In this document: piece by piece, positions 1 through 64,000 of the stretch
Layout: the number at the start of each line of letters is the position of its first letter
How positions within the stretch are numbered: the first letter of the stretch is position 1
Made by a program: the position numbers and the translations under genes
From: an uncultured virus (IMG/VR IMGVR_UViG_3300028393_000048)
Lineage: Duplodnaviria; Heunggongvirae; Uroviricota; Caudoviricetes
Reading direction: 5' to 3' (one strand)
Virus record (IMG/VR): IMGVR_UViG_3300028393_000048
Span: 1-64,000 of that record
Length of the DNA: 64,000 bases
Notes under the pieces: generated by a model
Seen by the model: only the letters and a program-made list of their open reading frames with translations
Told to the model about the DNA's origin: nothing
The model's database searches: none

Positions 1-52
1 CCAGCAAACTGTTAATTTGTTCATCATGCTAGTTCGACTCTAGCCAGTGGAG
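1..52 (+). tRNA. tRNA-Asn(GTT), 5'-truncated by window edge
   Basis: Anticodon arm gcaaa-ctGTTaa-tttgt, T-arm gctag-ttcgact-ctagc, acceptor strand cagtgga-g; no encoded CCA. Confidence 0.85.
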
Positions 53-57
53 CTTTT

Positions 58-574
58 TTAATCCCAAGGTCTAAGTCCTAAAGATCTTCTTCCGTTGCCT
101 CTATTTTTACCACCAAAAGTTTTAGATAGAGCATCACAATTTAAACAAACAAGTCTTAGATTTTCTGGATTATTATTATTTGCACATCCATCAATATGAT
201 CAACCCATAAAGGTATTGGTTGATTATTCCATTCAGTTAATCCACACGATAAACATTTATGTCCGTTTTTTTTTAAAAGAATTCTTTTTATTTTATCTCT
301 ATATTTTAGTTTACCTAAATTAAAAAGATTTTCTATTTCATTATCAAATTCTTTATTATAATGTTCATGCATACAATTAATGCTACAATATTTTCCTTTA
401 CCTTTGCTAGGACTTATATAAAATTCTTTATTACAATTTAAACAAAATTTTAAATCACCTTCTTTTTTTCTTTTAGGTATTTTTATTATTTGTCTTTGCA
501 GCACATGAAGCGTTACAGAATTTCTTTTTATATTTTCCTATGAGAGTTTTTTGACAAGTTAAACATTTTTTCAT
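58..574 (-). pseudogene. HNH homing endonuclease with zinc fingers, frameshifted near 480
   Basis: C-terminal CxxC...VDHIDG..NN...NLRLVCLNC HNH motif; ATG at 574 gives MKKCLTC...FCNASC, which stops at ~473 unless one A is removed from an A5 run. Confidence 0.75.
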
Positions 575-622
575 AATAATATTTACTCGAAAATAATACA
601 TAAAATAAAATATTTTTTTGTT

Positions 623-650
623 GTAGGTTCGAATCCTACCTCGACAGCCA
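623..650 (+). pseudogene. Orphan tRNA 3' half (T-arm, acceptor strand, CCA)
   Basis: gtagg-ttcgaat-cctac-ctcgaca-g-cca preceded only by AT-rich sequence. Confidence 0.75.
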
Positions 651-693
651 TTTTACTTTGAAAATGTTAATATACTGAATAAGTATATTCTAT

Positions 694-1416
694 ATGAGCG
701 AAAAGTTTACATCTATATCAGAAGCATATTCACAAGTTTACAATAAACCACTTGAAGAAGGGATTTTTCGTCAAACTGGTGCAAGAGTAAAAGCAGCATA
801 TGATGCATCAAAACAATACGGAAAGGGATTAAATAGTGCTCTTAGTGGTGGCAAGGGTAATGAAATAAGTGCATCAGATGTTTATAAACAAGGTAAAAGG
901 GAAAATATTATCAAATCAATAGTTAAAAATGCATTAAACGATCTTGTATCATTGGGCGTTCTTGGAAAAGATTATAAAGCAACAGATGAAGATACCGCTA
1001 CTTTAACAAAGTCGCTTGGTGATTTTATTGCCACAAAGGTAGGTATTGAACCAACAGAAACAGAGGCACCAGAACCAATTACAAAGCCTCCCACATCCGA
1101 AGTACCAAAGGAAACTACACCATTAACAACGGATACTGAACCAAGTACAGAGGAAAAAGAAGAGTACGCACCTTCAGATGAAGCTGCTGCTTCAACATTA
1201 GAAAAAATGAATGGTGGTATACCAAACAATGCAACATATTCAACAAACACTAAACCCGTAAAACAGTATATGTTTAAGGATCGTAACTGGCATCAGGTTA
1301 TGGGAACAGATAAGGCAACAAGACAACCAAAGTTAAGTACACCTTTAACAAATAAAACAACCCCAACTGGTCAATTCTTAACTACTCAGTGGTTAAATAA
1401 AAACAAAAAAGCCTAA
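694..1416 (+). CDS. Hypothetical late protein, possible internal head protein with P/T/E-rich linker
   Basis: 240 aa; TAAGTA box upstream; N-terminal ISEAYSQV...LEE motif. Confidence 0.6.
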   Translation: MSEKFTSISEAYSQVYNKPLEEGIFRQTGARVKAAYDASKQYGKGLNSALSGGKGNEISASDVYKQGKRENIIKSIVKNALNDLVSLGVLGKDYKATDEDTATLTKSLGDFIATKVGIEPTETEAPEPITKPPTSEVPKETTPLTTDTEPSTEEKEEYAPSDEAAASTLEKMNGGIPNNATYSTNTKPVKQYMFKDRNWHQVMGTDKATRQPKLSTPLTNKTTPTGQFLTTQWLNKNKKA

Positions 1417-1434
1417 ATATAGTAAATATTATAT

Positions 1435-1803
1435 ATGAATTATTCTACATACTATCCAACTGTTTCTGGTGTTACGCAAATCCCAAACCCAAATGCGGCT
1501 CAAAATTATTCTTGGGTTGATGTTAACAATGATTTAAATAGACCATTATTTGCACAGGCAATATACAAGGTAAACTCTTTAGGTAGTAATGGAATTACAG
1601 TAATAGCAACAACAAATACAGTAACTGGTAATTTTGCTGCAATTCAAACAATTGCAGCAACAACAATTTCAGGTTTAACTGGTACAAACGGTGTTACTGT
1701 TAGTGCAATTAATGTTCCAACCTTTCCCGCATCTTTTACCATTAATGGTTCATTTGGTGCAATAAAGTTAGCTAGTGGTAGTGTAGTCGCATATAACGCT
1801 TAA
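1435..1803 (+). CDS. Small beta-rich putative virion protein
   Basis: 122 aa, T/N/G/A/V-rich; TAAATA late box upstream. Confidence 0.55.
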   Translation: MNYSTYYPTVSGVTQIPNPNAAQNYSWVDVNNDLNRPLFAQAIYKVNSLGSNGITVIATTNTVTGNFAAIQTIAATTISGLTGTNGVTVSAINVPTFPASFTINGSFGAIKLASGSVVAYNA

Positions 1804-1850
1804 AATTAAATTTGTATTGCTTTCTTTAGTAATTGTGCTAAAGTATAGAT

Positions 1851-2495
1851 ATGAGCAATTCTACATCAAGTGCATTTAAAAGTTTGCCAGTTGAAACTGG
1901 TAAACAAGGTGAAACTATGGTAATTCCAACTGTGAAAGATTACCTCGCTGAAATCTGTAAAGAAGATAATGTGGATGTAAACGAATATCTTGCAAAGCAT
2001 AACGAGACCAGAACTGTTGCTGATGTTTCTAAAGTATTTAGAAATACGATTGAACAAGATTGCCGCCTTAATCCAAGTATGGAATACACTTGGAAAAATA
2101 GAGTTAAATCTGTTTGGATTGTTTTAAACAATATAAAATATAGTAGTTATCGTCCATTTGATTTTAAAACATATAAAAAATATACAGAAGATGGTCTTTA
2201 TTTTATTAAAAATAAAAGTTCTACTCCTTGGGAAAGATTTAAAAGATTTGTAATGTTTCAATGGTATGAAATTAAATGGTCATGGAATTATACACCAACT
2301 CATATTGTTCATTTCAATAAAAACAAACCAAGAATTAATTGGTTTGAAGATAAACTAAAAGATTTGTTTTTTCTTAATTGGGATGAAAATAAAGATAAAA
2401 CAATCAAAGATTTAAAGGAAAGAGGATATCAAGTTGAAGATAATAGGATTTGGCATGAACCAATTCCTTTGGATGATGATAAAAGAATAATTTAA
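1851..2495 (+). CDS. Hypothetical protein
   Basis: 214-aa ORF; sigma70-like promoter directly upstream. Confidence 0.6.
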   Translation: MSNSTSSAFKSLPVETGKQGETMVIPTVKDYLAEICKEDNVDVNEYLAKHNETRTVADVSKVFRNTIEQDCRLNPSMEYTWKNRVKSVWIVLNNIKYSSYRPFDFKTYKKYTEDGLYFIKNKSSTPWERFKRFVMFQWYEIKWSWNYTPTHIVHFNKNKPRINWFEDKLKDLFFLNWDENKDKTIKDLKERGYQVEDNRIWHEPIPLDDDKRII

Positions 2496-2501
2496 AAATA
2501 T

Positions 2502-2572
2502 TGCCTTGTGGTGTAATGGTAGCACGAGAGACTTTGAATCTCTTTGTTAAGGTTCAAGTCCTTACGAGGCAG
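2502..2572 (+). tRNA. tRNA-Gln(TTG)
   Basis: Acceptor tgccttg/cgaggca, D-loop tggtag, anticodon loop ctTTGaa, T-loop ttcaagt; no CCA. Confidence 0.92.
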
Positions 2573-2581
2573 CTTTTTAAT

Positions 2582-2666
2582 GGGTAGATCGCATAGCGGC
2601 AATTGCTGGAGACTGTAAATCTCCTCTCCTTGGAGTTCGAAGGTTCGAGTCCTTCTCTGCCCACCA
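2582..2666 (+). tRNA. tRNA-Tyr(GTA)
   Basis: gggtaga/tctgccc acceptor, ggaga-ctGTAaa-tctcc, long variable arm, ttcgagt T-loop, CCA. Confidence 0.95.
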
Positions 2667-2668
2667 TT

Positions 2669-3109
2669 TTATTTCTGAAGTAATTTTTTAATCTCTTCTA
2701 ACTCTTTTTTGAGTTGACTATGATCATCTTTTAATTTACTATGATCTTCTAGTGCTTTCTCATCTAACCTTAAATCATCTTTTAATTGAATTAAAACTTC
2801 ATGTAACTGAAGCATTAGATTGTATGCATTTTGATCTAACTCAACATCATGTAACAGGTGCGCTCTATCTTTTTCTGATTGCCTTGTGGATGACATTAGA
2901 ATTAAAGGCGTGGCATAAGCAGCTTCAAAAGAAAGAAAAAGATTCAGAAGAATAAAGGGATAAGGATCAAAATGACACAATCCTAATATATTTACGATTA
3001 ACCATATCGTCAGTATGGTCGATTGAATTATAATAAATCTCCAAGATCCTATAAACTCCGCAATTTTATCGGCTAATTTAATACTGAGTTCTTTAAGATT
3101 GACAAGCAT
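2669..3109 (-). CDS. DUF1003-like membrane protein with C-terminal coiled coil
   Basis: AD.IA.FIGSW.FII...FDPYPFILLNLFLSFEAAY.TPLILMS..RQ...DR signature. Confidence 0.85.
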   Translation of the reverse strand: MLVNLKELSIKLADKIAEFIGSWRFIIIQSTILTIWLIVNILGLCHFDPYPFILLNLFLSFEAAYATPLILMSSTRQSEKDRAHLLHDVELDQNAYNLMLQLHEVLIQLKDDLRLDEKALEDHSKLKDDHSQLKKELEEIKKLLQK

Positions 3110-3135
3110 AATAATTACTTCTATACTTATAAAAG

Positions 3136-3822
3136 ATGAAAGTAAAATACAAACTACAAGAAATTCACCACAATATATTCTTGGTAACTATGGACAATTC
3201 TTATGATCTTGCAATGACATTTTGCAGAGTTCAAGAATTCTATGAATCTCCATATAAAGAAATCAGAGGAAAGCATTTTTCAATGACAGAATTTCAAAGA
3301 CTTTATACTATGAGAAGGGGTGAAGATTGCTTTACCTATCCTTCTGATTGGGCAGGGTTTAATGTTCCTAGCCACATCATTGATAAATGTTATGGCTATC
3401 ATGATAGTTTTAAAGATATAAATGAATACGATGATGTGATTCAAGAAATTGATCATAAGATTACAAATAGTGATACAAATGCACCGAAGTATTATCTCAT
3501 AGGTGCTCAAACAGGAAACAAAACAACTATAAATCATGAAGTTGCCCATGCTTTTTATTATTTGTATCCATCATATAAAAATGCTGCTAATAAGATTACA
3601 AGTCAACTTCCAGAAAAACTTTACAATAAATTCAAAAAACACTTGCTTGGTATTGGATACTCTGCTAAAGTCATTGAAGATGAGATTCAAGCTTATCTTT
3701 CTGCCGATCCAGAAAATCTCACTGAAATAAACGGAACTTCTGAAAGGGAAAACAAGATCATCAACAAACTATCTGAACAACTAAAAAATCTAAACAATGA
3801 ATATAGAACACGTAAAGGTTAA
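3136..3822 (+). CDS. Hypothetical protein with HExxH zincin-like motif
   Basis: TINHEVAHAFYY and downstream DEIQAY. Confidence 0.55.
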   Translation: MKVKYKLQEIHHNIFLVTMDNSYDLAMTFCRVQEFYESPYKEIRGKHFSMTEFQRLYTMRRGEDCFTYPSDWAGFNVPSHIIDKCYGYHDSFKDINEYDDVIQEIDHKITNSDTNAPKYYLIGAQTGNKTTINHEVAHAFYYLYPSYKNAANKITSQLPEKLYNKFKKHLLGIGYSAKVIEDEIQAYLSADPENLTEINGTSERENKIINKLSEQLKNLNNEYRTRKG

Positions 3823-4336
3823 GAAAATACAATTTCCTTTTACCAAGCTTAATTGGTGGGAAGAAGTTTATTGGTCTATTTTTAGAGTTAAAGATAAAGC
3901 ATATTGGTATGTTTATTATACTTTTAATCCGCAACATAAATCCATCCGCAAGGCTATCCCAAAAGCTTGGATAGATCTAGATGGGATCGTAGAAAATGTT
4001 CTTTCCGCTATTATCATATCATTTGTTGAGGAGGAAAAAGGTCTTGATCAAATTCAAATGATTATGAAATCTCTCCATAAGGATGACGAGTATAATAAAA
4101 ATGAATGGGGGAGTGTTGATTTATTTTGGGAATATTACAATGCTCATTATAAAAATTATCTTAGACTTCAGGAAATCTATAAATGGGTTAAAACGGGTAA
4201 AAAAGAAATGCAAAATTATTTGGAATCTATTGATAATAACTGGCAAGAGTATTCTAAAGTCGAACAAGATATTCACGAAAGAGATTCTGAATACCTTGCA
4301 GATCTTGTGAAGCTTCGTAAGTATTTGTGGACTTAA
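3797..4336 (+). CDS. Hypothetical protein
   Basis: 179-aa ORF overlapping upstream gene. Confidence 0.65.
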   Translation: MNIEHVKVKKIQFPFTKLNWWEEVYWSIFRVKDKAYWYVYYTFNPQHKSIRKAIPKAWIDLDGIVENVLSAIIISFVEEEKGLDQIQMIMKSLHKDDEYNKNEWGSVDLFWEYYNAHYKNYLRLQEIYKWVKTGKKEMQNYLESIDNNWQEYSKVEQDIHERDSEYLADLVKLRKYLWT

Positions 4337-4337
4337 T

Positions 4338-4414
4338 GCACGAGTAGCTTAGTCTGGTAAAGCAGCAGATTTACATTCTGCCTAGCGGGGGTTCAAATCC
4401 CTCCTCGTGTACCA
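4338..4414 (+). tRNA. tRNA-Val(TAC)
   Basis: gcacgag/ctcgtgt acceptor, gcaga-ttTACat-tctgc, ttcaaat T-loop, CCA. Confidence 0.93.
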
Positions 4415-4444
4415 AAAGTCTTTGTTCTTTGATAAGTATAATTT

Positions 4445-4895
4445 GGGGGCGTAATAGATTCGACTTAATCGTTGAAAACTATATATGCAAGCAGTAGTTG
4501 ATCTGTGGCTACTTTAAAACGGATTAAAAAATAAACGCAAAGGCAATAACCAATGCAGTTGAAGCAGTCAAGTCATTCGTGACAAATGCAGCAGAGTCTC
4601 TCTTCGGAAACGAAGATGAGCTTTGCCTCATGGCAGCATAAACACCACAATCCTGATCCTATTAGGGGTAGTGGAATAACAATAGGTTTTAGTGGGTCTT
4701 GTGACACTAGTAAAAGAGTGCAAGCGGTGGTATGTGGTCGTTAATCACGCATACAGGTAGGTCTCTAAACATAGATAGGTTGGCAAAGCCTAGTTACCTT
4801 TAGACAACGAAAGTACGAATTTTGTCAAAGCTTGTATCGAATATATAGTTACCAATATTAAGGACAGGGAGGGCAGTTCTCCCTCGCCTCCACCA
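4445..4895 (+). ncRNA. ssrA: tmRNA, one-piece; tag frame 4537-4641
   Basis: 5' GGGGGCGTAATAGATTCGAC, 3' CGCCTCCACCA with G3:U70; resume context ataaac|GCA; tag ends LMAA-stop. Confidence 0.93.
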
Positions 4896-4899
4896 TTTC

Positions 4900-4972
<73 letters not shown>

Positions 4973-5022
4973 GTATGGTAAATTATACTTGACAAAAAAA
5001 TAAAAACTGATAAGATTAAAAA

Positions 5023-5658
5023 ATGGGAATGTTCGATAATATTAAATGTGAGTTGCCTCTTCCTCTAAACAAGAAAGAGCAAGAAAAGTTTTCCAATATG
5101 AATTGGAATGATATTAGCTTTCAAACAAAAGATACTGATTGTACTATGTCAACTTATGTTATTAGAAAAAACGGTAAACTTTACGGTCTATTTGTTGAAG
5201 GTAAAAATGTTCGTGTAATATCTGAAAAAGATGAGAAAAAAATCAAAAGACAGGGTCGTTTCTGTTGGCCCTACGAATTCAAGGAGAAATCTAGAAAATA
5301 CAAATTTGAAAAGTTTACTGGTGATCTTTATTTTTATGATTCTTTCTTTGATAAACAAGGGAATGAGTACTGGGCAGAATTTTGTGGAAAGTTTGTAAAT
5401 GGTGTCATTCAAGGAAAACTTAGGAAAGTTGAGATTCGTCTGTCGCAAACCGCAGAAGAAATAAAGAAAAATGATGAATACTGGAAGAAAAAACTAGCCG
5501 AAGAAGAAGCAAAGTTTAACAATAAAGCTAGAAGATTTTTGAGAAAATATACTTGGGGTTATTGGAATAAATTCTGGTTTAGACTAGGTAGAATTATTTC
5601 AAAAATTGGAAGTAAACTTACCAAAGTAGATATTTGGATTAACAGAAATATTGCTTAA
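5023..5658 (+). CDS. Conserved phage hypothetical protein (MGMFD...FQTKD type)
   Basis: MGMFDNIKC...FQTKD..C.MS.Y.I...G.LY...FTG...FY pattern. Confidence 0.65.
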   Translation: MGMFDNIKCELPLPLNKKEQEKFSNMNWNDISFQTKDTDCTMSTYVIRKNGKLYGLFVEGKNVRVISEKDEKKIKRQGRFCWPYEFKEKSRKYKFEKFTGDLYFYDSFFDKQGNEYWAEFCGKFVNGVIQGKLRKVEIRLSQTAEEIKKNDEYWKKKLAEEEAKFNNKARRFLRKYTWGYWNKFWFRLGRIISKIGSKLTKVDIWINRNIA

Positions 5659-5659
5659 T

Positions 5660-5947
5660 ATGATTAAATACTTTACAATTCTATTAATGTGCATTTTCAC
5701 GGTTGGTTGTACCGTGAATGGTGATTATGTTGTTTCTACACCATCTGTAAATTATGGTTATTCTTATCCATACAGTTATGGTTATAGTTATCCTTACTAT
5801 GGTTATTCTTACCCATATTATGCAAACTATGGGTGGGGTGGATATGGATATGGATATGGTGGATGGGGTAGGGGTTACGGATGCGGATATGGATATGGCG
5901 GTTATCGTGGTGGATATGGATATGGTGGAGGGTGTTATCGGAGATAA
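5660..5947 (+). CDS. Gly/Tyr-rich putative lipoprotein
   Basis: MIKYFTILLMCIFTVG-C lipobox-like signal, then YGYSYPY and GYGYGG repeats. Confidence 0.65.
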   Translation: MIKYFTILLMCIFTVGCTVNGDYVVSTPSVNYGYSYPYSYGYSYPYYGYSYPYYANYGWGGYGYGYGGWGRGYGCGYGYGGYRGGYGYGGGCYRR

Positions 5948-6079
5948 TTTTTATGAAATACATTCCACCAAATCTTTTTATTGTCATTGGTTGTTTTATT
6001 TTTTGGTATTGGGTAATAAAATTAGCAATATTTTTAATTAAAGGTTGACATATTTTTTTAAATCATCTATTATAAAAAG

Positions 6080-6910
6080 ATGAACATTATAGCTATTGGT
6101 GATATCCATAATCATTGGGTAGAAGCTGAAGAAATTGCATCATTGTATGATAAGACTCATACTGTAGTTTTTACTGGTGATTACTTTGATGATTTCGGTG
6201 ATACCGCCAATGATGCAATTCAGACTGCTCGTTGGCTAAAAGAATCGCTTGATAAACCCAATCGTATTCATTTGATGGGGAATCACGATATCAATTATTC
6301 GTATTTAAATTATAGCAAGGATGAAAGTGGTCATATTCAGAACATATACAATTGTTCTGGTTATGATATGAAGAAAGATGATGTCATCAATCGTGTTATG
6401 GATCAACAAGCATGGGATAAAATTAAGTTTGCACATCTTGGTAACGGCGTATGGTTTACCCATGCTGGTATTCATCCAACTTGGTTTGAACACCCCATTA
6501 AAGGTATGAGTAATGAAGTTATCATTGATAAGATTGCAAAGGCTACAGATGATTACCTTAATCGTACATGGAACGAAACCATTGGTGCTGTAGGTCGTTG
6601 TCGTGGTGGTGTGCAAAAGGTTGGTGGAATACTTTGGTGTGATGACTTTCAAGAAGGTCACGTTACTAGAGGATTACGTCAAGTTTATGGACACACCCCC
6701 ACGATGGGTAAAATTAATACTTGGTATGAAAACGGAGGGTTGAATGCCAACATTGATTGTGGTCTACATCAGGTTCTTGAGATTGATGAAGATGGAAGCT
6801 GTGCAGCTATTGATACTGGGCTTCCTAATTTCTATCTTGAGGCACAAGAAAAAAGAAATAAGAAGGCAAAAGAAAATATTGACAAACTTATAAAGTTTGG
6901 TGTATTCTAA
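6080..6910 (+). CDS. Calcineurin-like metallophosphoesterase
   Basis: GDIH, GDYFD, GNHD, THAG, GHTP motifs. Confidence 0.9.
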   Translation: MNIIAIGDIHNHWVEAEEIASLYDKTHTVVFTGDYFDDFGDTANDAIQTARWLKESLDKPNRIHLMGNHDINYSYLNYSKDESGHIQNIYNCSGYDMKKDDVINRVMDQQAWDKIKFAHLGNGVWFTHAGIHPTWFEHPIKGMSNEVIIDKIAKATDDYLNRTWNETIGAVGRCRGGVQKVGGILWCDDFQEGHVTRGLRQVYGHTPTMGKINTWYENGGLNANIDCGLHQVLEIDEDGSCAAIDTGLPNFYLEAQEKRNKKAKENIDKLIKFGVF

Positions 6911-6914
6911 AATT

Positions 6915-7223
6915 ATGACAAAACTAAAATCCGAAACATTCAACAATAACAATACCTATGCTATTTTTATTAGCAAGAAGTCTTCTGATTACTTTATGAA
7001 TCAGATTAAGAGAGAAGGTTATGATAAAAATGGTGTGAACATTATCAAAGCTGACTTTGAAGATGATCTTGCTGCCATTGTAATTCCAATTCAAGAGAAT
7101 GTTAAGTTTATTGAAAAGGATCTATTTGATTACAAATCAAATTCAATTATTCCCGATGTTCAAAATTCTGGATTTTGGGGTCAGGTTGGTCTTGGATACA
7201 ATGGCAAAACTTGGAGTGTATGA
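6915..7223 (+). CDS. Hypothetical protein
   Basis: ATG 6 nt after TTGACA-N18-TATTCT. Confidence 0.55.
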   Translation: MTKLKSETFNNNNTYAIFISKKSSDYFMNQIKREGYDKNGVNIIKADFEDDLAAIVIPIQENVKFIEKDLFDYKSNSIIPDVQNSGFWGQVGLGYNGKTWSV

Positions 7224-7447
7224 TACTAGAAATAATTAAAATATCAGCAGCAATTATTCTTAGTATAATAGCATTAGGATTTGTTATATTTATTTTTACT
7301 TTTTGTTGGTGGTTATTGACTGGATTTATTGAAGGAATCCAAGAAGGATTAAAGGATATTCCAAAGATTATTGAAGAAAAAAAAGTTGAGAAAATCAGAA
7401 AAAAACTCGACAAAAAAAATTATTATGAGAACTGTAAAAATAGATAA
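7220..7447 (+). CDS. Small membrane protein
   Basis: ATGA overlap; long hydrophobic N-terminus, basic tail. Confidence 0.55.
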   Translation: MILEIIKISAAIILSIIALGFVIFIFTFCWWLLTGFIEGIQEGLKDIPKIIEEKKVEKIRKKLDKKNYYENCKNR

Positions 7448-7841
7448 CATATTTTGGGAAGTTAAAAAAATTGATCAGGGAACCGTTTGGCTTTCTGAGA
7501 TCAATGGACTTAAAGGTATGATCATAACTGAACAGAAATTCAACGAGATAAATGATGAACCAAAATACAAGATAGTTTATGATGAGATGTCCTGTTATAA
7601 TTGGGGATTTTCTATCAATGATGTATGGAGAAGTGGAGAAGTAGAAGAGGGAGTCAAGCAACCTGAAGAAGATGATGAACTTCTTGATTATCTTTTATTG
7701 AAACTAAAAGAAGGAATTAAGGATGGTACTTGTTCTTTTCAAAGTTTTATGGAATGTTTTCAATCGGATGATTATGAGGAAAGCAAAGGTAATTGTGAGA
7801 CTTGTGGTCATCATGGAGGAAGAACAACTTGGAATATATGA
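7425..7841 (+). CDS. Hypothetical protein with C-terminal CETCG knuckle
   Basis: ORF in a coupled run of genes. Confidence 0.6.
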   Translation: MRTVKIDNIFWEVKKIDQGTVWLSEINGLKGMIITEQKFNEINDEPKYKIVYDEMSCYNWGFSINDVWRSGEVEEGVKQPEEDDELLDYLLLKLKEGIKDGTCSFQSFMECFQSDDYEESKGNCETCGHHGGRTTWNI

Positions 7842-8068
7842 AAGTAAAAGAACTAATAGAACAACTTCAAAAATTTGATCCAGAACAAATTGTTGTTGTT
7901 GATGGATATGAAACTGGATTTGATGAAGTCCACCATGTACAATATATTGCTGGACTTAAAAAGTTACCAGATGATAAAGCTTATTATGATGGAGAGTATG
8001 ATAAAGCACCAACTATGGCTTGGTTGCAAGATATGGTTAATGCTGTATATCTTCCTCGTTCTTCATGA
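7838..8068 (+). CDS. Small phage protein (MKVKELIEQLQKFDP type)
   Basis: Common phage N-terminus; ATGA overlaps on both sides. Confidence 0.7.
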   Translation: MKVKELIEQLQKFDPEQIVVVDGYETGFDEVHHVQYIAGLKKLPDDKAYYDGEYDKAPTMAWLQDMVNAVYLPRSS

Positions 8069-8487
8069 AAGGTATAGTCTCGTTTGACTTTGATGACACT
8101 TTGGCATCAATGACGGAAGAAAAGCAAGGACTTCTTTGGGGAATTGTTAGTGATGAACTTGTTCCCATCAAGGACGTTATTGATATTTTAATGGAAAAAC
8201 ATAATGAAGGATATGAAATTCATATTGTTACTGCTCGTGAGGAATGGGCTATTCCAGAAGTTAAGAGTTTTGTATATAACTATCAGCTTCCTATCAAAGA
8301 AATTCATTATACCTCTGGTGGTTCAAAATTACCAATTTTAAAAAAAATCAAAAGCGTTCTACATGTTGATGATATTCTTCATCATGTAGTTGCTGCCGAA
8401 TTAGAAGGAATTCCTTGTCTATTAGTTGATGATGGAAGACATAAAAATAATTGTACTGCTGATCAATTTAATAAAATTTTGATTTGA
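8065..8487 (+). CDS. HAD-superfamily phosphatase/nucleotidase
   Basis: SFDFDDTL, IVTAR, K, HVDD motifs. Confidence 0.8.
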   Translation: MKGIVSFDFDDTLASMTEEKQGLLWGIVSDELVPIKDVIDILMEKHNEGYEIHIVTAREEWAIPEVKSFVYNYQLPIKEIHYTSGGSKLPILKKIKSVLHVDDILHHVVAAELEGIPCLLVDDGRHKNNCTADQFNKILI

Positions 8488-8521
8488 CAAAATTTAAAAC
8501 ATCGTTTACTATATATAAATC

Positions 8522-8758
8522 ATGAAAAACACAAATACAACCGTACAGGTAAACGTAAAGTTAGATAATTTTTATGTAACTTTCAGACAATCACCAGACA
8601 ATCACGATTGGACTGAAATGTTCACTACTGATATTTGTCCTAGTCACATGGATACAAATCGTAGACCAATACATTTTATGTCTTTTGAGAGTCATGAACT
8701 AGATTCAATCATTAATGCTTTGACAGCTTATAGGGATACTGTTACAGTATTAACCTAA
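8522..8758 (+). CDS. Hypothetical protein, paralogue of 13636..13872
   Basis: 78 aa; 56/78 identical by manual alignment. Confidence 0.8.
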   Translation: MKNTNTTVQVNVKLDNFYVTFRQSPDNHDWTEMFTTDICPSHMDTNRRPIHFMSFESHELDSIINALTAYRDTVTVLT

Positions 8759-8764
8759 ACAATT

Positions 8765-8879
8765 TGACTAGGGTGCGAGTTCTTATAAGCTAAAGAACTT
8801 CCGCAACAGGTGATAGCGAAGCATAGTATACGATGAACGTGTAGCCTGTCCGAATTACCACAAAAGTAGTTCCTAGTCA
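8765..8879 (+). ncRNA. Candidate multi-stem structured RNA, unknown class
   Basis: Closing stem TGACTAG/CTAGTCA enclosing three arms; G:U pairs favour the + strand. Confidence 0.6.
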
Positions 8880-8894
8880 TCAACTTTTAAAAAT

Positions 8895-9227
8895 ATGAAT
8901 AAACAATCATTTGAAAAAATAATCCTAAACCTTCAAGCTGCTCGTTTGAGATCTCGTGAGATGTATAAACTTGGAGTTGATCTCATGCAGTACGAAGAGA
9001 ACTATGAACATGTAATTACTGAACTTTTTACAGCAGCATTTAATACAGATCAACTTGAGTGGATTGATTGGTATCTTTATGAGAGAGAAAGTCCTAATGG
9101 CAAGATTCTTAAAGCACACAAGAAAGTTGGTAGAAAGAAAGTAGAGATTTGCCACACTATTGATTCTTTATGGGAAACAGTTCATGATGCAGGACATCCT
9201 AAAAAAATTGACCCTAATAGAATATGA
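8895..9227 (+). CDS. Hypothetical protein
   Basis: 110 aa with WIDWYLYE motif. Confidence 0.65.
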   Translation: MNKQSFEKIILNLQAARLRSREMYKLGVDLMQYEENYEHVITELFTAAFNTDQLEWIDWYLYERESPNGKILKAHKKVGRKKVEICHTIDSLWETVHDAGHPKKIDPNRI

Positions 9228-9481
9228 AAAAGAAAAATAAAGAAAAATTCAATTACGAACTTATTCGTAATGGTATACAGTTCTTGGAAGATCTGAACAA
9301 TGCAAAGAATGAATCTTTGTATTTCCATCACGAGAATCCAAAATATTATGAAACTCCAGATTGGCTTCAGAATCGTTACAACCAAGCCATGCAAGATCTT
9401 GGTCGTTGGTTAGTCAGAGACTATCAAGAGGAAGACGAATACATGGATGCACTAGGATCTACTGGTGATACCGATTTTTAA
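9224..9481 (+). CDS. Hypothetical protein
   Basis: ATGA-coupled 85-aa ORF. Confidence 0.6.
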   Translation: MKKKNKEKFNYELIRNGIQFLEDLNNAKNESLYFHHENPKYYETPDWLQNRYNQAMQDLGRWLVRDYQEEDEYMDALGSTGDTDF

Positions 9482-9498
9482 TTTTGTAACCTTCCCAC

Positions 9499-9519
9499 TA
9501 CATATTTCGGGAATATGTA
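9499..9519 (+). other. Intergenic hairpin
   Basis: tacatatt-tcggg-aatatgta; no clear U-tract. Confidence 0.35.
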
Positions 9520-9608
9520 TAAGGATCTTGACAATTATTAAAAAATTGAATATGCTAATAGCATGAAAAATAAAAAACCAAAAACCATATAAATAAATCA
9601 GTAAAAAA

Positions 9609-9806
9609 ATGATCTTCTTGTATACAATAGCTGCTGCACCATTGTTATTCCTATTAGGGTGTATGTTTTATATGGAATTCCTTGGAGAATTCTTTGTTGG
9701 GAAAGGACTAGTAGAGGTATTAAAAACAATAGGAGAATTTCTTTTGTTTATATTAATGATAGTATTAGGTATATGGGGTATAGCAGGACTAGTGTCCTCA
9801 TTATAA
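9609..9806 (+). CDS. Two-TM small membrane protein
   Basis: Two hydrophobic segments. Confidence 0.55.
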   Translation: MIFLYTIAAAPLLFLLGCMFYMEFLGEFFVGKGLVEVLKTIGEFLLFILMIVLGIWGIAGLVSSL

Positions 9807-9810
9807 AAGT

Positions 9811-10008
9811 ATGAAAAATAAGAACGAAGAGATTGAACAGTTCCTAGAAGAGTTCGCAGATAAGTTCCGTTTTAAGAAATTTAATGAGTTTAATGTCGTC
9901 CAGATAGTTACTGAAATGCTTAGGCACAAGATGGTCAAGGAAAATTGGAGTAAGAATAAAAATATTGATCTACCCAGCCAAACAAATGATATTAATTTTA
10001 ATTATTGA
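9811..10008 (+). CDS. Hypothetical protein
   Basis: 65-aa ORF. Confidence 0.5.
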   Translation: MKNKNEEIEQFLEEFADKFRFKKFNEFNVVQIVTEMLRHKMVKENWSKNKNIDLPSQTNDINFNY

Positions 10009-10042
10009 CATTTCATCATAAAGAATCATATAAACTAAAATT

Positions 10043-10177
10043 ATGAAATTTATCTTAGATAACAAAGAGTATACATTTCTAGAAGCAAGGAAAATCTTAA
10101 TGAAAGGACAGGCTAAGACTTTTGAAAATTATCGCAGTGCATATGCCTATTTGATGTGGAAATGCAAAAAAGCTTGA
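10043..10177 (+). CDS. 44-aa hypothetical protein (not in ORF track)
   Basis: MKFILDNKEYTFLEARKILMKGQAKTFENYRSAYAYLMWKCKKA downstream of TTGACA. Confidence 0.5.
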   Translation: MKFILDNKEYTFLEARKILMKGQAKTFENYRSAYAYLMWKCKKA

Positions 10178-10211
10178 AGAGTCCTAAAAAATCATATAGA
10201 ATATAAGAATC

Positions 10212-10439
10212 ATGAATAAAGAATCCATTGTAGAAAATTATATTAAAAATAGAGATGAATATGAATCATATGATGCTTGGGTAGATGGTCTTATTGAATT
10301 AGCAAAATCTTTAGAATCAAAATATAATAAATTTATAGAAGAAATAGAAGATATTAAACTTGAAAAATATAGTGAAGGCTATGGTGATGGTTATGCCACT
10401 GGTTCTTCTGATGAAGCATTCTATCACACTGGTTTATGA
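10212..10439 (+). CDS. Hypothetical protein
   Basis: 75 aa with YSEGYGDGY motif. Confidence 0.55.
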   Translation: MNKESIVENYIKNRDEYESYDAWVDGLIELAKSLESKYNKFIEEIEDIKLEKYSEGYGDGYATGSSDEAFYHTGL

Positions 10440-10521
10440 TATTTAATAATAACAAGAAATTGTATTGCAAAATTAGAAGAAGAAGCTTGACACCACCTAA
10501 AGATTCCTATAGACTATAAAA

Positions 10522-11238
10522 ATGATTCACAATTACATTAAAGAAGATCACAAACAAATCCAAAAGGATGTCCAAGAAATGAAAAATCATGTTAAAAATT
10601 TGAAAGCTAAAAAGAAAAAAGAACATAAGAAAGTCACAGTTATCTTTGATGAGAGGCATCTTCCTGTCCTCGTAAGAGCATTGGAAGTATTTCAAAGAAT
10701 GAGAAGTGGTCAGATTGATATGGCTCTTGATGAGTGTTATGCAGATAAGCAAACCAAGATGTTAAAGGATAGAAAATATTATCATTATGGCGATAATAAA
10801 GAAATTGAGAAGCTTATTAGATCTGTATACTTCAAAGATCTTGGTTCTCCTAATGCTGCATGGGGAATTGGTCAGTATGGCTATGGTGGAGAGGAAGCAT
10901 ATATGATTCAGAAGACACTAAGGCAATATATGGCATACGAAAGAAACGATGGATACGCTGGTACTGGAAGAGACTTTGATACTTGTTGGGGAAGTTATTC
11001 TGATGTTCCTAATCCAGTTGTAGAAGGATTTAGTACTAGGAAGTTTTTCAAGGCTCCGAAGAGTATTCAAAAGAAGCTAGAAAATTTGATCTCGGTTGGA
11101 GACTTCAAAGGTGCTTTTGATCTCATTGATAAGAAGTTTAAAACTCTTCCTAAAGGTGACAAGTATGAGATTTCATTCAGTGGAGATGATTGGGGAGTAT
11201 TTGTAACAGCACCAAGAAAGAAAGAGGAGGGTTGGTAA
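10522..11238 (+). CDS. Hypothetical protein
   Basis: 238 aa; ATG 6 nt after TAGACT. Confidence 0.65.
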   Translation: MIHNYIKEDHKQIQKDVQEMKNHVKNLKAKKKKEHKKVTVIFDERHLPVLVRALEVFQRMRSGQIDMALDECYADKQTKMLKDRKYYHYGDNKEIEKLIRSVYFKDLGSPNAAWGIGQYGYGGEEAYMIQKTLRQYMAYERNDGYAGTGRDFDTCWGSYSDVPNPVVEGFSTRKFFKAPKSIQKKLENLISVGDFKGAFDLIDKKFKTLPKGDKYEISFSGDDWGVFVTAPRKKEEGW

Positions 11239-11278
11239 TCTGCTTGACACCTCCTCTTAAATCATATAGAATAAGATT

Positions 11279-11560
11279 ATGAATGAAGAACAAAAAGAAG
11301 TAAGATGGAATGATAATTTGGTTAAAGAAATCTTTAGAGATTATGCTGTGCCAAAGATTAAAGGTCTTATTGACATCCAAAAGCAGAATGGCAACTATAA
11401 CATCAATGAGTATATGTATGGTATGCTTATTGGATTGGAGACAGCTTATTTTAGTTTGTTGGGTGAAGAGGGAAGGTTTACAGAAAGACCAAAAGAGTGG
11501 TTGGATGATAACATTCCTAAAAACTTTATACCAGAAGTTGCTGAAGATTCTCTTGACTAG
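11279..11560 (+). CDS. Hypothetical protein
   Basis: 93 aa directly behind a repeat promoter. Confidence 0.65.
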   Translation: MNEEQKEVRWNDNLVKEIFRDYAVPKIKGLIDIQKQNGNYNINEYMYGMLIGLETAYFSLLGEEGRFTERPKEWLDDNIPKNFIPEVAEDSLD

Positions 11561-11589
11561 TCCTTCTAATAGTATATAATATTAAAAAT

Positions 11590-11787
11590 ATGACAACAGA
11601 AACACAAAACCTACAAGAATACATTAATGACAATACTCTTAAAGAGTATGATTCAAGAACTTCTTTACATAAAGAAGAACTAAGTGGAGCACTTGATGCT
11701 TATTTGAATCTAAATCGAAAGTATATGACACTTAAGGAAGAGAATGAACAGCTTTTGAATAAGATTAAAGAGTTGGAATCTAAATGA
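11590..11787 (+). CDS. Small coiled-coil protein
   Basis: 65 aa, heptad-like C-terminus. Confidence 0.55.
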   Translation: MTTETQNLQEYINDNTLKEYDSRTSLHKEELSGALDAYLNLNRKYMTLKEENEQLLNKIKELESK

Positions 11788-11957
11788 GACAAAGATTTAT
11801 TAATTGGTTAGATAGTTTACCAGAACCAAATGCTTTTGAAGCATTATGTGTTTATACTATCTTAGGAATGTTGTTTTTATATTGGATGTCTAAAGTACAA
11901 TTTTGGATAATTCATAAGATTCTTTTGACACCTCCTCCTAAAGCATATAGACTGTAA
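11784..11957 (+). CDS. 57-aa membrane peptide with LPEP + TM (PEP-CTERM-like; not in ORF track)
   Basis: MRQRFINWLDSLPEPNAFEALCVYTILGMLFLYWMSKVQFWIIHKILLTPPPKAYRL; ATGA-coupled. Confidence 0.55.
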   Translation: MRQRFINWLDSLPEPNAFEALCVYTILGMLFLYWMSKVQFWIIHKILLTPPPKAYRL

Positions 11958-12027
11958 TAATTTACTTAAAATAAATTAAGTGACAATTATATTGACACTT
12001 CCTGTTAAATATCATTATAATAATATT

Positions 12028-12282
12028 ATGAAAAAAATATTAATAATGTTAATTTTATCTACCTCAGTATTTGCTGAAGATAGTATAAAGTCAACACCAA
12101 CTCCAACTCCTCGACCCACGCCAGTTACTAAGCAAACCCTCCCTAATGCCAAACCAATTAAACCTATTGCATCAACACCCACACCTACCCCTCGACCTGC
12201 AATAACCCCTATTCCTAAGCCAAAAAAGAGTCCTTACCCAACACCACCTCCAGTAAGAGGTACAGCATACAGTATTATATGA
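12028..12282 (+). CDS. Secreted Pro/Thr-rich protein
   Basis: Signal peptide MKKILIMLILSTSVFA; two STPTPTPRP repeats; ATG 6 nt after TATAAT. Confidence 0.7.
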   Translation: MKKILIMLILSTSVFAEDSIKSTPTPTPRPTPVTKQTLPNAKPIKPIASTPTPTPRPAITPIPKPKKSPYPTPPPVRGTAYSII

Positions 12283-12869
12283 TTAGATTCCTTGCTATAT
12301 TTCTACTCTTTGTTAGTAATACTTTTGGTACTGTAATTCTTGTTAATTCTGAAGATACTTTTAATGTTGGAAAGGGTAATAATCCACAGACTGTAGGAAC
12401 TGCTGTTGTCCTAAATGGGGGAACCTTATTATTGTCCAATGGAGGTAATAGGACTGCTGATAAAACTATTAGTCAAACATTTGGAACCCTTACTCTAACA
12501 GCTAATAGTACAATTGATTTTACTACAATCTCTGGTAATACTCTCCTTACTTTTTATAGTCTTATAAACATTAATAATTATATTCTATCTATTATTAACT
12601 ATAATCCTAATAATACATCAGAGGTTTTAAAATTTACTACTGTCCCAAATAGTAGTAACTTAAAAAATATAGTATTCTATAGTGGTACTAATTTCCTAGG
12701 AACTGGACAAGCTTTTGGTAATCAGATTTGTCCCTTACCTGAACCTAACACTATTATAGCTGTCTTGTTGCTTTGTTTTGTATTACTAGGATGGTTTGTT
12801 TTTAAACATAGAACAAACTTTAAATACCCAATAGAAGTTATTCGTAGAGTATTGTTTGTTTGGATTTAA
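12279..12869 (+). CDS. PEP-CTERM sorting-domain surface protein
   Basis: Signal peptide; N/T/G-rich beta-strand repeats (LNGGTLLL, FGTLTLTANSTIDF); C-terminal LPEP-TM-KHR. Confidence 0.75.
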   Translation: MIRFLAIFLLFVSNTFGTVILVNSEDTFNVGKGNNPQTVGTAVVLNGGTLLLSNGGNRTADKTISQTFGTLTLTANSTIDFTTISGNTLLTFYSLININNYILSIINYNPNNTSEVLKFTTVPNSSNLKNIVFYSGTNFLGTGQAFGNQICPLPEPNTIIAVLLLCFVLLGWFVFKHRTNFKYPIEVIRRVLFVWI

Positions 12870-12911
12870 GCATTTTAGCTTGACACCTCCTCTTAAAGCA
12901 TATAGAATATT

Positions 12912-13139
12912 ATGATGAATATACTAGAAATTTTTAAAGCTAATGATGAATATGGTGTAGGTGTTAAGTTCAATACTTCTTCTATTTCTAGAGAAGAAAT
13001 TGTTCAATATTGTTTAATGATTATTGGTTCGTTTTTACAGAATGTACCAGAGAATATGCAAAATAAAGAAGAGGATTATATCTTTGATTGTTTAGTAAGA
13101 TTCAAAAAGAATCAACAAAAACTTGACACCTCCTCCTAA
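12912..13139 (+). CDS. Hypothetical protein (start may be 12915); ends LDTSS inside the repeat
   Basis: Lies between two repeat copies. Confidence 0.6.
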   Translation: MMNILEIFKANDEYGVGVKFNTSSISREEIVQYCLMIIGSFLQNVPENMQNKEEDYIFDCLVRFKKNQQKLDTSS

Positions 13140-13157
13140 AGCACATAGAATAAGATT

Positions 13158-13424
13158 ATGAAATATAAGACAGAAATACATAATGGGTTTTCTTCAGTGT
13201 ATGTATCTATACTTGATGAAAATGATAATTGGGTATGTCATTTGAATTTTAACAAACAATATATCGAAAGTTTGGGTAATAGATATGATAAAGATGGTAT
13301 GTCAAATGCTTCTTGGGACCCAAGAAGCATTGCTTCTTGGGAGTTAGATGCAAATTTAAATAAAATTTTATGTAAGGTACAAGATAAACTTGGCTTGGCT
13401 AAATCACTTGACACCTCCTCTTAA
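13158..13424 (+). CDS. Hypothetical protein; ends LDTSS inside the repeat
   Basis: Lies between two repeat copies. Confidence 0.6.
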   Translation: MKYKTEIHNGFSSVYVSILDENDNWVCHLNFNKQYIESLGNRYDKDGMSNASWDPRSIASWELDANLNKILCKVQDKLGLAKSLDTSS

Positions 13425-13430
13425 AGCATA

Positions 13431-13646
13431 ATGGAAACTAGAACTGTATCATTACTCAAAGCCATCTCTTATAGGATCTTTGGCTCTTTAGTTACTTTTC
13501 TAGCCTGTTTATTCTTTACAGGAAAGCCTTTTATCTCATTAGGTGTATCAGTCTTTGACTTCTTTGCTAAGATTGTTCTCTATTATGTACATGAAAGACT
13601 TTGGGAGCATTTTAAAAACCCTCATGGTAAACTTTATGAAAAATAA
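13431..13646 (+). CDS. DUF2061-like membrane protein
   Basis: SLLKAISYR..GS..T......FTG......G......K..LYY.HER.W signature. Confidence 0.8.
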   Translation: METRTVSLLKAISYRIFGSLVTFLACLFFTGKPFISLGVSVFDFFAKIVLYYVHERLWEHFKNPHGKLYEK

Positions 13647-13872
13647 AAATACAAGCGTACAAGTAAATGTAAAATTGGATGAATTCCTTGTTACATTTAA
13701 ACAATCACCAGACAATTATGATTGGACTGAAATGACATATACTGATATAAATGTTGGTCACTTTGATGCTAATCGTAGACCTAAATCATTTATGACTTTT
13801 GAGAATACAGAACTAGATTCTATTATTAAAGCATTGACAGCATATAGAGATACTGTTAAGATGCTTGGATGA
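13636..13872 (+). CDS. Hypothetical protein, paralogue of 8522..8758
   Basis: Same length, ~72% identity. Confidence 0.8.
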   Translation: MKNKNTSVQVNVKLDEFLVTFKQSPDNYDWTEMTYTDINVGHFDANRRPKSFMTFENTELDSIIKALTAYRDTVKMLG

Positions 13873-14516
13873 AAAATATATTCCTGATTGCAGATCTCCA
13901 CTTTGGGGACTCAGACATGGTCAGTCTTGTTAAAGAGGATGGACATCCTATGCGTCCATTTAAAAGCGTAGAGGAGCATGATGCTACCTTGATTGAGAAC
14001 TGGAACAAGGTTGTTACTCATCCAAGTGACAAAATATATATTCTTGGTGATGTGGCTCAGAAAAGAAAAGATATTGAGAACTTCGGTAAACTCAATGGTA
14101 AGAAGATTCTTATCAAGGGAAACCACGACATCTATGAGATGAAAGAGTATGCAAAGTATTTCAAAGATATTCGTGCAACTCATCGTTTGGATAATGGTAT
14201 TCTCATGAGTCACATCCCTGTGCATCCTAGTACCTTTGGTAATGCTCATAAGATCAATGTTCATGGTCATATACACGACAAGAAAGTATATCGAACCGCA
14301 AGATATCCCGATTTAGATAGTAGATGGGAAGAATATGTATACAAGAATGAGATTGATCCAAGATACTTCTGTGTCTCCTGTGAGCATATCAACTATACTC
14401 CTATGGAGCTTGGAGCTATTGAATTAGAAATATTTGGATTTGGAGAGAATTATCATCGTGAAGAAACTTTAAATGAATTGACAAAGCAAGCTCAAGAGCT
14501 TAATATGGGATACTAA
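13869..14516 (+). CDS. Calcineurin-like phosphoesterase
   Basis: ADLHFG, LGDV, GNHD, SHIP, HGHIH motifs. Confidence 0.9.
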   Translation: MKNIFLIADLHFGDSDMVSLVKEDGHPMRPFKSVEEHDATLIENWNKVVTHPSDKIYILGDVAQKRKDIENFGKLNGKKILIKGNHDIYEMKEYAKYFKDIRATHRLDNGILMSHIPVHPSTFGNAHKINVHGHIHDKKVYRTARYPDLDSRWEEYVYKNEIDPRYFCVSCEHINYTPMELGAIELEIFGFGENYHREETLNELTKQAQELNMGY

Positions 14517-14553
14517 TGTTACAATTCCGTAACATTCAAGAATAAGTATTATT

Positions 14554-14736
14554 ATGAACGGAGAAGCCTTACATTTAATTGCAAGCTTCTCCGTTTTTTT
14601 ATTAGTAGCAGGGTTTGTTTCTTTCCTTTTTATGATCTCACCAGAATTTAGAAAGATGCTAAAAAGACATAAAAAACTTGCAAAGAAAAGAAAAAACCTT
14701 AAACAAGCATCTAAATCAAAAGACTTTCAAATTTAA
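14554..14736 (+). CDS. Single-TM protein with basic tail
   Basis: TAAGTA box upstream; hydrophobic then K-rich. Confidence 0.5.
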   Translation: MNGEALHLIASFSVFLLVAGFVSFLFMISPEFRKMLKRHKKLAKKRKNLKQASKSKDFQI

Positions 14737-14770
14737 TTGACTTTAATTTTTATTGTGATATCATTTTTTA

Positions 14771-15139
14771 ATGACAAATCACGAAAAGATAATTGAACTA
14801 AATAAAATCTGGTATGATGTAATTGCTGGTGATTACCACAAAGATCGTGATTGTCACTTTAGAATAAGCACTCATTATCTTTATGGTGATAGAGTGGAAT
14901 GGGAAGTAGAACATTTTGGTTATATTCTTCAGCCTTATTTAAGAGATGTAGAAGAGTTTGAAACTCAACACGAAGCAGAAGTTTGGCTCATTCACAATGT
15001 ATTAAAATTTGGTATATTAATGGAAATTAATAACTTTCTTGATCATTACGGAGATCCTGAATGGGATCAACATACTCGTTATGATAAAGAACAACTTGAA
15101 GACATTAAGAAGAAAGTTCTTGACATTGCACCAGATTAA
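14771..15139 (+). CDS. Hypothetical protein
   Basis: 122 aa with HKDRDCHF motif. Confidence 0.65.
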   Translation: MTNHEKIIELNKIWYDVIAGDYHKDRDCHFRISTHYLYGDRVEWEVEHFGYILQPYLRDVEEFETQHEAEVWLIHNVLKFGILMEINNFLDHYGDPEWDQHTRYDKEQLEDIKKKVLDIAPD

Positions 15140-15153
15140 TCTATACTACATTT

Positions 15154-16278
15154 ATGTTTAATTTATTCCCAAAAAAGAAATCTCTTGATAAGATCATAGA
15201 AGATTCTAATTTAACTCCAGCTTGGTTTCCAGACGTTTGGACTCCAACTCAAACTCCTAGTATGTTACAAGCACAAAATGAATTAATTGAACAGTTTCTT
15301 AAAGAAAACCATGATCTTAAAAAAGAAATCCAAGAGCTTAAAAGGGATGTTCACCAACCAGAACTTTGTAATGAAAAGATTTTTAAACTCAGAGAAGAAA
15401 ATGTAGAACTTAAGAAGATTCTTATAGATCTCAAAAAGGAGAATGCTGATCTTATTGAAATACTTGCAAAATACAGAGATGGATATCAGGGTTCATGTTA
15501 TGCTTGTGAACCAGTTGGTGAACTTAATCAAAAGCTTGAAAAAGAAAAAACCGAACTTCTTGAGAAGTATAATGGTTTTCTTACAATGGGTGGTCTAAAG
15601 TATATGGAAGCAAAATTACAAATCGTGCAGAACAATTATACAAAGTGTGCTAAAGAAAGAGACGAGTATAAACATCAACTGAATGCAGCTAATAAGGAAA
15701 GGAATGAGTATAAAGAGTCATTTGAGAGTATGAAAAAAGCTTATGAACAAGAAGCTAAAAGTGCTGATAGAGAGTTAGAAAAGAGACTTGAACTGGAGAA
15801 AGAAGTAGAGAAGCTAAAAAAAGATATTGTTGATTATGTCTTTGAGAAGGATAATCAGGTTAATTTTTTTGAAGAAGAGTTAAAGAGATTAAAATCTATT
15901 ACAAAAGAAGAATATGATAAGATACCTGTTGTTGGTAGTGCTGATATAATTGGAAATTTACTTCAAAAGGCTAATGATTTAGTAGAGGGTGTTGAAGTAG
16001 ACTTAGACAAATCTTTAGATGAACAATGTGATAAGGAAGATGAGACTGCTTTTCTTAAATGTGCTTGTGGTGATTGTCATGAGAAAACAAAACAATATAA
16101 TCAATTCCAAGAATTTGAAGAATGTAAGATTACAGGTCATAAAATTCCTAAAGAAAAGTCTTGGGAAGAAGCAGCATCTGATTTAGCTTTAAAAGTTACA
16201 AAGCTTGAAGAACAATTAAAAATTCACAAACTACTGATTGATCAACTTAACAACTATATACTATGCCTAAAGCATTAA
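15154..16278 (+). CDS. Long coiled-coil protein with Cys clusters
   Basis: E/K-rich heptads; CYAC and CACGDC motifs. Confidence 0.65.
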
Positions 16279-17237
16279 TTACAGGTATCACGGGTCAAGA
16301 TGGATCATATCTGGCGGAACTTTTGGTTGATAAAGGTTATGAGGTTCATGGTGTAATCCGTCGATCATCTAATTTTAATACCCAGAGAATTGAAAATATA
16401 TATGATAAATTACATTTACATTATGGTGATCTATCAGATTCATCTCAATTGACAAGATTGTTATATGATCTGCAACCTGATGAGGTTTATAATCTTGGAG
16501 CACAGAGTCATGTGAGAGTATCTTTTGATATTCCAGAATATACTGGTGATGTAACTGGTCTTAGTACAATAAGATTACTTGAAGCCATTAAAGAAACAAA
16601 CTCAAAGGGTATTCGTTATTACCAAGCATCATCTTCTGAAATGTTTGGTAAGGTTCATGAAGTGCCACAGATTGAAACCACACCATTTCACCCTCGTTCT
16701 CCATATGGCTGCGCAAAGGTGTTTGCATATTGGTTGACCGTTAATTATAGAGAGTCATATGGTATCCATGCTTCCAATGGTATTCTTTTTAATCACGAAT
16801 CGCCTCGTCGTGGTGAAACTTTTGTTACTAGAAAAATTACCCGTGCTGCAACCAGAATTAAAATGGGATTACAGAAAGATCTTTATCTTGGTAATTTAGA
16901 TGCAAAAAGAGATTGGGGGTATGCAAAAGAATATGCAGAGGTGATGTGGCTCATGCTTCAACAAGATAATCCAGATGATTATGTCTGCGCTACCAATGAG
17001 ACACATACAATTAAAGAATTCTGTGAAGAATGTTTTGGCTTGCTTGATCTTGATTGGAAGGAATATGTAAAGTATGATCAAAGATACGAGAGACCAGCGG
17101 AAGTTGATCTTCTTATCGGTGATCCATCAAAACTCAAAAGACAGATTGGGTGGGAGCCAAAAGTCAAATTTAAAGAGCTTGTCAAAATTATGACAGAAGC
17201 AGATTTAAAATTAGCAAAACATGAATCTCAATTCTAA
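16263..17237 (+). CDS. gmd: GDP-mannose 4,6-dehydratase
   Basis: [60 protein letters not shown]. Confidence 0.97.
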
Positions 17238-18150
17238 AATATATGTAGCAGGTCACAAAGGTTTGGTTGGTTCAGCTGTGGTTCGTTTACTTAAAGAAAA
17301 AGGTTATAGTAATATCATAACTAAATCTCGTGATGAATTAGATCTTACTAATCAGACAGCTGTTAATAATTTCTTTGCTGAAAATCTCCTTGATGTTGTT
17401 ATCATGGCAGCAGCAAAGGTTGGAGGTATTCATGCAAACAATACATATCCTGCGGAATTCATTTATGATAATTTGGCGATTACTTCTAATACAATTCATG
17501 CAGCATATAAAAATAATGTGAAGAGATTTTTATTTTTAGGTAGTTCCTGTATCTACCCAAAACATGCGGAACAACCAATGAAAGAGGATTGTCTGTTATC
17601 ATCTTCTTTGGAACCAACTAATGAAGCATATGCTATTGCAAAGATTGCAGGTCTTAAACTCTGTCAATACTATCGTAAACAATATGGTGTGATGTTTCAT
17701 TCATTAATGCCAACTAATCTTTATGGTATAGGAGATAACTATCATCCAGAAAACTCTCATGTATTACCTGCTCTTATTAGAAGATTTCATGAAGCAAAAA
17801 TAAACAACTCTCCAACAGTAACAGCATGGGGTACTGGTAGTGCTAGTAGAGAGTTTCTTTGTGCAGATGATTTAGCTGAAGCTATCTTAACAAGTCTTTT
17901 AATTAAAGATCCGTTAGATTGGATTAATGTTGGTTATGGTTCTGATGTTACAATTAAAGAACTAACAGAAATTGTTGCAAGCGTTGTGGAATATAAAGGA
18001 ACAATTATTTGGGATAAAACAAAACCTGATGGTACACCTCGTAAGCTTTTAGATAGTTCAGAGATATTTAAAACAGGATGGAAACCAAAAATAAATCTTG
18101 AAGAAGGTATAAAACTAGCGTATAATGATTTTATATTATGCCAAAAGTAA
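17221..18150 (+). CDS. fcl: GDP-L-fucose synthase
   Basis: [64 protein letters not shown]. Confidence 0.97.
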
Positions 18151-18368
18151 ACATAGAGTATAACCTCCCTGAAGAACAAGATGAGTTTGAAACAGCTAAT
18201 AATGCTTCAAAGTATTATTCTGTTATTTGGGATTTAGATCAATATCTTAGAAACTTTGTCAAGTATCCATCCGATAGAGAAGATCCTATTCTTACTGATA
18301 CAATGGCAAAGGTAAGAGATGAGCTTTGGAGACTAATGAAAGAATACAATTTAGATTTAAACAAATGA
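18138..18368 (+). CDS. Hypothetical phage protein
   Basis: [11 protein letters not shown]...[11 protein letters not shown] pattern. Confidence 0.65.
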
Positions 18369-18618
18369 AATTTTATATAACAGATTTTAGATCCAAGCCT
18401 GACTCTTACTATGTAATGGATACAAGATGTGGTAAATTAAGAAAATTTGTCGAATGGCTTTGGTTTAGGATTGAATATTAATATGAAAACTTTTGATAAA
18501 ATACTAGAATGGTGTATATATTTTATATTAGATTTTTTAATGAAAGAAAAAATTCCTAGAGAGCTTGAACAGGTAGAGAGAAAAGATAAAGAGGCATATA
18601 TATGGGATATGGGTTAAT

Positions 18619-19182
18619 ATGGAAAAAAATACTAAAATGAAACCAACTGTTGTATGGCTGACAGGTTTATCAGGTGCTGGAAAGACTACTGTTGCTACTG
18701 CTTTGTATGAGAAGTGTATATTTCAATTCAGAACAGGATTAGTTGATGGTGATGCAATAAGAGCAAATCGTGATAAGCCTATTGGGTTTGATATGACAAG
18801 TAGACAAAGAATGGTATCGGAAGCTATTTATATGACAAAAAACATGCTTACTTTCCAAAATACTAATCTTGTTATTGTTGCAATGATTTCTCCACTTAAA
18901 TGCATGAGAGATAATGCAAGAGAAATATTGCAGAAATATTGTGATGCAAGATTTATTGAGGTTCATATGGACACACCATTAGAAGTCTGCGAGGAAAGAG
19001 ATCCTAAAGGTTTGTATAAGAAAGCTCGTGCAGGAGAGATTAAAGATTTTACTGGTATTGATTCTCCTTATGAAGCACCAATAAATCCAGAAATCTGGAT
19101 AACACCCAAAAGTCCTTATCATGGTGAAATGACAGTTGACAAAGCTGTTAATATAATATATAATAGGATTCATGAACTTTAA
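18619..19182 (+). CDS. cysC: Adenylyl-sulfate (APS) kinase
   Basis: WLTGLSGAGKTT, DGD.IR, ISP, CEERDPKGLYKKARAGEIKDFTGIDSPYEAP. Confidence 0.96.
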   Translation: MEKNTKMKPTVVWLTGLSGAGKTTVATALYEKCIFQFRTGLVDGDAIRANRDKPIGFDMTSRQRMVSEAIYMTKNMLTFQNTNLVIVAMISPLKCMRDNAREILQKYCDARFIEVHMDTPLEVCEERDPKGLYKKARAGEIKDFTGIDSPYEAPINPEIWITPKSPYHGEMTVDKAVNIIYNRIHEL

Positions 19183-19483
19183 TAATCCTTTAGAAATTCT
19201 ATTAACTATAATTTTAATACTTGGTTCAATATGGATAGTTGAAAAAATCATTACTGGTGCTTTTAAAACAATTATTGCAGCAGTTGTGATTGTTGCAGTC
19301 CTAGCAATATACACCAATTTTTTCCATCCAGAAAAAAAACCAAAAAATAGACCTGAATTTAGATTCAATGATCTAACGAATTATGAAGAATTTAAGAAAA
19401 AATTCAATGTTCTTAAACAAGAAACTATAAATGATATAAAGAAAGATTATAAGGACGCAAAAAAGAATAAAAATGATTTATGA
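19172..19483 (+). CDS. Two-TM membrane protein
   Basis: Hydrophobic N-terminal half; TTGACA-N17-TATAAT 7 nt before ATG. Confidence 0.6.
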   Translation: MNFNNPLEILLTIILILGSIWIVEKIITGAFKTIIAAVVIVAVLAIYTNFFHPEKKPKNRPEFRFNDLTNYEEFKKKFNVLKQETINDIKKDYKDAKKNKNDL

Positions 19484-20025
19484 AAATTCGTTTTACTGAA
19501 GAAGAATACAAAAGGATAAAGGAATCAGCATTGGAATTCCTTAAAGATTCCGAAAAGAAAGGTTTAAATGCTAATAGATATAGTGGATGGAAACCCATAG
19601 AATATCAAATAGAAAATCAACTTGTGGGTTGTTCTGGTGAATTTGCTGTTGCCCGTGCACTTGGTATAAAAAACTTCAAACCAAAGGTTGGGGTTTATCA
19701 TCGGGTTCCTGACATCGAACCAGATATTGAAGTCAGATCAAGCATTGATAAATCTTTTAAAAAATTAATATTGAGGGATAATGATGATCTTTCAAGAAAA
19801 TATGTTTACACACGGGTTAATCTTGATGTGACAAACACCGTTGAGGTTGAGATTATGGGTTGGATTGTCGGTAAAGATGCTGTAGAAGTTACAGAATTGT
19901 CTTTTGGTAATACAAAATTTTCCAAAACGAATAACCCGTTCAATCAAAAACCTGCATATTTTGTTGATAATAAAAACTTGCATCCGTTTGAAAAATTGAT
20001 AGAATCATATAATGAAAAGAAATAA
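19480..20025 (+). CDS. Putative PD-(D/E)XK-fold nuclease
   Basis: G..GE.AVA..L and PD....IEVRS motifs. Confidence 0.5.
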   Translation: MKIRFTEEEYKRIKESALEFLKDSEKKGLNANRYSGWKPIEYQIENQLVGCSGEFAVARALGIKNFKPKVGVYHRVPDIEPDIEVRSSIDKSFKKLILRDNDDLSRKYVYTRVNLDVTNTVEVEIMGWIVGKDAVEVTELSFGNTKFSKTNNPFNQKPAYFVDNKNLHPFEKLIESYNEKK

Positions 20026-20314
20026 AACATTTATAAAATCCGTATTACGTTCTGATGATGTTTATATTCAATTTACGGAAGAGGAACTAAAAGAGTTTGG
20101 ATGGGAAAAAGGTCAAAAGTTTACATTTAAAACACATGATGATGGATCTGTTGAGCTTATACCATATAAAAAAATAGAAATTGAATTGGATGATTTTCCA
20201 GTAGAAGTCCTCAAAATGCTTATTAAGGAATCTTGCGATAAAGATATTTCTGTAAATGACATTATAACAGATCTCTTAAAAAAATACATTGAGGAGGAAG
20301 ATAAAAATGTTTGA
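20012..20314 (+). CDS. AbrB/MazE-like plus RHH-like DNA-binding protein
   Basis: YIQF.EE.L...GW..G......DDGSV.L; C-terminal ISVNDII..LL. Confidence 0.55.
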   Translation: MKRNKTFIKSVLRSDDVYIQFTEEELKEFGWEKGQKFTFKTHDDGSVELIPYKKIEIELDDFPVEVLKMLIKESCDKDISVNDIITDLLKKYIEEEDKNV

Positions 20315-20479
20315 AAATATAGCAATTGATAGAGAGAGAAAGGCTTTATAAGCTTTATATGGAAGAGGTTGATCATATCTGTGAAGAATGTGATTGGGTT
20401 TCTTCCTTTACACCTAGAGATATTATCAGTATAATTTCTAGACTTATTGAATCTAATCCCAATTTGATATCAAAGGATA

Positions 20480-21463
20480 ATGTACACATTTGATAGTAAT
20501 GTTTTGGATACAGCCTATGCTTATGTATTAAGCAGGGGATTTCCTTACTATGAATTCTCTTTAGATGAAAAGAAAAGAGAATTAGAGAAAATCAAAAAAT
20601 ATGATATATCAAAAATTATTCAAGGGGGTGTGATAAGACAAACCATGCACGGTTTGGGATTGGCATGGTCATACTTTCCTCATGCATGGAGTGTGAAGAC
20701 TCGCAATATGAAAACTCCTATGGAAGTTTTTGAGAACAAAGATCTACTTAAAAAAGCCGTTGAAAGAAGATTAAAAAGGGGAGGGTTTCCCATGCTTAAA
20801 CCCGATGGTTCGATGACAGATTCTCAAATCAGAAAAGCAATCAGAAGTTATTCTGGTGTTCAAGCTGTATCAAACTTCAGACCGTCAGCAGCAGCAGCAA
20901 TTTACCAAACCTATGCAGGTGGTGGAGTTGTTTGGGATATGTCTTGTGGCTTTGGTGGTAGATATCTAGGGGCATTGGTAAGTGGTGCTGTTAGGTTCTA
21001 TTATGGCTCTGATCCCAGTACAGAAACCTTTAATGGGTTACAACAAATGCAGAAAGATTTTCAATACGCAGGAATGTATTCATTGATTCAAAAAAGAGGT
21101 AGCGAAGACCAGTTTATATTCTCTCAAGATGTAGATTTATGTTTTACCTCTCCTCCTTATTTTAATACTGAAAAGTATTCAGACGAAGCAACACAGAGTT
21201 ATTTAGCCTATGATAATGTTGATTCTTGGAATGAAAACTTCTTGCGTAAGACGATACAAAACTGCTATAGTTGTCTTAAATGGAATGGTCATATGATACT
21301 CAATGTAGCAAATGTAATCAGTCATAAAACCTTGGAAGATGATACAGTTAGAATTGCACAAGAAGAAGGCTTTACATTGATTGAAACTCTTAAACTCCAA
21401 CTATCCAGTATCACAAAAGGCGGATTTAAATACGAGCCAACATTTGTTTTTAAAAAAATATGA
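20480..21463 (+). CDS. Amino (N4/N6) DNA methyltransferase
   Basis: NFRP..A..IY, DMSCGFGGR (SAM binding), FTSPPY (catalytic). Confidence 0.85.
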   Translation: MYTFDSNVLDTAYAYVLSRGFPYYEFSLDEKKRELEKIKKYDISKIIQGGVIRQTMHGLGLAWSYFPHAWSVKTRNMKTPMEVFENKDLLKKAVERRLKRGGFPMLKPDGSMTDSQIRKAIRSYSGVQAVSNFRPSAAAAIYQTYAGGGVVWDMSCGFGGRYLGALVSGAVRFYYGSDPSTETFNGLQQMQKDFQYAGMYSLIQKRGSEDQFIFSQDVDLCFTSPPYFNTEKYSDEATQSYLAYDNVDSWNENFLRKTIQNCYSCLKWNGHMILNVANVISHKTLEDDTVRIAQEEGFTLIETLKLQLSSITKGGFKYEPTFVFKKI

Positions 21464-21855
21464 AATATACTCCTGATCACATAATAGAACTTAAACCTAA
21501 TGAAGTATTTGTATTTGGAAGCAATCTTGCTGGAATACATGGAGCAGGAGCAGCAAGATTTGCACATAAAGTATTTGGTGCAAAGTTTGGAGTCGGTATT
21601 GGAATGACAGGAAGATGTTATGCTCTTCCTACTAAAGATGAAAATATATGGACTCTTCCTTTAACTGAAATTCAAGGACATATAATTGATTTTTTGGATT
21701 TTGCCAAAGAAAATCCCGATAAAACTTTTCTTTTAACGCCTGTTGGTTGCGGATTAGCAGGATGGACACCAGAAGATGTTGCACCTATGTTTAAAAATTA
21801 CCCAAGTAATGTAATTATCCCTAGGGAATTTCATGAAATTATTTCTCGTATGTAG
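21460..21855 (+). CDS. A1S_2505-like (macro-fold-like) phage protein
   Basis: VFVFGSNLAGIHGAGAA, YALPTK, TPVGCGLAG. Confidence 0.75.
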   Translation: MKYTPDHIIELKPNEVFVFGSNLAGIHGAGAARFAHKVFGAKFGVGIGMTGRCYALPTKDENIWTLPLTEIQGHIIDFLDFAKENPDKTFLLTPVGCGLAGWTPEDVAPMFKNYPSNVIIPREFHEIISRM

Positions 21856-22069
21856 TTTATTATTTGTAAGTGTTTGTTTTGCAGATACTAATAGTATAAA
21901 CTATATTGGATTACAAGATAAAGAAATAGCAAGAGAAAAATTAGAAAATCTTTATGGGTTAAAGGTATCGAAATCGATACTATTAAGTGGGGAAAATTTT
22001 ATTGATTATAATAATTTTAATAGCATTAGTAGAGTAAGAACATATACAACATTTAAAATAAATTTCTAA
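21833..22069 (+). CDS. Small secreted protein
   Basis: Signal peptide MKLFLVCSLLFVSVCFA; ends TFKINF. Confidence 0.5.
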   Translation: MKLFLVCSLLFVSVCFADTNSINYIGLQDKEIAREKLENLYGLKVSKSILLSGENFIDYNNFNSISRVRTYTTFKINF

Positions 22070-22099
22070 TTTTGGTATTCGTGTGGGTAAATATTCCAT

Positions 22100-22348
22100 A
22101 TGAATAAAAAGGATATCCTTAATTTAATGGAAGCCTATGATGAAGTTACTTCAAACGAAGTTAATTCATCCGAAGTTACACCAACACCACCAGAGGAAAC
22201 CCCGTCAGCAAATTCTGCCAATCTTGAAACATCAATTGATAATATCACAGATGCTGTAAAAAAAGTTGATGAAGGTGATGTGGTGGATTTAATTCCTTTT
22301 ATTTCTGACCTTATCAGAAAAGCAAAAAGTCTTATAGGTAAAGCCTAA
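22100..22348 (+). CDS. Putative internal head protein
   Basis: TAAATA box; LMEAYDEV motif. Confidence 0.55.
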   Translation: MNKKDILNLMEAYDEVTSNEVNSSEVTPTPPEETPSANSANLETSIDNITDAVKKVDEGDVVDLIPFISDLIRKAKSLIGKA

Positions 22349-22372
22349 AAATCAGATAAGGTAGCTAACGTA

Positions 22373-22774
22373 TTAGTCTACCGTCACGATATTGATTAAT
22401 TCAATTCCGAATTTTTTAGCAAGTTCAAGAGTTGATGGGTCAAATTTATAAAGGTCTTTATAGACAATTTTTTTGATACCATAAGCAGCAAGAGATTTTA
22501 AACAATCATTACAAGGTAATAAAGTTGTTGCCGCTAAATAGCACTCATTGGGCTTTACGTATCTTAATGCATTAATCTCTGAATGAACAACATACTTTCT
22601 GCGTTCATCTCTATCATTCCAATCTTCTTGCATTCCAGCAGGGAAACCATTATAACCTAACGATGCAACACTATTATCATGCCTTAGAAGACAACATCCT
22701 ACGGTTTGCCAAGGATCTTTAGATTTGTGTGCAGCAACTTCTGCAAGTTTAAGAGCGTATTGTTCCCAAGTCAT
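22373..22774 (-). CDS. dCMP deaminase
   Basis: SKDP..VG, GYNGFP.G, HSEINAL, PCNDC. Confidence 0.92.
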   Translation of the reverse strand: MTWEQYALKLAEVAAHKSKDPWQTVGCCLLRHDNSVASLGYNGFPAGMQEDWNDRDERRKYVVHSEINALRYVKPNECYLAATTLLPCNDCLKSLAAYGIKKIVYKDLYKFDPSTLELAKKFGIELINIVTVD

Positions 22775-22800
22775 CTATATATTATAGATGTTTTTAAAAA

Positions 22801-23172
22801 TTAATCAAGCTTAATACTATTAGGCTTTGTAGCACGAATGTAAACCTCACCATATACTTCTAGTCTACCCATAAGATCTTGAAATTCTCGTTGGGTTAAC
22901 GAATCTAGATCAGCTAATTTCTTATAAATTTCTTCTGCTTTTTCTTTAAAATGTTTTTCTTTACCTTCCTTGTTTTGCCATTTTAAGGCATCAGCGTATG
23001 GTTTTTCTTTAGCAGCATAATGGATGGCAGTGAGTAAAGAATAACCACCTTTTTTTCTTGTCTGTGCTTCTAATTTTTCAGCACCAGCTTTACGTTTGTT
23101 GAGAAATTCATCAAATTTATCCTCAACACCCATGTCTTTTTTAATTGCTTCTAAAATTATATCAAAGTTCAT
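22801..23172 (-). CDS. Hypothetical protein, possible internal head protein
   Basis: MNFDIILE N-terminus. Confidence 0.55.
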   Translation of the reverse strand: MNFDIILEAIKKDMGVEDKFDEFLNKRKAGAEKLEAQTRKKGGYSLLTAIHYAAKEKPYADALKWQNKEGKEKHFKEKAEEIYKKLADLDSLTQREFQDLMGRLEVYGEVYIRATKPNSIKLD

Positions 23173-23177
23173 TATAA

Positions 23178-23666
23178 TTATCCACCTTGAGATATTGTAT
23201 TAACTATAGAATCAGTATTGCTTACTGCGTCAGTATTCCTTACTGCGTCAGTATTCCTTACTGACGCAGTAGTATTATCTCTAAGCTCAGGCGCATTACC
23301 GAAATAGAATTCCAAACCTTTATACTTTTCAGGATCTGAATTATATATATTATGGAGACGAGATTCTACTTGATCAACTGGTATACCGAGTTTCTGAGAT
23401 ATCTGCTGATTGATATCTTTCTTAGCAGCGTCATAGAATGTTACATTATTAGTACCTTTGCTAACACCTTGAGCAGATTGAGTGTAAGCTTGTTCTATAT
23501 TTGAAGCTGCTTGTTGAACTAAATTAGGTCCTTGTGCTGCATTAGCTTGCGGTGCTAATAGATTAGATAAAGCCATTGCTGCTGAAGCTAATAAGCCTTT
23601 CCAGTTTTCTTCTATTAAGACTTGTTCATAAGCTTCTTCTAATAAAATTGTATCTTTATTTCTCAT
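23178..23666 (-). CDS. Putative internal head protein with internal signal-peptide-like segment
   Basis: TAAATA box; LLEEAYEQVLIEE then NWKGLLASAAMALSNLLAPQANA. Confidence 0.55.
   Translation of the reverse strand: MRNKDTILLEEAYEQVLIEENWKGLLASAAMALSNLLAPQANAAQGPNLVQQAASNIEQAYTQSAQGVSKGTNNVTFYDAAKKDINQQISQKLGIPVDQVESRLHNIYNSDPEKYKGLEFYFGNAPELRDNTTASVRNTDAVRNTDAVSNTDSIVNTISQGG
23212..23263. repeat. In-frame 18-nt tandem repeat, ~3 copies
   Basis: tcagtattccttactgcg units encoding VRNTDA on the - strand. Confidence 0.85.
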
Positions 23667-23681
23667 ATTTAATATTTACAC

Positions 23682-24260
23682 TCAAGAGAGGAATAATTCC
23701 CATTCTTTTATATTGTGCTTATTCTTAATATAATGAGAAGATGGCATATACTTTGGAGCTAAGGGCTTTTTAATAAGCTTTAATCCTGCTTCCTCTGGTG
23801 TTCTATCAGCTTTCTTTGCATTGACTTCCTTATGTGTAAGAACACAATTATCCCATGTAGTTTTACCACCCCTACTTCTTGGCATAATATGATCGACGTT
23901 ACCTTCGTTTTTAGAAAGCTTTTTACCCGTATATTGACAAATACCCTCATCTCTATTCCAAACGGCTCCTAGAGAGAATTTGGGGCGTTTAAGAGGTACT
24001 CTGTCGAACTTACAAAGAACAATAACCTTTGGTATTTTAATTTCTCCACGAACAGTAGAAACATATTCTGATGTTTCATCTTTTGTTAAATTAATCCAAT
24101 CTTTCCAACGATAAGGAACCATATTATCCTCGCCTAAAATATCCAATCCAGTAGCATTATCAGTATACATCATTGATAATGCTTCTGCTGGAGATTTTAC
24201 ATGGATTGCTTGCCAGTTACGATTAAGCACGAGCACGGTTGTCCTATTAAGATGACTCAT
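23682..24260 (-). CDS. McrA-like HNH endonuclease
   Basis: VLVLNRNW, RD..ICQYTG, VDHIMPRSRGG..TWDNCV...VNAKKADRTP.EAG. Confidence 0.9.
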   Translation of the reverse strand: MSHLNRTTVLVLNRNWQAIHVKSPAEALSMMYTDNATGLDILGEDNMVPYRWKDWINLTKDETSEYVSTVRGEIKIPKVIVLCKFDRVPLKRPKFSLGAVWNRDEGICQYTGKKLSKNEGNVDHIMPRSRGGKTTWDNCVLTHKEVNAKKADRTPEEAGLKLIKKPLAPKYMPSSHYIKNKHNIKEWELFLS

Positions 24261-24276
24261 ACAAACTGTAATATAC

Positions 24277-25953
24277 TTATGCTTCGCAGGATTTGCAAGT
24301 CATAATTGAACGAGCAAGTTCCTTTGCTGGATTAGTTGATCTCTGATAATAAAGAGATTTAATACCTTGCTCCCAAGCAAAAATAATAAGTTCATTAACT
24401 GCTTTTGGTGGTGTACCAGCAGGGATAAGCATATTTAAACTTTGACCTTGATCAATATACTTTTGGCGAGAAGCAGCTTGAATGATAATTTCTTTTTGTG
24501 AAGTTTCTTCAAAAGTTTTGAATACATCTTTCTCTTCTTGAGATAAGAAATCTAAATGCTGAACTGATCCACTATGCTTAAGAATATCCATCCAAACTTC
24601 ATCATTATGCTTTCCTTTTTCTTTCAAGAGTTTTTTGAGGTAAGGATTCTTATATGAAAATTTTCCTTTAGCCAGATCCTTAACATAATAGTTACTATTG
24701 TTTGGTTCGATAGATGGACTAACCTGACCTAAAATGAATGAGGATGACGTTGTAGGAGCTACAGCAAGCGTTGTGGTATTCCTACGACCATAACCTTTAA
24801 GTAGTTCTGGTTCACCAATTAATTCAGAAAGTTCTTTGGTTGCTTTATCTGCTCTCTCACGAATAGTTCTCCAGATAATTGTATTAAGAATTTTTGCTTG
24901 CATAGACTCAAATGCAATCATCTCGGATTGCAATAAAGAATGCCAGCCAAGAACACCAAGACCTAATGCACGATGATTGATTGCAAACTTACGAGGTGCT
25001 TCCATAAACTCCATACCATATGTTTTTCCAATAAATTCTGACATTACTGCATCCAAGAAATAAATCATGGTTTCTACCGCATCAGTATCCTTCCACTCTT
25101 CCCATCTTTCAAGATTCATTGAAGAAAGATCACAAACAAATGATTCATCTTCACTATTAGGAAGCATGATTTCTGTGCAAAGATTAGATTGAGTAATCTT
25201 CATCTTCTTATCTTTATAAACTTGTGGTGCTTGCTTGTTTACATTATCAGTAAAGAAAATATAAGGATAACCAGACTCAAATCTTTTCTTGAGTACAAGA
25301 CCCCAAATTCTTCTTTTTTCTTTGTCACCATCAAGCATTGACTTCATCCATTCATCGGTAATAGTAACACCGATTGAAAGATCCTGAATCTCGTTTCCTT
25401 CTCCACGAATTTTTAAAAACTCTTCAATGTCACCATGATCAATTGGAAGATACGCAGCAAAAGATCCTCTACGAACATTACCTTGCGATACAACGCTCAT
25501 GAGCTTATTAAAAAGCTCCATAAAATGTACTGATCCTGTTGATTCACCACCAGAAGAAATTGCCTCACCTCTTGCCCTAAGATTGCCAAAGTAAGCAGAT
25601 GTTCCACCGCCATTCTTTGTCATGATTCCAACCTCTGCAACTTTTTCTAAAATACCTGCCATTGTGTCAGGAATATGAGAACCAAAACAAGAAATCGGAA
25701 GACCTCTCTTACGACCAAAATTTGACCAAATGGGAGAAGCAAGAGAATAAAATCCTCTGTGCATATAATTCTCAAACTTTTTTGCAAACTTTGTATCGCC
25801 TGTAAATTCTACTAAAAGTTTTTGTGCTGTTTTTGCAATGTCAGAAATTCTTTGTTCTGGTGTTTCATCCTCTAATAAATAACCTCTTTGAAGGAATTTT
25901 CTAGAATCTTTGTTAAGCCAATAAATCTCTGTTTGCTGCGTTTCGGTACTCAT
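24277..25953 (-). CDS. nrdA: Class I ribonucleotide reductase alpha subunit
   Basis: PISCF, GGGTS, SQGNVRRG, SNLCTEI, APTTSS, IDQGQS, KSLYY, C-terminal CKSC. Confidence 0.95.
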   Translation of the reverse strand: MSTETQQTEIYWLNKDSRKFLQRGYLLEDETPEQRISDIAKTAQKLLVEFTGDTKFAKKFENYMHRGFYSLASPIWSNFGRKRGLPISCFGSHIPDTMAGILEKVAEVGIMTKNGGGTSAYFGNLRARGEAISSGGESTGSVHFMELFNKLMSVVSQGNVRRGSFAAYLPIDHGDIEEFLKIRGEGNEIQDLSIGVTITDEWMKSMLDGDKEKRRIWGLVLKKRFESGYPYIFFTDNVNKQAPQVYKDKKMKITQSNLCTEIMLPNSEDESFVCDLSSMNLERWEEWKDTDAVETMIYFLDAVMSEFIGKTYGMEFMEAPRKFAINHRALGLGVLGWHSLLQSEMIAFESMQAKILNTIIWRTIRERADKATKELSELIGEPELLKGYGRRNTTTLAVAPTTSSSFILGQVSPSIEPNNSNYYVKDLAKGKFSYKNPYLKKLLKEKGKHNDEVWMDILKHSGSVQHLDFLSQEEKDVFKTFEETSQKEIIIQAASRQKYIDQGQSLNMLIPAGTPPKAVNELIIFAWEQGIKSLYYQRSTNPAKELARSIMTCKSCEA

Positions 25954-25998
25954 AAATTTGATATATCTATCTTATCAAATTGCTAATGAATAGCAATC

Positions 25999-26970
25999 TT
26001 AAAATAATTCAGATTCATCAAAACACTGATCTTTTTTTGCGTATTCGGTTGGCTTTTGGAAAAAAAAGTCAGTCATCGTATTTCCAAGAAGTTCTTCTTG
26101 AAACCACATTGTCTTCTTAAGAATTTCCTTATCAACATCAAATACAGGCTTGAATTTAATTTGAATGAGAGAATCATTAATACGATTCTTGATAAATTCT
26201 TTAAGAATTGGAGCAGTTAAGTTTTCTTCCTTAATTCCATTAACCATCCAATCTACAATTTCTGATTCAGATTCAAAAGCCATTTTTGCTTCATGTGCAA
26301 TCTTCTCTTCAAGTTCTGCATCAAAAAGTTCTGGATACTCTTCTCTAATTGTATTAATGATTCTAGTGCCAACAAGACCATGAATCTGTTCTTCGTTACG
26401 AGTATATTTTACTTGTTGATCTGTGTCTTTAAGAACGTTCTTAAAACGAGCAAACCAATTAATAACATAGAATTGAGAAAACAAACTAACATTCTCAACA
26501 AATAATGTGAATAAAATGAGGGCATATAGATATTGCTTCTTGGAATCTTTATAAAATCTGTGAGTATATTTTCTAAGATATTTCACTCTCCCTTCGATCC
26601 AATCTAGCTTTAGGTTCTTTTCAAAAATATCTTCCAACCCAAGGGCAGAAATTAATCTTTCGTATGCATTATTGTGAATAACTTCTACGTTTGCCATCAC
26701 ATAACCAAGATCAGAAAGTGATGGATGCGGAAGATTCTCACCGAGCTTTGCCCAAAATGTTTTAACTGCGATTTCAATTTGTCCAATTGCAGAAAGAGTA
26801 CGAATGATAATTTCTCTTTCTTGATCATTCAAATTTACTTTGAACTGCTGAACATCTGATTTAAAATTAAATTCTTTATCTGTCCAGAAGCCATTGTGCA
26901 TTGCTTCGATAAATTCTTCTGTCCAAGGATAGTTGTTAGGTTTGCGGCTTATTTGTTCTTCGAATATCAT
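25999..26970 (-). CDS. nrdB: Class I ribonucleotide reductase beta subunit
   Basis: FWT..E, EVIHNNAY, ENVSLFSQF, NEEQIH, DFF. Confidence 0.95.
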   Translation of the reverse strand: MIFEEQISRKPNNYPWTEEFIEAMHNGFWTDKEFNFKSDVQQFKVNLNDQEREIIIRTLSAIGQIEIAVKTFWAKLGENLPHPSLSDLGYVMANVEVIHNNAYERLISALGLEDIFEKNLKLDWIEGRVKYLRKYTHRFYKDSKKQYLYALILFTLFVENVSLFSQFYVINWFARFKNVLKDTDQQVKYTRNEEQIHGLVGTRIINTIREEYPELFDAELEEKIAHEAKMAFESESEIVDWMVNGIKEENLTAPILKEFIKNRINDSLIQIKFKPVFDVDKEILKKTMWFQEELLGNTMTDFFFQKPTEYAKKDQCFDESELF

Positions 26971-26991
26971 AAAGTTTACTTAGTAAGTGTA

Positions 26992-27375
26992 TTAGTTTTT
27001 TTTAATTGTTGCGAGCTTTTTCTTTTTCTTTTTTGGTTTGCTTAGAATATGCTTTTGGAGTTCGGATTTGTAAAGTTTCATAGATATGTATTTTAAAAAT
27101 CTTGCATGTTCCAAGTATGTGACAATGTTTCTAACTCTGGATTCTGCATATATTACTTGAGTTTCACTCCAATCTGGTTCAAGATAATGAATACATTCGT
27201 GGTATGCAGTTGATAGTAATTCCCCCGAAGGATTGAATTCCAAATCCGTCCAATTACAAATACCATGAGTTCCCCTCATTTTTCTGAAATTAAAAAATTC
27301 AGGTGGTTTTCTTCTGGCTAGATTAAGACATCTTGTATAAAGTTTATTAGTTTTGATTTTACCTAGCTTTTCCAT
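26992..27375 (-). CDS. Basic hypothetical protein with HExxH
   Basis: TAYHECIHY..PDWSE.QV. Confidence 0.55.
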   Translation of the reverse strand: MEKLGKIKTNKLYTRCLNLARRKPPEFFNFRKMRGTHGICNWTDLEFNPSGELLSTAYHECIHYLEPDWSETQVIYAESRVRNIVTYLEHARFLKYISMKLYKSELQKHILSKPKKKKKKLATIKKN

Positions 27376-27387
27376 ACCATATATTTA

Positions 27388-27579
27388 TCAATTTTTTGAT
27401 ATTCTTTTGGAACCATTTAAAAGCATATCTAATACACTAAGTAGTGCAAAACCCGAAAGCCAGTTTATATAAGAAAATTCTATACTGAGCTTAAAAAGGT
27501 TATTAAGGCTCCATATTACTAGAAACGGAGACCCAACAACATAAATTATAGTAAAAAGTAATAAAATTAATAGTTTCAT
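27388..27579 (-). CDS. Small membrane protein
   Basis: P...IWSLN.LF...I......W pattern; TTGACT...TATAAT-N6-ATG. Confidence 0.6.
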   Translation of the reverse strand: MKLLILLLFTIIYVVGSPFLVIWSLNNLFKLSIEFSYINWLSGFALLSVLDMLLNGSKRISKN

Positions 27580-27663
27580 ATTTAAATTATAAATTTTTTA
27601 TTTAAAAAAGTCAACTATAAATTTTATTGTTGCTTTATGTTACATATCTGTTAAATTTAATAG

Positions 27664-28878
27664 ATGTTCAAGTTAAAAGAATCAAAGATTTTTAAACATA
27701 CAGATAAAAATAACGATCTTTATGCTCATTCATCAGGAAGTGAATTTAATATAACTCGTTATATTTCATTGACTTATAACTCATCTGTATCATTTTTTTT
27801 CATTGATGAAAAATTTAATGAAGACATTTTTGAATATCTTTTAAATAATTCAAAATTAATTAAATTCAGTTCAACTGGGAAATTAACTCAGATGAAAGAA
27901 AATTACAAACATTTTAGAGGTGGTACTTTTTGGTTTAAATATAAAGATATTTATATTAAACTATCTGCAAGTGGTCAAGATGACGATAATGTAACAATGG
28001 ATGTTGGTGGATTGCCATTTAAGTTTGATGAAGATGAAAAAGCTAGAAATGATAAAAAAATCTTATTAAAAAAGTTTGATTTAATGATTGCAGCACCTGC
28101 ACAGGTGCAAGATTATCATTTTGAAGACTTTGAAAATTTTATAGTTAAAGAAGAAGGATCAAAGGTTCATCTTTTTATTAAAAATCAGTATGGTGATTTT
28201 GCATTTGAACCAATTTCAGTTAGTGTACCAGAAAATATTGATTTAGAATTAAATTATGGATCTAAATTTTTAGATATTGATAAAACCATTAAGGATAGAC
28301 TAACTAATAATAAAAGTGGATTATTTATGTTTCATGGTTTGCCAGGAACTGGAAAAACTACATATATTAAATATCTTGCTGGGCAAGTTAATAGAGATTT
28401 TATCTATATCCCAACAACAATGGTTGAGACTTTTACATCTGATCCGAATTGTTTAAGTATGCTTATTCAAAAACCAAATTCAATTATTATTTTGGAAGAC
28501 GCAGAAAAAGCAATTATGAAAAGACATGGTGATGGTATGGATTCATCTGCTGTTTCTTCGCTTCTTAATTTGTCTGATGGAATTATGAGTGATATTCTAA
28601 AGACTTCCGTTATATTGACTTATAACTGTCCAAAGAACGAAATTGATTCTGCTCTCAGAAGAAAGGGTAGATTACAAGTTGATTATGAATTTGGTGCGCT
28701 ACCTATAACTGATGCAAAGAAATTAGCAAAAACTTTGAAGTATAGTAAAAAAACCATTGATAAAATTACAAAAGCAATGTCTGTTGCAGACATTTATAAT
28801 TTGGAAAAGGATGTAGATTTAAACGAGGAAAAAATAAAAGATGACAAAGAAAGAATCATTGGATTTGGAAAAACCTAA
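27664..28878 (+). CDS. AAA+ ATPase
   Basis: Walker A GLPGTGKT, Walker B IIILEDAE, LLN.SDG, arginine finger ALRRKGRL. Confidence 0.9.
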   Translation: MFKLKESKIFKHTDKNNDLYAHSSGSEFNITRYISLTYNSSVSFFFIDEKFNEDIFEYLLNNSKLIKFSSTGKLTQMKENYKHFRGGTFWFKYKDIYIKLSASGQDDDNVTMDVGGLPFKFDEDEKARNDKKILLKKFDLMIAAPAQVQDYHFEDFENFIVKEEGSKVHLFIKNQYGDFAFEPISVSVPENIDLELNYGSKFLDIDKTIKDRLTNNKSGLFMFHGLPGTGKTTYIKYLAGQVNRDFIYIPTTMVETFTSDPNCLSMLIQKPNSIIILEDAEKAIMKRHGDGMDSSAVSSLLNLSDGIMSDILKTSVILTYNCPKNEIDSALRRKGRLQVDYEFGALPITDAKKLAKTLKYSKKTIDKITKAMSVADIYNLEKDVDLNEEKIKDDKERIIGFGKT

Positions 28879-29665
28879 TTTTAATAGTTTAATAACACTG
28901 TTAGATGCATTTTCAGATATTAAGTTTTTTGAAAAAGGTCATTATTATGAAATAGACGGAGTACGAGCAAAGAAGTCTGTTTCACAGCTTATTAAAAAAT
29001 ATGAAAAGCCTTTTGAAAAAGAAAAAATTGCTTCTCATATTGCCAGACGAGATGGCAAACCCGTTGAAGCTATATTGGATGAATGGAAATATAATGGTGA
29101 TTATTCATGTCATAAAGGTAGCGAATTTCATTTAATGGTTGAGAATTTTTATGAGAGAAGAACTATACCAATTGATAAACAAGCAGCGATTGAACTCATA
29201 AATAAAAGTGGAGGAAATAATAATTTAGAAAACTATTATACCGAAATGGCATTGTTAATTAAAAACTTTAGAAACTTTTACGAATGGTGGAAACAAGATC
29301 ATATTCTTTTAAAATCTGAATTTGTGATAGGTGATAAAGAAAAGAAAGTTTGTGGAACGATTGATAATCTTTCGTTTAATAAGAAAACAGGTAAGCTTGT
29401 ATTATTTGATTATAAGACAAATAAAGAAATAAAAACCAAAGGTTATAAAGATGAAATGTTATTGAAACCGTTTGATCATATCCCAAATTGTGAACTTTCA
29501 AAGTACAGTATTCAACTTTTATTATACAAATTAATCATTGAAAGAAACTCACCATTTGAAGTTGGTGAATGTAATATTGTTTGGGTTGCTGGTAAAGAGG
29601 ATTATGAATTGATAAATATTATTGATCTTGAAAAAGAAGCAAAGCATCTTTTAGACAATGTATAA
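28841..29665 (+). CDS. PD-(D/E)XK exonuclease (Cas4/RecB-like fold)
   Basis: H.Y, SVS, GSEFH, E, GTID, DYKT, Y..QL..Y. Confidence 0.85.
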   Translation: MTKKESLDLEKPNFNSLITLLDAFSDIKFFEKGHYYEIDGVRAKKSVSQLIKKYEKPFEKEKIASHIARRDGKPVEAILDEWKYNGDYSCHKGSEFHLMVENFYERRTIPIDKQAAIELINKSGGNNNLENYYTEMALLIKNFRNFYEWWKQDHILLKSEFVIGDKEKKVCGTIDNLSFNKKTGKLVLFDYKTNKEIKTKGYKDEMLLKPFDHIPNCELSKYSIQLLLYKLIIERNSPFEVGECNIVWVAGKEDYELINIIDLEKEAKHLLDNV

Positions 29666-29737
29666 ACACGATTTTTTATTTTTTAAAAAAAATTGTTGAA
29701 AATGGGATAAGTGAAGAGTAAATATTCAAAACAATAT

Positions 29738-30664
29738 ATGAAACAAGATCCTATCACATCAGCTTACCTCAAGGTAATCAATGAAAACGCATCTAACGGA
29801 AAAGTCGAAGGACAATCCTTAAAAGTGGGAGAACCTTTTGGTGATCCTAAAAATAAAGTAAATACCTCAAAGTTTTACGCAAAGTCTGGAACAGAACGTG
29901 TTGAAAAAGACATTGAATCCCCAGAAGAAGCACCTTGTGAATTAACAACTGATGGTTCAGAGTGTGAGCCAAAAGAATTAAAGAAGGGTGAAAAGTTAAC
30001 ATTAAAGGGTGAAGCAAAGAATCCTTTTGATGTATTATTTAACAAAATCATTTCAGAAGATTCATTTGATTTCGAGACAGGAGACAACACATTAAAGCCT
30101 GATAGTAACTTTGGTGGACCTGAGGGGATCGGTCATGCTTCTGGAGATGAAGATGAAGAAAACGAATTTGAAAGCGACGAAGATGAAGAGGGTGAAGATG
30201 AAGGTTTCGGAGAGGAAGAAGAGTCGGCAGAAGATCTTTTCGCACAGCTTAAAGAGTTAGTAGCTAAGATCGGAGAGAAACTCGGTGTTAGTGAAGAGGG
30301 TGAGGAAGAAGGTGAAGAAGAGAGCGAGGTTGGAGAAGACGGTCATGAGTTTGAAGACGAAGATGAAGACTACGAGGATGAGGAAGACGAAGAGAATCCT
30401 TTTGGTGAGGCAGTTGACGCAGAAGTTCTTGGACACGCACTCGTTGATCAGGAGAAGTTGGAAGCTGGACACACAAAGAAAACATCATTCACGGTTAAGG
30501 GTGCAGTTCCTGTTAAAAAGAAAAGTGCTCAAATTGTAAAGGGTAAGAAAGTCAATGGTAAGCCAGAAGATTTCAAAAACGAAGGTGGAATCAGTTCACT
30601 CCAAGGAAAAAACAATAACGTTGGCGGAGTAAAGACAGGTAGATCACATTTCGACCAAGAGTAA
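29738..30664 (+). CDS. Highly acidic late protein (scaffold/core-like)
   Basis: Long D/E tracts; TAAATA box; own terminator. Confidence 0.6.
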   Translation: MKQDPITSAYLKVINENASNGKVEGQSLKVGEPFGDPKNKVNTSKFYAKSGTERVEKDIESPEEAPCELTTDGSECEPKELKKGEKLTLKGEAKNPFDVLFNKIISEDSFDFETGDNTLKPDSNFGGPEGIGHASGDEDEENEFESDEDEEGEDEGFGEEEESAEDLFAQLKELVAKIGEKLGVSEEGEEEGEEESEVGEDGHEFEDEDEDYEDEEDEENPFGEAVDAEVLGHALVDQEKLEAGHTKKTSFTVKGAVPVKKKSAQIVKGKKVNGKPEDFKNEGGISSLQGKNNNVGGVKTGRSHFDQE

Positions 30665-30685
30665 AAAATAAAACAACAAAATCAT

Positions 30686-30712
30686 AAAAAGCCCTCTTCG
30701 GAGGGCTTTTTT
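30686..30712. terminator. Rho-independent terminator, potentially bidirectional
   Basis: aaaaagccctc-ttcg-gagggctttttt. Confidence 0.9.
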
Positions 30713-30729
30713 GTTGGTAAGTAATAGTA

Positions 30730-31140
30730 ATGAACTTTAAACAATTTGTATTAGAACAAAAGATGGGACCTTTGGCTAATGCTCAACATCATACAGATAA
30801 TCTAGGAGATTTACCTGATGGCAATTTAACAAGTAAAGACCCAAGCGCACATCTTAAAACCGTTAAACCAAGAGTTGCTAAATACAGAACGGATTCATAC
30901 TTTGACAATCCTAAAATTAAAAATGCAAAAAAAGGCGTACCACAAATTATTGGTTATGATGAAGCATTAAAAATGCTAAGTGATTTAGGCTTTGAAACAC
31001 CAGATCAAACTTTAAAAAGTATGTCAGCAGAAGGTAAGGTTATAAACAATAAAATAAAAAACGAAAAAACCAATCAACAACTTAGATTATATAAGAGTGT
31101 AAATCGTGCAACTAATAAACTTCAATTTATTTTAAAGTAA
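30730..31140 (+). CDS. Putative internal head protein
   Basis: MNFKQFVLE resembles the T4 capsid-targeting sequence; TAAGTA box. Confidence 0.55.
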   Translation: MNFKQFVLEQKMGPLANAQHHTDNLGDLPDGNLTSKDPSAHLKTVKPRVAKYRTDSYFDNPKIKNAKKGVPQIIGYDEALKMLSDLGFETPDQTLKSMSAEGKVINNKIKNEKTNQQLRLYKSVNRATNKLQFILK

Positions 31141-31141
31141 A

Positions 31142-31771
31142 ATGGAAAAGCTTCGTTATTTAAATAAAGAAATAAACCAGAATGAGAGAAATCTCTTTAG
31201 TAATTGGTGGAGAGAACAAATTAATATTTACGGTCAACAAATAAATTTCTTCACGAACAAATCTACTTTATCTGGTATGAATGTTCTTTATGGTGAAGAT
31301 CCACAGGCAGGATTTTTAGAAGGTCAACCTTTGGTTGTTTTATTAAACCTCAGTAACGATTCATATCTTTTATCAAAATTTGGTATTATTGCTGACAGTG
31401 ATTTAAATGGTGTTTTACACCCTGCTGATTTTAATGAAGTTTTTGGTGCTGGTAGTGAACCAAAACCAAGTGATCTTTTGCAGTTATCAGAATTTGGTAG
31501 TGATAGAATCAACTGGCCCAAACGTGGAGCTACTGTCTATGAGCTTACGGAGGTCATAGATGAGTTTGTTACAAATGCATTAGGTGGGCATTATGTTTGG
31601 TTTTTTAAAGCAAAAAGATACGACTACAGCTTCGAAGATGGATCGCCTGGTTCTGGTATTGGTAATAAACCAAACAATGATAATGATGCACTAGAGGCAT
31701 TGGCGGATTCTAACTTTAATTATGTTGAAGAAAATCCTTGTAGCAATACAAGTGTTTACGGTGAATATTAA
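31142..31771 (+). CDS. Neck/head-closure protein (gp14-like)
   Basis: E.INIYG, LYGEDP, LSKFGI..D, PKP.DL, YEL.EV. Confidence 0.7.
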   Translation: MEKLRYLNKEINQNERNLFSNWWREQINIYGQQINFFTNKSTLSGMNVLYGEDPQAGFLEGQPLVVLLNLSNDSYLLSKFGIIADSDLNGVLHPADFNEVFGAGSEPKPSDLLQLSEFGSDRINWPKRGATVYELTEVIDEFVTNALGGHYVWFFKAKRYDYSFEDGSPGSGIGNKPNNDNDALEALADSNFNYVEENPCSNTSVYGEY

Positions 31772-32043
31772 ACAAATTGAAAATCGTTTTTTTTAACTTT
31801 CTCTTCATGGTAAGCAACATCGATATTGTGCTCTTGTCTGAGAAGCTTTCTTAAAATTAAATCTTCGGTAGATTCGATATATTCTCTAATCTTGAGAGGT
31901 TTAAAGACAACTTTATCAAGAGGTATATTTTTATCTTCTGCACTATCTATAATCATGTTTATAGCTTCATAAAAGGCTATCCATCTTGCCCATTTAGCAG
32001 ACTCTTCGGTAATTACTCTCCAAGTTTTGTTATTCCTTTTCAT
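31768..32043 (-). CDS. Hypothetical protein
   Basis: ORF in a - strand run. Confidence 0.55.
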   Translation of the reverse strand: MKRNNKTWRVITEESAKWARWIAFYEAINMIIDSAEDKNIPLDKVVFKPLKIREYIESTEDLILRKLLRQEHNIDVAYHEEKVKKNDFQFV

Positions 32044-32470
32044 TGGTCGTTGTTTGAATAGATGCTGTTCCAATTGTAGTTCCAGTGTTTACGGGTTTGG
32101 TTACTCTTGCAACAACAAACTGAATAGTAACGGAATTCTTTTCGTTACACGATGAACAAGAAAACTCTGCTCTTTCATTCTGGTCTGGTACAAATGTCAT
32201 AACATTTGATGTATTACAATATGCACATTCTAATATTGTAGAAAGTGGTTCAAGAACTTCAAGTTCTTTTTGAATAGTTTTTTGAATCTGATGATTTTTA
32301 ATTATCGATGCAATAAAAGAAAACAAAACATATTGTATCACAAAAAACAAACTAAAACTTGCCCAGAAATTTCCACCAATAGATTTTATACCAAGCGAGG
32401 CAATAGTTGATATTACAATAACTGTAATTGTTGATTTTAAAAAATTCCAAGGAATACTATATTTTGACAT
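32030..32470 (-). CDS. Two-TM protein with C-terminal zinc ribbon
   Basis: CAYC...CSSC; TTGACA-N17-TAATAT-N6-ATG. Confidence 0.65.
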   Translation of the reverse strand: MSKYSIPWNFLKSTITVIVISTIASLGIKSIGGNFWASFSLFFVIQYVLFSFIASIIKNHQIQKTIQKELEVLEPLSTILECAYCNTSNVMTFVPDQNERAEFSCSSCNEKNSVTIQFVVARVTKPVNTGTTIGTASIQTTTNEKE

Positions 32471-32508
32471 ATACTAATATTAGTATATTTTTTATTAAAT
32501 GTCAATAA

Positions 32509-32994
32509 TTATCTTATTCTTATTTTAATAGTATTCTTTATTGGATCTGACTCAGGCTCTTTATATTCAGGTCCTTGAACAGGATTCTGAGATGGTTGGT
32601 CGCCAGCAATATTTACAACACCTGTTAAATGTGAACCAACCTTTCTAATTGCTAAGAGAGCTTTCTTAGAAAGCTTATAAAGCTTTATTAATTCATCTTT
32701 TTGATCACCTCTTATTGAGGGATTGTGTTTAACACAAGATGCCATCTTATCCATTGCAGTGGAAAGAAAAACAAAACTATCAGCTAAATCATCAACCACT
32801 GTTTGAAGGGGCCAAGGTATGCTGGCAATTGATTCGGGTGGAGGATTGGTTAAATCATCCTGTTTCTGGTAAGGGAAGTTTGCAGTATTTTTTGATGACT
32901 GTGGAACAAAGTCTTTTCTGGCTGGTGCACTGTATCCACCATAACTTTTGTTGGCAGTATCATAGACTTCTGTTATGACCTTCTCCAATTCCAT
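32509..32994 (-). CDS. Hypothetical protein
   Basis: 161 aa; N-terminal VITE. Confidence 0.55.
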   Translation of the reverse strand: MELEKVITEVYDTANKSYGGYSAPARKDFVPQSSKNTANFPYQKQDDLTNPPPESIASIPWPLQTVVDDLADSFVFLSTAMDKMASCVKHNPSIRGDQKDELIKLYKLSKKALLAIRKVGSHLTGVVNIAGDQPSQNPVQGPEYKEPESDPIKNTIKIRIR

Positions 32995-32997
32995 TAT

Positions 32998-33180
32998 TTA
33001 TTTTAAGTTACCAATTCTAACTAAATTATTGCATCTTGAGCAAGTCCAACGACATTCTTGAACAATGGCTTTTGTTTTTGGGTCTTGCTTTGGTGATACT
33101 TTACCCTGAACACTTGCTCCACAGAAGGTGCAAGCAATAGGGCGATTCTCTAGTATTTGATATTGAGGATTATTATTCAT
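32998..33180 (-). CDS. 60-aa zinc-ribbon protein
   Basis: CTFCG...CSRC; TAAGTA box. Confidence 0.6.
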   Translation of the reverse strand: MNNNPQYQILENRPIACTFCGASVQGKVSPKQDPKTKAIVQECRWTCSRCNNLVRIGNLK

Positions 33181-33190
33181 CGTATTATAC

Positions 33191-34045
33191 TTACTTACCC
33201 TCAGATGGTTTCCAATTGTCTTTATTAAAATCTTTTGGTTGATCTGCCAAATATAATTCTTTGAACTTATGAGTGATAAATCTACAAAGAACGGAACGAA
33301 CAATGTCTTCTTCCCCTAATTCCATGCAGAAAATACCTTGTTCTCTTGCTTCTTCGTTATCAAATAAATTATAAACTTTGTCAAAACCAGACTTACCATA
33401 AGGAAGATCCGATTGTTCTGGATCTCCACAAAGAAATACTTTTGAAAACTCTCCAATACGACTCATTAATGTATGAATTTCTTTTTTTGAAAAGTTTTGA
33501 ACTTCATCAGCACAAATAAATTTTGCAGAGAAATGAAGTCCTCGTGCAAAATTAATTGGACAAATTGTTAATCTATTGTCTTTCTGAAGCTTGTCTAATT
33601 GAGCTTTGCAGAGTAATTCCTCAAATTTATCATGGAAAGGTGTAAGATAAACGGCAATTTTTTCATCTAACGTGCCTGGCAAGAATCCAAGTTTTGAATC
33701 CGAAGACTCAACCGCTGAACGAACAAGAACCATATCAGAAACTCTTCTATTTTGAAGGAGAGTTAATCCACAATACATGGCAAGCGTTGTTTTGGAAGTA
33801 CCAGCGGGTCCTTTAAGTAAAAGAACCTTTGTTTCCTTATCTAAAAATCTTGCAATAATTTCTTTTTGTTTTGTTGTCCAAGGTAAATTTTTAATTGATA
33901 AATCAAAATTTATTTTATCTCTTTGAAAAACATAAGGAGAATTATCATCTTGTTTTCCTGCTTCATTGTTTGTTGTTATGTTACGAATTCTTCCAGATTG
34001 AGGTCTGTCAGAACCCTTTTTACTAGGGCGCATTTTTTTGCTCAT
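33191..34045 (-). CDS. phoH: PhoH-family ATPase
   Basis: GPAGTSKT, RSAVE, LGFLPG, RG, DEVQN, RIGE.SK..LCGD..QSD, DIVRS. Confidence 0.95.
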   Translation of the reverse strand: MSKKMRPSKKGSDRPQSGRIRNITTNNEAGKQDDNSPYVFQRDKINFDLSIKNLPWTTKQKEIIARFLDKETKVLLLKGPAGTSKTTLAMYCGLTLLQNRRVSDMVLVRSAVESSDSKLGFLPGTLDEKIAVYLTPFHDKFEELLCKAQLDKLQKDNRLTICPINFARGLHFSAKFICADEVQNFSKKEIHTLMSRIGEFSKVFLCGDPEQSDLPYGKSGFDKVYNLFDNEEAREQGIFCMELGEEDIVRSVLCRFITHKFKELYLADQPKDFNKDNWKPSEGK

Positions 34046-34068
34046 AAAAATTTAATATCTAAATGATA

Positions 34069-34512
34069 TTATTGTACTGCTTTATTATAGGTAGCAGCTT
34101 GATTAGTGTCGTTTGCGCTTGGATTGGTATTTGGCTGCTCTCCAGCCTTTGCCTTTTCGCTGTTTGTTTTTTGTTCTTGGGGTTGTATTGGTTGTAAACC
34201 AATTTTGGTTAAATATTCGGGAACACCTTGATGATGTAATATATTATTTACATGGGAAATATCGCTGTGTGCAGGATCTGTGCTTGCTAATTGTTGAACC
34301 AAAGTAGCTGGATCGTTTTGTTTAGAAGGATCTGTTTCGTTTGCTATTTCGGCTTGCTTTTCACCAAGTGCGCCAGTTATTTTAGCAACTTGTGGGTTGC
34401 TTTTATAAATTGTTTTAAGCGCATTATCTAATGGTGGATTATTTTTAATTGCATCTTCAACTCCACTTTCGGTTAAAAATTTGTTTATTATTTTGTCAAA
34501 TTGTTTGCTCAT
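34069..34512 (-). CDS. Putative internal head protein
   Basis: MSKQFDKIINKFLTE N-terminus; TAAGTA box. Confidence 0.5.
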   Translation of the reverse strand: MSKQFDKIINKFLTESGVEDAIKNNPPLDNALKTIYKSNPQVAKITGALGEKQAEIANETDPSKQNDPATLVQQLASTDPAHSDISHVNNILHHQGVPEYLTKIGLQPIQPQEQKTNSEKAKAGEQPNTNPSANDTNQAATYNKAVQ

Positions 34513-34531
34513 AATATTATTATACTATTAC

Positions 34532-34801
34532 TTACCAATCTTTACAAGCTTGATACTTTGGTGTGCCTGGCTTTGCACTTGAACACTTGTGTCTAGCACG
34601 AAATGATTTTCTTCTTTTTGGATTATTCTTTCCAACTCTTACACCAGCTTGACCCCAATGGATTCTTTTGTATCCACCTTTTGGATTCTTAACACACTTC
34701 ATCCACTTTTTGCCTTTTCTTGTTGAATGCGTTTTTTGTGTTGTTTTTGTGCAATTTGCTTCTTCTAATATTGAAGCTACAGCTAAATCAAATTTACTCA
34801 T
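34532..34801 (-). CDS. Small basic protein of large T4-like phages
   Basis: KK....VKNP......HWG.......NPKRRKSFRARHKC........Y.ACK.W. Confidence 0.7.
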   Translation of the reverse strand: MSKFDLAVASILEEANCTKTTQKTHSTRKGKKWMKCVKNPKGGYKRIHWGQAGVRVGKNNPKRRKSFRARHKCSSAKPGTPKYQACKDW

Positions 34802-34883
34802 CGTGCAAATACTTACCATCGTAATCAAATAAAAAAAGATTTTGTAAAAAGTGGTATTTCGTAGGGTAAATACATTTAGAAAT

Positions 34884-37313
34884 ATGTCTACTTTAACTTT
34901 AACATCACCAGGTGTGCAAATCAGCGAAACTGATCTTAGCGTAATATCAAGACCAATCGGAGCAACGGATATCCTTATAACTGGATTCACAAACTACGGA
35001 CCAACAGAAGAATTTGTAAGAATTTCAAGTATTTCTGAATTTGAAGATACGTTTGGCGTTCCTACAAATGCAGCAGAACGATATCTTTATCACACAGCAA
35101 GACAGATTTTAAATACTTCACCAGGCAATCTTTTGGTAAACAGATTACCTTATGGTGATCAAGCAGGTCAGGGTTTTTCCAATACATATAGTGCATTAGT
35201 TTATCCAGTAACATTAGATACTAATACTACTGGAACATCAAATACACAATTTCAAAATGCATCAGCATATGTTTTAGGTGCACCAACATCTGTTCTTTTA
35301 ACAAATAATCAATTTAATCAATTACAATCTGGTAATATAACATGGTCAACAACACCATATGCTTTATCTTCCACGCAGATTGGTAGTGGAGCAACTTATG
35401 CAACACTTGCAGCGTTTTACACGGGTGCTAGTGCAGTTTCTTCAGACGTTACGAGTGTAAGTGCAATTTCACCAACTTTATCAGCAGTAACATGGTATTA
35501 TTCCAGTAGTGGATCATATGTAACATCTTCAATTACTCCAACTACAACAGATTCCGTATCTGCATTAGCTAATGCTGGATTAATTATTTTAAATACTTCA
35601 AAGAGAAGTATCGATAGTCTTTTCCAAGGATATTATGTTGGTGTTATCAGTAACCAGAATGTAAACCCATCAACAAACTTTACTTCGGTTACATCAATTC
35701 AAACGGCAGTATCAAACACGGGTATAGTTCAATCATATGCAACTGTTCCGCAAAGTAGACTTAATTTCCAATTAACCGCAGCATATGCAAATTTTGGAGG
35801 TACAAGTCTTTCACAGGTTATTGAGCAATATCCAACGGGATTCTCGTTTGCTTCAAAATCTTACAATGACAGTTTGGTCATTGGTCTTTTCAAAATAACT
35901 ACATCAAATTATAATAAAGATACTATATCTTTAAATTATAAGGTTGCTGAAGCTTATACTGGTTCGCTTTATGCAAATAGAACAATTCCAAATCCAAATG
36001 GTGGGGCTGCTAAGTCATTCTCGTTAGAAACAGTTGTTGATAATGCATCAAGAAATATTCAGGTTTTAATAAATCCATATATTTCAAAGGTTGGAAACTG
36101 GAGTAACACTACACTTGATGGAGTATATACTCCTCTCAAAACTGTTACCGTTGGTGCTGCTGCCCAAAGTTTATATCCTCTTGGTGTTTATGTATCAGAT
36201 ACCGATACATCAGCTGCTAAAGTTGGTAATATTCCTCTTAAGTTACAAAATGTATTAAATTCATTACAAAACAGTGATGAAATTAACTTGGATATAACTG
36301 CTGAAGCAGGTTTAGGAACAATCTGGGCAAGTTGCGCCTCATTAAGTGCATCTAATGCAAATAGTACTCTCCCTATCACATATGATGATACATACAATTA
36401 TCTTAATAGTGATCGCAACAATAAAGCAAATCTTTATAATACATCGAATGCTTCGGGTAGTACTGGGCAAGGTGCTGGATTTTATTATCAAGCAATTGCA
36501 AATCAGTTTATATCTCTCGCAAATGACACGAGAAAAGATCACGTATTCATCGCAGATCCTCTGAGACATATATTTGTAGTTGGTGCTAACCAAAAGACTT
36601 CGGCATTACCTGATTATGTGTTCTCTGATCACATATACTGGCCCCTTAACAACTTGTATTCACCTAATATCAGCAGTTATGTTGTAACTTATGGCAACTG
36701 GCTCAAATATAATGATACGTTCTCAAATTCACCAGTATGGCTTCCTCCATCTGGATATGTAGCAGGATTAATTGCTTCATCATCTCAAACATCATTCCCT
36801 TGGAGTGCAGTTGCTGGATTCAGCAGAGGTACATTATCAAATGTTACTGATGTTGCAATAAACCCAACACAGAAACAGAGAGATTTGCTTTACAAAGGTA
36901 ATATCAATCCGATTGCATATTTCCCAAATGAAGGTTATGTGGTATACGGACAGAAGACTCTCTATCGCACACCATCAGCTTTTGATCGCCTTAATGTTCG
37001 TAGACTTTTCTTAACCTTGGAAAAACAAACACAGGCTTTATTAAAGTACTTTGTGTTTGAGCCAAATACATTCAGTACAAGAACAAGATTAGTCGGAGCA
37101 TTAAGACCAATATTTGATAATGCAAAAATCAACAATGGTTTATATGATTACCTTCTTGTTTGTGACGAAAGAAACAATACACCTTCAGTAATCGATTCAA
37201 ATCAATTAGCGATATCGATTTACATCCAACCAGTTAAAACCGCAGAGTTTATTCTCTGTGACTTTATCGCATCCCAAACAGGCGTTAATTTTAACGAAAT
37301 AGTTGGACAATAA
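34884..37313 (+). CDS. gp18: Tail sheath protein
   Basis: SPGVQISETDLS, GP.EE, WLPPSG, PWSAVAG..RG, RD.LY...INPI, VYGQKT, FDRLNVRRLF, FEPN, KTAEFI. Confidence 0.96.
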   Translation: MSTLTLTSPGVQISETDLSVISRPIGATDILITGFTNYGPTEEFVRISSISEFEDTFGVPTNAAERYLYHTARQILNTSPGNLLVNRLPYGDQAGQGFSNTYSALVYPVTLDTNTTGTSNTQFQNASAYVLGAPTSVLLTNNQFNQLQSGNITWSTTPYALSSTQIGSGATYATLAAFYTGASAVSSDVTSVSAISPTLSAVTWYYSSSGSYVTSSITPTTTDSVSALANAGLIILNTSKRSIDSLFQGYYVGVISNQNVNPSTNFTSVTSIQTAVSNTGIVQSYATVPQSRLNFQLTAAYANFGGTSLSQVIEQYPTGFSFASKSYNDSLVIGLFKITTSNYNKDTISLNYKVAEAYTGSLYANRTIPNPNGGAAKSFSLETVVDNASRNIQVLINPYISKVGNWSNTTLDGVYTPLKTVTVGAAAQSLYPLGVYVSDTDTSAAKVGNIPLKLQNVLNSLQNSDEINLDITAEAGLGTIWASCASLSASNANSTLPITYDDTYNYLNSDRNNKANLYNTSNASGSTGQGAGFYYQAIANQFISLANDTRKDHVFIADPLRHIFVVGANQKTSALPDYVFSDHIYWPLNNLYSPNISSYVVTYGNWLKYNDTFSNSPVWLPPSGYVAGLIASSSQTSFPWSAVAGFSRGTLSNVTDVAINPTQKQRDLLYKGNINPIAYFPNEGYVVYGQKTLYRTPSAFDRLNVRRLFLTLEKQTQALLKYFVFEPNTFSTRTRLVGALRPIFDNAKINNGLYDYLLVCDERNNTPSVIDSNQLAISIYIQPVKTAEFILCDFIASQTGVNFNEIVGQ

Positions 37314-37331
37314 AAGGATAAATATTAATAT

Positions 37332-37871
37332 ATGAGTGGAATACTAGACCAATACGGAATCGAAAACTTCTATAACACAGCCCAAGTAAATGACTTCGCA
37401 AGAACGAATTTATTCAGAGTAGTAGCACTAGGTGGAACAACCTTTGATACTAACGAGTTGCTTTATGTGACAACAACAACATTACCAGCAAAGGCAATTC
37501 AGAACGTTGAAGTGCCTTTCATGGGATTAAGATTTAACGTGCCAGGCACGGTGAATTATCCAAACAGTGCGGGATGGCAAGTAACATTCCGTTTACCACA
37601 AAATATTTCAATTCGTCAGAAACTTGAAGCATGGCAAAGATCAATTTTTGATGATTCAACAAGTACTGGTGCATATAATATTCCATCAACTGCTGCATCA
37701 AACCAAGTTGTTTTAGTTTTAATCGATAAGCAAGGTAATCCTCTTGAGACATATACATTATATGGTGCATGGTTACAGCAAATTGGTGAACTCTCATTGG
37801 ATATCACAGCTGCTGGAGATGTTCTCACACAACAGGCAACTATTGCATACCAGTATTGGAGAAATTCTTAA
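37332..37871 (+). CDS. gp19: Tail tube protein
   Basis: ARTNLFRV, TLP, VPFMG, W.VTF, LE.W, IAYQYW; follows sheath. Confidence 0.9.
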   Translation: MSGILDQYGIENFYNTAQVNDFARTNLFRVVALGGTTFDTNELLYVTTTTLPAKAIQNVEVPFMGLRFNVPGTVNYPNSAGWQVTFRLPQNISIRQKLEAWQRSIFDDSTSTGAYNIPSTAASNQVVLVLIDKQGNPLETYTLYGAWLQQIGELSLDITAAGDVLTQQATIAYQYWRNS

Positions 37872-37899
37872 TAATAAGAACTAAGGCATAAATATTATT

Positions 37900-38676
37900 A
37901 TGCCAAATAATTTCATGCTTCCTCCCTTTGGGGGTATTAGTGCGTATTCTTATTACCTAAATTTACTGGGTAAATGGCCCACTGGTCTAGCTCTTGCTAG
38001 TCAGTGGTTGATATATTTTGATTTTACTTCCGTAAATTCCTTAATGGGTAATTTACAGGGAATATTAAGAGACAGAGAAACTATCGACCAGTGGAATTTA
38101 AATAGTAATGTTACTCAATATTTGTTGGATGGTAGCTTACAATATGCTGGAAATAATATAATGGGTTGTGCATTTGCAAGACAGGTGAGCTTGCCAGGTG
38201 AAACCATAGATGCTGGTAATAAGGGGTTAGATTATGGTGGGTTTCAAGCTCCTGCAACTGCTTCAAATAGAGAAAATTATAAAAAATTGGGTGTAACCAT
38301 GCTTGAAACTAATGCATCTTTTTTAGATTTAGTTTTAAGACCTTGGATTATTTCAGTTGGTTATAACGGATTAGTTGCTAGACCAACAAACTCACCTCTT
38401 TATGTAAAATCAAACTTTGTAGATGTTGTAATGTTGGCAAAAACAGGAAGAATGAATGATTTTTATGCAGCAGCACCCTCTAATAGTTATTCAAATATTG
38501 CTGCACCGATGGGGATTAGAAAAATTTATAGATTTTATAATGTTGCTCCAGTTAACATGCCAGGTGAGGAGTATTCCTACATGGAAGAAGGGTTAAGAAC
38601 TAGTAATGTTGAATTTGTTTACGATAGTTATGCTGTGCAAGATGCTGGTACAAGTCTTTATATTGGGTTACAGTAG
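37900..38676 (+). CDS. Tube-fold baseplate/tube initiator (gp54-like)
   Basis: V.LPGE, LETN.S, RPW, Y.F.NV.P; position. Confidence 0.6.
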   Translation: MPNNFMLPPFGGISAYSYYLNLLGKWPTGLALASQWLIYFDFTSVNSLMGNLQGILRDRETIDQWNLNSNVTQYLLDGSLQYAGNNIMGCAFARQVSLPGETIDAGNKGLDYGGFQAPATASNRENYKKLGVTMLETNASFLDLVLRPWIISVGYNGLVARPTNSPLYVKSNFVDVVMLAKTGRMNDFYAAAPSNSYSNIAAPMGIRKIYRFYNVAPVNMPGEEYSYMEEGLRTSNVEFVYDSYAVQDAGTSLYIGLQ

Positions 38677-38690
38677 AATAAGTAACACAA

Positions 38691-39671
38691 GTGGAATATT
38701 ACAATTATAATATTGAATTACCTTTTTCTAAAAAGGTTGTAGCATTTCGGGAAATTAATACTAATGAACAAATGGCATTAGCAAAGGCTAATTTATCATT
38801 TAATAACTCAAAGGATAATTATTTTCCCTTTAATAATTTTGTATTAACCACTGTTAAAAACATTTTAGAAAATAAAAATGATTTTGATAAAATCAATATT
38901 GTTGATTATATGTTGTTTCTTACAAAATTAAGAATTGTAAGCATCGGTAATATTATTACTTTAACAACCGAGTCAAAAAACAAAGAATTTAAATCAACTA
39001 AAACTACAATAGATTTAAATGTATTTTTGAAAAATCTATACAGTTGCACAACTGAAGCTCTAGTTGATAGTATTTTGTTAGAAAACAATGTAGAAGTCAA
39101 ATTAGGATGGCCCACGGTGGAGTCTGTAAAGCTTTTTCAAGACTTACTAACACTAGAAAAAAACCAATATCAAATTTTCAACGAAACTTATCATGAATTT
39201 ATAGAATATATAAAAATAAATAATAAAAAAATTTCTTTTAATGATTTTAATTTAAAACAAAAAATAGATTTAATGGACGAATTATCCATATCGATGATAA
39301 AAAAGATAAAAGACAGAGTTTTAGATTGTGTAAAATACGTTCTGACATATGATTTATTTGGAATTTCTACTTTTAAAAACTATACGTTTAACTTTTTTAA
39401 TTTAAATTTTATAGATTATATAAGATTATTTTATTCAAATGATGTAAGAGCAATATATCAAGAGATTTCTTATTTAGCAAGATCGGGTATAACGCCAGAA
39501 TATGTCTTGAGTATATCTCCATCCGAAAGAAAAATCTATTCTACGTTAGTTCAGGAAGCTAAAAAAATGGAAAACAAACAAGACAACTATGATTTTAATA
39601 AAATTAACAGTAATAGCAGTAGGGCAGTTCAAGATTTAGCACTTGAATTTGGAGATTCTCCACCTAAATAA
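38691..39671 (+). CDS. Baseplate hub assembly protein (gp26-like)
   Basis: IELP.SKK...FR...E..., LRIVSIG; C-terminal ISPSERKIY. Confidence 0.6.
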   Translation: MEYYNYNIELPFSKKVVAFREINTNEQMALAKANLSFNNSKDNYFPFNNFVLTTVKNILENKNDFDKINIVDYMLFLTKLRIVSIGNIITLTTESKNKEFKSTKTTIDLNVFLKNLYSCTTEALVDSILLENNVEVKLGWPTVESVKLFQDLLTLEKNQYQIFNETYHEFIEYIKINNKKISFNDFNLKQKIDLMDELSISMIKKIKDRVLDCVKYVLTYDLFGISTFKNYTFNFFNLNFIDYIRLFYSNDVRAIYQEISYLARSGITPEYVLSISPSERKIYSTLVQEAKKMENKQDNYDFNKINSNSSRAVQDLALEFGDSPPK

Positions 39672-39675
39672 TCAT

Positions 39676-40485
39676 ATGTCAGAAGAAACTCCAATTTTAA
39701 ATTTTAACGATGCTATTGCGGCACTTAACAGTGTATCTGAATCTTTTAAAATCGATGCATGGATTCCATCATTGAAGAAAACACTAACCTTTAAAGAGAT
39801 AGATGCCAAGCAACAAAAGAGTTTATTAAGTGCAGCAATGGATAATTCGGTTTATAATTCCGAATTTATTAAATCTTTTTATAATATATTGAAAGAAAAC
39901 CTTTTAAACGAAGACAAGTCTATAGTAGATAATTTTACAATTGTTGACAAATATTTCATTGGAATTACACTCAGATCACAAATTTCAGAAGAAATTAGTG
40001 TAAAATTCACGGATGAAATCACCGAAAAAGTTAAATTAGAACCTTTAATTTCTAATTTTAGAAACTATAATTTGCCTGATTCTGATGATTTAGTAATCAA
40101 AAATGAAGTTGTAACCATAATATGTAACGTAAGTTTGCCTTCCGTGAAGGATGAAGTTGATTACGAAGAGCAATTTTATAAAAAATATAAGAATATTGAT
40201 GATGTGAAGTCAACAAAAGACGTTCAGGGTATTATTTCTGATGCATTTATAGGTGAAACTTCCAAATATATCAACTATATGCTCATCAATGATAGCAAAT
40301 TTAATTTTAAAACCATGACTCTTGATCAAAAAATCAAAATTGTGGAAAAATTACCATCGACTTTGATCCAAAAGATACTAGATAAGGTGTCAAATTGGAA
40401 AAAAGAGATAGATTCTTTCTTAACTGTTAGTGTTGGAGACAAAACAAAGGTAATATCAGTTGATAGTTTATTATTTTTAAGTTAA
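39676..40485 (+). CDS. Baseplate hub assembly protein (gp26-like paralogue)
   Basis: IPSLKK...FK....KQQK.LL, LRSQ; position. Confidence 0.55.
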   Translation: MSEETPILNFNDAIAALNSVSESFKIDAWIPSLKKTLTFKEIDAKQQKSLLSAAMDNSVYNSEFIKSFYNILKENLLNEDKSIVDNFTIVDKYFIGITLRSQISEEISVKFTDEITEKVKLEPLISNFRNYNLPDSDDLVIKNEVVTIICNVSLPSVKDEVDYEEQFYKKYKNIDDVKSTKDVQGIISDAFIGETSKYINYMLINDSKFNFKTMTLDQKIKIVEKLPSTLIQKILDKVSNWKKEIDSFLTVSVGDKTKVISVDSLLFLS

Positions 40486-40519
40486 GACATAAATCATATG
40501 CGCCATATAAATATTATAT

Positions 40520-42736
40520 ATGGCAGATTTAGATGCATTAAACCAGATTTTATCAAAGTATGACTTTACAGGAGAAGTTCCTGCTAAAGAATTCTTGGAT
40601 AGACTGTTGTTTGAAGGCAATTCAAGTTATGTTGATGAGTTTCGTTCAACATTTAAAGATGGGTTCTTCACACCCGTAGCAAACAAACTAAAATCTCTTT
40701 ATGTTAAATTAAATCGTGACATAGATAATGTTAATACAAAAAAAATAGTTGATCCATTTGGAATAGGTGATATTTCCGAAGAATATAAAGAAAAAATAAA
40801 TGCCTATAAAGAAAAAATGGCAAAGTTATTGGATACGGATTTTACAAAAGATCAAAAAGGATTTTTAAATATTTTATCATCAAGTAAAACTGGTGATATG
40901 GTGCAACAACCATCAAAAAAATTAATGGATGATGGTGAACAAAAAGGATTTGGTGTTAAAAAACAAACTTTTGATATTGGGGAAGACACAAAAACTTTTT
41001 TAGGTCAAAATTTTGAAAAATTTAGAAAAGTTGATTTAAAGGTTACGGGTGCGAAGAAGGAAGGAATGTTTGGTGAAATAGGTGCTTTAGTTTCCGAACT
41101 GATGGGACCTCTTGCTTTGTTATTAGCTGGTGTAGCTGGAACCATTGCAGCATTTTCCGTGAATGGACCTGCCAAGGGCATCTTAGAAATAATCGGTAAA
41201 AACGGTTTGCGTTTTGGTATTAAGAATATTGCAAAATTAATTTTTAAAGATCTTAGTAAGGTGGCATTAAAAAGAATACCACTTGGTATTGGAACAATAT
41301 TTGCATTTGGTTTTGCTATTGAAAGATTTAATAACGGTGATGTAGTAGGGGGAATTTTAGAAGTTGTATCGGGATTAGTTAATCTCTTGGATGAAGTGGT
41401 GCCAGGCTTGGGATTTGTTCTTGCAAGTGGTGTTGATGTATTGAATGCAATTTTGGATGAGAAAGCTGGTGGGTCTTCTGCTGAAGCAAGTGCTAAAAAA
41501 TTAAATATACTTTCAGGTTGGCAAGAAAAATTTGTACAAAAATTTAAAGATGTACCAATTATAGGAACATTGATTACGATTGGTTCTGGTTTTAAAAATT
41601 TCTTTGAAGGTTTAGCAAGTGGAAATACTAGTCAATTCATGCAAGGGTTAGACGAGCTTGAAAGTTTTCCTATGTTAGGATATTTTCCATCAGTGCTTAA
41701 AGCATTATTGGATTCTACAACCACAGACCAAGAAGGAAAATTTAATAGTATTAATTTTGGTGATTTTGCTAAAAATCTAAGAAAAGAAATAGGTAAAACT
41801 GTTTTAAAGTGGATACCTGATTGGTTTGGTATGAGAAAAATGTTTGCTAACATAATGGGTATGGATTATAACGGTGAAGATGTTTTTATACCAGACGAAA
41901 ATGATAAAAGAAATGATCAATTTAATAAAAATATTGCTGCTTTTAGTAAACCCGTAGCCAGAGGTTCTATTTCACCTGCTGATATTGCCGAAAACGACGA
42001 ACAATTAAAAACATTAAAATTAATACGTGATAAATTCCAAGAAGATAATAAGGAAGTATTGACTAGTAAAATGAAATTTGGCACTCAAGAACAAATTGAT
42101 GCACAAGATAAACTTGATAATTTAAACAACCAATTAACTGCTTTATTTGATCGTCAAAAAGAATATAAAAAATCAAGATATGGATTTGAAAATGATGAGT
42201 ATGATAAAAATGGATTAATAATGAGACGCAATTCTCGATTACGAGATCAACTTAGTAAAAATCCAAGTGTTGAAAATCAAAGAAGACAAGATGTATTAGA
42301 TGAAGCATGGAAATCAACTTATGATAAAAATAATCAAATAGTGGACGATTATCTAAGAAATAAAGATACAAGAAATCAAGAAATAGAATCTTTAAATACA
42401 AAAATTGATACAGTCGATAGTATGCCAATAGGTGAAATATTTAATATGCAGGGATCAGATGGAAATCAATATACTCCCGAACCAAATGAACCATTAACCC
42501 TATTACCAGATGATAATATGTTAAAGGTTGATGGTATTTCTGATCTTAATAAAAACATGAAAGTTATATTTAAATCTTTTTCCGAACAAATTGCAGCAAT
42601 GTCTAATAATAGTTCAAATAATTTTTCATCGGTTAATGTATCTGCTGGAGGTGGTGGAGGTGAGGGATCATCAAGAGACAGAAACTTTGATTTTAGACAA
42701 GAGTATTGGGGTATAAACCCTGGCTTGAGACATTAA
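40520..42736 (+). CDS. Tape-measure-like protein
   Basis: 738 aa, helical, amphipathic G/A/L repeats (KRIPLGIG, PIIG). Confidence 0.6.
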   Translation: MADLDALNQILSKYDFTGEVPAKEFLDRLLFEGNSSYVDEFRSTFKDGFFTPVANKLKSLYVKLNRDIDNVNTKKIVDPFGIGDISEEYKEKINAYKEKMAKLLDTDFTKDQKGFLNILSSSKTGDMVQQPSKKLMDDGEQKGFGVKKQTFDIGEDTKTFLGQNFEKFRKVDLKVTGAKKEGMFGEIGALVSELMGPLALLLAGVAGTIAAFSVNGPAKGILEIIGKNGLRFGIKNIAKLIFKDLSKVALKRIPLGIGTIFAFGFAIERFNNGDVVGGILEVVSGLVNLLDEVVPGLGFVLASGVDVLNAILDEKAGGSSAEASAKKLNILSGWQEKFVQKFKDVPIIGTLITIGSGFKNFFEGLASGNTSQFMQGLDELESFPMLGYFPSVLKALLDSTTTDQEGKFNSINFGDFAKNLRKEIGKTVLKWIPDWFGMRKMFANIMGMDYNGEDVFIPDENDKRNDQFNKNIAAFSKPVARGSISPADIAENDEQLKTLKLIRDKFQEDNKEVLTSKMKFGTQEQIDAQDKLDNLNNQLTALFDRQKEYKKSRYGFENDEYDKNGLIMRRNSRLRDQLSKNPSVENQRRQDVLDEAWKSTYDKNNQIVDDYLRNKDTRNQEIESLNTKIDTVDSMPIGEIFNMQGSDGNQYTPEPNEPLTLLPDDNMLKVDGISDLNKNMKVIFKSFSEQIAAMSNNSSNNFSSVNVSAGGGGGEGSSRDRNFDFRQEYWGINPGLRH

Positions 42737-42749
42737 ATATTAATTACCT

Positions 42750-43883
42750 ATGGATACAAATAACATACCACTGTTGCCAACATTACTTTATGATGTAACA
42801 ACTACAAAAAAACAAGTATATGGTCTCGGTAATTTGTTTAATGCAGTTCCGAAATTAACACCAAAAACCGCAGGTGGATTAATTGATATTGTTAATAAAT
42901 TTAAATGGAAAAATTCTGGTAATGCAGCCGAAGTTCCAAGAATTTTTGCCAGAGAGTTAGAACTTCAGTATGGAATGTGGACACAGAATTTTGCAAAAGC
43001 ATTAACATTAGTTGAAAATATTTTTACTCATAGTCAAATTGATGCATATTTGCAATTGTATGCATCACAACCAACTGGATTTAATTATAGTTTTCCTTGG
43101 TTATTAAAAGATGGGGAAAATATTAGAAGTATTAATAATAGTTGGGGTACGGTGGAAGGATTGCCAGGACTTTTGAAAAAAGTTTCCGAAAAAGCTACAA
43201 TTGGTTCTATACTTGGTGCAGGTGCAGCTGCTGGGTTTGGTGCAATATCGCCAGGAATTGGGTTTGAAGAAATTAACGAATTTAAAAAAACAGAATTACA
43301 GGAAATAACAATATCTTTTCCTTTATATAACACGACAACAATTATAGATGCATTTAACAATTATGCGTTTGTATCTATGTTTACTTTTCAAAATTTAAAA
43401 ACCAGAACATCCTTTATGACTTTTATTCCACCTAAGTTATATACTTTAGATAGTAAAAATTTAGGAGGTTTGTATTGGCCCTTAGCATATGTATCCAATT
43501 TTAAAATAGATAGTATAGGAACTACAAGAGATATTTCATCTTATTTAGAAATAACAAACGGAAATAATATTTTAGTTCCAGAAGCATATAAAGTAACTAT
43601 AACATTTAAGGAACTAATATCCCAAAGTTCAAATATATTTGCAGGAACTATGGGTGGACAAAAAGTTGTTATATCTGGATTGAATGATATTAATAAAATT
43701 ACAAATCAATTTCAAGAACAGGTGGCAACCCCTGCTGCTGCTGCTGGTGAATATACAAAAAATAAATTAAATGCAGGTATTACATATGTTAAAGACAATG
43801 TTGAATTTGCAAACAAAACGCCAACAGGATCAACACCAGTTGATTATACAAAACAAACTCCAATAGCAAATGAAACAAGATAA
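42750..43883 (+). CDS. Baseplate tube-fold protein (gp48-like)
   Basis: I.ISFPLYNT, PP.LY, VPEAYKVTITFKEL. Confidence 0.5.
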   Translation: MDTNNIPLLPTLLYDVTTTKKQVYGLGNLFNAVPKLTPKTAGGLIDIVNKFKWKNSGNAAEVPRIFARELELQYGMWTQNFAKALTLVENIFTHSQIDAYLQLYASQPTGFNYSFPWLLKDGENIRSINNSWGTVEGLPGLLKKVSEKATIGSILGAGAAAGFGAISPGIGFEEINEFKKTELQEITISFPLYNTTTIIDAFNNYAFVSMFTFQNLKTRTSFMTFIPPKLYTLDSKNLGGLYWPLAYVSNFKIDSIGTTRDISSYLEITNGNNILVPEAYKVTITFKELISQSSNIFAGTMGGQKVVISGLNDINKITNQFQEQVATPAAAAGEYTKNKLNAGITYVKDNVEFANKTPTGSTPVDYTKQTPIANETR

Positions 43884-44229
43884 TTTACCAGCTTTACCAA
43901 ATCTACCATCCCTTTATAGATATGAAAACTTTTTTAATGTCTATCAGAATAACGATGGATCTTATTTTTATAACTTATTAGCAAATATAAATGTGTTCCC
44001 CGCAAAAAATACATCAGTTGAAGATACATATGTTACAAAAGGAAATGATACTTGGTATTTAATATCATATAATTATTATAATACTATGGATTTATGGTGG
44101 TTAGTTTGTGAATATAACCAAATAAAAGATGCAACAACTTTACCCGAAGTTGGAACGACATTAAAATTACTAAAATCTCAATACGTTTGGCCCGTAATGC
44201 AACAGCTTAATTTGCAACTTAACAGCTAA
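43870..44229 (+). CDS. LysM-like baseplate wedge protein (gp53-like)
   Basis: Y....DTW.LISY.YY.T.DLWW.VC.YN.I.D....G..LK. Confidence 0.75.
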   Translation: MKQDNLPALPNLPSLYRYENFFNVYQNNDGSYFYNLLANINVFPAKNTSVEDTYVTKGNDTWYLISYNYYNTMDLWWLVCEYNQIKDATTLPEVGTTLKLLKSQYVWPVMQQLNLQLNS

Positions 44230-44611
44230 TAATATCTTCTAAGTCAAAGTAAAACCTAGCATATATTTTATTTTTGTCTTTTCCTTTTTTACCACTTGTA
44301 TAACAATATATTTGATTTTTATATTTAAAAAAGTAAAAATCAGGAAATTCCTCATCAAACATATTTAATTCAAAATCAATATCAGGGTTATCATATAGAT
44401 ATTGTTCAACTTCATTAACTGGTAATTTTTGTAAAATATTCTGGTATTCTAAAATGTTAAGTTTGTTTTGTAATCTTGTCCATATACCAGTTGGGTCTGT
44501 TTTATGCAAAACAAAGATGGGCCAATTACTATTATATTGAAAAACACCATCTTTTTTACCCAAATCTACCAGTTTTTGTCCCTTTGGTAGTTCAGATTTA
44601 TTAGTTTTCAC
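44219..44611 (-). CDS. Hypothetical protein (GTG start)
   Basis: 130 aa; TAAATA 5 nt upstream on - strand. Confidence 0.55.
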   Translation of the reverse strand: MKTNKSELPKGQKLVDLGKKDGVFQYNSNWPIFVLHKTDPTGIWTRLQNKLNILEYQNILQKLPVNEVEQYLYDNPDIDFELNMFDEEFPDFYFFKYKNQIYCYTSGKKGKDKNKIYARFYFDLEDIISC

Positions 44612-44612
44612 C

Positions 44613-44622
44613 TAAGTATTTA
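44613..44622. promoter_or_regulatory. Overlapping divergent late promoter boxes
   Basis: TAAGTA (+, 44613-18) overlaps TAAATA (-, 44617-22). Confidence 0.5.
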
Positions 44623-44628
44623 TTAACA

Positions 44629-46515
44629 ATGGGAAGAAAACCTAAAATAGTAGATGATACTCCTTCATTATCTGATCTCAGTAACAAAGACGTATTAATT
44701 GATGGTAATTTTTATAAGGGAAACGAAAATCTTTTAAGAGGTAACGCACAAATCAAGTGGACTCCTGAGATGATTGAGGAGATAAAAACCTGTGCAAAGA
44801 AAATTTTGCATTTTGCTGAAGAATATTTTTATATTATTACCGAAAGCGGTAAAGAAAAAATTAAATTATACAAATATCAAAAACAATTATTAAAGGCATT
44901 TGTTAATAATAGATTTAATGTGGTACTTTCAAGCCGTCAGAGTGGAAAAACGACCACAATCACCATTTATGCGCTATGGATGGTGTGTTTCCAAGATGAT
45001 AAGAGGATTACAATCGTAGCAAACAAGGAAGATACTGCAAAAGAAATTTTTGCACGTATCAAAATGTCTTTTGAAGAACTTCCCATATGGATGAAACCTT
45101 CGGTTAAGTCATGGAGAAAAGATGGATTTGAATTGGAAAACGGATCAAAGATAACTGTTTCTTCCACATCAAGTGCTGGACCTCGTGGAACAACAAGTAA
45201 TCTTCTGATTATTGATGAAATGGCTCACTGTCCTAACGATTTGATGAAAGAATTATGGAAATCAGCTATTCCTATTATTTCTTCGATGAAAAAATCACAA
45301 CTTGTGGTTATTAGTACTCCTAATGGAGTAGATAATCAATTTTATGATCTTGTTCAACAAGGTAAAGACCCAAAAAGTGGATGGCATTTGGAAACTGTTA
45401 ACTGGTGGGATGTGCCAGGTCGTGACGAGATTTGGAAAAAAGAAGCTATTGATTTATTAGGTGGTTCCAAGGAAGATTTTGATCAGGAGTATGGAAATGT
45501 TTTCCACGAAAAAGGTAAAACTGCAATTGACCCCGAAGAATTAGAAAGATTAAAATCATCTTGTAGAGATCCAATTTTAGTTATGGATAACGGTGACTAT
45601 AAAATATTTACCCAGCCAAAGGAAGGATCTTTTTATGTAATTGGCGTTGACGTTGGTGAAGGAATTGGAAGATCAAATAGTGTTGCTCAAATATTAGATG
45701 TTTCTGATTTAACCTGTGTTGAACAAGTTGCAGTTTATGCGTCAAATACAATAAACCCTTATAATTTTGGAACAAGATTAATGGGAGTATTGGAAGATTG
45801 GGGTAGACCACCTATATTAATTGAAAATAATAACAATGGTCAACAAGTTTTAGACGTTTTGGCTCGTACACACAACTATGAAAACATAGTTACCTACACA
45901 TTTGAGGGTATGAGTAAGCATTATAACAATGATAATAGACTTGGTATACATAATCATACTAATACCCGTTACAAAGGTATAACAAATTTTAGATATTGGG
46001 CAAATAGTTTGAAGGCATTAAGGTTGAATGATCTTGATACTGCAATAGAATTGTCAACTTTTGTTAAACTTCCAAATTTTACATTCAGTAAAAGAACAGA
46101 CAAAGATTTAGATGACAGAGTTTTAGCATTGGTTTGGGCGTTATTCTTATTAGATCCATCCTTGGCTATGAAATATTTTAATATCACCGAATTTGATGAT
46201 CAAGGGAGACCTTTAAAGATAAAACCATTGATCGATAATACAGATTTAATTAAAAAAAGTCCTATTTTTGAAGGTAAAGTATCAATTTACAAAAAAAGCT
46301 CTATAACATCAACGCCAATGGCATGGGTTGGAACGTTTGATGAACAACACAACCCATTAATGGACAATGACGTTGCCGAATTCACCAATTGGTTAACCAA
46401 ATGGGATGGTATAAATCCTCCACCACAGAATGATTTACCTATTTTAAAGACATTAAGACCTGAAAAAATAGATAAATATGAAGGAGAAGGATATATGCCA
46501 AGCATATTATTTTAA
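44629..46515 (+). CDS. gp17: Terminase large subunit
   Basis: LYKYQ, SRQSGKT, ELENGS, IIDEMA, ISTPNG, FDQEY, GVDVGEG, IENNN, DDRV.AL. Confidence 0.95.
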   Translation: MGRKPKIVDDTPSLSDLSNKDVLIDGNFYKGNENLLRGNAQIKWTPEMIEEIKTCAKKILHFAEEYFYIITESGKEKIKLYKYQKQLLKAFVNNRFNVVLSSRQSGKTTTITIYALWMVCFQDDKRITIVANKEDTAKEIFARIKMSFEELPIWMKPSVKSWRKDGFELENGSKITVSSTSSAGPRGTTSNLLIIDEMAHCPNDLMKELWKSAIPIISSMKKSQLVVISTPNGVDNQFYDLVQQGKDPKSGWHLETVNWWDVPGRDEIWKKEAIDLLGGSKEDFDQEYGNVFHEKGKTAIDPEELERLKSSCRDPILVMDNGDYKIFTQPKEGSFYVIGVDVGEGIGRSNSVAQILDVSDLTCVEQVAVYASNTINPYNFGTRLMGVLEDWGRPPILIENNNNGQQVLDVLARTHNYENIVTYTFEGMSKHYNNDNRLGIHNHTNTRYKGITNFRYWANSLKALRLNDLDTAIELSTFVKLPNFTFSKRTDKDLDDRVLALVWALFLLDPSLAMKYFNITEFDDQGRPLKIKPLIDNTDLIKKSPIFEGKVSIYKKSSITSTPMAWVGTFDEQHNPLMDNDVAEFTNWLTKWDGINPPPQNDLPILKTLRPEKIDKYEGEGYMPSILF

Positions 46516-46517
46516 AA

Positions 46518-47129
46518 ATGAATCAAGCAAGTTTAAATAGGTCACGTAATGATAAATTCATAATGGTTTTGGATTTGCCAAAGGCAATGAAAGATCAATA
46601 TGATCATGTTTTGGGTCAAAATTACAAGATTGATCCTTTACAATTTTCAATTTACGGTTCTCCTGTACCACAAATTTCCGTACCAGATATAAGTGTTCCT
46701 TTTGGTGGACAGGTTCATAAAATTTCTTCAAATTCTAGACCAGCTTATAATCCATTAAGTATAAAATTTTTAGTTGATAATGGTTATAAGAATTATTGGA
46801 TATTGTGGAAATGGATGAATCTATTTAATGATTCTAAAAGATCTTCATCAGATATAGCAACTGCTCGTAATACACCTATACAACCAAATCAACTTCCAAT
46901 ATTAACTAATCCTGTACACCAATACACTTCTGAATTTTCAATAATATCTTTAGATGAATATAATAATAAAATTATTTCTTTTACTTACAGTAATGCATTT
47001 CCAACTACACTAGGTGAAATAAATTTTTCCAATCAAGATCCAAGTGAAATAAATTGTACCGTAACCTTTTCATTTAATCAACTTGATGTTTCATTATTAG
47101 CAGATGTTAATAGTCTTGCTTGTCAATAG
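46518..47129 (+). CDS. Tail completion / tube-fold protein (gp3-like)
   Basis: P.ISV, YNPLSIKFLVD..YKNY..L..WM, NAFPT.LG.I.F. Confidence 0.7.
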   Translation: MNQASLNRSRNDKFIMVLDLPKAMKDQYDHVLGQNYKIDPLQFSIYGSPVPQISVPDISVPFGGQVHKISSNSRPAYNPLSIKFLVDNGYKNYWILWKWMNLFNDSKRSSSDIATARNTPIQPNQLPILTNPVHQYTSEFSIISLDEYNNKIISFTYSNAFPTTLGEINFSNQDPSEINCTVTFSFNQLDVSLLADVNSLACQ

Positions 47130-47131
47130 TT

Positions 47132-48832
47132 ATGGCTGATAATAAAAATTATACAGACTCTCCTTTTATAGTACAGATAAGAGATCAGAGTTACTATATA
47201 GAAATATATCTTTATAATCAATTGGAAGGTTATCCACCTGTAAAAGTTCCATTTTTATTTGTAAATTCTTTTTCAATTAACGAATCATTAATTGATTGGA
47301 TAACAAAAGGATGGATTATTCTAAGAAGTGATTTTGAAATATTTGAAAGAGGTTCTAATAGTACTATAGTATCACAAAATAATAATCAAATAACATTACC
47401 AGCAATTAAAGCTCCTTATGTTTTTAGAACAGATGGTAGAAATAAAATTAGTTTTAGAATTTATCCAGTTGATCCGACAAATACTGAAGATGTATACCCT
47501 CATGATATGTGGGAAATGTCTTTTGATTTTTCAATTTATGATATTGAAGATATACAAACTGGTAACAATCAACAAAAATTAAAAAAACTTTATTTTTGGG
47601 ATGAAAGATTTCAAATATTATCAGAACGAAACATAGAATACTCAACTGTTTATAGTTCAATATATAGAAAAAAATTACCAGTTAATACGGGTGGTCTTTT
47701 AAATAATGTTGGTTCAACTTTAACCGCAGCTAGTCTTACGGATTCACAACGATCAATAAATCCCTCGTTAGCTTTACAGGACATAATAATGACTGCTGCA
47801 TCAGTCACACCGACAATTAGAAATAATCCATTTACCATAAATCAAAACCAAGGTGATTTTATAAAAGTTGGATTTTTACAAAGTGAATCTATTGCTTCAC
47901 CTACTCAATCAATGGCAAATTTTGATAATAAAAATTGGGATATTGGTGCGCCCGATAACTATATTAATTATAGCTCACCCTCAAACTCTAGTGCATTGGA
48001 TGATGTAAAATATGCTTTGGATAGATGTATAGGATTGGATAACGGACCCGTTTTACTTAATTTTGGTAGATCAAGTCTTGATAAAACTTGGAAACTTAAT
48101 TCACTATCTAATTTTTTTAGTAATGCTAATAAAAATCAAATAGAAAGACTTTTTATAGAAGATGGTGCTGAAAACGCTCAACCTTCTGTTTCAAGAGCAC
48201 CAAATGCAACAAATGATAAAAACACTGTAAACTTTTCATCTGCTATTGCTTCAAGAATATTTCAATATAGTTTTTCACCAATGGTTGCAATGGATTCAGC
48301 AAGAATAACAAATGCACCTGTACACACTTATGATTTTTCAACTAATCAATTTAGTGTAAAACATACTGGAAACAGGGCAATAGATGTAAAAAATAATTTA
48401 GAAAAATTAGCTAAAACTGGATTGTTTAATTTTTCATCATCCCATCCTAATCCAAGTGGTGCTGGTATATTGTTAAATATAAATGAAACCAACAGAAAAG
48501 GTATAAATTTAAAAAATATATTTGTTCCCAGTAAATATTTTCCCCCAAATTATTCTGGAGCAAAAATGTTAAAAGATGCTATATTTTTAAACGAAACTTT
48601 AACATTTAAAGTTAAAGGGATAACAATGAGAACGCCGGGTAAGTTTATTTTCATAGATCGATTAGGATCTTCGGGTGCAGATAAAAATCCTTTTGATGAT
48701 AGAGTTTTAGGGCAATGGTTAATTGTAAAAGTTAATCATGTTTTTTCCCAAGACGATTATAACACTGAGGTTGTAGCAGTTAAAATTGATAGCTGGTCAA
48801 ATTTATTCACAAAGGATAATAGTAAATATTAA
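47132..48832 (+). CDS. Baseplate hub protein (gp27-like)
   Basis: I.ESL; C-terminal VKG...R.PG.FI...GQWLIVKVNH.F. Confidence 0.6.
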   Translation: MADNKNYTDSPFIVQIRDQSYYIEIYLYNQLEGYPPVKVPFLFVNSFSINESLIDWITKGWIILRSDFEIFERGSNSTIVSQNNNQITLPAIKAPYVFRTDGRNKISFRIYPVDPTNTEDVYPHDMWEMSFDFSIYDIEDIQTGNNQQKLKKLYFWDERFQILSERNIEYSTVYSSIYRKKLPVNTGGLLNNVGSTLTAASLTDSQRSINPSLALQDIIMTAASVTPTIRNNPFTINQNQGDFIKVGFLQSESIASPTQSMANFDNKNWDIGAPDNYINYSSPSNSSALDDVKYALDRCIGLDNGPVLLNFGRSSLDKTWKLNSLSNFFSNANKNQIERLFIEDGAENAQPSVSRAPNATNDKNTVNFSSAIASRIFQYSFSPMVAMDSARITNAPVHTYDFSTNQFSVKHTGNRAIDVKNNLEKLAKTGLFNFSSSHPNPSGAGILLNINETNRKGINLKNIFVPSKYFPPNYSGAKMLKDAIFLNETLTFKVKGITMRTPGKFIFIDRLGSSGADKNPFDDRVLGQWLIVKVNHVFSQDDYNTEVVAVKIDSWSNLFTKDNSKY

Positions 48833-48833
48833 T

Positions 48834-49136
48834 ATGGATAAAGAAGAATTAAAGAAGTTGTTAATTCGTAATGCTGCCAATATAACGCCTAAAGTTCAAA
48901 TGCCTACTGCTCTACAAATGGCTAAGAATATAGTAAGAACAACCGTTGATAGTGTTAAAGGAATTGCAGAAGGTAATCCATTGAATGTTTCTAATGAAGA
49001 TTCAAATAAAAGAAAAAACATTTGCGAAGGGTGTGAATTTTATCAAAAAACATCCCAAAGATGCACAAAATGTGGGTGTTTTATGGCAGTTAAAACCTAT
49101 ATTAAGGCTGCTGTTTGTCCAATTGGTAAATGGTAG
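48834..49136 (+). CDS. Cys-rich zinc-binding protein (DUF6171-like)
   Basis: R..ICEGC...RCTKCGCFM..K......CPIGKW. Confidence 0.65.
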   Translation: MDKEELKKLLIRNAANITPKVQMPTALQMAKNIVRTTVDSVKGIAEGNPLNVSNEDSNKRKNICEGCEFYQKTSQRCTKCGCFMAVKTYIKAAVCPIGKW

Positions 49137-49713
49137 TCATCCAACTTATAACTCTATGAGCCTGTTGATCAATTTGCTCCTTTTCATCAGGTATACTTTC
49201 AGACAATGAACTCCATTTAACATTATAATCTGCTAGATTACAAATAATTTTATTGTTCACCTTTTCTGTATCATTGGCATCATAAATTCCATCTCTTTCT
49301 ACAAAAATCAAAAAGCCACCGACTTCATTTTTAAGCCATTGAACTTCATCCTTGAGATATTCAACATAACGAATATCTGGTAATATGTTTATTGCGTATT
49401 GTTCTGGTTCAAATCTTTCAATAAAGTATCTGCCTTGGGTTTTTGCTCTTTGCATTTTACCATATTCAACAAGAAGAGGACGCATGAATTCTTTTTCGTC
49501 GTTTTTTTCCGTAAAAGAATCTAAATTAAACTTTCTTTCAATTAATTCTTGTAAATCTGACTTTACAGTATCACCAGCAATTGATTTTCTTACTGCTAAA
49601 ATATCTTTTTTAGCAAATTGTCTTTGTAAAGCTCTACAGAGAGTATCTTTTCCAGAACGAGCAGCACCTGATATTCCAATGATATTAGGGTATGAAAATA
49701 TGGTTTTACGCAT
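49102..49713 (-). CDS. Deoxynucleoside monophosphate kinase
   Basis: IIGISGAARSGKDT, R..L..YG..QR, PDIRY..E; ATG 6 nt after TATACT. Confidence 0.8.
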   Translation of the reverse strand: MRKTIFSYPNIIGISGAARSGKDTLCRALQRQFAKKDILAVRKSIAGDTVKSDLQELIERKFNLDSFTEKNDEKEFMRPLLVEYGKMQRAKTQGRYFIERFEPEQYAINILPDIRYVEYLKDEVQWLKNEVGGFLIFVERDGIYDANDTEKVNNKIICNLADYNVKWSSLSESIPDEKEQIDQQAHRVISWMTTIYQLDKQQP

Positions 49714-49754
49714 AAATATAGTATAGCAAAGAATTTTGTTATTGCAATAAAAAT

Positions 49755-51566
49755 ATGGCTGACAATACAACATTTACTCCTACTTCCGTAAATTCACAAC
49801 CGATTAACGGTGGTAGTGATATTATTAATAAATTTAATCCAAATGGTGCATCTGGAAATAATTCAATGACGCAATTTGGCGGTTCATTAAATATAAATCA
49901 GACTCTGCAAACTTCTACCATTGATACAACAATGCAAATGGGTAATTTGGCAGGTTATGGTCAAGGGCAGGGTGCTGCTAGTAGTTCAGATCCAAATGCA
50001 CCATTTATAGGTGGTGGATTGGGTGTCCCCCAACAAGGCAGTGCAGCTTCTGCTGCACAAAATAATCCTAAAAAAACCATAGATTCTCATAATGATAAGC
50101 AACAAGCAGCGTATACTAATTCTCAACAAGTAACTGATAAAAAGATTTTAAATTTAGAAAAACAAACTAACTTAGTTAACAAAGATGGAACCTCACCAGG
50201 CTTGACTGCAATTTATTTATTTTTTAGACAATGTCACTTGAATAAAAATGCAAGATATTTATTATTACATATGTTGGTTAAAGGATTTGATTGTGATGTA
50301 ATGTCTGCAAATTTATCACCAACACAAAATCAAGTTGTTATCGACGATGCATTTAAGAAAAGATTTGTATTAATGGGTAAAGATGCAAATTTAATTCCTT
50401 ACTTAAAATTAACTCCTGCGTGGAAAAAAGGATGTTTTAAAAGTGCTGGTGCATGGGGTGCTACTGCTGCCAGTAGCACTGCTCAACCTTCAAGTCCTAT
50501 TACAGGACCCGCAAAACATGCTCCAAGTTTAGTGGAAAAAATATTAGAGGGTATACATCCTGGCACCACAGCCGCTTTAGAATCCTTCTGTAATAAAATA
50601 AGAACTCATTCGTGGTTAGCTGCACCAAAAGGAAGTTTTAGTTCTTTGAGTCGTTTGGTTCATGGTATCGAAGCATCAATAGCTGCATTCCAAAAAATGA
50701 TAACAGATATATATCAAGGATGTATTGCAATAGTTAAACAAATTTATGCATATATAAACGGTATCATGGCTCAGATACAAAAGAAAATTATTAGTATAAT
50801 AAATGATATTATACCACTTGATCTATTATGTTTAATTTTAGATACTTTACAAGTTGTTTTAAATGATATTAATTTTTTTACTTCACTTTTTCAAATGGCA
50901 GGTCCTTGGTTAAATTATTTAAATAGTTTTCAACAATATTTAAATATAACTTCTTCATTTGTTCAAAATCCATTAGGAACAATTCAATCGTTTTTACCGC
51001 CACAGATTAACAATATTATAATTATGGTTAATCAAATGGCTAATGATCCAAATGGATTCATCAGTGATAAAATGACAAATTTCCAATATGGTTATGTTTT
51101 ACAAGCTTTGCAAGGTAATATGTTAGGTGCATTGGCAAGTAAATATGGTTCTTCTTATGCTGCATCACAAAGTCCATTGGGTAATATTTTATCCAAGGCA
51201 ACGGCAATTTATACTCATTTTGGTGGTCAGTTTCCACCTAATTTTGCACCGATCAATGCAAATTCTTACACTGCAACAGATGGTACACAAATTGATGTTA
51301 ATTCTAATCCTGTTGCGTTAAAAACTGTTAATACTTCAATTATTAGTGATGTAAATCCATTAGCAACAGCTACTGCTAATTTAGGTAGTAACATTGGAGC
51401 TATTGCTGGTCAAACCGTAACAAACCTTGGAAACGATGCTTGCAATTTTTCAAAAGCATTTGGTGATATTGGTGGAGGGTTGGCAGGTATACCATCTGAT
51501 GTTGGTAATGCAACTAAAGCAGTTGGAACTACTATTGGAAATATATTCACGGGCAAAACCCAATAA
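49755..51566 (+). CDS. Large putative virion/baseplate-associated protein
   Basis: 603 aa, G/S/N-rich ends, long amphipathic helices; precedes gp5. Confidence 0.5.
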   Translation: MADNTTFTPTSVNSQPINGGSDIINKFNPNGASGNNSMTQFGGSLNINQTLQTSTIDTTMQMGNLAGYGQGQGAASSSDPNAPFIGGGLGVPQQGSAASAAQNNPKKTIDSHNDKQQAAYTNSQQVTDKKILNLEKQTNLVNKDGTSPGLTAIYLFFRQCHLNKNARYLLLHMLVKGFDCDVMSANLSPTQNQVVIDDAFKKRFVLMGKDANLIPYLKLTPAWKKGCFKSAGAWGATAASSTAQPSSPITGPAKHAPSLVEKILEGIHPGTTAALESFCNKIRTHSWLAAPKGSFSSLSRLVHGIEASIAAFQKMITDIYQGCIAIVKQIYAYINGIMAQIQKKIISIINDIIPLDLLCLILDTLQVVLNDINFFTSLFQMAGPWLNYLNSFQQYLNITSSFVQNPLGTIQSFLPPQINNIIIMVNQMANDPNGFISDKMTNFQYGYVLQALQGNMLGALASKYGSSYAASQSPLGNILSKATAIYTHFGGQFPPNFAPINANSYTATDGTQIDVNSNPVALKTVNTSIISDVNPLATATANLGSNIGAIAGQTVTNLGNDACNFSKAFGDIGGGLAGIPSDVGNATKAVGTTIGNIFTGKTQ

Positions 51567-51571
51567 CTTTT

Positions 51572-52840
51572 ATGTATGATCCAGTTTTTTCAAATCATGT
51601 TGGTATTGTAATAAATAACCAAGATCCAGAAAACAGAGGAAGGTTACAGATATTTGTTCCTCATGTATCAAATACATTGTTTGCAGATTGGAATCAAGGA
51701 TTAACCGATAAGATTTTTAAATCCTCAGAAGTTAATAATTCTGCTTTTGGTGGTGGTGTTTTGGAAAGACTAAAGGAGCAATTACCTTGGAGTGAAATAG
51801 CGGTTCCTGCTTTTGGTGGTGGTACGGCAGGACCAATTAAATTTACTGGTAATGCATCAGCAATGCCATCTTATACTGCTAACCCTTTGGCAGTGACACC
51901 AGCATTAATGCTTATTAATGCAAAATCTCAAAATTTAAATAATCAACCAGCAATAAGTGTTACCGCATATCATGGAACTGATATTGGTGCTAATGGTCAA
52001 ACAGGAAATGTTCAAAATGATGGTAGATATCCAACGGTTGATTTAAGGACTGATTATTCAAATCTAGATTATATTACTTTAGATGATATGCATAAAATTA
52101 ATTTACAAACAGCACAACAATATTTGGCTAATGTACCATCCCCATCTGATGGTGAAAGTTACGCATTAGGTCCTGCTGGTTCTCAACCAACAGCTGATCA
52201 ATGGGCTAATTTTCTAGATTCCCTAGCTTTACATGAATCTGTAACATATGGACAATATATAGCAATTAATAATCAATATGCAGAAAATTTCTCAAATGAT
52301 GGAAAAACATATGCAATATCAGAAGGTTTATTTAGTAATAGTATAGGCGATTTAGGGGTAACCGCTGCAAACATATATGATCCAGCAGCACAAAGTGCTG
52401 CAACTGCACGAAAAATTGTAGATAAATTGAGTAATTCTGAAAATGCCATTTTTGGGTCTCCAGTTTATAATTCTAATGGAAAACTAATTAAACATAAAGG
52501 TGTAGCTAGTGAATATGGTACAGTAAATCGTTTTGCTGGATTATCACCAAATGTTATATCAGATAAATTAGCAGGTGTTAAACGTCCACAAACAACACCT
52601 TCTCCAACCCCAACGGGTACTGCTCAACCCATTAAAATACAAGATACACTAGCAGCAGAAGCAGGTGTTCCTATGCCAAGTTCAGTTGGTGGTGCTGCTG
52701 GTTTCTTTTCAAGACCCGCAGTTGGTGCAAAAGTTTGGGTGTTTTTCTATGATGGAGACGTTCAAAGACCTGTATACTTTGCAAGTGTACAAGAAGCAAC
52801 TAATTATCAAGTAGGAAATCAAAATTTAACAAGAGTATAA
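51572..52840 (+). CDS. gp5-like OB-fold protein with inserted lysozyme-like domain
   Basis: GIVINNQDPENRGRLQIFVP ... LPWSE ... [LALHES...SEGLF] ... P.VGAKVWVFF.DGD.QRPVYF. Confidence 0.75.
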   Translation: MYDPVFSNHVGIVINNQDPENRGRLQIFVPHVSNTLFADWNQGLTDKIFKSSEVNNSAFGGGVLERLKEQLPWSEIAVPAFGGGTAGPIKFTGNASAMPSYTANPLAVTPALMLINAKSQNLNNQPAISVTAYHGTDIGANGQTGNVQNDGRYPTVDLRTDYSNLDYITLDDMHKINLQTAQQYLANVPSPSDGESYALGPAGSQPTADQWANFLDSLALHESVTYGQYIAINNQYAENFSNDGKTYAISEGLFSNSIGDLGVTAANIYDPAAQSAATARKIVDKLSNSENAIFGSPVYNSNGKLIKHKGVASEYGTVNRFAGLSPNVISDKLAGVKRPQTTPSPTPTGTAQPIKIQDTLAAEAGVPMPSSVGGAAGFFSRPAVGAKVWVFFYDGDVQRPVYFASVQEATNYQVGNQNLTRV

Positions 52841-52844
52841 AAAT

Positions 52845-54938
52845 ATGGCAACAACAGGAGACATTTCAACACCAAACAACGTAATAAAACTCGACGGTAT
52901 TAATGCAGAAGCAGGTTCATTAAGTTTTAATACTATTTATAATAAAGATGGATCATCGGTAGTTTGGAATAACTATTCAAGTGCTACTTTCCAAGATGGA
53001 ACCTCAAAAAGCTTTTTAAAGTTTATGGCTGGTGGTGGTTTATTTAAAACTTATGGTGATTACTCGTTGGAAGTTGGTGGTAATAAAGTTACATCCGTAA
53101 GGGGTGCTGTTCAAGATACAGTTCAGGGTGATAGAAATCATTACACCATTGGTGATAAAGTTGAATTGGGTGGTGATCATGGACAAGCTGCAACCGATTT
53201 ACATGCACAATTAAAAAGTCATTTAGCTGAAATACAAACTGCAAAAATTAATGCTTATGAACAAACTAAAGGTGATAAAGTAGAATGTCCTGTTTGTTCA
53301 ACTAAAATTGCACAAGATAGAGCAAGTGAAAAAGCTACAGCAATAGCAAGAACAATAGGAAAGTATTTTTGGCCCCCAAAAATTAAATTTCCAATGAATG
53401 CAGTTCAGTTTATTCTTTCATGTTTAATTGTTCCATTTATGAGTAGCGGGTCTGCAATTGCCGCAAAAGGTGGTAAAAATTGTAGTAATCCATCATGCGA
53501 AAACGGAATGATTGAAACTTCTTCTGGTAAAACCGAAGCTGCTAATGCTGCTGCTGATGAATTATGGAAGATAAAAACTGATGACATTAACAAACTTGAA
53601 CAACAATTATCTGTTAGTAGTGTTTGTGAACACCATAAAGGTAGTTTTTCAATAATTGTTGGTTCTGGACAAATTAATGATTTACCAGCATATGCAAAAG
53701 GTGTTGCTGCGCCTCAAATGGTAGCACTGGAAAAGGGTAAAGATGCAACATCTATTCCTGTTCCATCGTCGCCAGGCTCTTGTATCCAGTATGATAGTGT
53801 ACCACCTGATATGACGCCAGGCGGTGAGTATCATATCGTTGCAGATAATAAAGTTTCTATAAATGCTGGTGCTCATGGAATAGTTTTAGGTACTAATGGA
53901 CATTCTGATTATCTTGCTGGTAGTATGAATATCATTGCAAGTGATGGTACATTGAATTTGGCATCAAAGGGTAAAACCGTTTTAAAGGGTGCAAATATTA
54001 AAATTGATGCAAATGATGGAAGTGGTGATCATGGATTGGAAATTGATGCAAAAAAGGCAATGGTTAAAGGTCAATTGAGTGTAACAGGTGATTTAGTTGT
54101 TACTGGGACAATAACATGTAATGGTAATGTCTCAACTCCAAACACAATAACAAGAGGAATGACTCTTATTACAGATCCTGCCTCATCTCCACACTATAAC
54201 GGAGGGGATGCAATTCATAACAGTACTTTCCCAATACCAAATGGTGTTCAGGCAACTGTTTATAATACAATTGGTAAAACTTTAGAAAAAATACAAGATG
54301 GAATTGATGCATTAAACTCTCTTTTAACTTTATCTTGGTTGTTTGATACAGTTCAAACTGCAATACAAGGTGCTAAAATGAATTTACCTGTTACGAATAC
54401 AGGTATACCAACTGGATATGCTATGGTTTATGATTGTACGACTTATAATCCACTAATGGCGTATATTATTAACGGTCCTCCCGCACCCGCACCAGTTTAT
54501 GGAACTCAGGTTACGGTTGTTGGTGCTGGTGCAGCTACAATTACGGGATTTGCTATGGTTCAACCCGCATGTATTCCTGTGTGGACGCAACCACACGTTC
54601 ACTCTCATTATGATGATTTCCATACTCATGCTTATGCAACTGCTGCTGGTTCTTGGCATGGTAATATTGGTGGTATAAATTCTGCAACTCCTGCACCAAG
54701 TCATATACCATCACCTGCTTCCGCACCTATGGCATCTACACCTAGTGCAAAGGATTTGCCAAGCTCTTGTGGTGGTGGTGGTGCGTTTTCATTCCCTCCA
54801 ACAAAATACAGAAATCAAGCTTACAATATTGAAGGTGATGAATTTAAACAAAGCAATTATGTTGATGCTAAAACAACTTTTACACCAGATGGTAATCTGG
54901 TTCCACCAGCTGAATCCAGTTTAAAATACGTCTGTTAA
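52845..54938 (+). CDS. gp5 C-terminal-like beta-helix spike protein
   Basis: V.G[DN] repeats, VKGQLSVTGDLVVTG, His-rich HVHSHYDDFHTH; CPVC...CSNPSC insert. Confidence 0.65.
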   Translation: MATTGDISTPNNVIKLDGINAEAGSLSFNTIYNKDGSSVVWNNYSSATFQDGTSKSFLKFMAGGGLFKTYGDYSLEVGGNKVTSVRGAVQDTVQGDRNHYTIGDKVELGGDHGQAATDLHAQLKSHLAEIQTAKINAYEQTKGDKVECPVCSTKIAQDRASEKATAIARTIGKYFWPPKIKFPMNAVQFILSCLIVPFMSSGSAIAAKGGKNCSNPSCENGMIETSSGKTEAANAAADELWKIKTDDINKLEQQLSVSSVCEHHKGSFSIIVGSGQINDLPAYAKGVAAPQMVALEKGKDATSIPVPSSPGSCIQYDSVPPDMTPGGEYHIVADNKVSINAGAHGIVLGTNGHSDYLAGSMNIIASDGTLNLASKGKTVLKGANIKIDANDGSGDHGLEIDAKKAMVKGQLSVTGDLVVTGTITCNGNVSTPNTITRGMTLITDPASSPHYNGGDAIHNSTFPIPNGVQATVYNTIGKTLEKIQDGIDALNSLLTLSWLFDTVQTAIQGAKMNLPVTNTGIPTGYAMVYDCTTYNPLMAYIINGPPAPAPVYGTQVTVVGAGAATITGFAMVQPACIPVWTQPHVHSHYDDFHTHAYATAAGSWHGNIGGINSATPAPSHIPSPASAPMASTPSAKDLPSSCGGGGAFSFPPTKYRNQAYNIEGDEFKQSNYVDAKTTFTPDGNLVPPAESSLKYVC

Positions 54939-55936
54939 CTATTAAAATAAGTTGTAACAGTGTTTAAACTCTGTGTTGTTATACCACTAAGACCACTTAT
55001 GGAACTATTAACCATGTTAACATATTGCTCATTGGGTTTTGCAGAAAATATATCAACTGCACTCATTTGATGCTGCACTGCCAATGTGGAATTATTAATC
55101 AAAGTAACATAATTTGCGATAGGTTCTAAGAAAATTCTAGCTAATGCATTATTTGCAAACAAAGTATTGTTTTTAATTATTACTTCTGCATCAGAAGCAA
55201 TATAACCAGCACTTGCTAATTTTTTAGCAACATATGATTGCATTTCAGGATGATACTTAAGATATATTGCTATTGATGAATCTTGTGCGTAGTCTAATTC
55301 AACGTAAAAAAATTGTGGTCTTGGGAATGCAAACAATTTTGCATTCCACTGAGCTTTTGGATAATAAAGTTGCAAATATTCGCAAAATGCATCAGCATCC
55401 TTGTTAGATCCACTTATGATTGCATTATTAACTACTGCTAATACGTCTTCTGCTTTAAATGGCTTTAGTAATTCATTTGGATCAGCTATTGGTGGAATGT
55501 TATAACCAAACAAATTAATGTTACCATTGCCAACCGTGGTTAAAATAGGAGCAATCTGTGATTGCTTTATTGGGTTTCCATCTGAATCACAAATATAATT
55601 GTTTATTATCTGTGTACCCCCTGCCTGTTTGACTTCAACTTGAGTTACTAACTTTGGTAAAAAATTAGCAAATGCTATATGTAATAAATCTCCATCTGAA
55701 AATCGGTGATCACCTATGGCAGTAAGAGCCGTAAAATTTATATGAGGACTGATATCATAAGGTGTTGGGGGGATTAAAACTGGATCTATCGATTCGTCAG
55801 TAGCATGTTGCAAAAGGTTACATAAAAACGGAAGTATGTTGAAATTTGGATCGGTAACTGCACTCCCCATTGGAAAAAATGCAGGATTTAATTTTGTTAC
55901 ATCACATATTGGATCTGCTGTTGGTATATTATTCAT
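54935..55936 (-). CDS. Hypothetical protein, possibly structural
   Basis: 333-aa ORF. Confidence 0.55.
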   Translation of the reverse strand: MNNIPTADPICDVTKLNPAFFPMGSAVTDPNFNILPFLCNLLQHATDESIDPVLIPPTPYDISPHINFTALTAIGDHRFSDGDLLHIAFANFLPKLVTQVEVKQAGGTQIINNYICDSDGNPIKQSQIAPILTTVGNGNINLFGYNIPPIADPNELLKPFKAEDVLAVVNNAIISGSNKDADAFCEYLQLYYPKAQWNAKLFAFPRPQFFYVELDYAQDSSIAIYLKYHPEMQSYVAKKLASAGYIASDAEVIIKNNTLFANNALARIFLEPIANYVTLINNSTLAVQHQMSAVDIFSAKPNEQYVNMVNSSISGLSGITTQSLNTVTTYFNS

Positions 55937-56333
55937 CGTCTTGATCTAAAAAATTCTCATGTTGCTGTTTAAGAAAAATTGTTTTTAAAAATTCCATAAT
56001 AGCATCTCGGTCTCGTGCATTTTTAAAATTTTGAAGAATGATTCTATCGCCTTCAATATTATAACCAAAAACTAAAAACGCATCCAAGTATTCGCTCATT
56101 ATTCCTTTAAGAATACTTAGATCTCGCATTGAAATTTGATTTGCTCGTTTACTTTCTTTCATGAACTTATCAATACTTTTTTGAAGTTCAAGATTGGAAA
56201 CGACAGTAAAAACTTTCTTTGCTATTTCATCGGATAAATCTTTTGGATTTGTTTCTATTTTGTGCAAGATAGAGTCAACCGAAGATAAGGAAGGTGTACC
56301 AGTGTTATTTGGTTTCTTCTTTCTTGGAGCCAT
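55929..56333 (-). CDS. Hypothetical protein
   Basis: L..IMSEYLD.F.V.GY...G pattern. Confidence 0.6.
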   Translation of the reverse strand: MAPRKKKPNNTGTPSLSSVDSILHKIETNPKDLSDEIAKKVFTVVSNLELQKSIDKFMKESKRANQISMRDLSILKGIMSEYLDAFLVFGYNIEGDRIILQNFKNARDRDAIMEFLKTIFLKQQHENFLDQDDE

Positions 56334-56643
56334 AACCTTGTGCTTTATTATTAATGCCAAACTTTACAAGATATTCAATTAAAACCTCAATTGAACTGGT
56401 TTTAATTTTAAAATGTTCGGGTATAAATTGACCACCATCGTGCATTTCAAAATACTCCTCACCCAAATAATTATGATTATTAAAACAAGTAATCATAACA
56501 GATGAACCTTTTGGGTCAACGATGACCGTCCATGAACGAGGATCAGATTCTGCATAATCCGTAAATACCTTATCGGTAACGTATCCACTATCACGCAAAC
56601 GTTTTATGAAATAACTACATGTTGTGAGCTTGTTCTTTGACAT
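56305..56643 (-). CDS. Hypothetical protein
   Basis: 112 aa; TATAAATA upstream. Confidence 0.6.
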   Translation of the reverse strand: MSKNKLTTCSYFIKRLRDSGYVTDKVFTDYAESDPRSWTVIVDPKGSSVMITCFNNHNYLGEEYFEMHDGGQFIPEHFKIKTSSIEVLIEYLVKFGINNKAQGYGSKKEETK

Positions 56644-56664
56644 AATTATATTTATAGGTTTATT

Positions 56665-57420
56665 TTATTTAACAAGTGCAGAAACAATATATTTTAGTTC
56701 AACATTTTCATCTTCTTTTGTAGTAAAAACAAAGATTTTCATTTCATCATTAATCTTAACCTTTACAGGGTACTTGCTACTAATCAAACTCTTGAAAACC
56801 TCAATTTTGATGGAGATTGGTTCAATGTCTTTTCCTTGGTAATTTGATGATAACATCAAAGAAATATTATCCACATTCTGCATAGTTTTATCATCAATCT
56901 CTGCATAGACTCTACCATCTTTTGTGTAAAAATAAATCTTTGTAACATCTGATACAAAGGAATATCCTGACATAATTTGTCTGAGTTTTGATAACTCGAT
57001 ATCAAAAACAGTATCAAAGTTTAATTTGATTATGTTTTCAATTTTAACAGTTGATTCCTTAATAATACCATCATCAACCAAATGATATTTAAAATGAGCA
57101 TTTTCGGCTGTCTCATCGTTCTTAGACTGACACTTAATGTTATTTTTCTCAATGATCATGGTAAATTCACCATCATCACCCAAACAATCAAGACCAGTTA
57201 AGAACTTCTTGATATTAATAATATTGAGTTTTGAATCTTCAATTTGCATCGGAAGATTACAAACAGCATAAAGAATTACACTATTATCAGCGGAAGTACA
57301 AAGAGAATACAAACTATCGCTACTGGTTCGCAGTACGCAGCTTTCTGTAACCCTATTGATAGGCTTTAAAAGCTTTTCAATAGATGTTTTCGGAATTGGA
57401 AGAAGATTGTTATTGCTCAC
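56665..57420 (-). CDS. Sliding clamp (gp45-like)
   Basis: 251 aa, two alpha/beta repeats, ends YIVSALVK; in replication cluster. Confidence 0.65.
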   Translation of the reverse strand: MSNNNLLPIPKTSIEKLLKPINRVTESCVLRTSSDSLYSLCTSADNSVILYAVCNLPMQIEDSKLNIINIKKFLTGLDCLGDDGEFTMIIEKNNIKCQSKNDETAENAHFKYHLVDDGIIKESTVKIENIIKLNFDTVFDIELSKLRQIMSGYSFVSDVTKIYFYTKDGRVYAEIDDKTMQNVDNISLMLSSNYQGKDIEPISIKIEVFKSLISSKYPVKVKINDEMKIFVFTTKEDENVELKYIVSALVK

Positions 57421-57871
57421 TTTGTTGAATTGTTATTTTATTAACTAATTCTAACAGAGTTTCCAAAGTATTACCAATCCTTTCTACATTTTTTTCAATA
57501 TTTGTTAGTGATTCGTTTGAAATCGGTGTATTCTGCGGCAATGGAGCAGAAGGTAACGGAATCATTTGCGCCGCTATGTCTTCAAATGAAGGTTGAGGTG
57601 GAACAAATGACGGTGCATCTGGAATCATTGCTCTAACTTGATCTTCGGATGGGTATGGACTAGATACATTTCTATATCCAAAATTTTGTCTAGGTGCATT
57701 GTTTCTTCTTGGATCGTGCTGTCTAACATTATTGATAAATTTATTTAAATCAATACGATTAGCTGGTACATCTGAACTTTCTACGGTCATCTGATCCATT
57801 GTTCTAAGATGAGACCCAACCATAGCAGCAAGTTTTGCTGCTTCTAACGCTTCCTCTTGTTGGCGATTCAT
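57410..57871 (-). CDS. Hypothetical protein
   Basis: 153 aa, Pro-rich middle, C-terminal helix. Confidence 0.55.
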   Translation of the reverse strand: MNRQQEEALEAAKLAAMVGSHLRTMDQMTVESSDVPANRIDLNKFINNVRQHDPRRNNAPRQNFGYRNVSSPYPSEDQVRAMIPDAPSFVPPQPSFEDIAAQMIPLPSAPLPQNTPISNESLTNIEKNVERIGNTLETLLELVNKITIQQSEQ

Positions 57872-57873
57872 TC

Positions 57874-58725
57874 TTAGAGATCTTTGAGGATATCCTGAAC
57901 CTTCTTCTCCTGTTCAGAAAGAACTGGTGTTGGTTTTTCAACATCTGGTTTTACATCCTCAAATGTCTTGTCATCATCTTCTTCGGTGTCACCAATCTGG
58001 GTTGGAGTCGAAGAAACTTCCTTGCCAAAGAAATGAGAATCAAGGAGGTTCTTGATCTCCTCATACGACTTCTGTTGAAAGATAGTATCAAGACTCTTAA
58101 CCTGATTGTAAATCTCATCAGCATCATCAAGACCCTCAACAGGACTTGGTGAAACAAACCTTGAAGAAACATACGTTGGATACCCACCATCATTGGTCTC
58201 AACCTTGATACGAAGATTGCAACCATTTGGAGAGAGATCAAAGATTCTGAAACCAAACTCATCCTTATCATCACCATCAATGGCATTCTGGATGATCTTG
58301 TTAAGCTGGATACCAGCATTGATGATCTTTACCTGACCCTCGTTCTCTGGATTGCTTGGGTCTTTGATAACCAAAGCATTGTAAAGCCACTTCTCAGACC
58401 TTTTTAAGGGACGAGACTGATCAATAAGAGTATCATTCTTTGCAGCATAAACCTTGCTACGATACTCATCAATTGGGCATTTCTCACCATACGTGTGAGG
58501 GCAGAGGCAGGAAACCTTCTTCTGTGAAAGAAGAGATGGGAATACGTGCTGGTAATAATGGAAGCGAGTCCTCTTACCATCAGCAAGATTTGGAAGCAAG
58601 CGAACAATGTAGGTCTTGTCTGGCTCCATCTTCAAGAAGTCCCTAAAACTGTTTTCTGATACGTCCTTTGTGGAAAGCGCATCCTTGAGTGAGTCGAATA
58701 TATTTGAGTTGTATTTAGTTGTCAT
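57874..58725 (-). CDS. gp32: Single-stranded DNA-binding protein
   Basis: VRLLP, H, C.C....GEKCPI, N.LVIKDP.NPENEG.VKI, FD....GCN..IK, YPTY..S.F, acidic tail. Confidence 0.9.
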   Translation of the reverse strand: MTTKYNSNIFDSLKDALSTKDVSENSFRDFLKMEPDKTYIVRLLPNLADGKRTRFHYYQHVFPSLLSQKKVSCLCPHTYGEKCPIDEYRSKVYAAKNDTLIDQSRPLKRSEKWLYNALVIKDPSNPENEGQVKIINAGIQLNKIIQNAIDGDDKDEFGFRIFDLSPNGCNLRIKVETNDGGYPTYVSSRFVSPSPVEGLDDADEIYNQVKSLDTIFQQKSYEEIKNLLDSHFFGKEVSSTPTQIGDTEEDDDKTFEDVKPDVEKPTPVLSEQEKKVQDILKDL

Positions 58726-58755
58726 ATCTATAATCTATCTTAGCAGCGTTTTTGT

Positions 58756-59403
58756 TTATTGCAAGTTATTTTTAATAAAATTCTTAATTTTGTTTGTTGC
58801 CTCTTTCACTAGAGTCCTTGTTGGGGTTGATGAGATATATCTTGATTTATAAGCAACAAATTTTTCATTTAAGTTTTTGGCAAATAACTCAATCTCATCT
58901 TTTTGAAAAGAAGATAAGCTGTCAAATATACCATCCATCTCCATTAACCCATAAGGATTGATTCTATGCTCTCTGTAATGATTTAACCAAGATGTCATGT
59001 AACCTGTCTTGTGACTCAAGTATTTTTCCAATGGAATTTTATTCTCCAAACAAAACATTGTTATGAACCTAAAGCTTTCCTTGATACTATCAAATTGCTT
59101 TTCTGGATCTTCGTCTTCTTGTTGTTTTTTAAACAAGGAATAATTTCTCGTAGCAGAAAGTGTGGTAAAAGAAACTAAAGAAGGATAAGCATCTTCTGGA
59201 TGAAGAATATAAGGAGCTTTAAAGTAATCATCAATCCTTATATGATTAAATTTAGAAAGAATTAAAGATATCTTTTTTAAATTCGTAAAAGTATTGGCAT
59301 CGATATCGGAAAAATTCTTTCTAGGAGTGTATGGTTGCCCCTTTCTAGAATATTTTAAATAGCAATTGTAAATTTGTTTTTCTTTATCTGATAGACTAAG
59401 CAT
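58756..59403 (-). CDS. Hypothetical protein, possible gp59-like helicase loader
   Basis: 215 aa directly upstream of gp32 (synteny only). Confidence 0.4.
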   Translation of the reverse strand: MLSLSDKEKQIYNCYLKYSRKGQPYTPRKNFSDIDANTFTNLKKISLILSKFNHIRIDDYFKAPYILHPEDAYPSLVSFTTLSATRNYSLFKKQQEDEDPEKQFDSIKESFRFITMFCLENKIPLEKYLSHKTGYMTSWLNHYREHRINPYGLMEMDGIFDSLSSFQKDEIELFAKNLNEKFVAYKSRYISSTPTRTLVKEATNKIKNFIKNNLQ

Positions 59404-59698
59404 CTTTTTTTCGGTTTAATTTGGATCTGAATATCTTTTTATAGACATTTGGCGTAGATCCAAGATAAGCCTTTATAATATTTTGTAAAGAATATTCTCC
59501 CAATAATGCAAAATATATTTTTTGGGTTTTTTTATCGTCTACTAAATATTTTAAAAAGTTTAAATAGTTCATTTTTTTACCTTTTGATATACAAACAAAT
59601 GATCCAAATTTTAAAGTAATACTTTCAAATTCTTCTATGTTTAGTGCGTCATACGGGTTACTTAAATTATCAAATTGTTGTGATGATGTTATAATCAT
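59396..59698 (-). CDS. Hypothetical protein
   Basis: 100 aa; TATAAATA upstream. Confidence 0.5.
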   Translation of the reverse strand: MIITSSQQFDNLSNPYDALNIEEFESITLKFGSFVCISKGKKMNYLNFLKYLVDDKKTQKIYFALLGEYSLQNIIKAYLGSTPNVYKKIFRSKLNRKKDA

Positions 59699-59721
59699 TA
59701 AGTTTATTTATACATAAACCG

Positions 59722-61119
59722 TTAAATGTCATCATCGTTTGAATAATTTTGTGCACTATTTAATATATCTGTTATACTTGGATTGGAATCTGTATTTAAA
59801 TTCTTGGGTGCAGATCCCTTTAATGTGTAGTTAAACACTACTTCATCAAGTTCGGTAATTGATAAAGTTGGATAATCAATTTTTAATTGTGTATGAATAC
59901 CTCTTCCACCAAATCGATTTTTAGCAATACCCAAATGGATAATACCAAGCTCAAAATCCTTTTCATCAACCCAAATTGGGAACTGTGCATCAGCAGTATG
60001 AGCTAATCCCATAGATTCACTGGTTGTTTCTAAGTCTGGCATCTCGTTTTTGTAACCAGATCGATTGGTTTGTGTTGCTGTAATGATTGGACATTCAAAC
60101 TTATAAGTTAATGCTCTGACATATTCGGTTATTTCCTTAATAGTGTCATAAGAATTCTTATTGGCAGTGTTGGGTGCAATCAAATTCAAATAATCCAAAA
60201 TGATTGCATCGGGTTTAACACCATTTTTAATAAGTTTCTCAATATAAGTTTTAATACCCAAAACCGTAATGCCTTTGGTTGGAAATTCTTTGATGATTAA
60301 TTTACTATCACTGTTCTTAACCTTATACTGATTAAGTTTATTCCTTAATGGTTCAATTTGTAGTTTCAAATCATTGGAAGGAATCCTTGATAAGGATGCA
60401 CTTATTCTTTTTGCATAAACATGCTCTGGCATTTCCAATGTTATAAGAACAACTGTTTTGTTTTGATTAAGAATATTGGTTGCAATATTACCTAAGAAGA
60501 TGGATTTACCAACGTTTGTTGATCCGTAGAAAACATAAAGTGCTCTACCATCTTTAAGAAAGCCACCTCCAATGTTTTTGTCGAGCCATTTCCACCCTGT
60601 TGAGATTCTTTCTTCTGTTTTTAGAAGCTCATCAACATGTTCATCAATACTCTCCAAGTAATCCAACCCAAGATTATCTATCAAAGAAATGTTACAGGCT
60701 TCTTCAAACTTTTTAAGAATATTTTCGCTGTCGATATCGCCACTTTGAACATCTACCGAAGTATTAAAATAGGTATTTAAAATTGCCTTCTGTTTTAACC
60801 ACCTTTCTGTATTTTTTATCAAAACTTCTTTATCATATGTCTTATCAATTTTATCAAAAGACAACAAAACTCTCTTCAATGATTGTTTATCTTCTTCGGA
60901 AACCAAATGCGCTTTGATCTCTGTTATATTTGGTACTGCATTATGCTCTTCGTAATAAGAATTTACAATATTAAATATTGTTTTGATATCCTTATCCTTA
61001 AAAAAAGAAGGTTTTGCGTGATCAAAAATCGTTTCCAAGTACGATTGATCCATGATTGAGTTGAATATGATTATCTTTTCATACTCAACTAAATCTAAAG
61101 GAAGCTGTTTTTTATCCAT
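59722..61119 (-). CDS. gp41: DnaB-like replicative helicase
   Basis: STGW..LD...GGG, G.TNVGKS, ITLEM, IKEFPT, DYLNLI, TATQTNRSG, SES.GL..TAD, KNRFG. Confidence 0.95.
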   Translation of the reverse strand: MDKKQLPLDLVEYEKIIIFNSIMDQSYLETIFDHAKPSFFKDKDIKTIFNIVNSYYEEHNAVPNITEIKAHLVSEEDKQSLKRVLLSFDKIDKTYDKEVLIKNTERWLKQKAILNTYFNTSVDVQSGDIDSENILKKFEEACNISLIDNLGLDYLESIDEHVDELLKTEERISTGWKWLDKNIGGGFLKDGRALYVFYGSTNVGKSIFLGNIATNILNQNKTVVLITLEMPEHVYAKRISASLSRIPSNDLKLQIEPLRNKLNQYKVKNSDSKLIIKEFPTKGITVLGIKTYIEKLIKNGVKPDAIILDYLNLIAPNTANKNSYDTIKEITEYVRALTYKFECPIITATQTNRSGYKNEMPDLETTSESMGLAHTADAQFPIWVDEKDFELGIIHLGIAKNRFGGRGIHTQLKIDYPTLSITELDEVVFNYTLKGSAPKNLNTDSNPSITDILNSAQNYSNDDDI

Positions 61120-61160
61120 TAAACTATTATAAGTTGCTTCTCACACAAAAGCAACTCATA
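61120..61160 (-). promoter_or_regulatory. Sigma70-type promoter inside an inverted repeat
   Basis: TTGCTT-N17-TATAAT-N6-ATG; imperfect palindrome 61128-61160. Confidence 0.6.
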
Positions 61161-61162
61161 AA

Positions 61163-61399
61163 TCATTTGTTTCCCCAAGTTGTCCCTGCGAACAAATTAC
61201 CAATACCCGTAGTAACTTTATTACCAACCTGAACACCTTTATTTGCACAACAAGTAGATTGTGTAGGAGTTGTTTCGGTTACTTCGGTTGTTTGAGCGGT
61301 ATTAGAATCATTTTTAACTAAGTCGTACTTCTTCGTGAAGTATTCAAGTAGTTCTTCTTCTGTTCCACTAATAATTTCTTTTGTTGTCGTATTAATCAT
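61163..61399 (-). CDS. Hypothetical protein
   Basis: 78-aa T-rich ORF. Confidence 0.5.
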   Translation of the reverse strand: MINTTTKEIISGTEEELLEYFTKKYDLVKNDSNTAQTTEVTETTPTQSTCCANKGVQVGNKVTTGIGNLFAGTTWGNK

Positions 61400-61408
61400 A
61401 TAATAAAT

Positions 61409-62527
61409 TTACTCCAATGTTAAAGATTGTCCAGAATCATTTTTAAATGATAGACCAATTTGAAGTTTTTCTTCTAATTTTGGAAGAATTTTATTCCAAA
61501 CTGCTTCATCATCTTTCCATTCTTTGAAGAAACCGAGATTTTCACCATTAAAAACGTATCTATGACCATTTTTTTCAATAACTCCGTAACCTTCTGCCAT
61601 TTCAACAAGACCAGAATATTTGTTTAATCCAGTTCTAAAGTTCAAATACATCTCAATTTCTAAAAATGGAGTAACAAATCGATTTTTTGTGGTCAATGCT
61701 CTTAATGTTAAACCATTAATACCCTTTGATAGCAAAGTTGTTTCTACATTTGAATCTTTATTCTTACTATCTTCCGATCTTTCGGCTTTTTTTGCCATTT
61801 GAACAATTACAGATGCCATATAAAGGGGTCCAGAGCCACCTGCTTGCTTCTTAATTGCACTAGGATGGAGTTGTGAAGGATCATCATAAATATGATTGGT
61901 AAAAATCACAGGACAATTTGCTTTTGCGGCAGAATGTGTGATTGCTCTCATCATTGATTTAAGGGATTTTGCACGATTTCCCATGTCTGGAGTGTCAGAA
62001 CCCTCGTCAATCTTCTTTTTCTCTTGTGCGGTGATTAAATTACCCAAAGAATCGATAACAAGAAGTACTTTACCGTGTAAACCCTTTTCAATAACCGTAT
62101 CAAGGAACTTTACAATTTGATTTCTGCAATTTTCAGTCACTTCACTAGGAACATGTTTAATTTTTGATGTATCACACCCAAGTCTCTTTGCTGTATTCTC
62201 ATCCAATGCACCCTCTGTGTCAAAATATGCAATATGCATATCTTTTTTCTGTGCATTAGCCATAACTTTGTTACACATAAGTGTTTTACCACATGATTCA
62301 GGTCCAATAAAGCCTGTAAGTCTTCCCATTGGTACTCCACCATAAAGCGAACCAGATATAATAGCATTTAAAGCGTATGATCCTGTATCAATCCATTCAT
62401 TCACGCTTGAAAGACTGCCATCATCCAAGAATGCTGCTTCTGGGTTAAGGTCAGAAAGCACTTTAAATGCATCTTCTACATTACCGTTTTTAACTTCATC
62501 TATTTCTTCGATTTTCTTTTTAGCCAT
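61409..62527 (-). CDS. uvsX: RecA/UvsX recombinase
   Basis: IDTGSYALN..ISGS..GG.P.GR, GPESCGKT, FDTE.A, IDSLGNL, DMG.RA, GG.G..Y.AS, KNRF. Confidence 0.93.
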   Translation of the reverse strand: MAKKKIEEIDEVKNGNVEDAFKVLSDLNPEAAFLDDGSLSSVNEWIDTGSYALNAIISGSLYGGVPMGRLTGFIGPESCGKTLMCNKVMANAQKKDMHIAYFDTEGALDENTAKRLGCDTSKIKHVPSEVTENCRNQIVKFLDTVIEKGLHGKVLLVIDSLGNLITAQEKKKIDEGSDTPDMGNRAKSLKSMMRAITHSAAKANCPVIFTNHIYDDPSQLHPSAIKKQAGGSGPLYMASVIVQMAKKAERSEDSKNKDSNVETTLLSKGINGLTLRALTTKNRFVTPFLEIEMYLNFRTGLNKYSGLVEMAEGYGVIEKNGHRYVFNGENLGFFKEWKDDEAVWNKILPKLEEKLQIGLSFKNDSGQSLTLE

Positions 62528-62546
62528 ATATCCTATATTAACAGAA

Positions 62547-62577
62547 AAACCCAGAATGTCAAAAACATTCTGGGTTT
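62547..62577 (-). terminator. Hairpin/terminator overlapping the uvsX -35 box
   Basis: aaacccagaatgt-N5-acattctgggttt; T-run on - strand. Confidence 0.6.
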
Positions 62578-62606
62578 CCTACTGGTTTCTTTGATCAGAT
62601 TACGAA

Positions 62607-62987
62607 TTACTCATCAAAAAGATTAATTACTGAACTTGAATCCTGCTGCGGTGTTGGAGGAACAAAAGCATTGTTCTGATTAAACATCTGAAGATACTGA
62701 GCCTGAAGACGGAAATCAAGAGCATCAATATCGGTGACACTAATCCTTGAATTATCATAAGTGATGTTAACATCACCTGTCTTATCAGCGAGAAACTCCC
62801 TAAAAAAGATTGGTAGTAACTGAACGGACATCTTACCTTGATTGTCTGCTGGGATTACGTGAAGAACTACTGGGTTCTTGATTACGGTTTTCGTTGTATC
62901 CGTAGCCTCAACAGTCTCACCAAGAATGGTGCGACCAACTGAATCTAGGATTATGGTTAGTTTTGTTTTGTCTGTTGTTGTTGTCAT
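62607..62987 (-). CDS. Hypothetical protein, possible Sm-like fold
   Basis: G.TILGE......IKNP..L.......LLP beta pattern. Confidence 0.5.
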   Translation of the reverse strand: MTTTTDKTKLTIILDSVGRTILGETVEATDTTKTVIKNPVVLHVIPADNQGKMSVQLLPIFFREFLADKTGDVNITYDNSRISVTDIDALDFRLQAQYLQMFNQNNAFVPPTPQQDSSSVINLFDE

Positions 62988-63042
62988 ATAATAAGATTTA
63001 GAAGTGCTTATTAATTATGCAAGGGGGTAAATATTAAAAATA

Positions 63043-63468
63043 ATGAAAGAATATCAAAAAACTTATAGAGATTTGATTTTATATAATCCACCGACATTTG
63101 ACAGTAAGAATATAACTAGTTTTGATGGTGATACATATGAATCAAAATCGTTTATTGCCTATAGAGTTGAATATAAAATAAAATATTCTGACAAAGATGA
63201 AATATATGTATCAGGGTATGATTTTATAACAGAAAAGGATGCCGAGATAGCAATGATTTCTTTTTTTGATAAACTTATAAACGAATTAGACCCCAAGATT
63301 GCAAATAAACACTTACAAACTTTCGATGATGGAAATAAAACTTTAGAAATGAATGAAGATCCGTTTGCTAAATTAAGAAAAGATTTAGGAATGCCCCCGT
63401 ATGATCCAGATAAACCAAAAACACTTAAAAAGTTTATTAAAGGTCGTTTAAGAGATATCCCATCCTAG
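63043..63468 (+). CDS. Hypothetical protein
   Basis: 141 aa; TAAATA box upstream. Confidence 0.55.
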   Translation: MKEYQKTYRDLILYNPPTFDSKNITSFDGDTYESKSFIAYRVEYKIKYSDKDEIYVSGYDFITEKDAEIAMISFFDKLINELDPKIANKHLQTFDDGNKTLEMNEDPFAKLRKDLGMPPYDPDKPKTLKKFIKGRLRDIPS

Positions 63469-63494
63469 TGCTTTTGATATATTTGGAAACTTTT

Positions 63495-64000
63495 TCATGA
63501 TAATAATGCAATTAAATCAGTATGTTCTTCGCAACCGATCTCAGGCGTGGGCCACCCAATGATGTTAAAAATCTTAGTAACAACTGGCATGACAGTTTTT
63601 TCAAACATCATTTTGTAATCTGGTTTAATATATTTTTGAATTTCAACTGGTAATTCATCGGTAAATGCAAAAACGTCATAACCAAATTTATTCTTCTTGC
63701 AATAAAATACCTTTAATTTAGTTCCAGTTTGAATTGGATGATACTTGTTGGTAAGATTTAATTTCTTGAGTAGTATATTAAAGTAAATTGCAGCTTTGGT
63801 GTGACCCTGCGTACCCTTTGCAACTTGTTCATCTTTAACTTTGTCTTGATACTCCTTTAATTTGTTTACTCTCTTTCTAATTGCAATCGCATCGACGGGA
63901 AAACTACAAAAATCTTCATATCCATTTTGAAATAGTTGATTGGCTTTCTTTCTGTCTTTTGATAGAATAGCAGACTCCACAATTGATTTAATTAATACCT
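63495..64000 (-). CDS. gp43: Family B DNA polymerase, C-terminal part (runs off window)
   Basis: H.KAAI.FN.LL, I..G.K.K..Y, DY..MFEK, IGW; frame is open to the window end. Confidence 0.85.
   Translation of the reverse strand, partial: VLIKSIVESAILSKDRKKANQLFQNGYEDFCSFPVDAIAIRKRVNKLKEYQDKVKDEQVAKGTQGHTKAAIYFNILLKKLNLTNKYHPIQTGTKLKVFYCKKNKFGYDVFAFTDELPVEIQKYIKPDYKMMFEKTVMPVVTKIFNIIGWPTPEIGCEEHTDLIALLS

Follow-up and report, generated by a model that had tools for sequence, protein, structure and literature searches.

GOLLD and ROOL (Rfam families RF01998 and RF03087) are pseudoknot-rich RNAs that phages and prophages encode, often near tRNA islands, and their lengths range from about 580 to over 800 nt. 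Both form RNA-only homo-oligomers held together in part by symmetric kissing loops, which were inferred from covariation of palindromic loops, and their function is unknown (PMC12286853). One such RNA, GOLLD env-38, lies 3′ of a Met-tRNA (PMC12286853). The argument from palindrome covariation was used by Kretsch et al. (2025) for the L9.3 kissing loop of OLE and the L21a kissing loop of GOLLD, and the homo-oligomers of OLE and GOLLD were then seen by cryo-EM (PMC12286853). A short RNA of cyanobacteria-infecting phages, manA, has recently been reported to self-assemble through intermolecular kissing loops and GNRA contacts (bioRxiv 10.64898/2026.07.01.735769). In phage T4 the tRNA cluster holds two further RNAs on the tRNA strand, rnaC (species 1, 139 nt) and rnaD (species 2, 119 nt); rnaD starts 1 nt after tRNA-Arg, and rnaC has a multi-branch fold that is closed by its own ends. 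The function of both is still unknown (PMC9697503).

The RNA element described here lies in a window of 64,000 nt, the whole stretch of DNA that was analyzed, which comprises positions 1 to 64,000 of IMG/VR record IMGVR_UViG_3300028393_000048. The source record is 76 kb long, has a CheckV completeness of 35% and is a tailed-phage fragment that encodes a tail sheath, a large terminase, a ribonucleotide reductase, a DnaB-type helicase and a UvsX-like recombinase. The sequencing runs that contain the window DNA are labelled freshwater or lake metagenomes. The element occupies 115 nt between two ORFs and folds into a four-way junction made of a closing helix and three arms. Its parts and neighbors are, in order of position:

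8522–8758, + strand: upstream ORF, 78 aa, no family match
8720–8748, + strand: promoter-like TTGACA-17-TACAGT inside the end of that ORF, a consensus match only
8765–8879, + strand: whole element, four-way junction, from fold, homologs and covariation (covariance model R1, 113.5 bits, E 8e-31)
8765–8772, + strand: 5′ strand of P1, UGACUAGG, pairing with 8872–8879; seven pairs are common to the whole family
8774–8805, + strand: P2 arm, UGCG/CGCA (8774–8777/8802–8805) and AGUUCUU/AAGAACU (8778–8784/8793–8799)
8785–8792 and 8800–8801, + strand: loop L2, AUAAGCUA, and bulge UC of P2, from the alignment
8788–8791, + strand: palindromic tetranucleotide AGCU in L2 with an A on either side, read by eye
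8806–8849, + strand: P3 arm, with outer helix ACAGG/CCUGU (8806–8810/8845–8849), internal loop and terminal hairpin
8811–8821, + strand: 5′ strand of the P3 internal loop, UGAUAGCGAAG, identical in 28 of 29 variants
8822–8835, + strand: terminal hairpin of P3, CAUAG-UAUA-CGAUG, with GUAUAC at 8826–8831 as a 6-nt palindrome
8836–8844, + strand: 3′ strand of the P3 internal loop, AACGUGUAG, identical in 29 of 29 variants
8850–8852, + strand: junction J3/4, CCG (AAG or AGG in the other subfamily)
8853–8871, + strand: P4 arm, AAUUAC/GUAGUU (8853–8858/8866–8871) with the 7-nt loop CACAAAA
8872–8879, + strand: 3′ strand of P1, CCUAGUCA, from the family parse and covariation
8895–9227, + strand: downstream ORF, 110 aa, no family match, 15 related loci

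A structured RNA at 8765–8879 had been proposed in an earlier note made from the sequence, and the folding energies agree with it. The + strand has a minimum free energy of −35.0 kcal/mol (z −3.39), for which none of 200 shuffles was equally good, and the − strand folds more weakly (z −1.91, 8 of 200 shuffles equally good). The GC-rich island seen by the same reader is present, with a G+C content of 0.425 in 8760–8879 against about 0.21–0.39 in neighboring 120-nt windows, and its statements that a U-tract is absent and that the element ends 15 nt before an ATG, at 8895, were correct. Helices P1, P2 and P4 and the outer helix of P3 are upheld by the homologs described below. The proposed inner hairpin TATACG/CGTGTA had to be replaced: the homologs covary as the terminal hairpin listed above, and CGUGUA is part of the 3′ strand of the internal loop, which does not vary in the variant set.

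No family of Rfam 15 (4227 models) matches the element at its gathering score, nor at E ≤ 0.5 over the whole window. When positions 8650–9000 were searched at E ≤ 10, the sole match was DPB at 8889–8942 (−), outside the element (16.5 bits, E 6.8), and at E ≤ 0.1 nothing was found over the element in six loci of the second subfamily. Both ARAGORN and RF00005 find four tRNAs at other places in the window but call none at 8765–8879; these four and a tmRNA are the only Rfam matches in the scans of the whole window. Core 14–15-mers were not found in the literature searched. An IMG/VR catalogue lists 8,495 unnamed candidate RNAs (PMC10690425), and the motif may be among them; in those of its supplements that were searched, neither the core nor any of six contig numbers occurs.

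Homologs were collected by scanning for exact patterns taken from both conserved strands of the P3 internal loop. The scans gave 18, then 19 loci in viral records and 41 loci in metagenomes, of which model R1 matches 29 (E ≤ 1e-26) and does not match 12. The same kind of scan of 185,579 cellular species genomes gave five loci, all in coding DNA and none matched by R1, which shows only the absence of the exact core. A model-based search of related records added one further type, in L102 and L243, in which a U replaces one core G. With a looser pattern at least 80 loci were found; among the matches listed, 9 of 80 match R1, all of them already known. A second looser pattern gained a single record, L243, whose type is that of L102. 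Blastn searches of GenBank phages, with the region or the element as query, returned only two chance matches (E 4). In total the family comprises 21 viral records besides that of the window and 29 metagenome contigs, which together give 29 distinct variants; the locus counts are not independent because many metagenome contigs are the same assemblies. The carriers are a group of uncultured freshwater tailed phages of 140–226 kb. Copy number is one in each of G000, G003 (140 kb), G006 (226 kb), G007 (199 kb), G009 and G010 (154 kb), including all four records that are at least 90% complete. Five other related records, four of them less than 75% complete, have no copy, and the multiple copies that a MITE-like element would show were not seen in these eleven records. 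In run X1 the summed contig depth over window positions 8781–8854 is 2–3 times that of the flanks, and in X8 it is higher still; in both runs several contigs start or stop inside the element with different flanks. The depth excess and these contig ends indicate that co-occurring phages share the element and that assemblies break there.

Covariation was measured on a model-fitted alignment of 29 variants and 29 pairs (841 cells), and the helices of the variants were also parsed separately, with the conserved core as anchor. Standard pairs occupy 97.7% of the cells, against 88.5% in shuffles, and 15 of the 29 pairs change on both sides; none of 500 shuffles reached the observed values. In a control in which the partners were slid by 1–3 columns pairing fell to 26–35%, and RNAalifold recovered the same helices from a plain MAFFT alignment. 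P1 shows double compensatory changes at four of its seven positions and occurs in three fully compensated versions, UGACUAG/CUAGUCA, UGCUGGG/CCCAGCA and UGGAUAG/CUAUCCA. In P2 the columns 10/42 are CG in 17 variants and UA in 10, and columns 17/33 are UA in 17 and CG in 12. The outer helix of P3 varies at position 2 (CG 15, UA 11, UG 3) and position 4 (GC 27, AU 2), while pairs of its terminal stem are AU 24/CG 5, UA 10/CG 12/UG 7 and GC 19/CG 9. The third pair of P4, judged by eye, is U-G, G-U or A-U. The sole departure in the 5′ strand of the internal loop is the model-found type in L102 and L243, in which the last G is U; the near-invariance of this core is partly due to construction, because the search patterns fixed it.

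Over the 29 variants the alignment contains 88 G·U cells and two C·A cells, and the RNA is therefore read from the + strand. The earlier note had named two G:U pairs that work only on this strand; it was right about the strand, and such pairs number more than two. Wherever tRNAs are nearby, the element is on the tRNA strand. Variant lengths range from 110 to 133 nt and differ by single bases, not by multiples of three, which excludes a coding function. The element is thus a real, well-supported structured RNA family without an Rfam name, and the suggestion of a novel phage non-coding RNA holds in view of the tailed-phage genes, the lack of an Rfam match and the strong covariation.

The variants fall into two subfamilies, labels that we introduce here for a short and a long form of P4. 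Subfamily 1, to which the window belongs, has a P4 of 6–7 bp with a 7-nt loop. In subfamily 2 P4 is longer, about 12 bp, contains an AAU bulge and ends in a GAAA tetraloop, and its inner stem covaries by eye as CGU/GCG, CGC/GUG, CAC/GUG and CUC/GAG. The genomic settings of the two were compared. Of 19 subfamily-2 loci, 15 have a tRNA or tmRNA gene no more than 1 kb away on the strand of the element, and in the other four ARAGORN finds no tRNA at this distance. L063, L075 and L092 have tRNA-Met directly upstream, with the element beginning 4 nt past it. Among nine subfamily-1 loci none has a tRNA within 1 kb. The window contains four tRNAs and one tmRNA at 2.5–5 kb (Rfam, ARAGORN), which share the strand of the element; the last tRNA on its 5′ side ends at 4972, 3.8 kb upstream. 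The tmRNA, at 4445–4895 (+; 451 nt, 84.9 bits in Rfam), lies between tRNA-Val and tRNA-Ala. It is missed by ARAGORN, which does call the related tmRNA of L059; the tag of the latter, EAEYIFNHADQFCMEEDMLLAA, is unusually long. Weak hits at 6080–6910, 8065–8487 and 13869–14516, located from the tRNA/tmRNA region up to the element or slightly past it, are to two calcineurin-like phosphoesterases and a small HAD or PNK-phosphatase-like protein. A link of these genes to RNA end-healing is possible; no ligase was found among the neighboring ORFs.

On the 3′ side the tRNA islands of subfamily 2 contain further non-coding sequence. A conserved stretch of about 230 nt follows the element in L063 (674–909, +), L077 (1080–1306, +), L097 (728–955, −) and eight more loci. 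Nothing in Rfam matches it at E ≤ 0.1, and 14 of its 47 predicted pairs covary among 11 sequences. It opens with a covarying hairpin that is CUCUCUAG/CUAGAGAG in some and UCCCACG/CGUGGGA in others. The stretch behaves as a separate module, because L076 has an insert of about 110 nt before it and L066 and L087 lack it; it is probably another structured RNA without a name. The whole 404-nt non-coding stretch 3′ of the subfamily-2 element has no counterpart in the record of the window, which is 35% complete. Twister-P1 matches were also found in the islands, placed between the element and tRNA-Trp. In L066 such a match, at 1087–1166, starts 8 nt past the element (35.5 bits, E 1.7e-6). Further ones, which come after the 230-nt stretch (E 3e-6 to 0.06), lie at L063:910–973, L076:1415–1484, L077:1307–1383 and L097:658–727 (−). 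All are below the gathering score of 67.2, with 25.8–40.7 bits and E from 1.7e-6 to 0.06, and the Rfam scan gave no twister match in the window. These sequences may represent a divergent twister lineage that releases neighboring RNAs.

Compared with the systems described above, the element shares with GOLLD and ROOL a phage origin and, in subfamily 2, the proximity of tRNA genes. However, those RNAs are five to seven times larger than the 115–125 nt of the element, which has one four-way junction and is not matched by their models; moreover, their observed oligomers contrast with the putative oligomerization of the element, which its sequence suggests. In context and size the closest RNAs are rnaC and rnaD of T4. 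Yet model R1 has no match at E ≤ 10 in the corresponding T4 region (L100, 68000–76000), the T4 RNAs lie in a tRNA cluster whereas the copy in the window is outside any, and rnaC has a canonical tRNA T-arm which the element lacks. The GAAA tetraloop of subfamily 2 recalls the GNRA contacts of manA, but manA pairs different loops, whereas the loops of the element are self-complementary, and the Rfam manA model does not match. With tRNA itself the element shares a four-way junction, a 7-bp closing stem (P1 has 7–8 bp), short linkers of about 1, 0, 3 and 0 nt and the location in tRNA islands; it differs in its much longer arms and the absence of D-loop, T-loop and anticodon-loop features. On present comparisons the element fits best as a variant among the phage tRNA-island RNAs, one that carries a putative signature of self-association.

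This signature resides in the hairpin loops. The P3 tetraloop, L3, is UAUA in 7 variants, UGCA in 13 and GGCC in 9, and is a palindrome in all 29. The three states interchange by complementary changes at loop positions 1/4 and 2/3, which cannot pair within one hairpin. Together with the closing pair the loop reads GUAUAC, GUGCAC or CGGCCG, and the position flanking this hexamer is an A·G or A·A mismatch in 16 of 29 variants, so that L3 can be read as an 8-nt loop with a 6-nt self-complementary sequence. The dimerization initiation site of HIV-1, part of a retroviral packaging signal, has a loop with a 6-nt palindrome and unpaired purine flanks, one natural version being GUGCAC. The same hexamer occurs in 13 of the 29 variants of the element; its origin is unrelated, and the likeness serves as a lead only. 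L2 is A-AGCU-A in 23 variants, A-UGCA-A in 4 and A-CGCA-A in 2, the last non-palindromic, a pattern with one compensated switch and one exception. For L3 the probability of the pattern by chance is below 1e-3 by rough hand arithmetic (1/16 times about 0.11 for each of two double changes), which assumes independent events.

Covariation between palindromes, the loop criterion of the GOLLD and ROOL type, is thus seen in L3 across the 29 variants, and L2 has AGCU or UGCA in 27 of them. A nearest-neighbor calculation for the window RNA gives −80.0 kcal/mol for the intermolecular duplex against twice −34.2 kcal/mol for the monomer, although any palindrome would do so. Alternatively, L2 (GCUA) might form a pseudoknot with UAGC of the core; this would suit only 23 of the 29 variants and lacks compensatory changes, so the palindrome reading is the better fit. 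Two reservations concern the origin of the pattern: neutral quasi-palindrome correction of replicating DNA could generate palindromic loops, and just two events may lie behind the three L3 states in a narrow, closely related family. The loop sequences suggest that copies of the element stick to one another, with a signature of symmetric loop–loop pairing in at least one loop and probably two.

In view of the above, the element is most likely a free-standing processed RNA and not a gene-specific regulator. The RNA alone is constant among contexts, which points to a free-standing, trans-acting molecule and counts against a leader of a particular gene. The reading that we prefer, with moderate confidence, is a processed RNA of about 115–125 nt that acts in trans and would pair with itself through L3 and probably L2; we infer processing, trans action and self-association from the contexts and loops described. 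Each phage genome would hold one gene copy for this structured RNA, which would be cut from longer transcripts. In the tRNA-island subfamily the 5′ side would be made by the tRNA-processing machinery and, in some phages, the 3′ side released by the twister-like ribozyme. In the subfamily of the window the RNA would come from a nearby promoter or from read-through. Its working parts would be the P3 internal loop and the self-complementary hairpin loops. Since the linkers resemble those of tRNA, P1 should stack on P4 and P2 on P3, which would place L2 and L3 at opposite ends of one rod. Copies could then pair as a kissing-loop dimer, a strand-exchanged dimer or longer assemblies, and the invariant P3 internal loop would supply an extra contact or a binding site. 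A bolder and rather doubtful extension is that of a minimal self-assembling RNA, in which the palindromes of L2 and L3 would join copies head-to-head and tail-to-tail into RNA-only filaments or closed assemblies. In function it would correspond, at a smaller size, to the cages of GOLLD and ROOL; like them it would arise in phage tRNA islands, and tRNA processing together with a twister ribozyme would free it. With such self-assembly the distinct palindromes GUAUAC, GUGCAC and CGGCCG would stop mixing between the RNAs of co-infecting phages.

Four other explanations have to be weighed against this self-pairing, trans-acting RNA. The element could be a monomeric protein-binding RNA or a tRNA mimic that binds a host or phage protein via the P3 internal loop, with the palindromes being incidental. 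It could then be a decoy, a cofactor or a punctuation-like substrate for RNase P or RNase E. The tRNA-like junction linkers, the position 4 nt after tRNA-Met in three loci, the tRNAs and tmRNA on the same strand upstream in the window, the precedent of the stable RNAs rnaC and rnaD beside tRNA-Arg in the T4 cluster, and the non-varying asymmetric internal loop, typical of a binding site, would all be consistent with such a role. However, neither ARAGORN nor the Rfam tRNA model recognizes the element as a tRNA, and it lacks the T-loop and D-loop consensus, unlike rnaC with its CCGGGUUCGAAUCCCGG. No conserved neighboring protein gene is seen either; a search of the neighboring ORFs with Pfam and PHROGs did not find RNA-binding, ligase or nuclease partners. 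The explanation also leaves the L3 palindrome in 29 of 29 variants unaccounted for, and we regard it as unlikely.

A cis-acting leader, that is a riboswitch or another translational or transcriptional control element of the gene 15 nt downstream, is suggested by the arrangement in the window. At least physically the element is in the mRNA leader of ORF 8895–9227, since there is no terminator, the ATG follows after 15 nt and no promoter lies in between. An ATG within about 15–17 nt, past a conserved A/U-rich spacer, is found in 8 of 12 subfamily-1 contexts. Promoter-like TTGACA or TTGACC, 17 nt and TAnnnT occur 15–16 nt upstream in 5 of the 12, including the window, where the site ends 16 nt before the element. 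A conserved internal loop amid variable helices is also aptamer-like. The genes, however, do not stay with the element. Flanking genes vary on both sides among subfamily-1 phages: the 110-aa gene of the window is replaced by other ORFs in L023 and L032, and of the 15 viral loci with relatives of the 110-aa protein only three have the element upstream. For the upstream 78-aa protein a peptide-pattern search gave no related loci; the coding sequence of its C-terminal end recurs 5′ of the element in L002, L003, L032 and L090. In L011, L088 and L095 a U-run directly follows P1 and a new promoter-like site precedes the next gene, and in subfamily 2 what comes after the element is non-coding RNA and tRNAs instead of an ORF. 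No alternative pairing involving the start region was seen, and a constant place before one gene family together with an expression platform, as expected of a riboswitch, was not found in the contexts compared. The cis-regulator offered by the earlier note is accordingly disfavored, and we consider it quite improbable.

Some further observations concern transcription around the element. In L084, L088 and L095 a perfect G+C-rich palindrome, CGGCGCC-G-GGCGCCG, which resembles a terminator stem without a T-run, lies about 10 nt 5′ of the element. One metatranscriptome run contains 0.14 of the sampled words of the window; its contigs cover 8543–8727 and 8892–8924 and not the element, which bears neither way on expression. 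A promoter inside the element starting from TTGACT was rejected, as its distance to any −10-like hexamer differs from one subfamily to the other. An antitermination RNA of the processive put type is unlikely in view of the subfamily-2 copies, which are located well within tRNA islands.

A self-cleaving ribozyme of a new class, or a processing element that separates the RNAs of a polycistronic transcript, would explain the conserved unpaired nucleotides within covarying helices, which are typical of ribozymes. The neighboring tRNAs and twister-like sequences mark places where processing happens, and phages commonly carry small ribozymes. However, the element matches no known ribozyme family even at E ≤ 10, and the cores of hammerhead, twister, twister-sister, hatchet, pistol, hairpin and HDV ribozymes have no match over it. 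A candidate cleavage site cannot be named, and self-cleavage would be redundant in L066, where the twister-like sequence follows directly. We regard a ribozyme as improbable. Least of all do we expect an element that works as DNA, whether a palindromic site for protein binding or a small mobile element whose terminal inverted repeats would be TGACTAG...CTAGTCA: P1 does resemble such repeats, the P3 hairpin is a near-perfect DNA palindrome, and the element takes differing positions in related phages with contigs of co-occurring phages breaking at it, but the excess of G·U over C·A cells places the pairing on one strand only, the − strand folds worse, there is a single copy per genome, and compensatory changes extend across four separate helices.

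Structured RNAs that phages encode beside their tRNA genes, such as T4 rnaC and rnaD, GOLLD and ROOL, have gone unexplained for decades, and the recent findings on RNA-only assembly have made them a live topic. The family described here marks a non-coding region of freshwater phages that contains two further features, a probable second structured RNA without a name and a possible divergent twister. The element itself is small enough for easy synthesis and mutation, and its secondary structure is well supported. If it does not self-associate, it is still a new, well-supported family for Rfam. If it does, it would be a tractable model for the role of such RNAs during infection.
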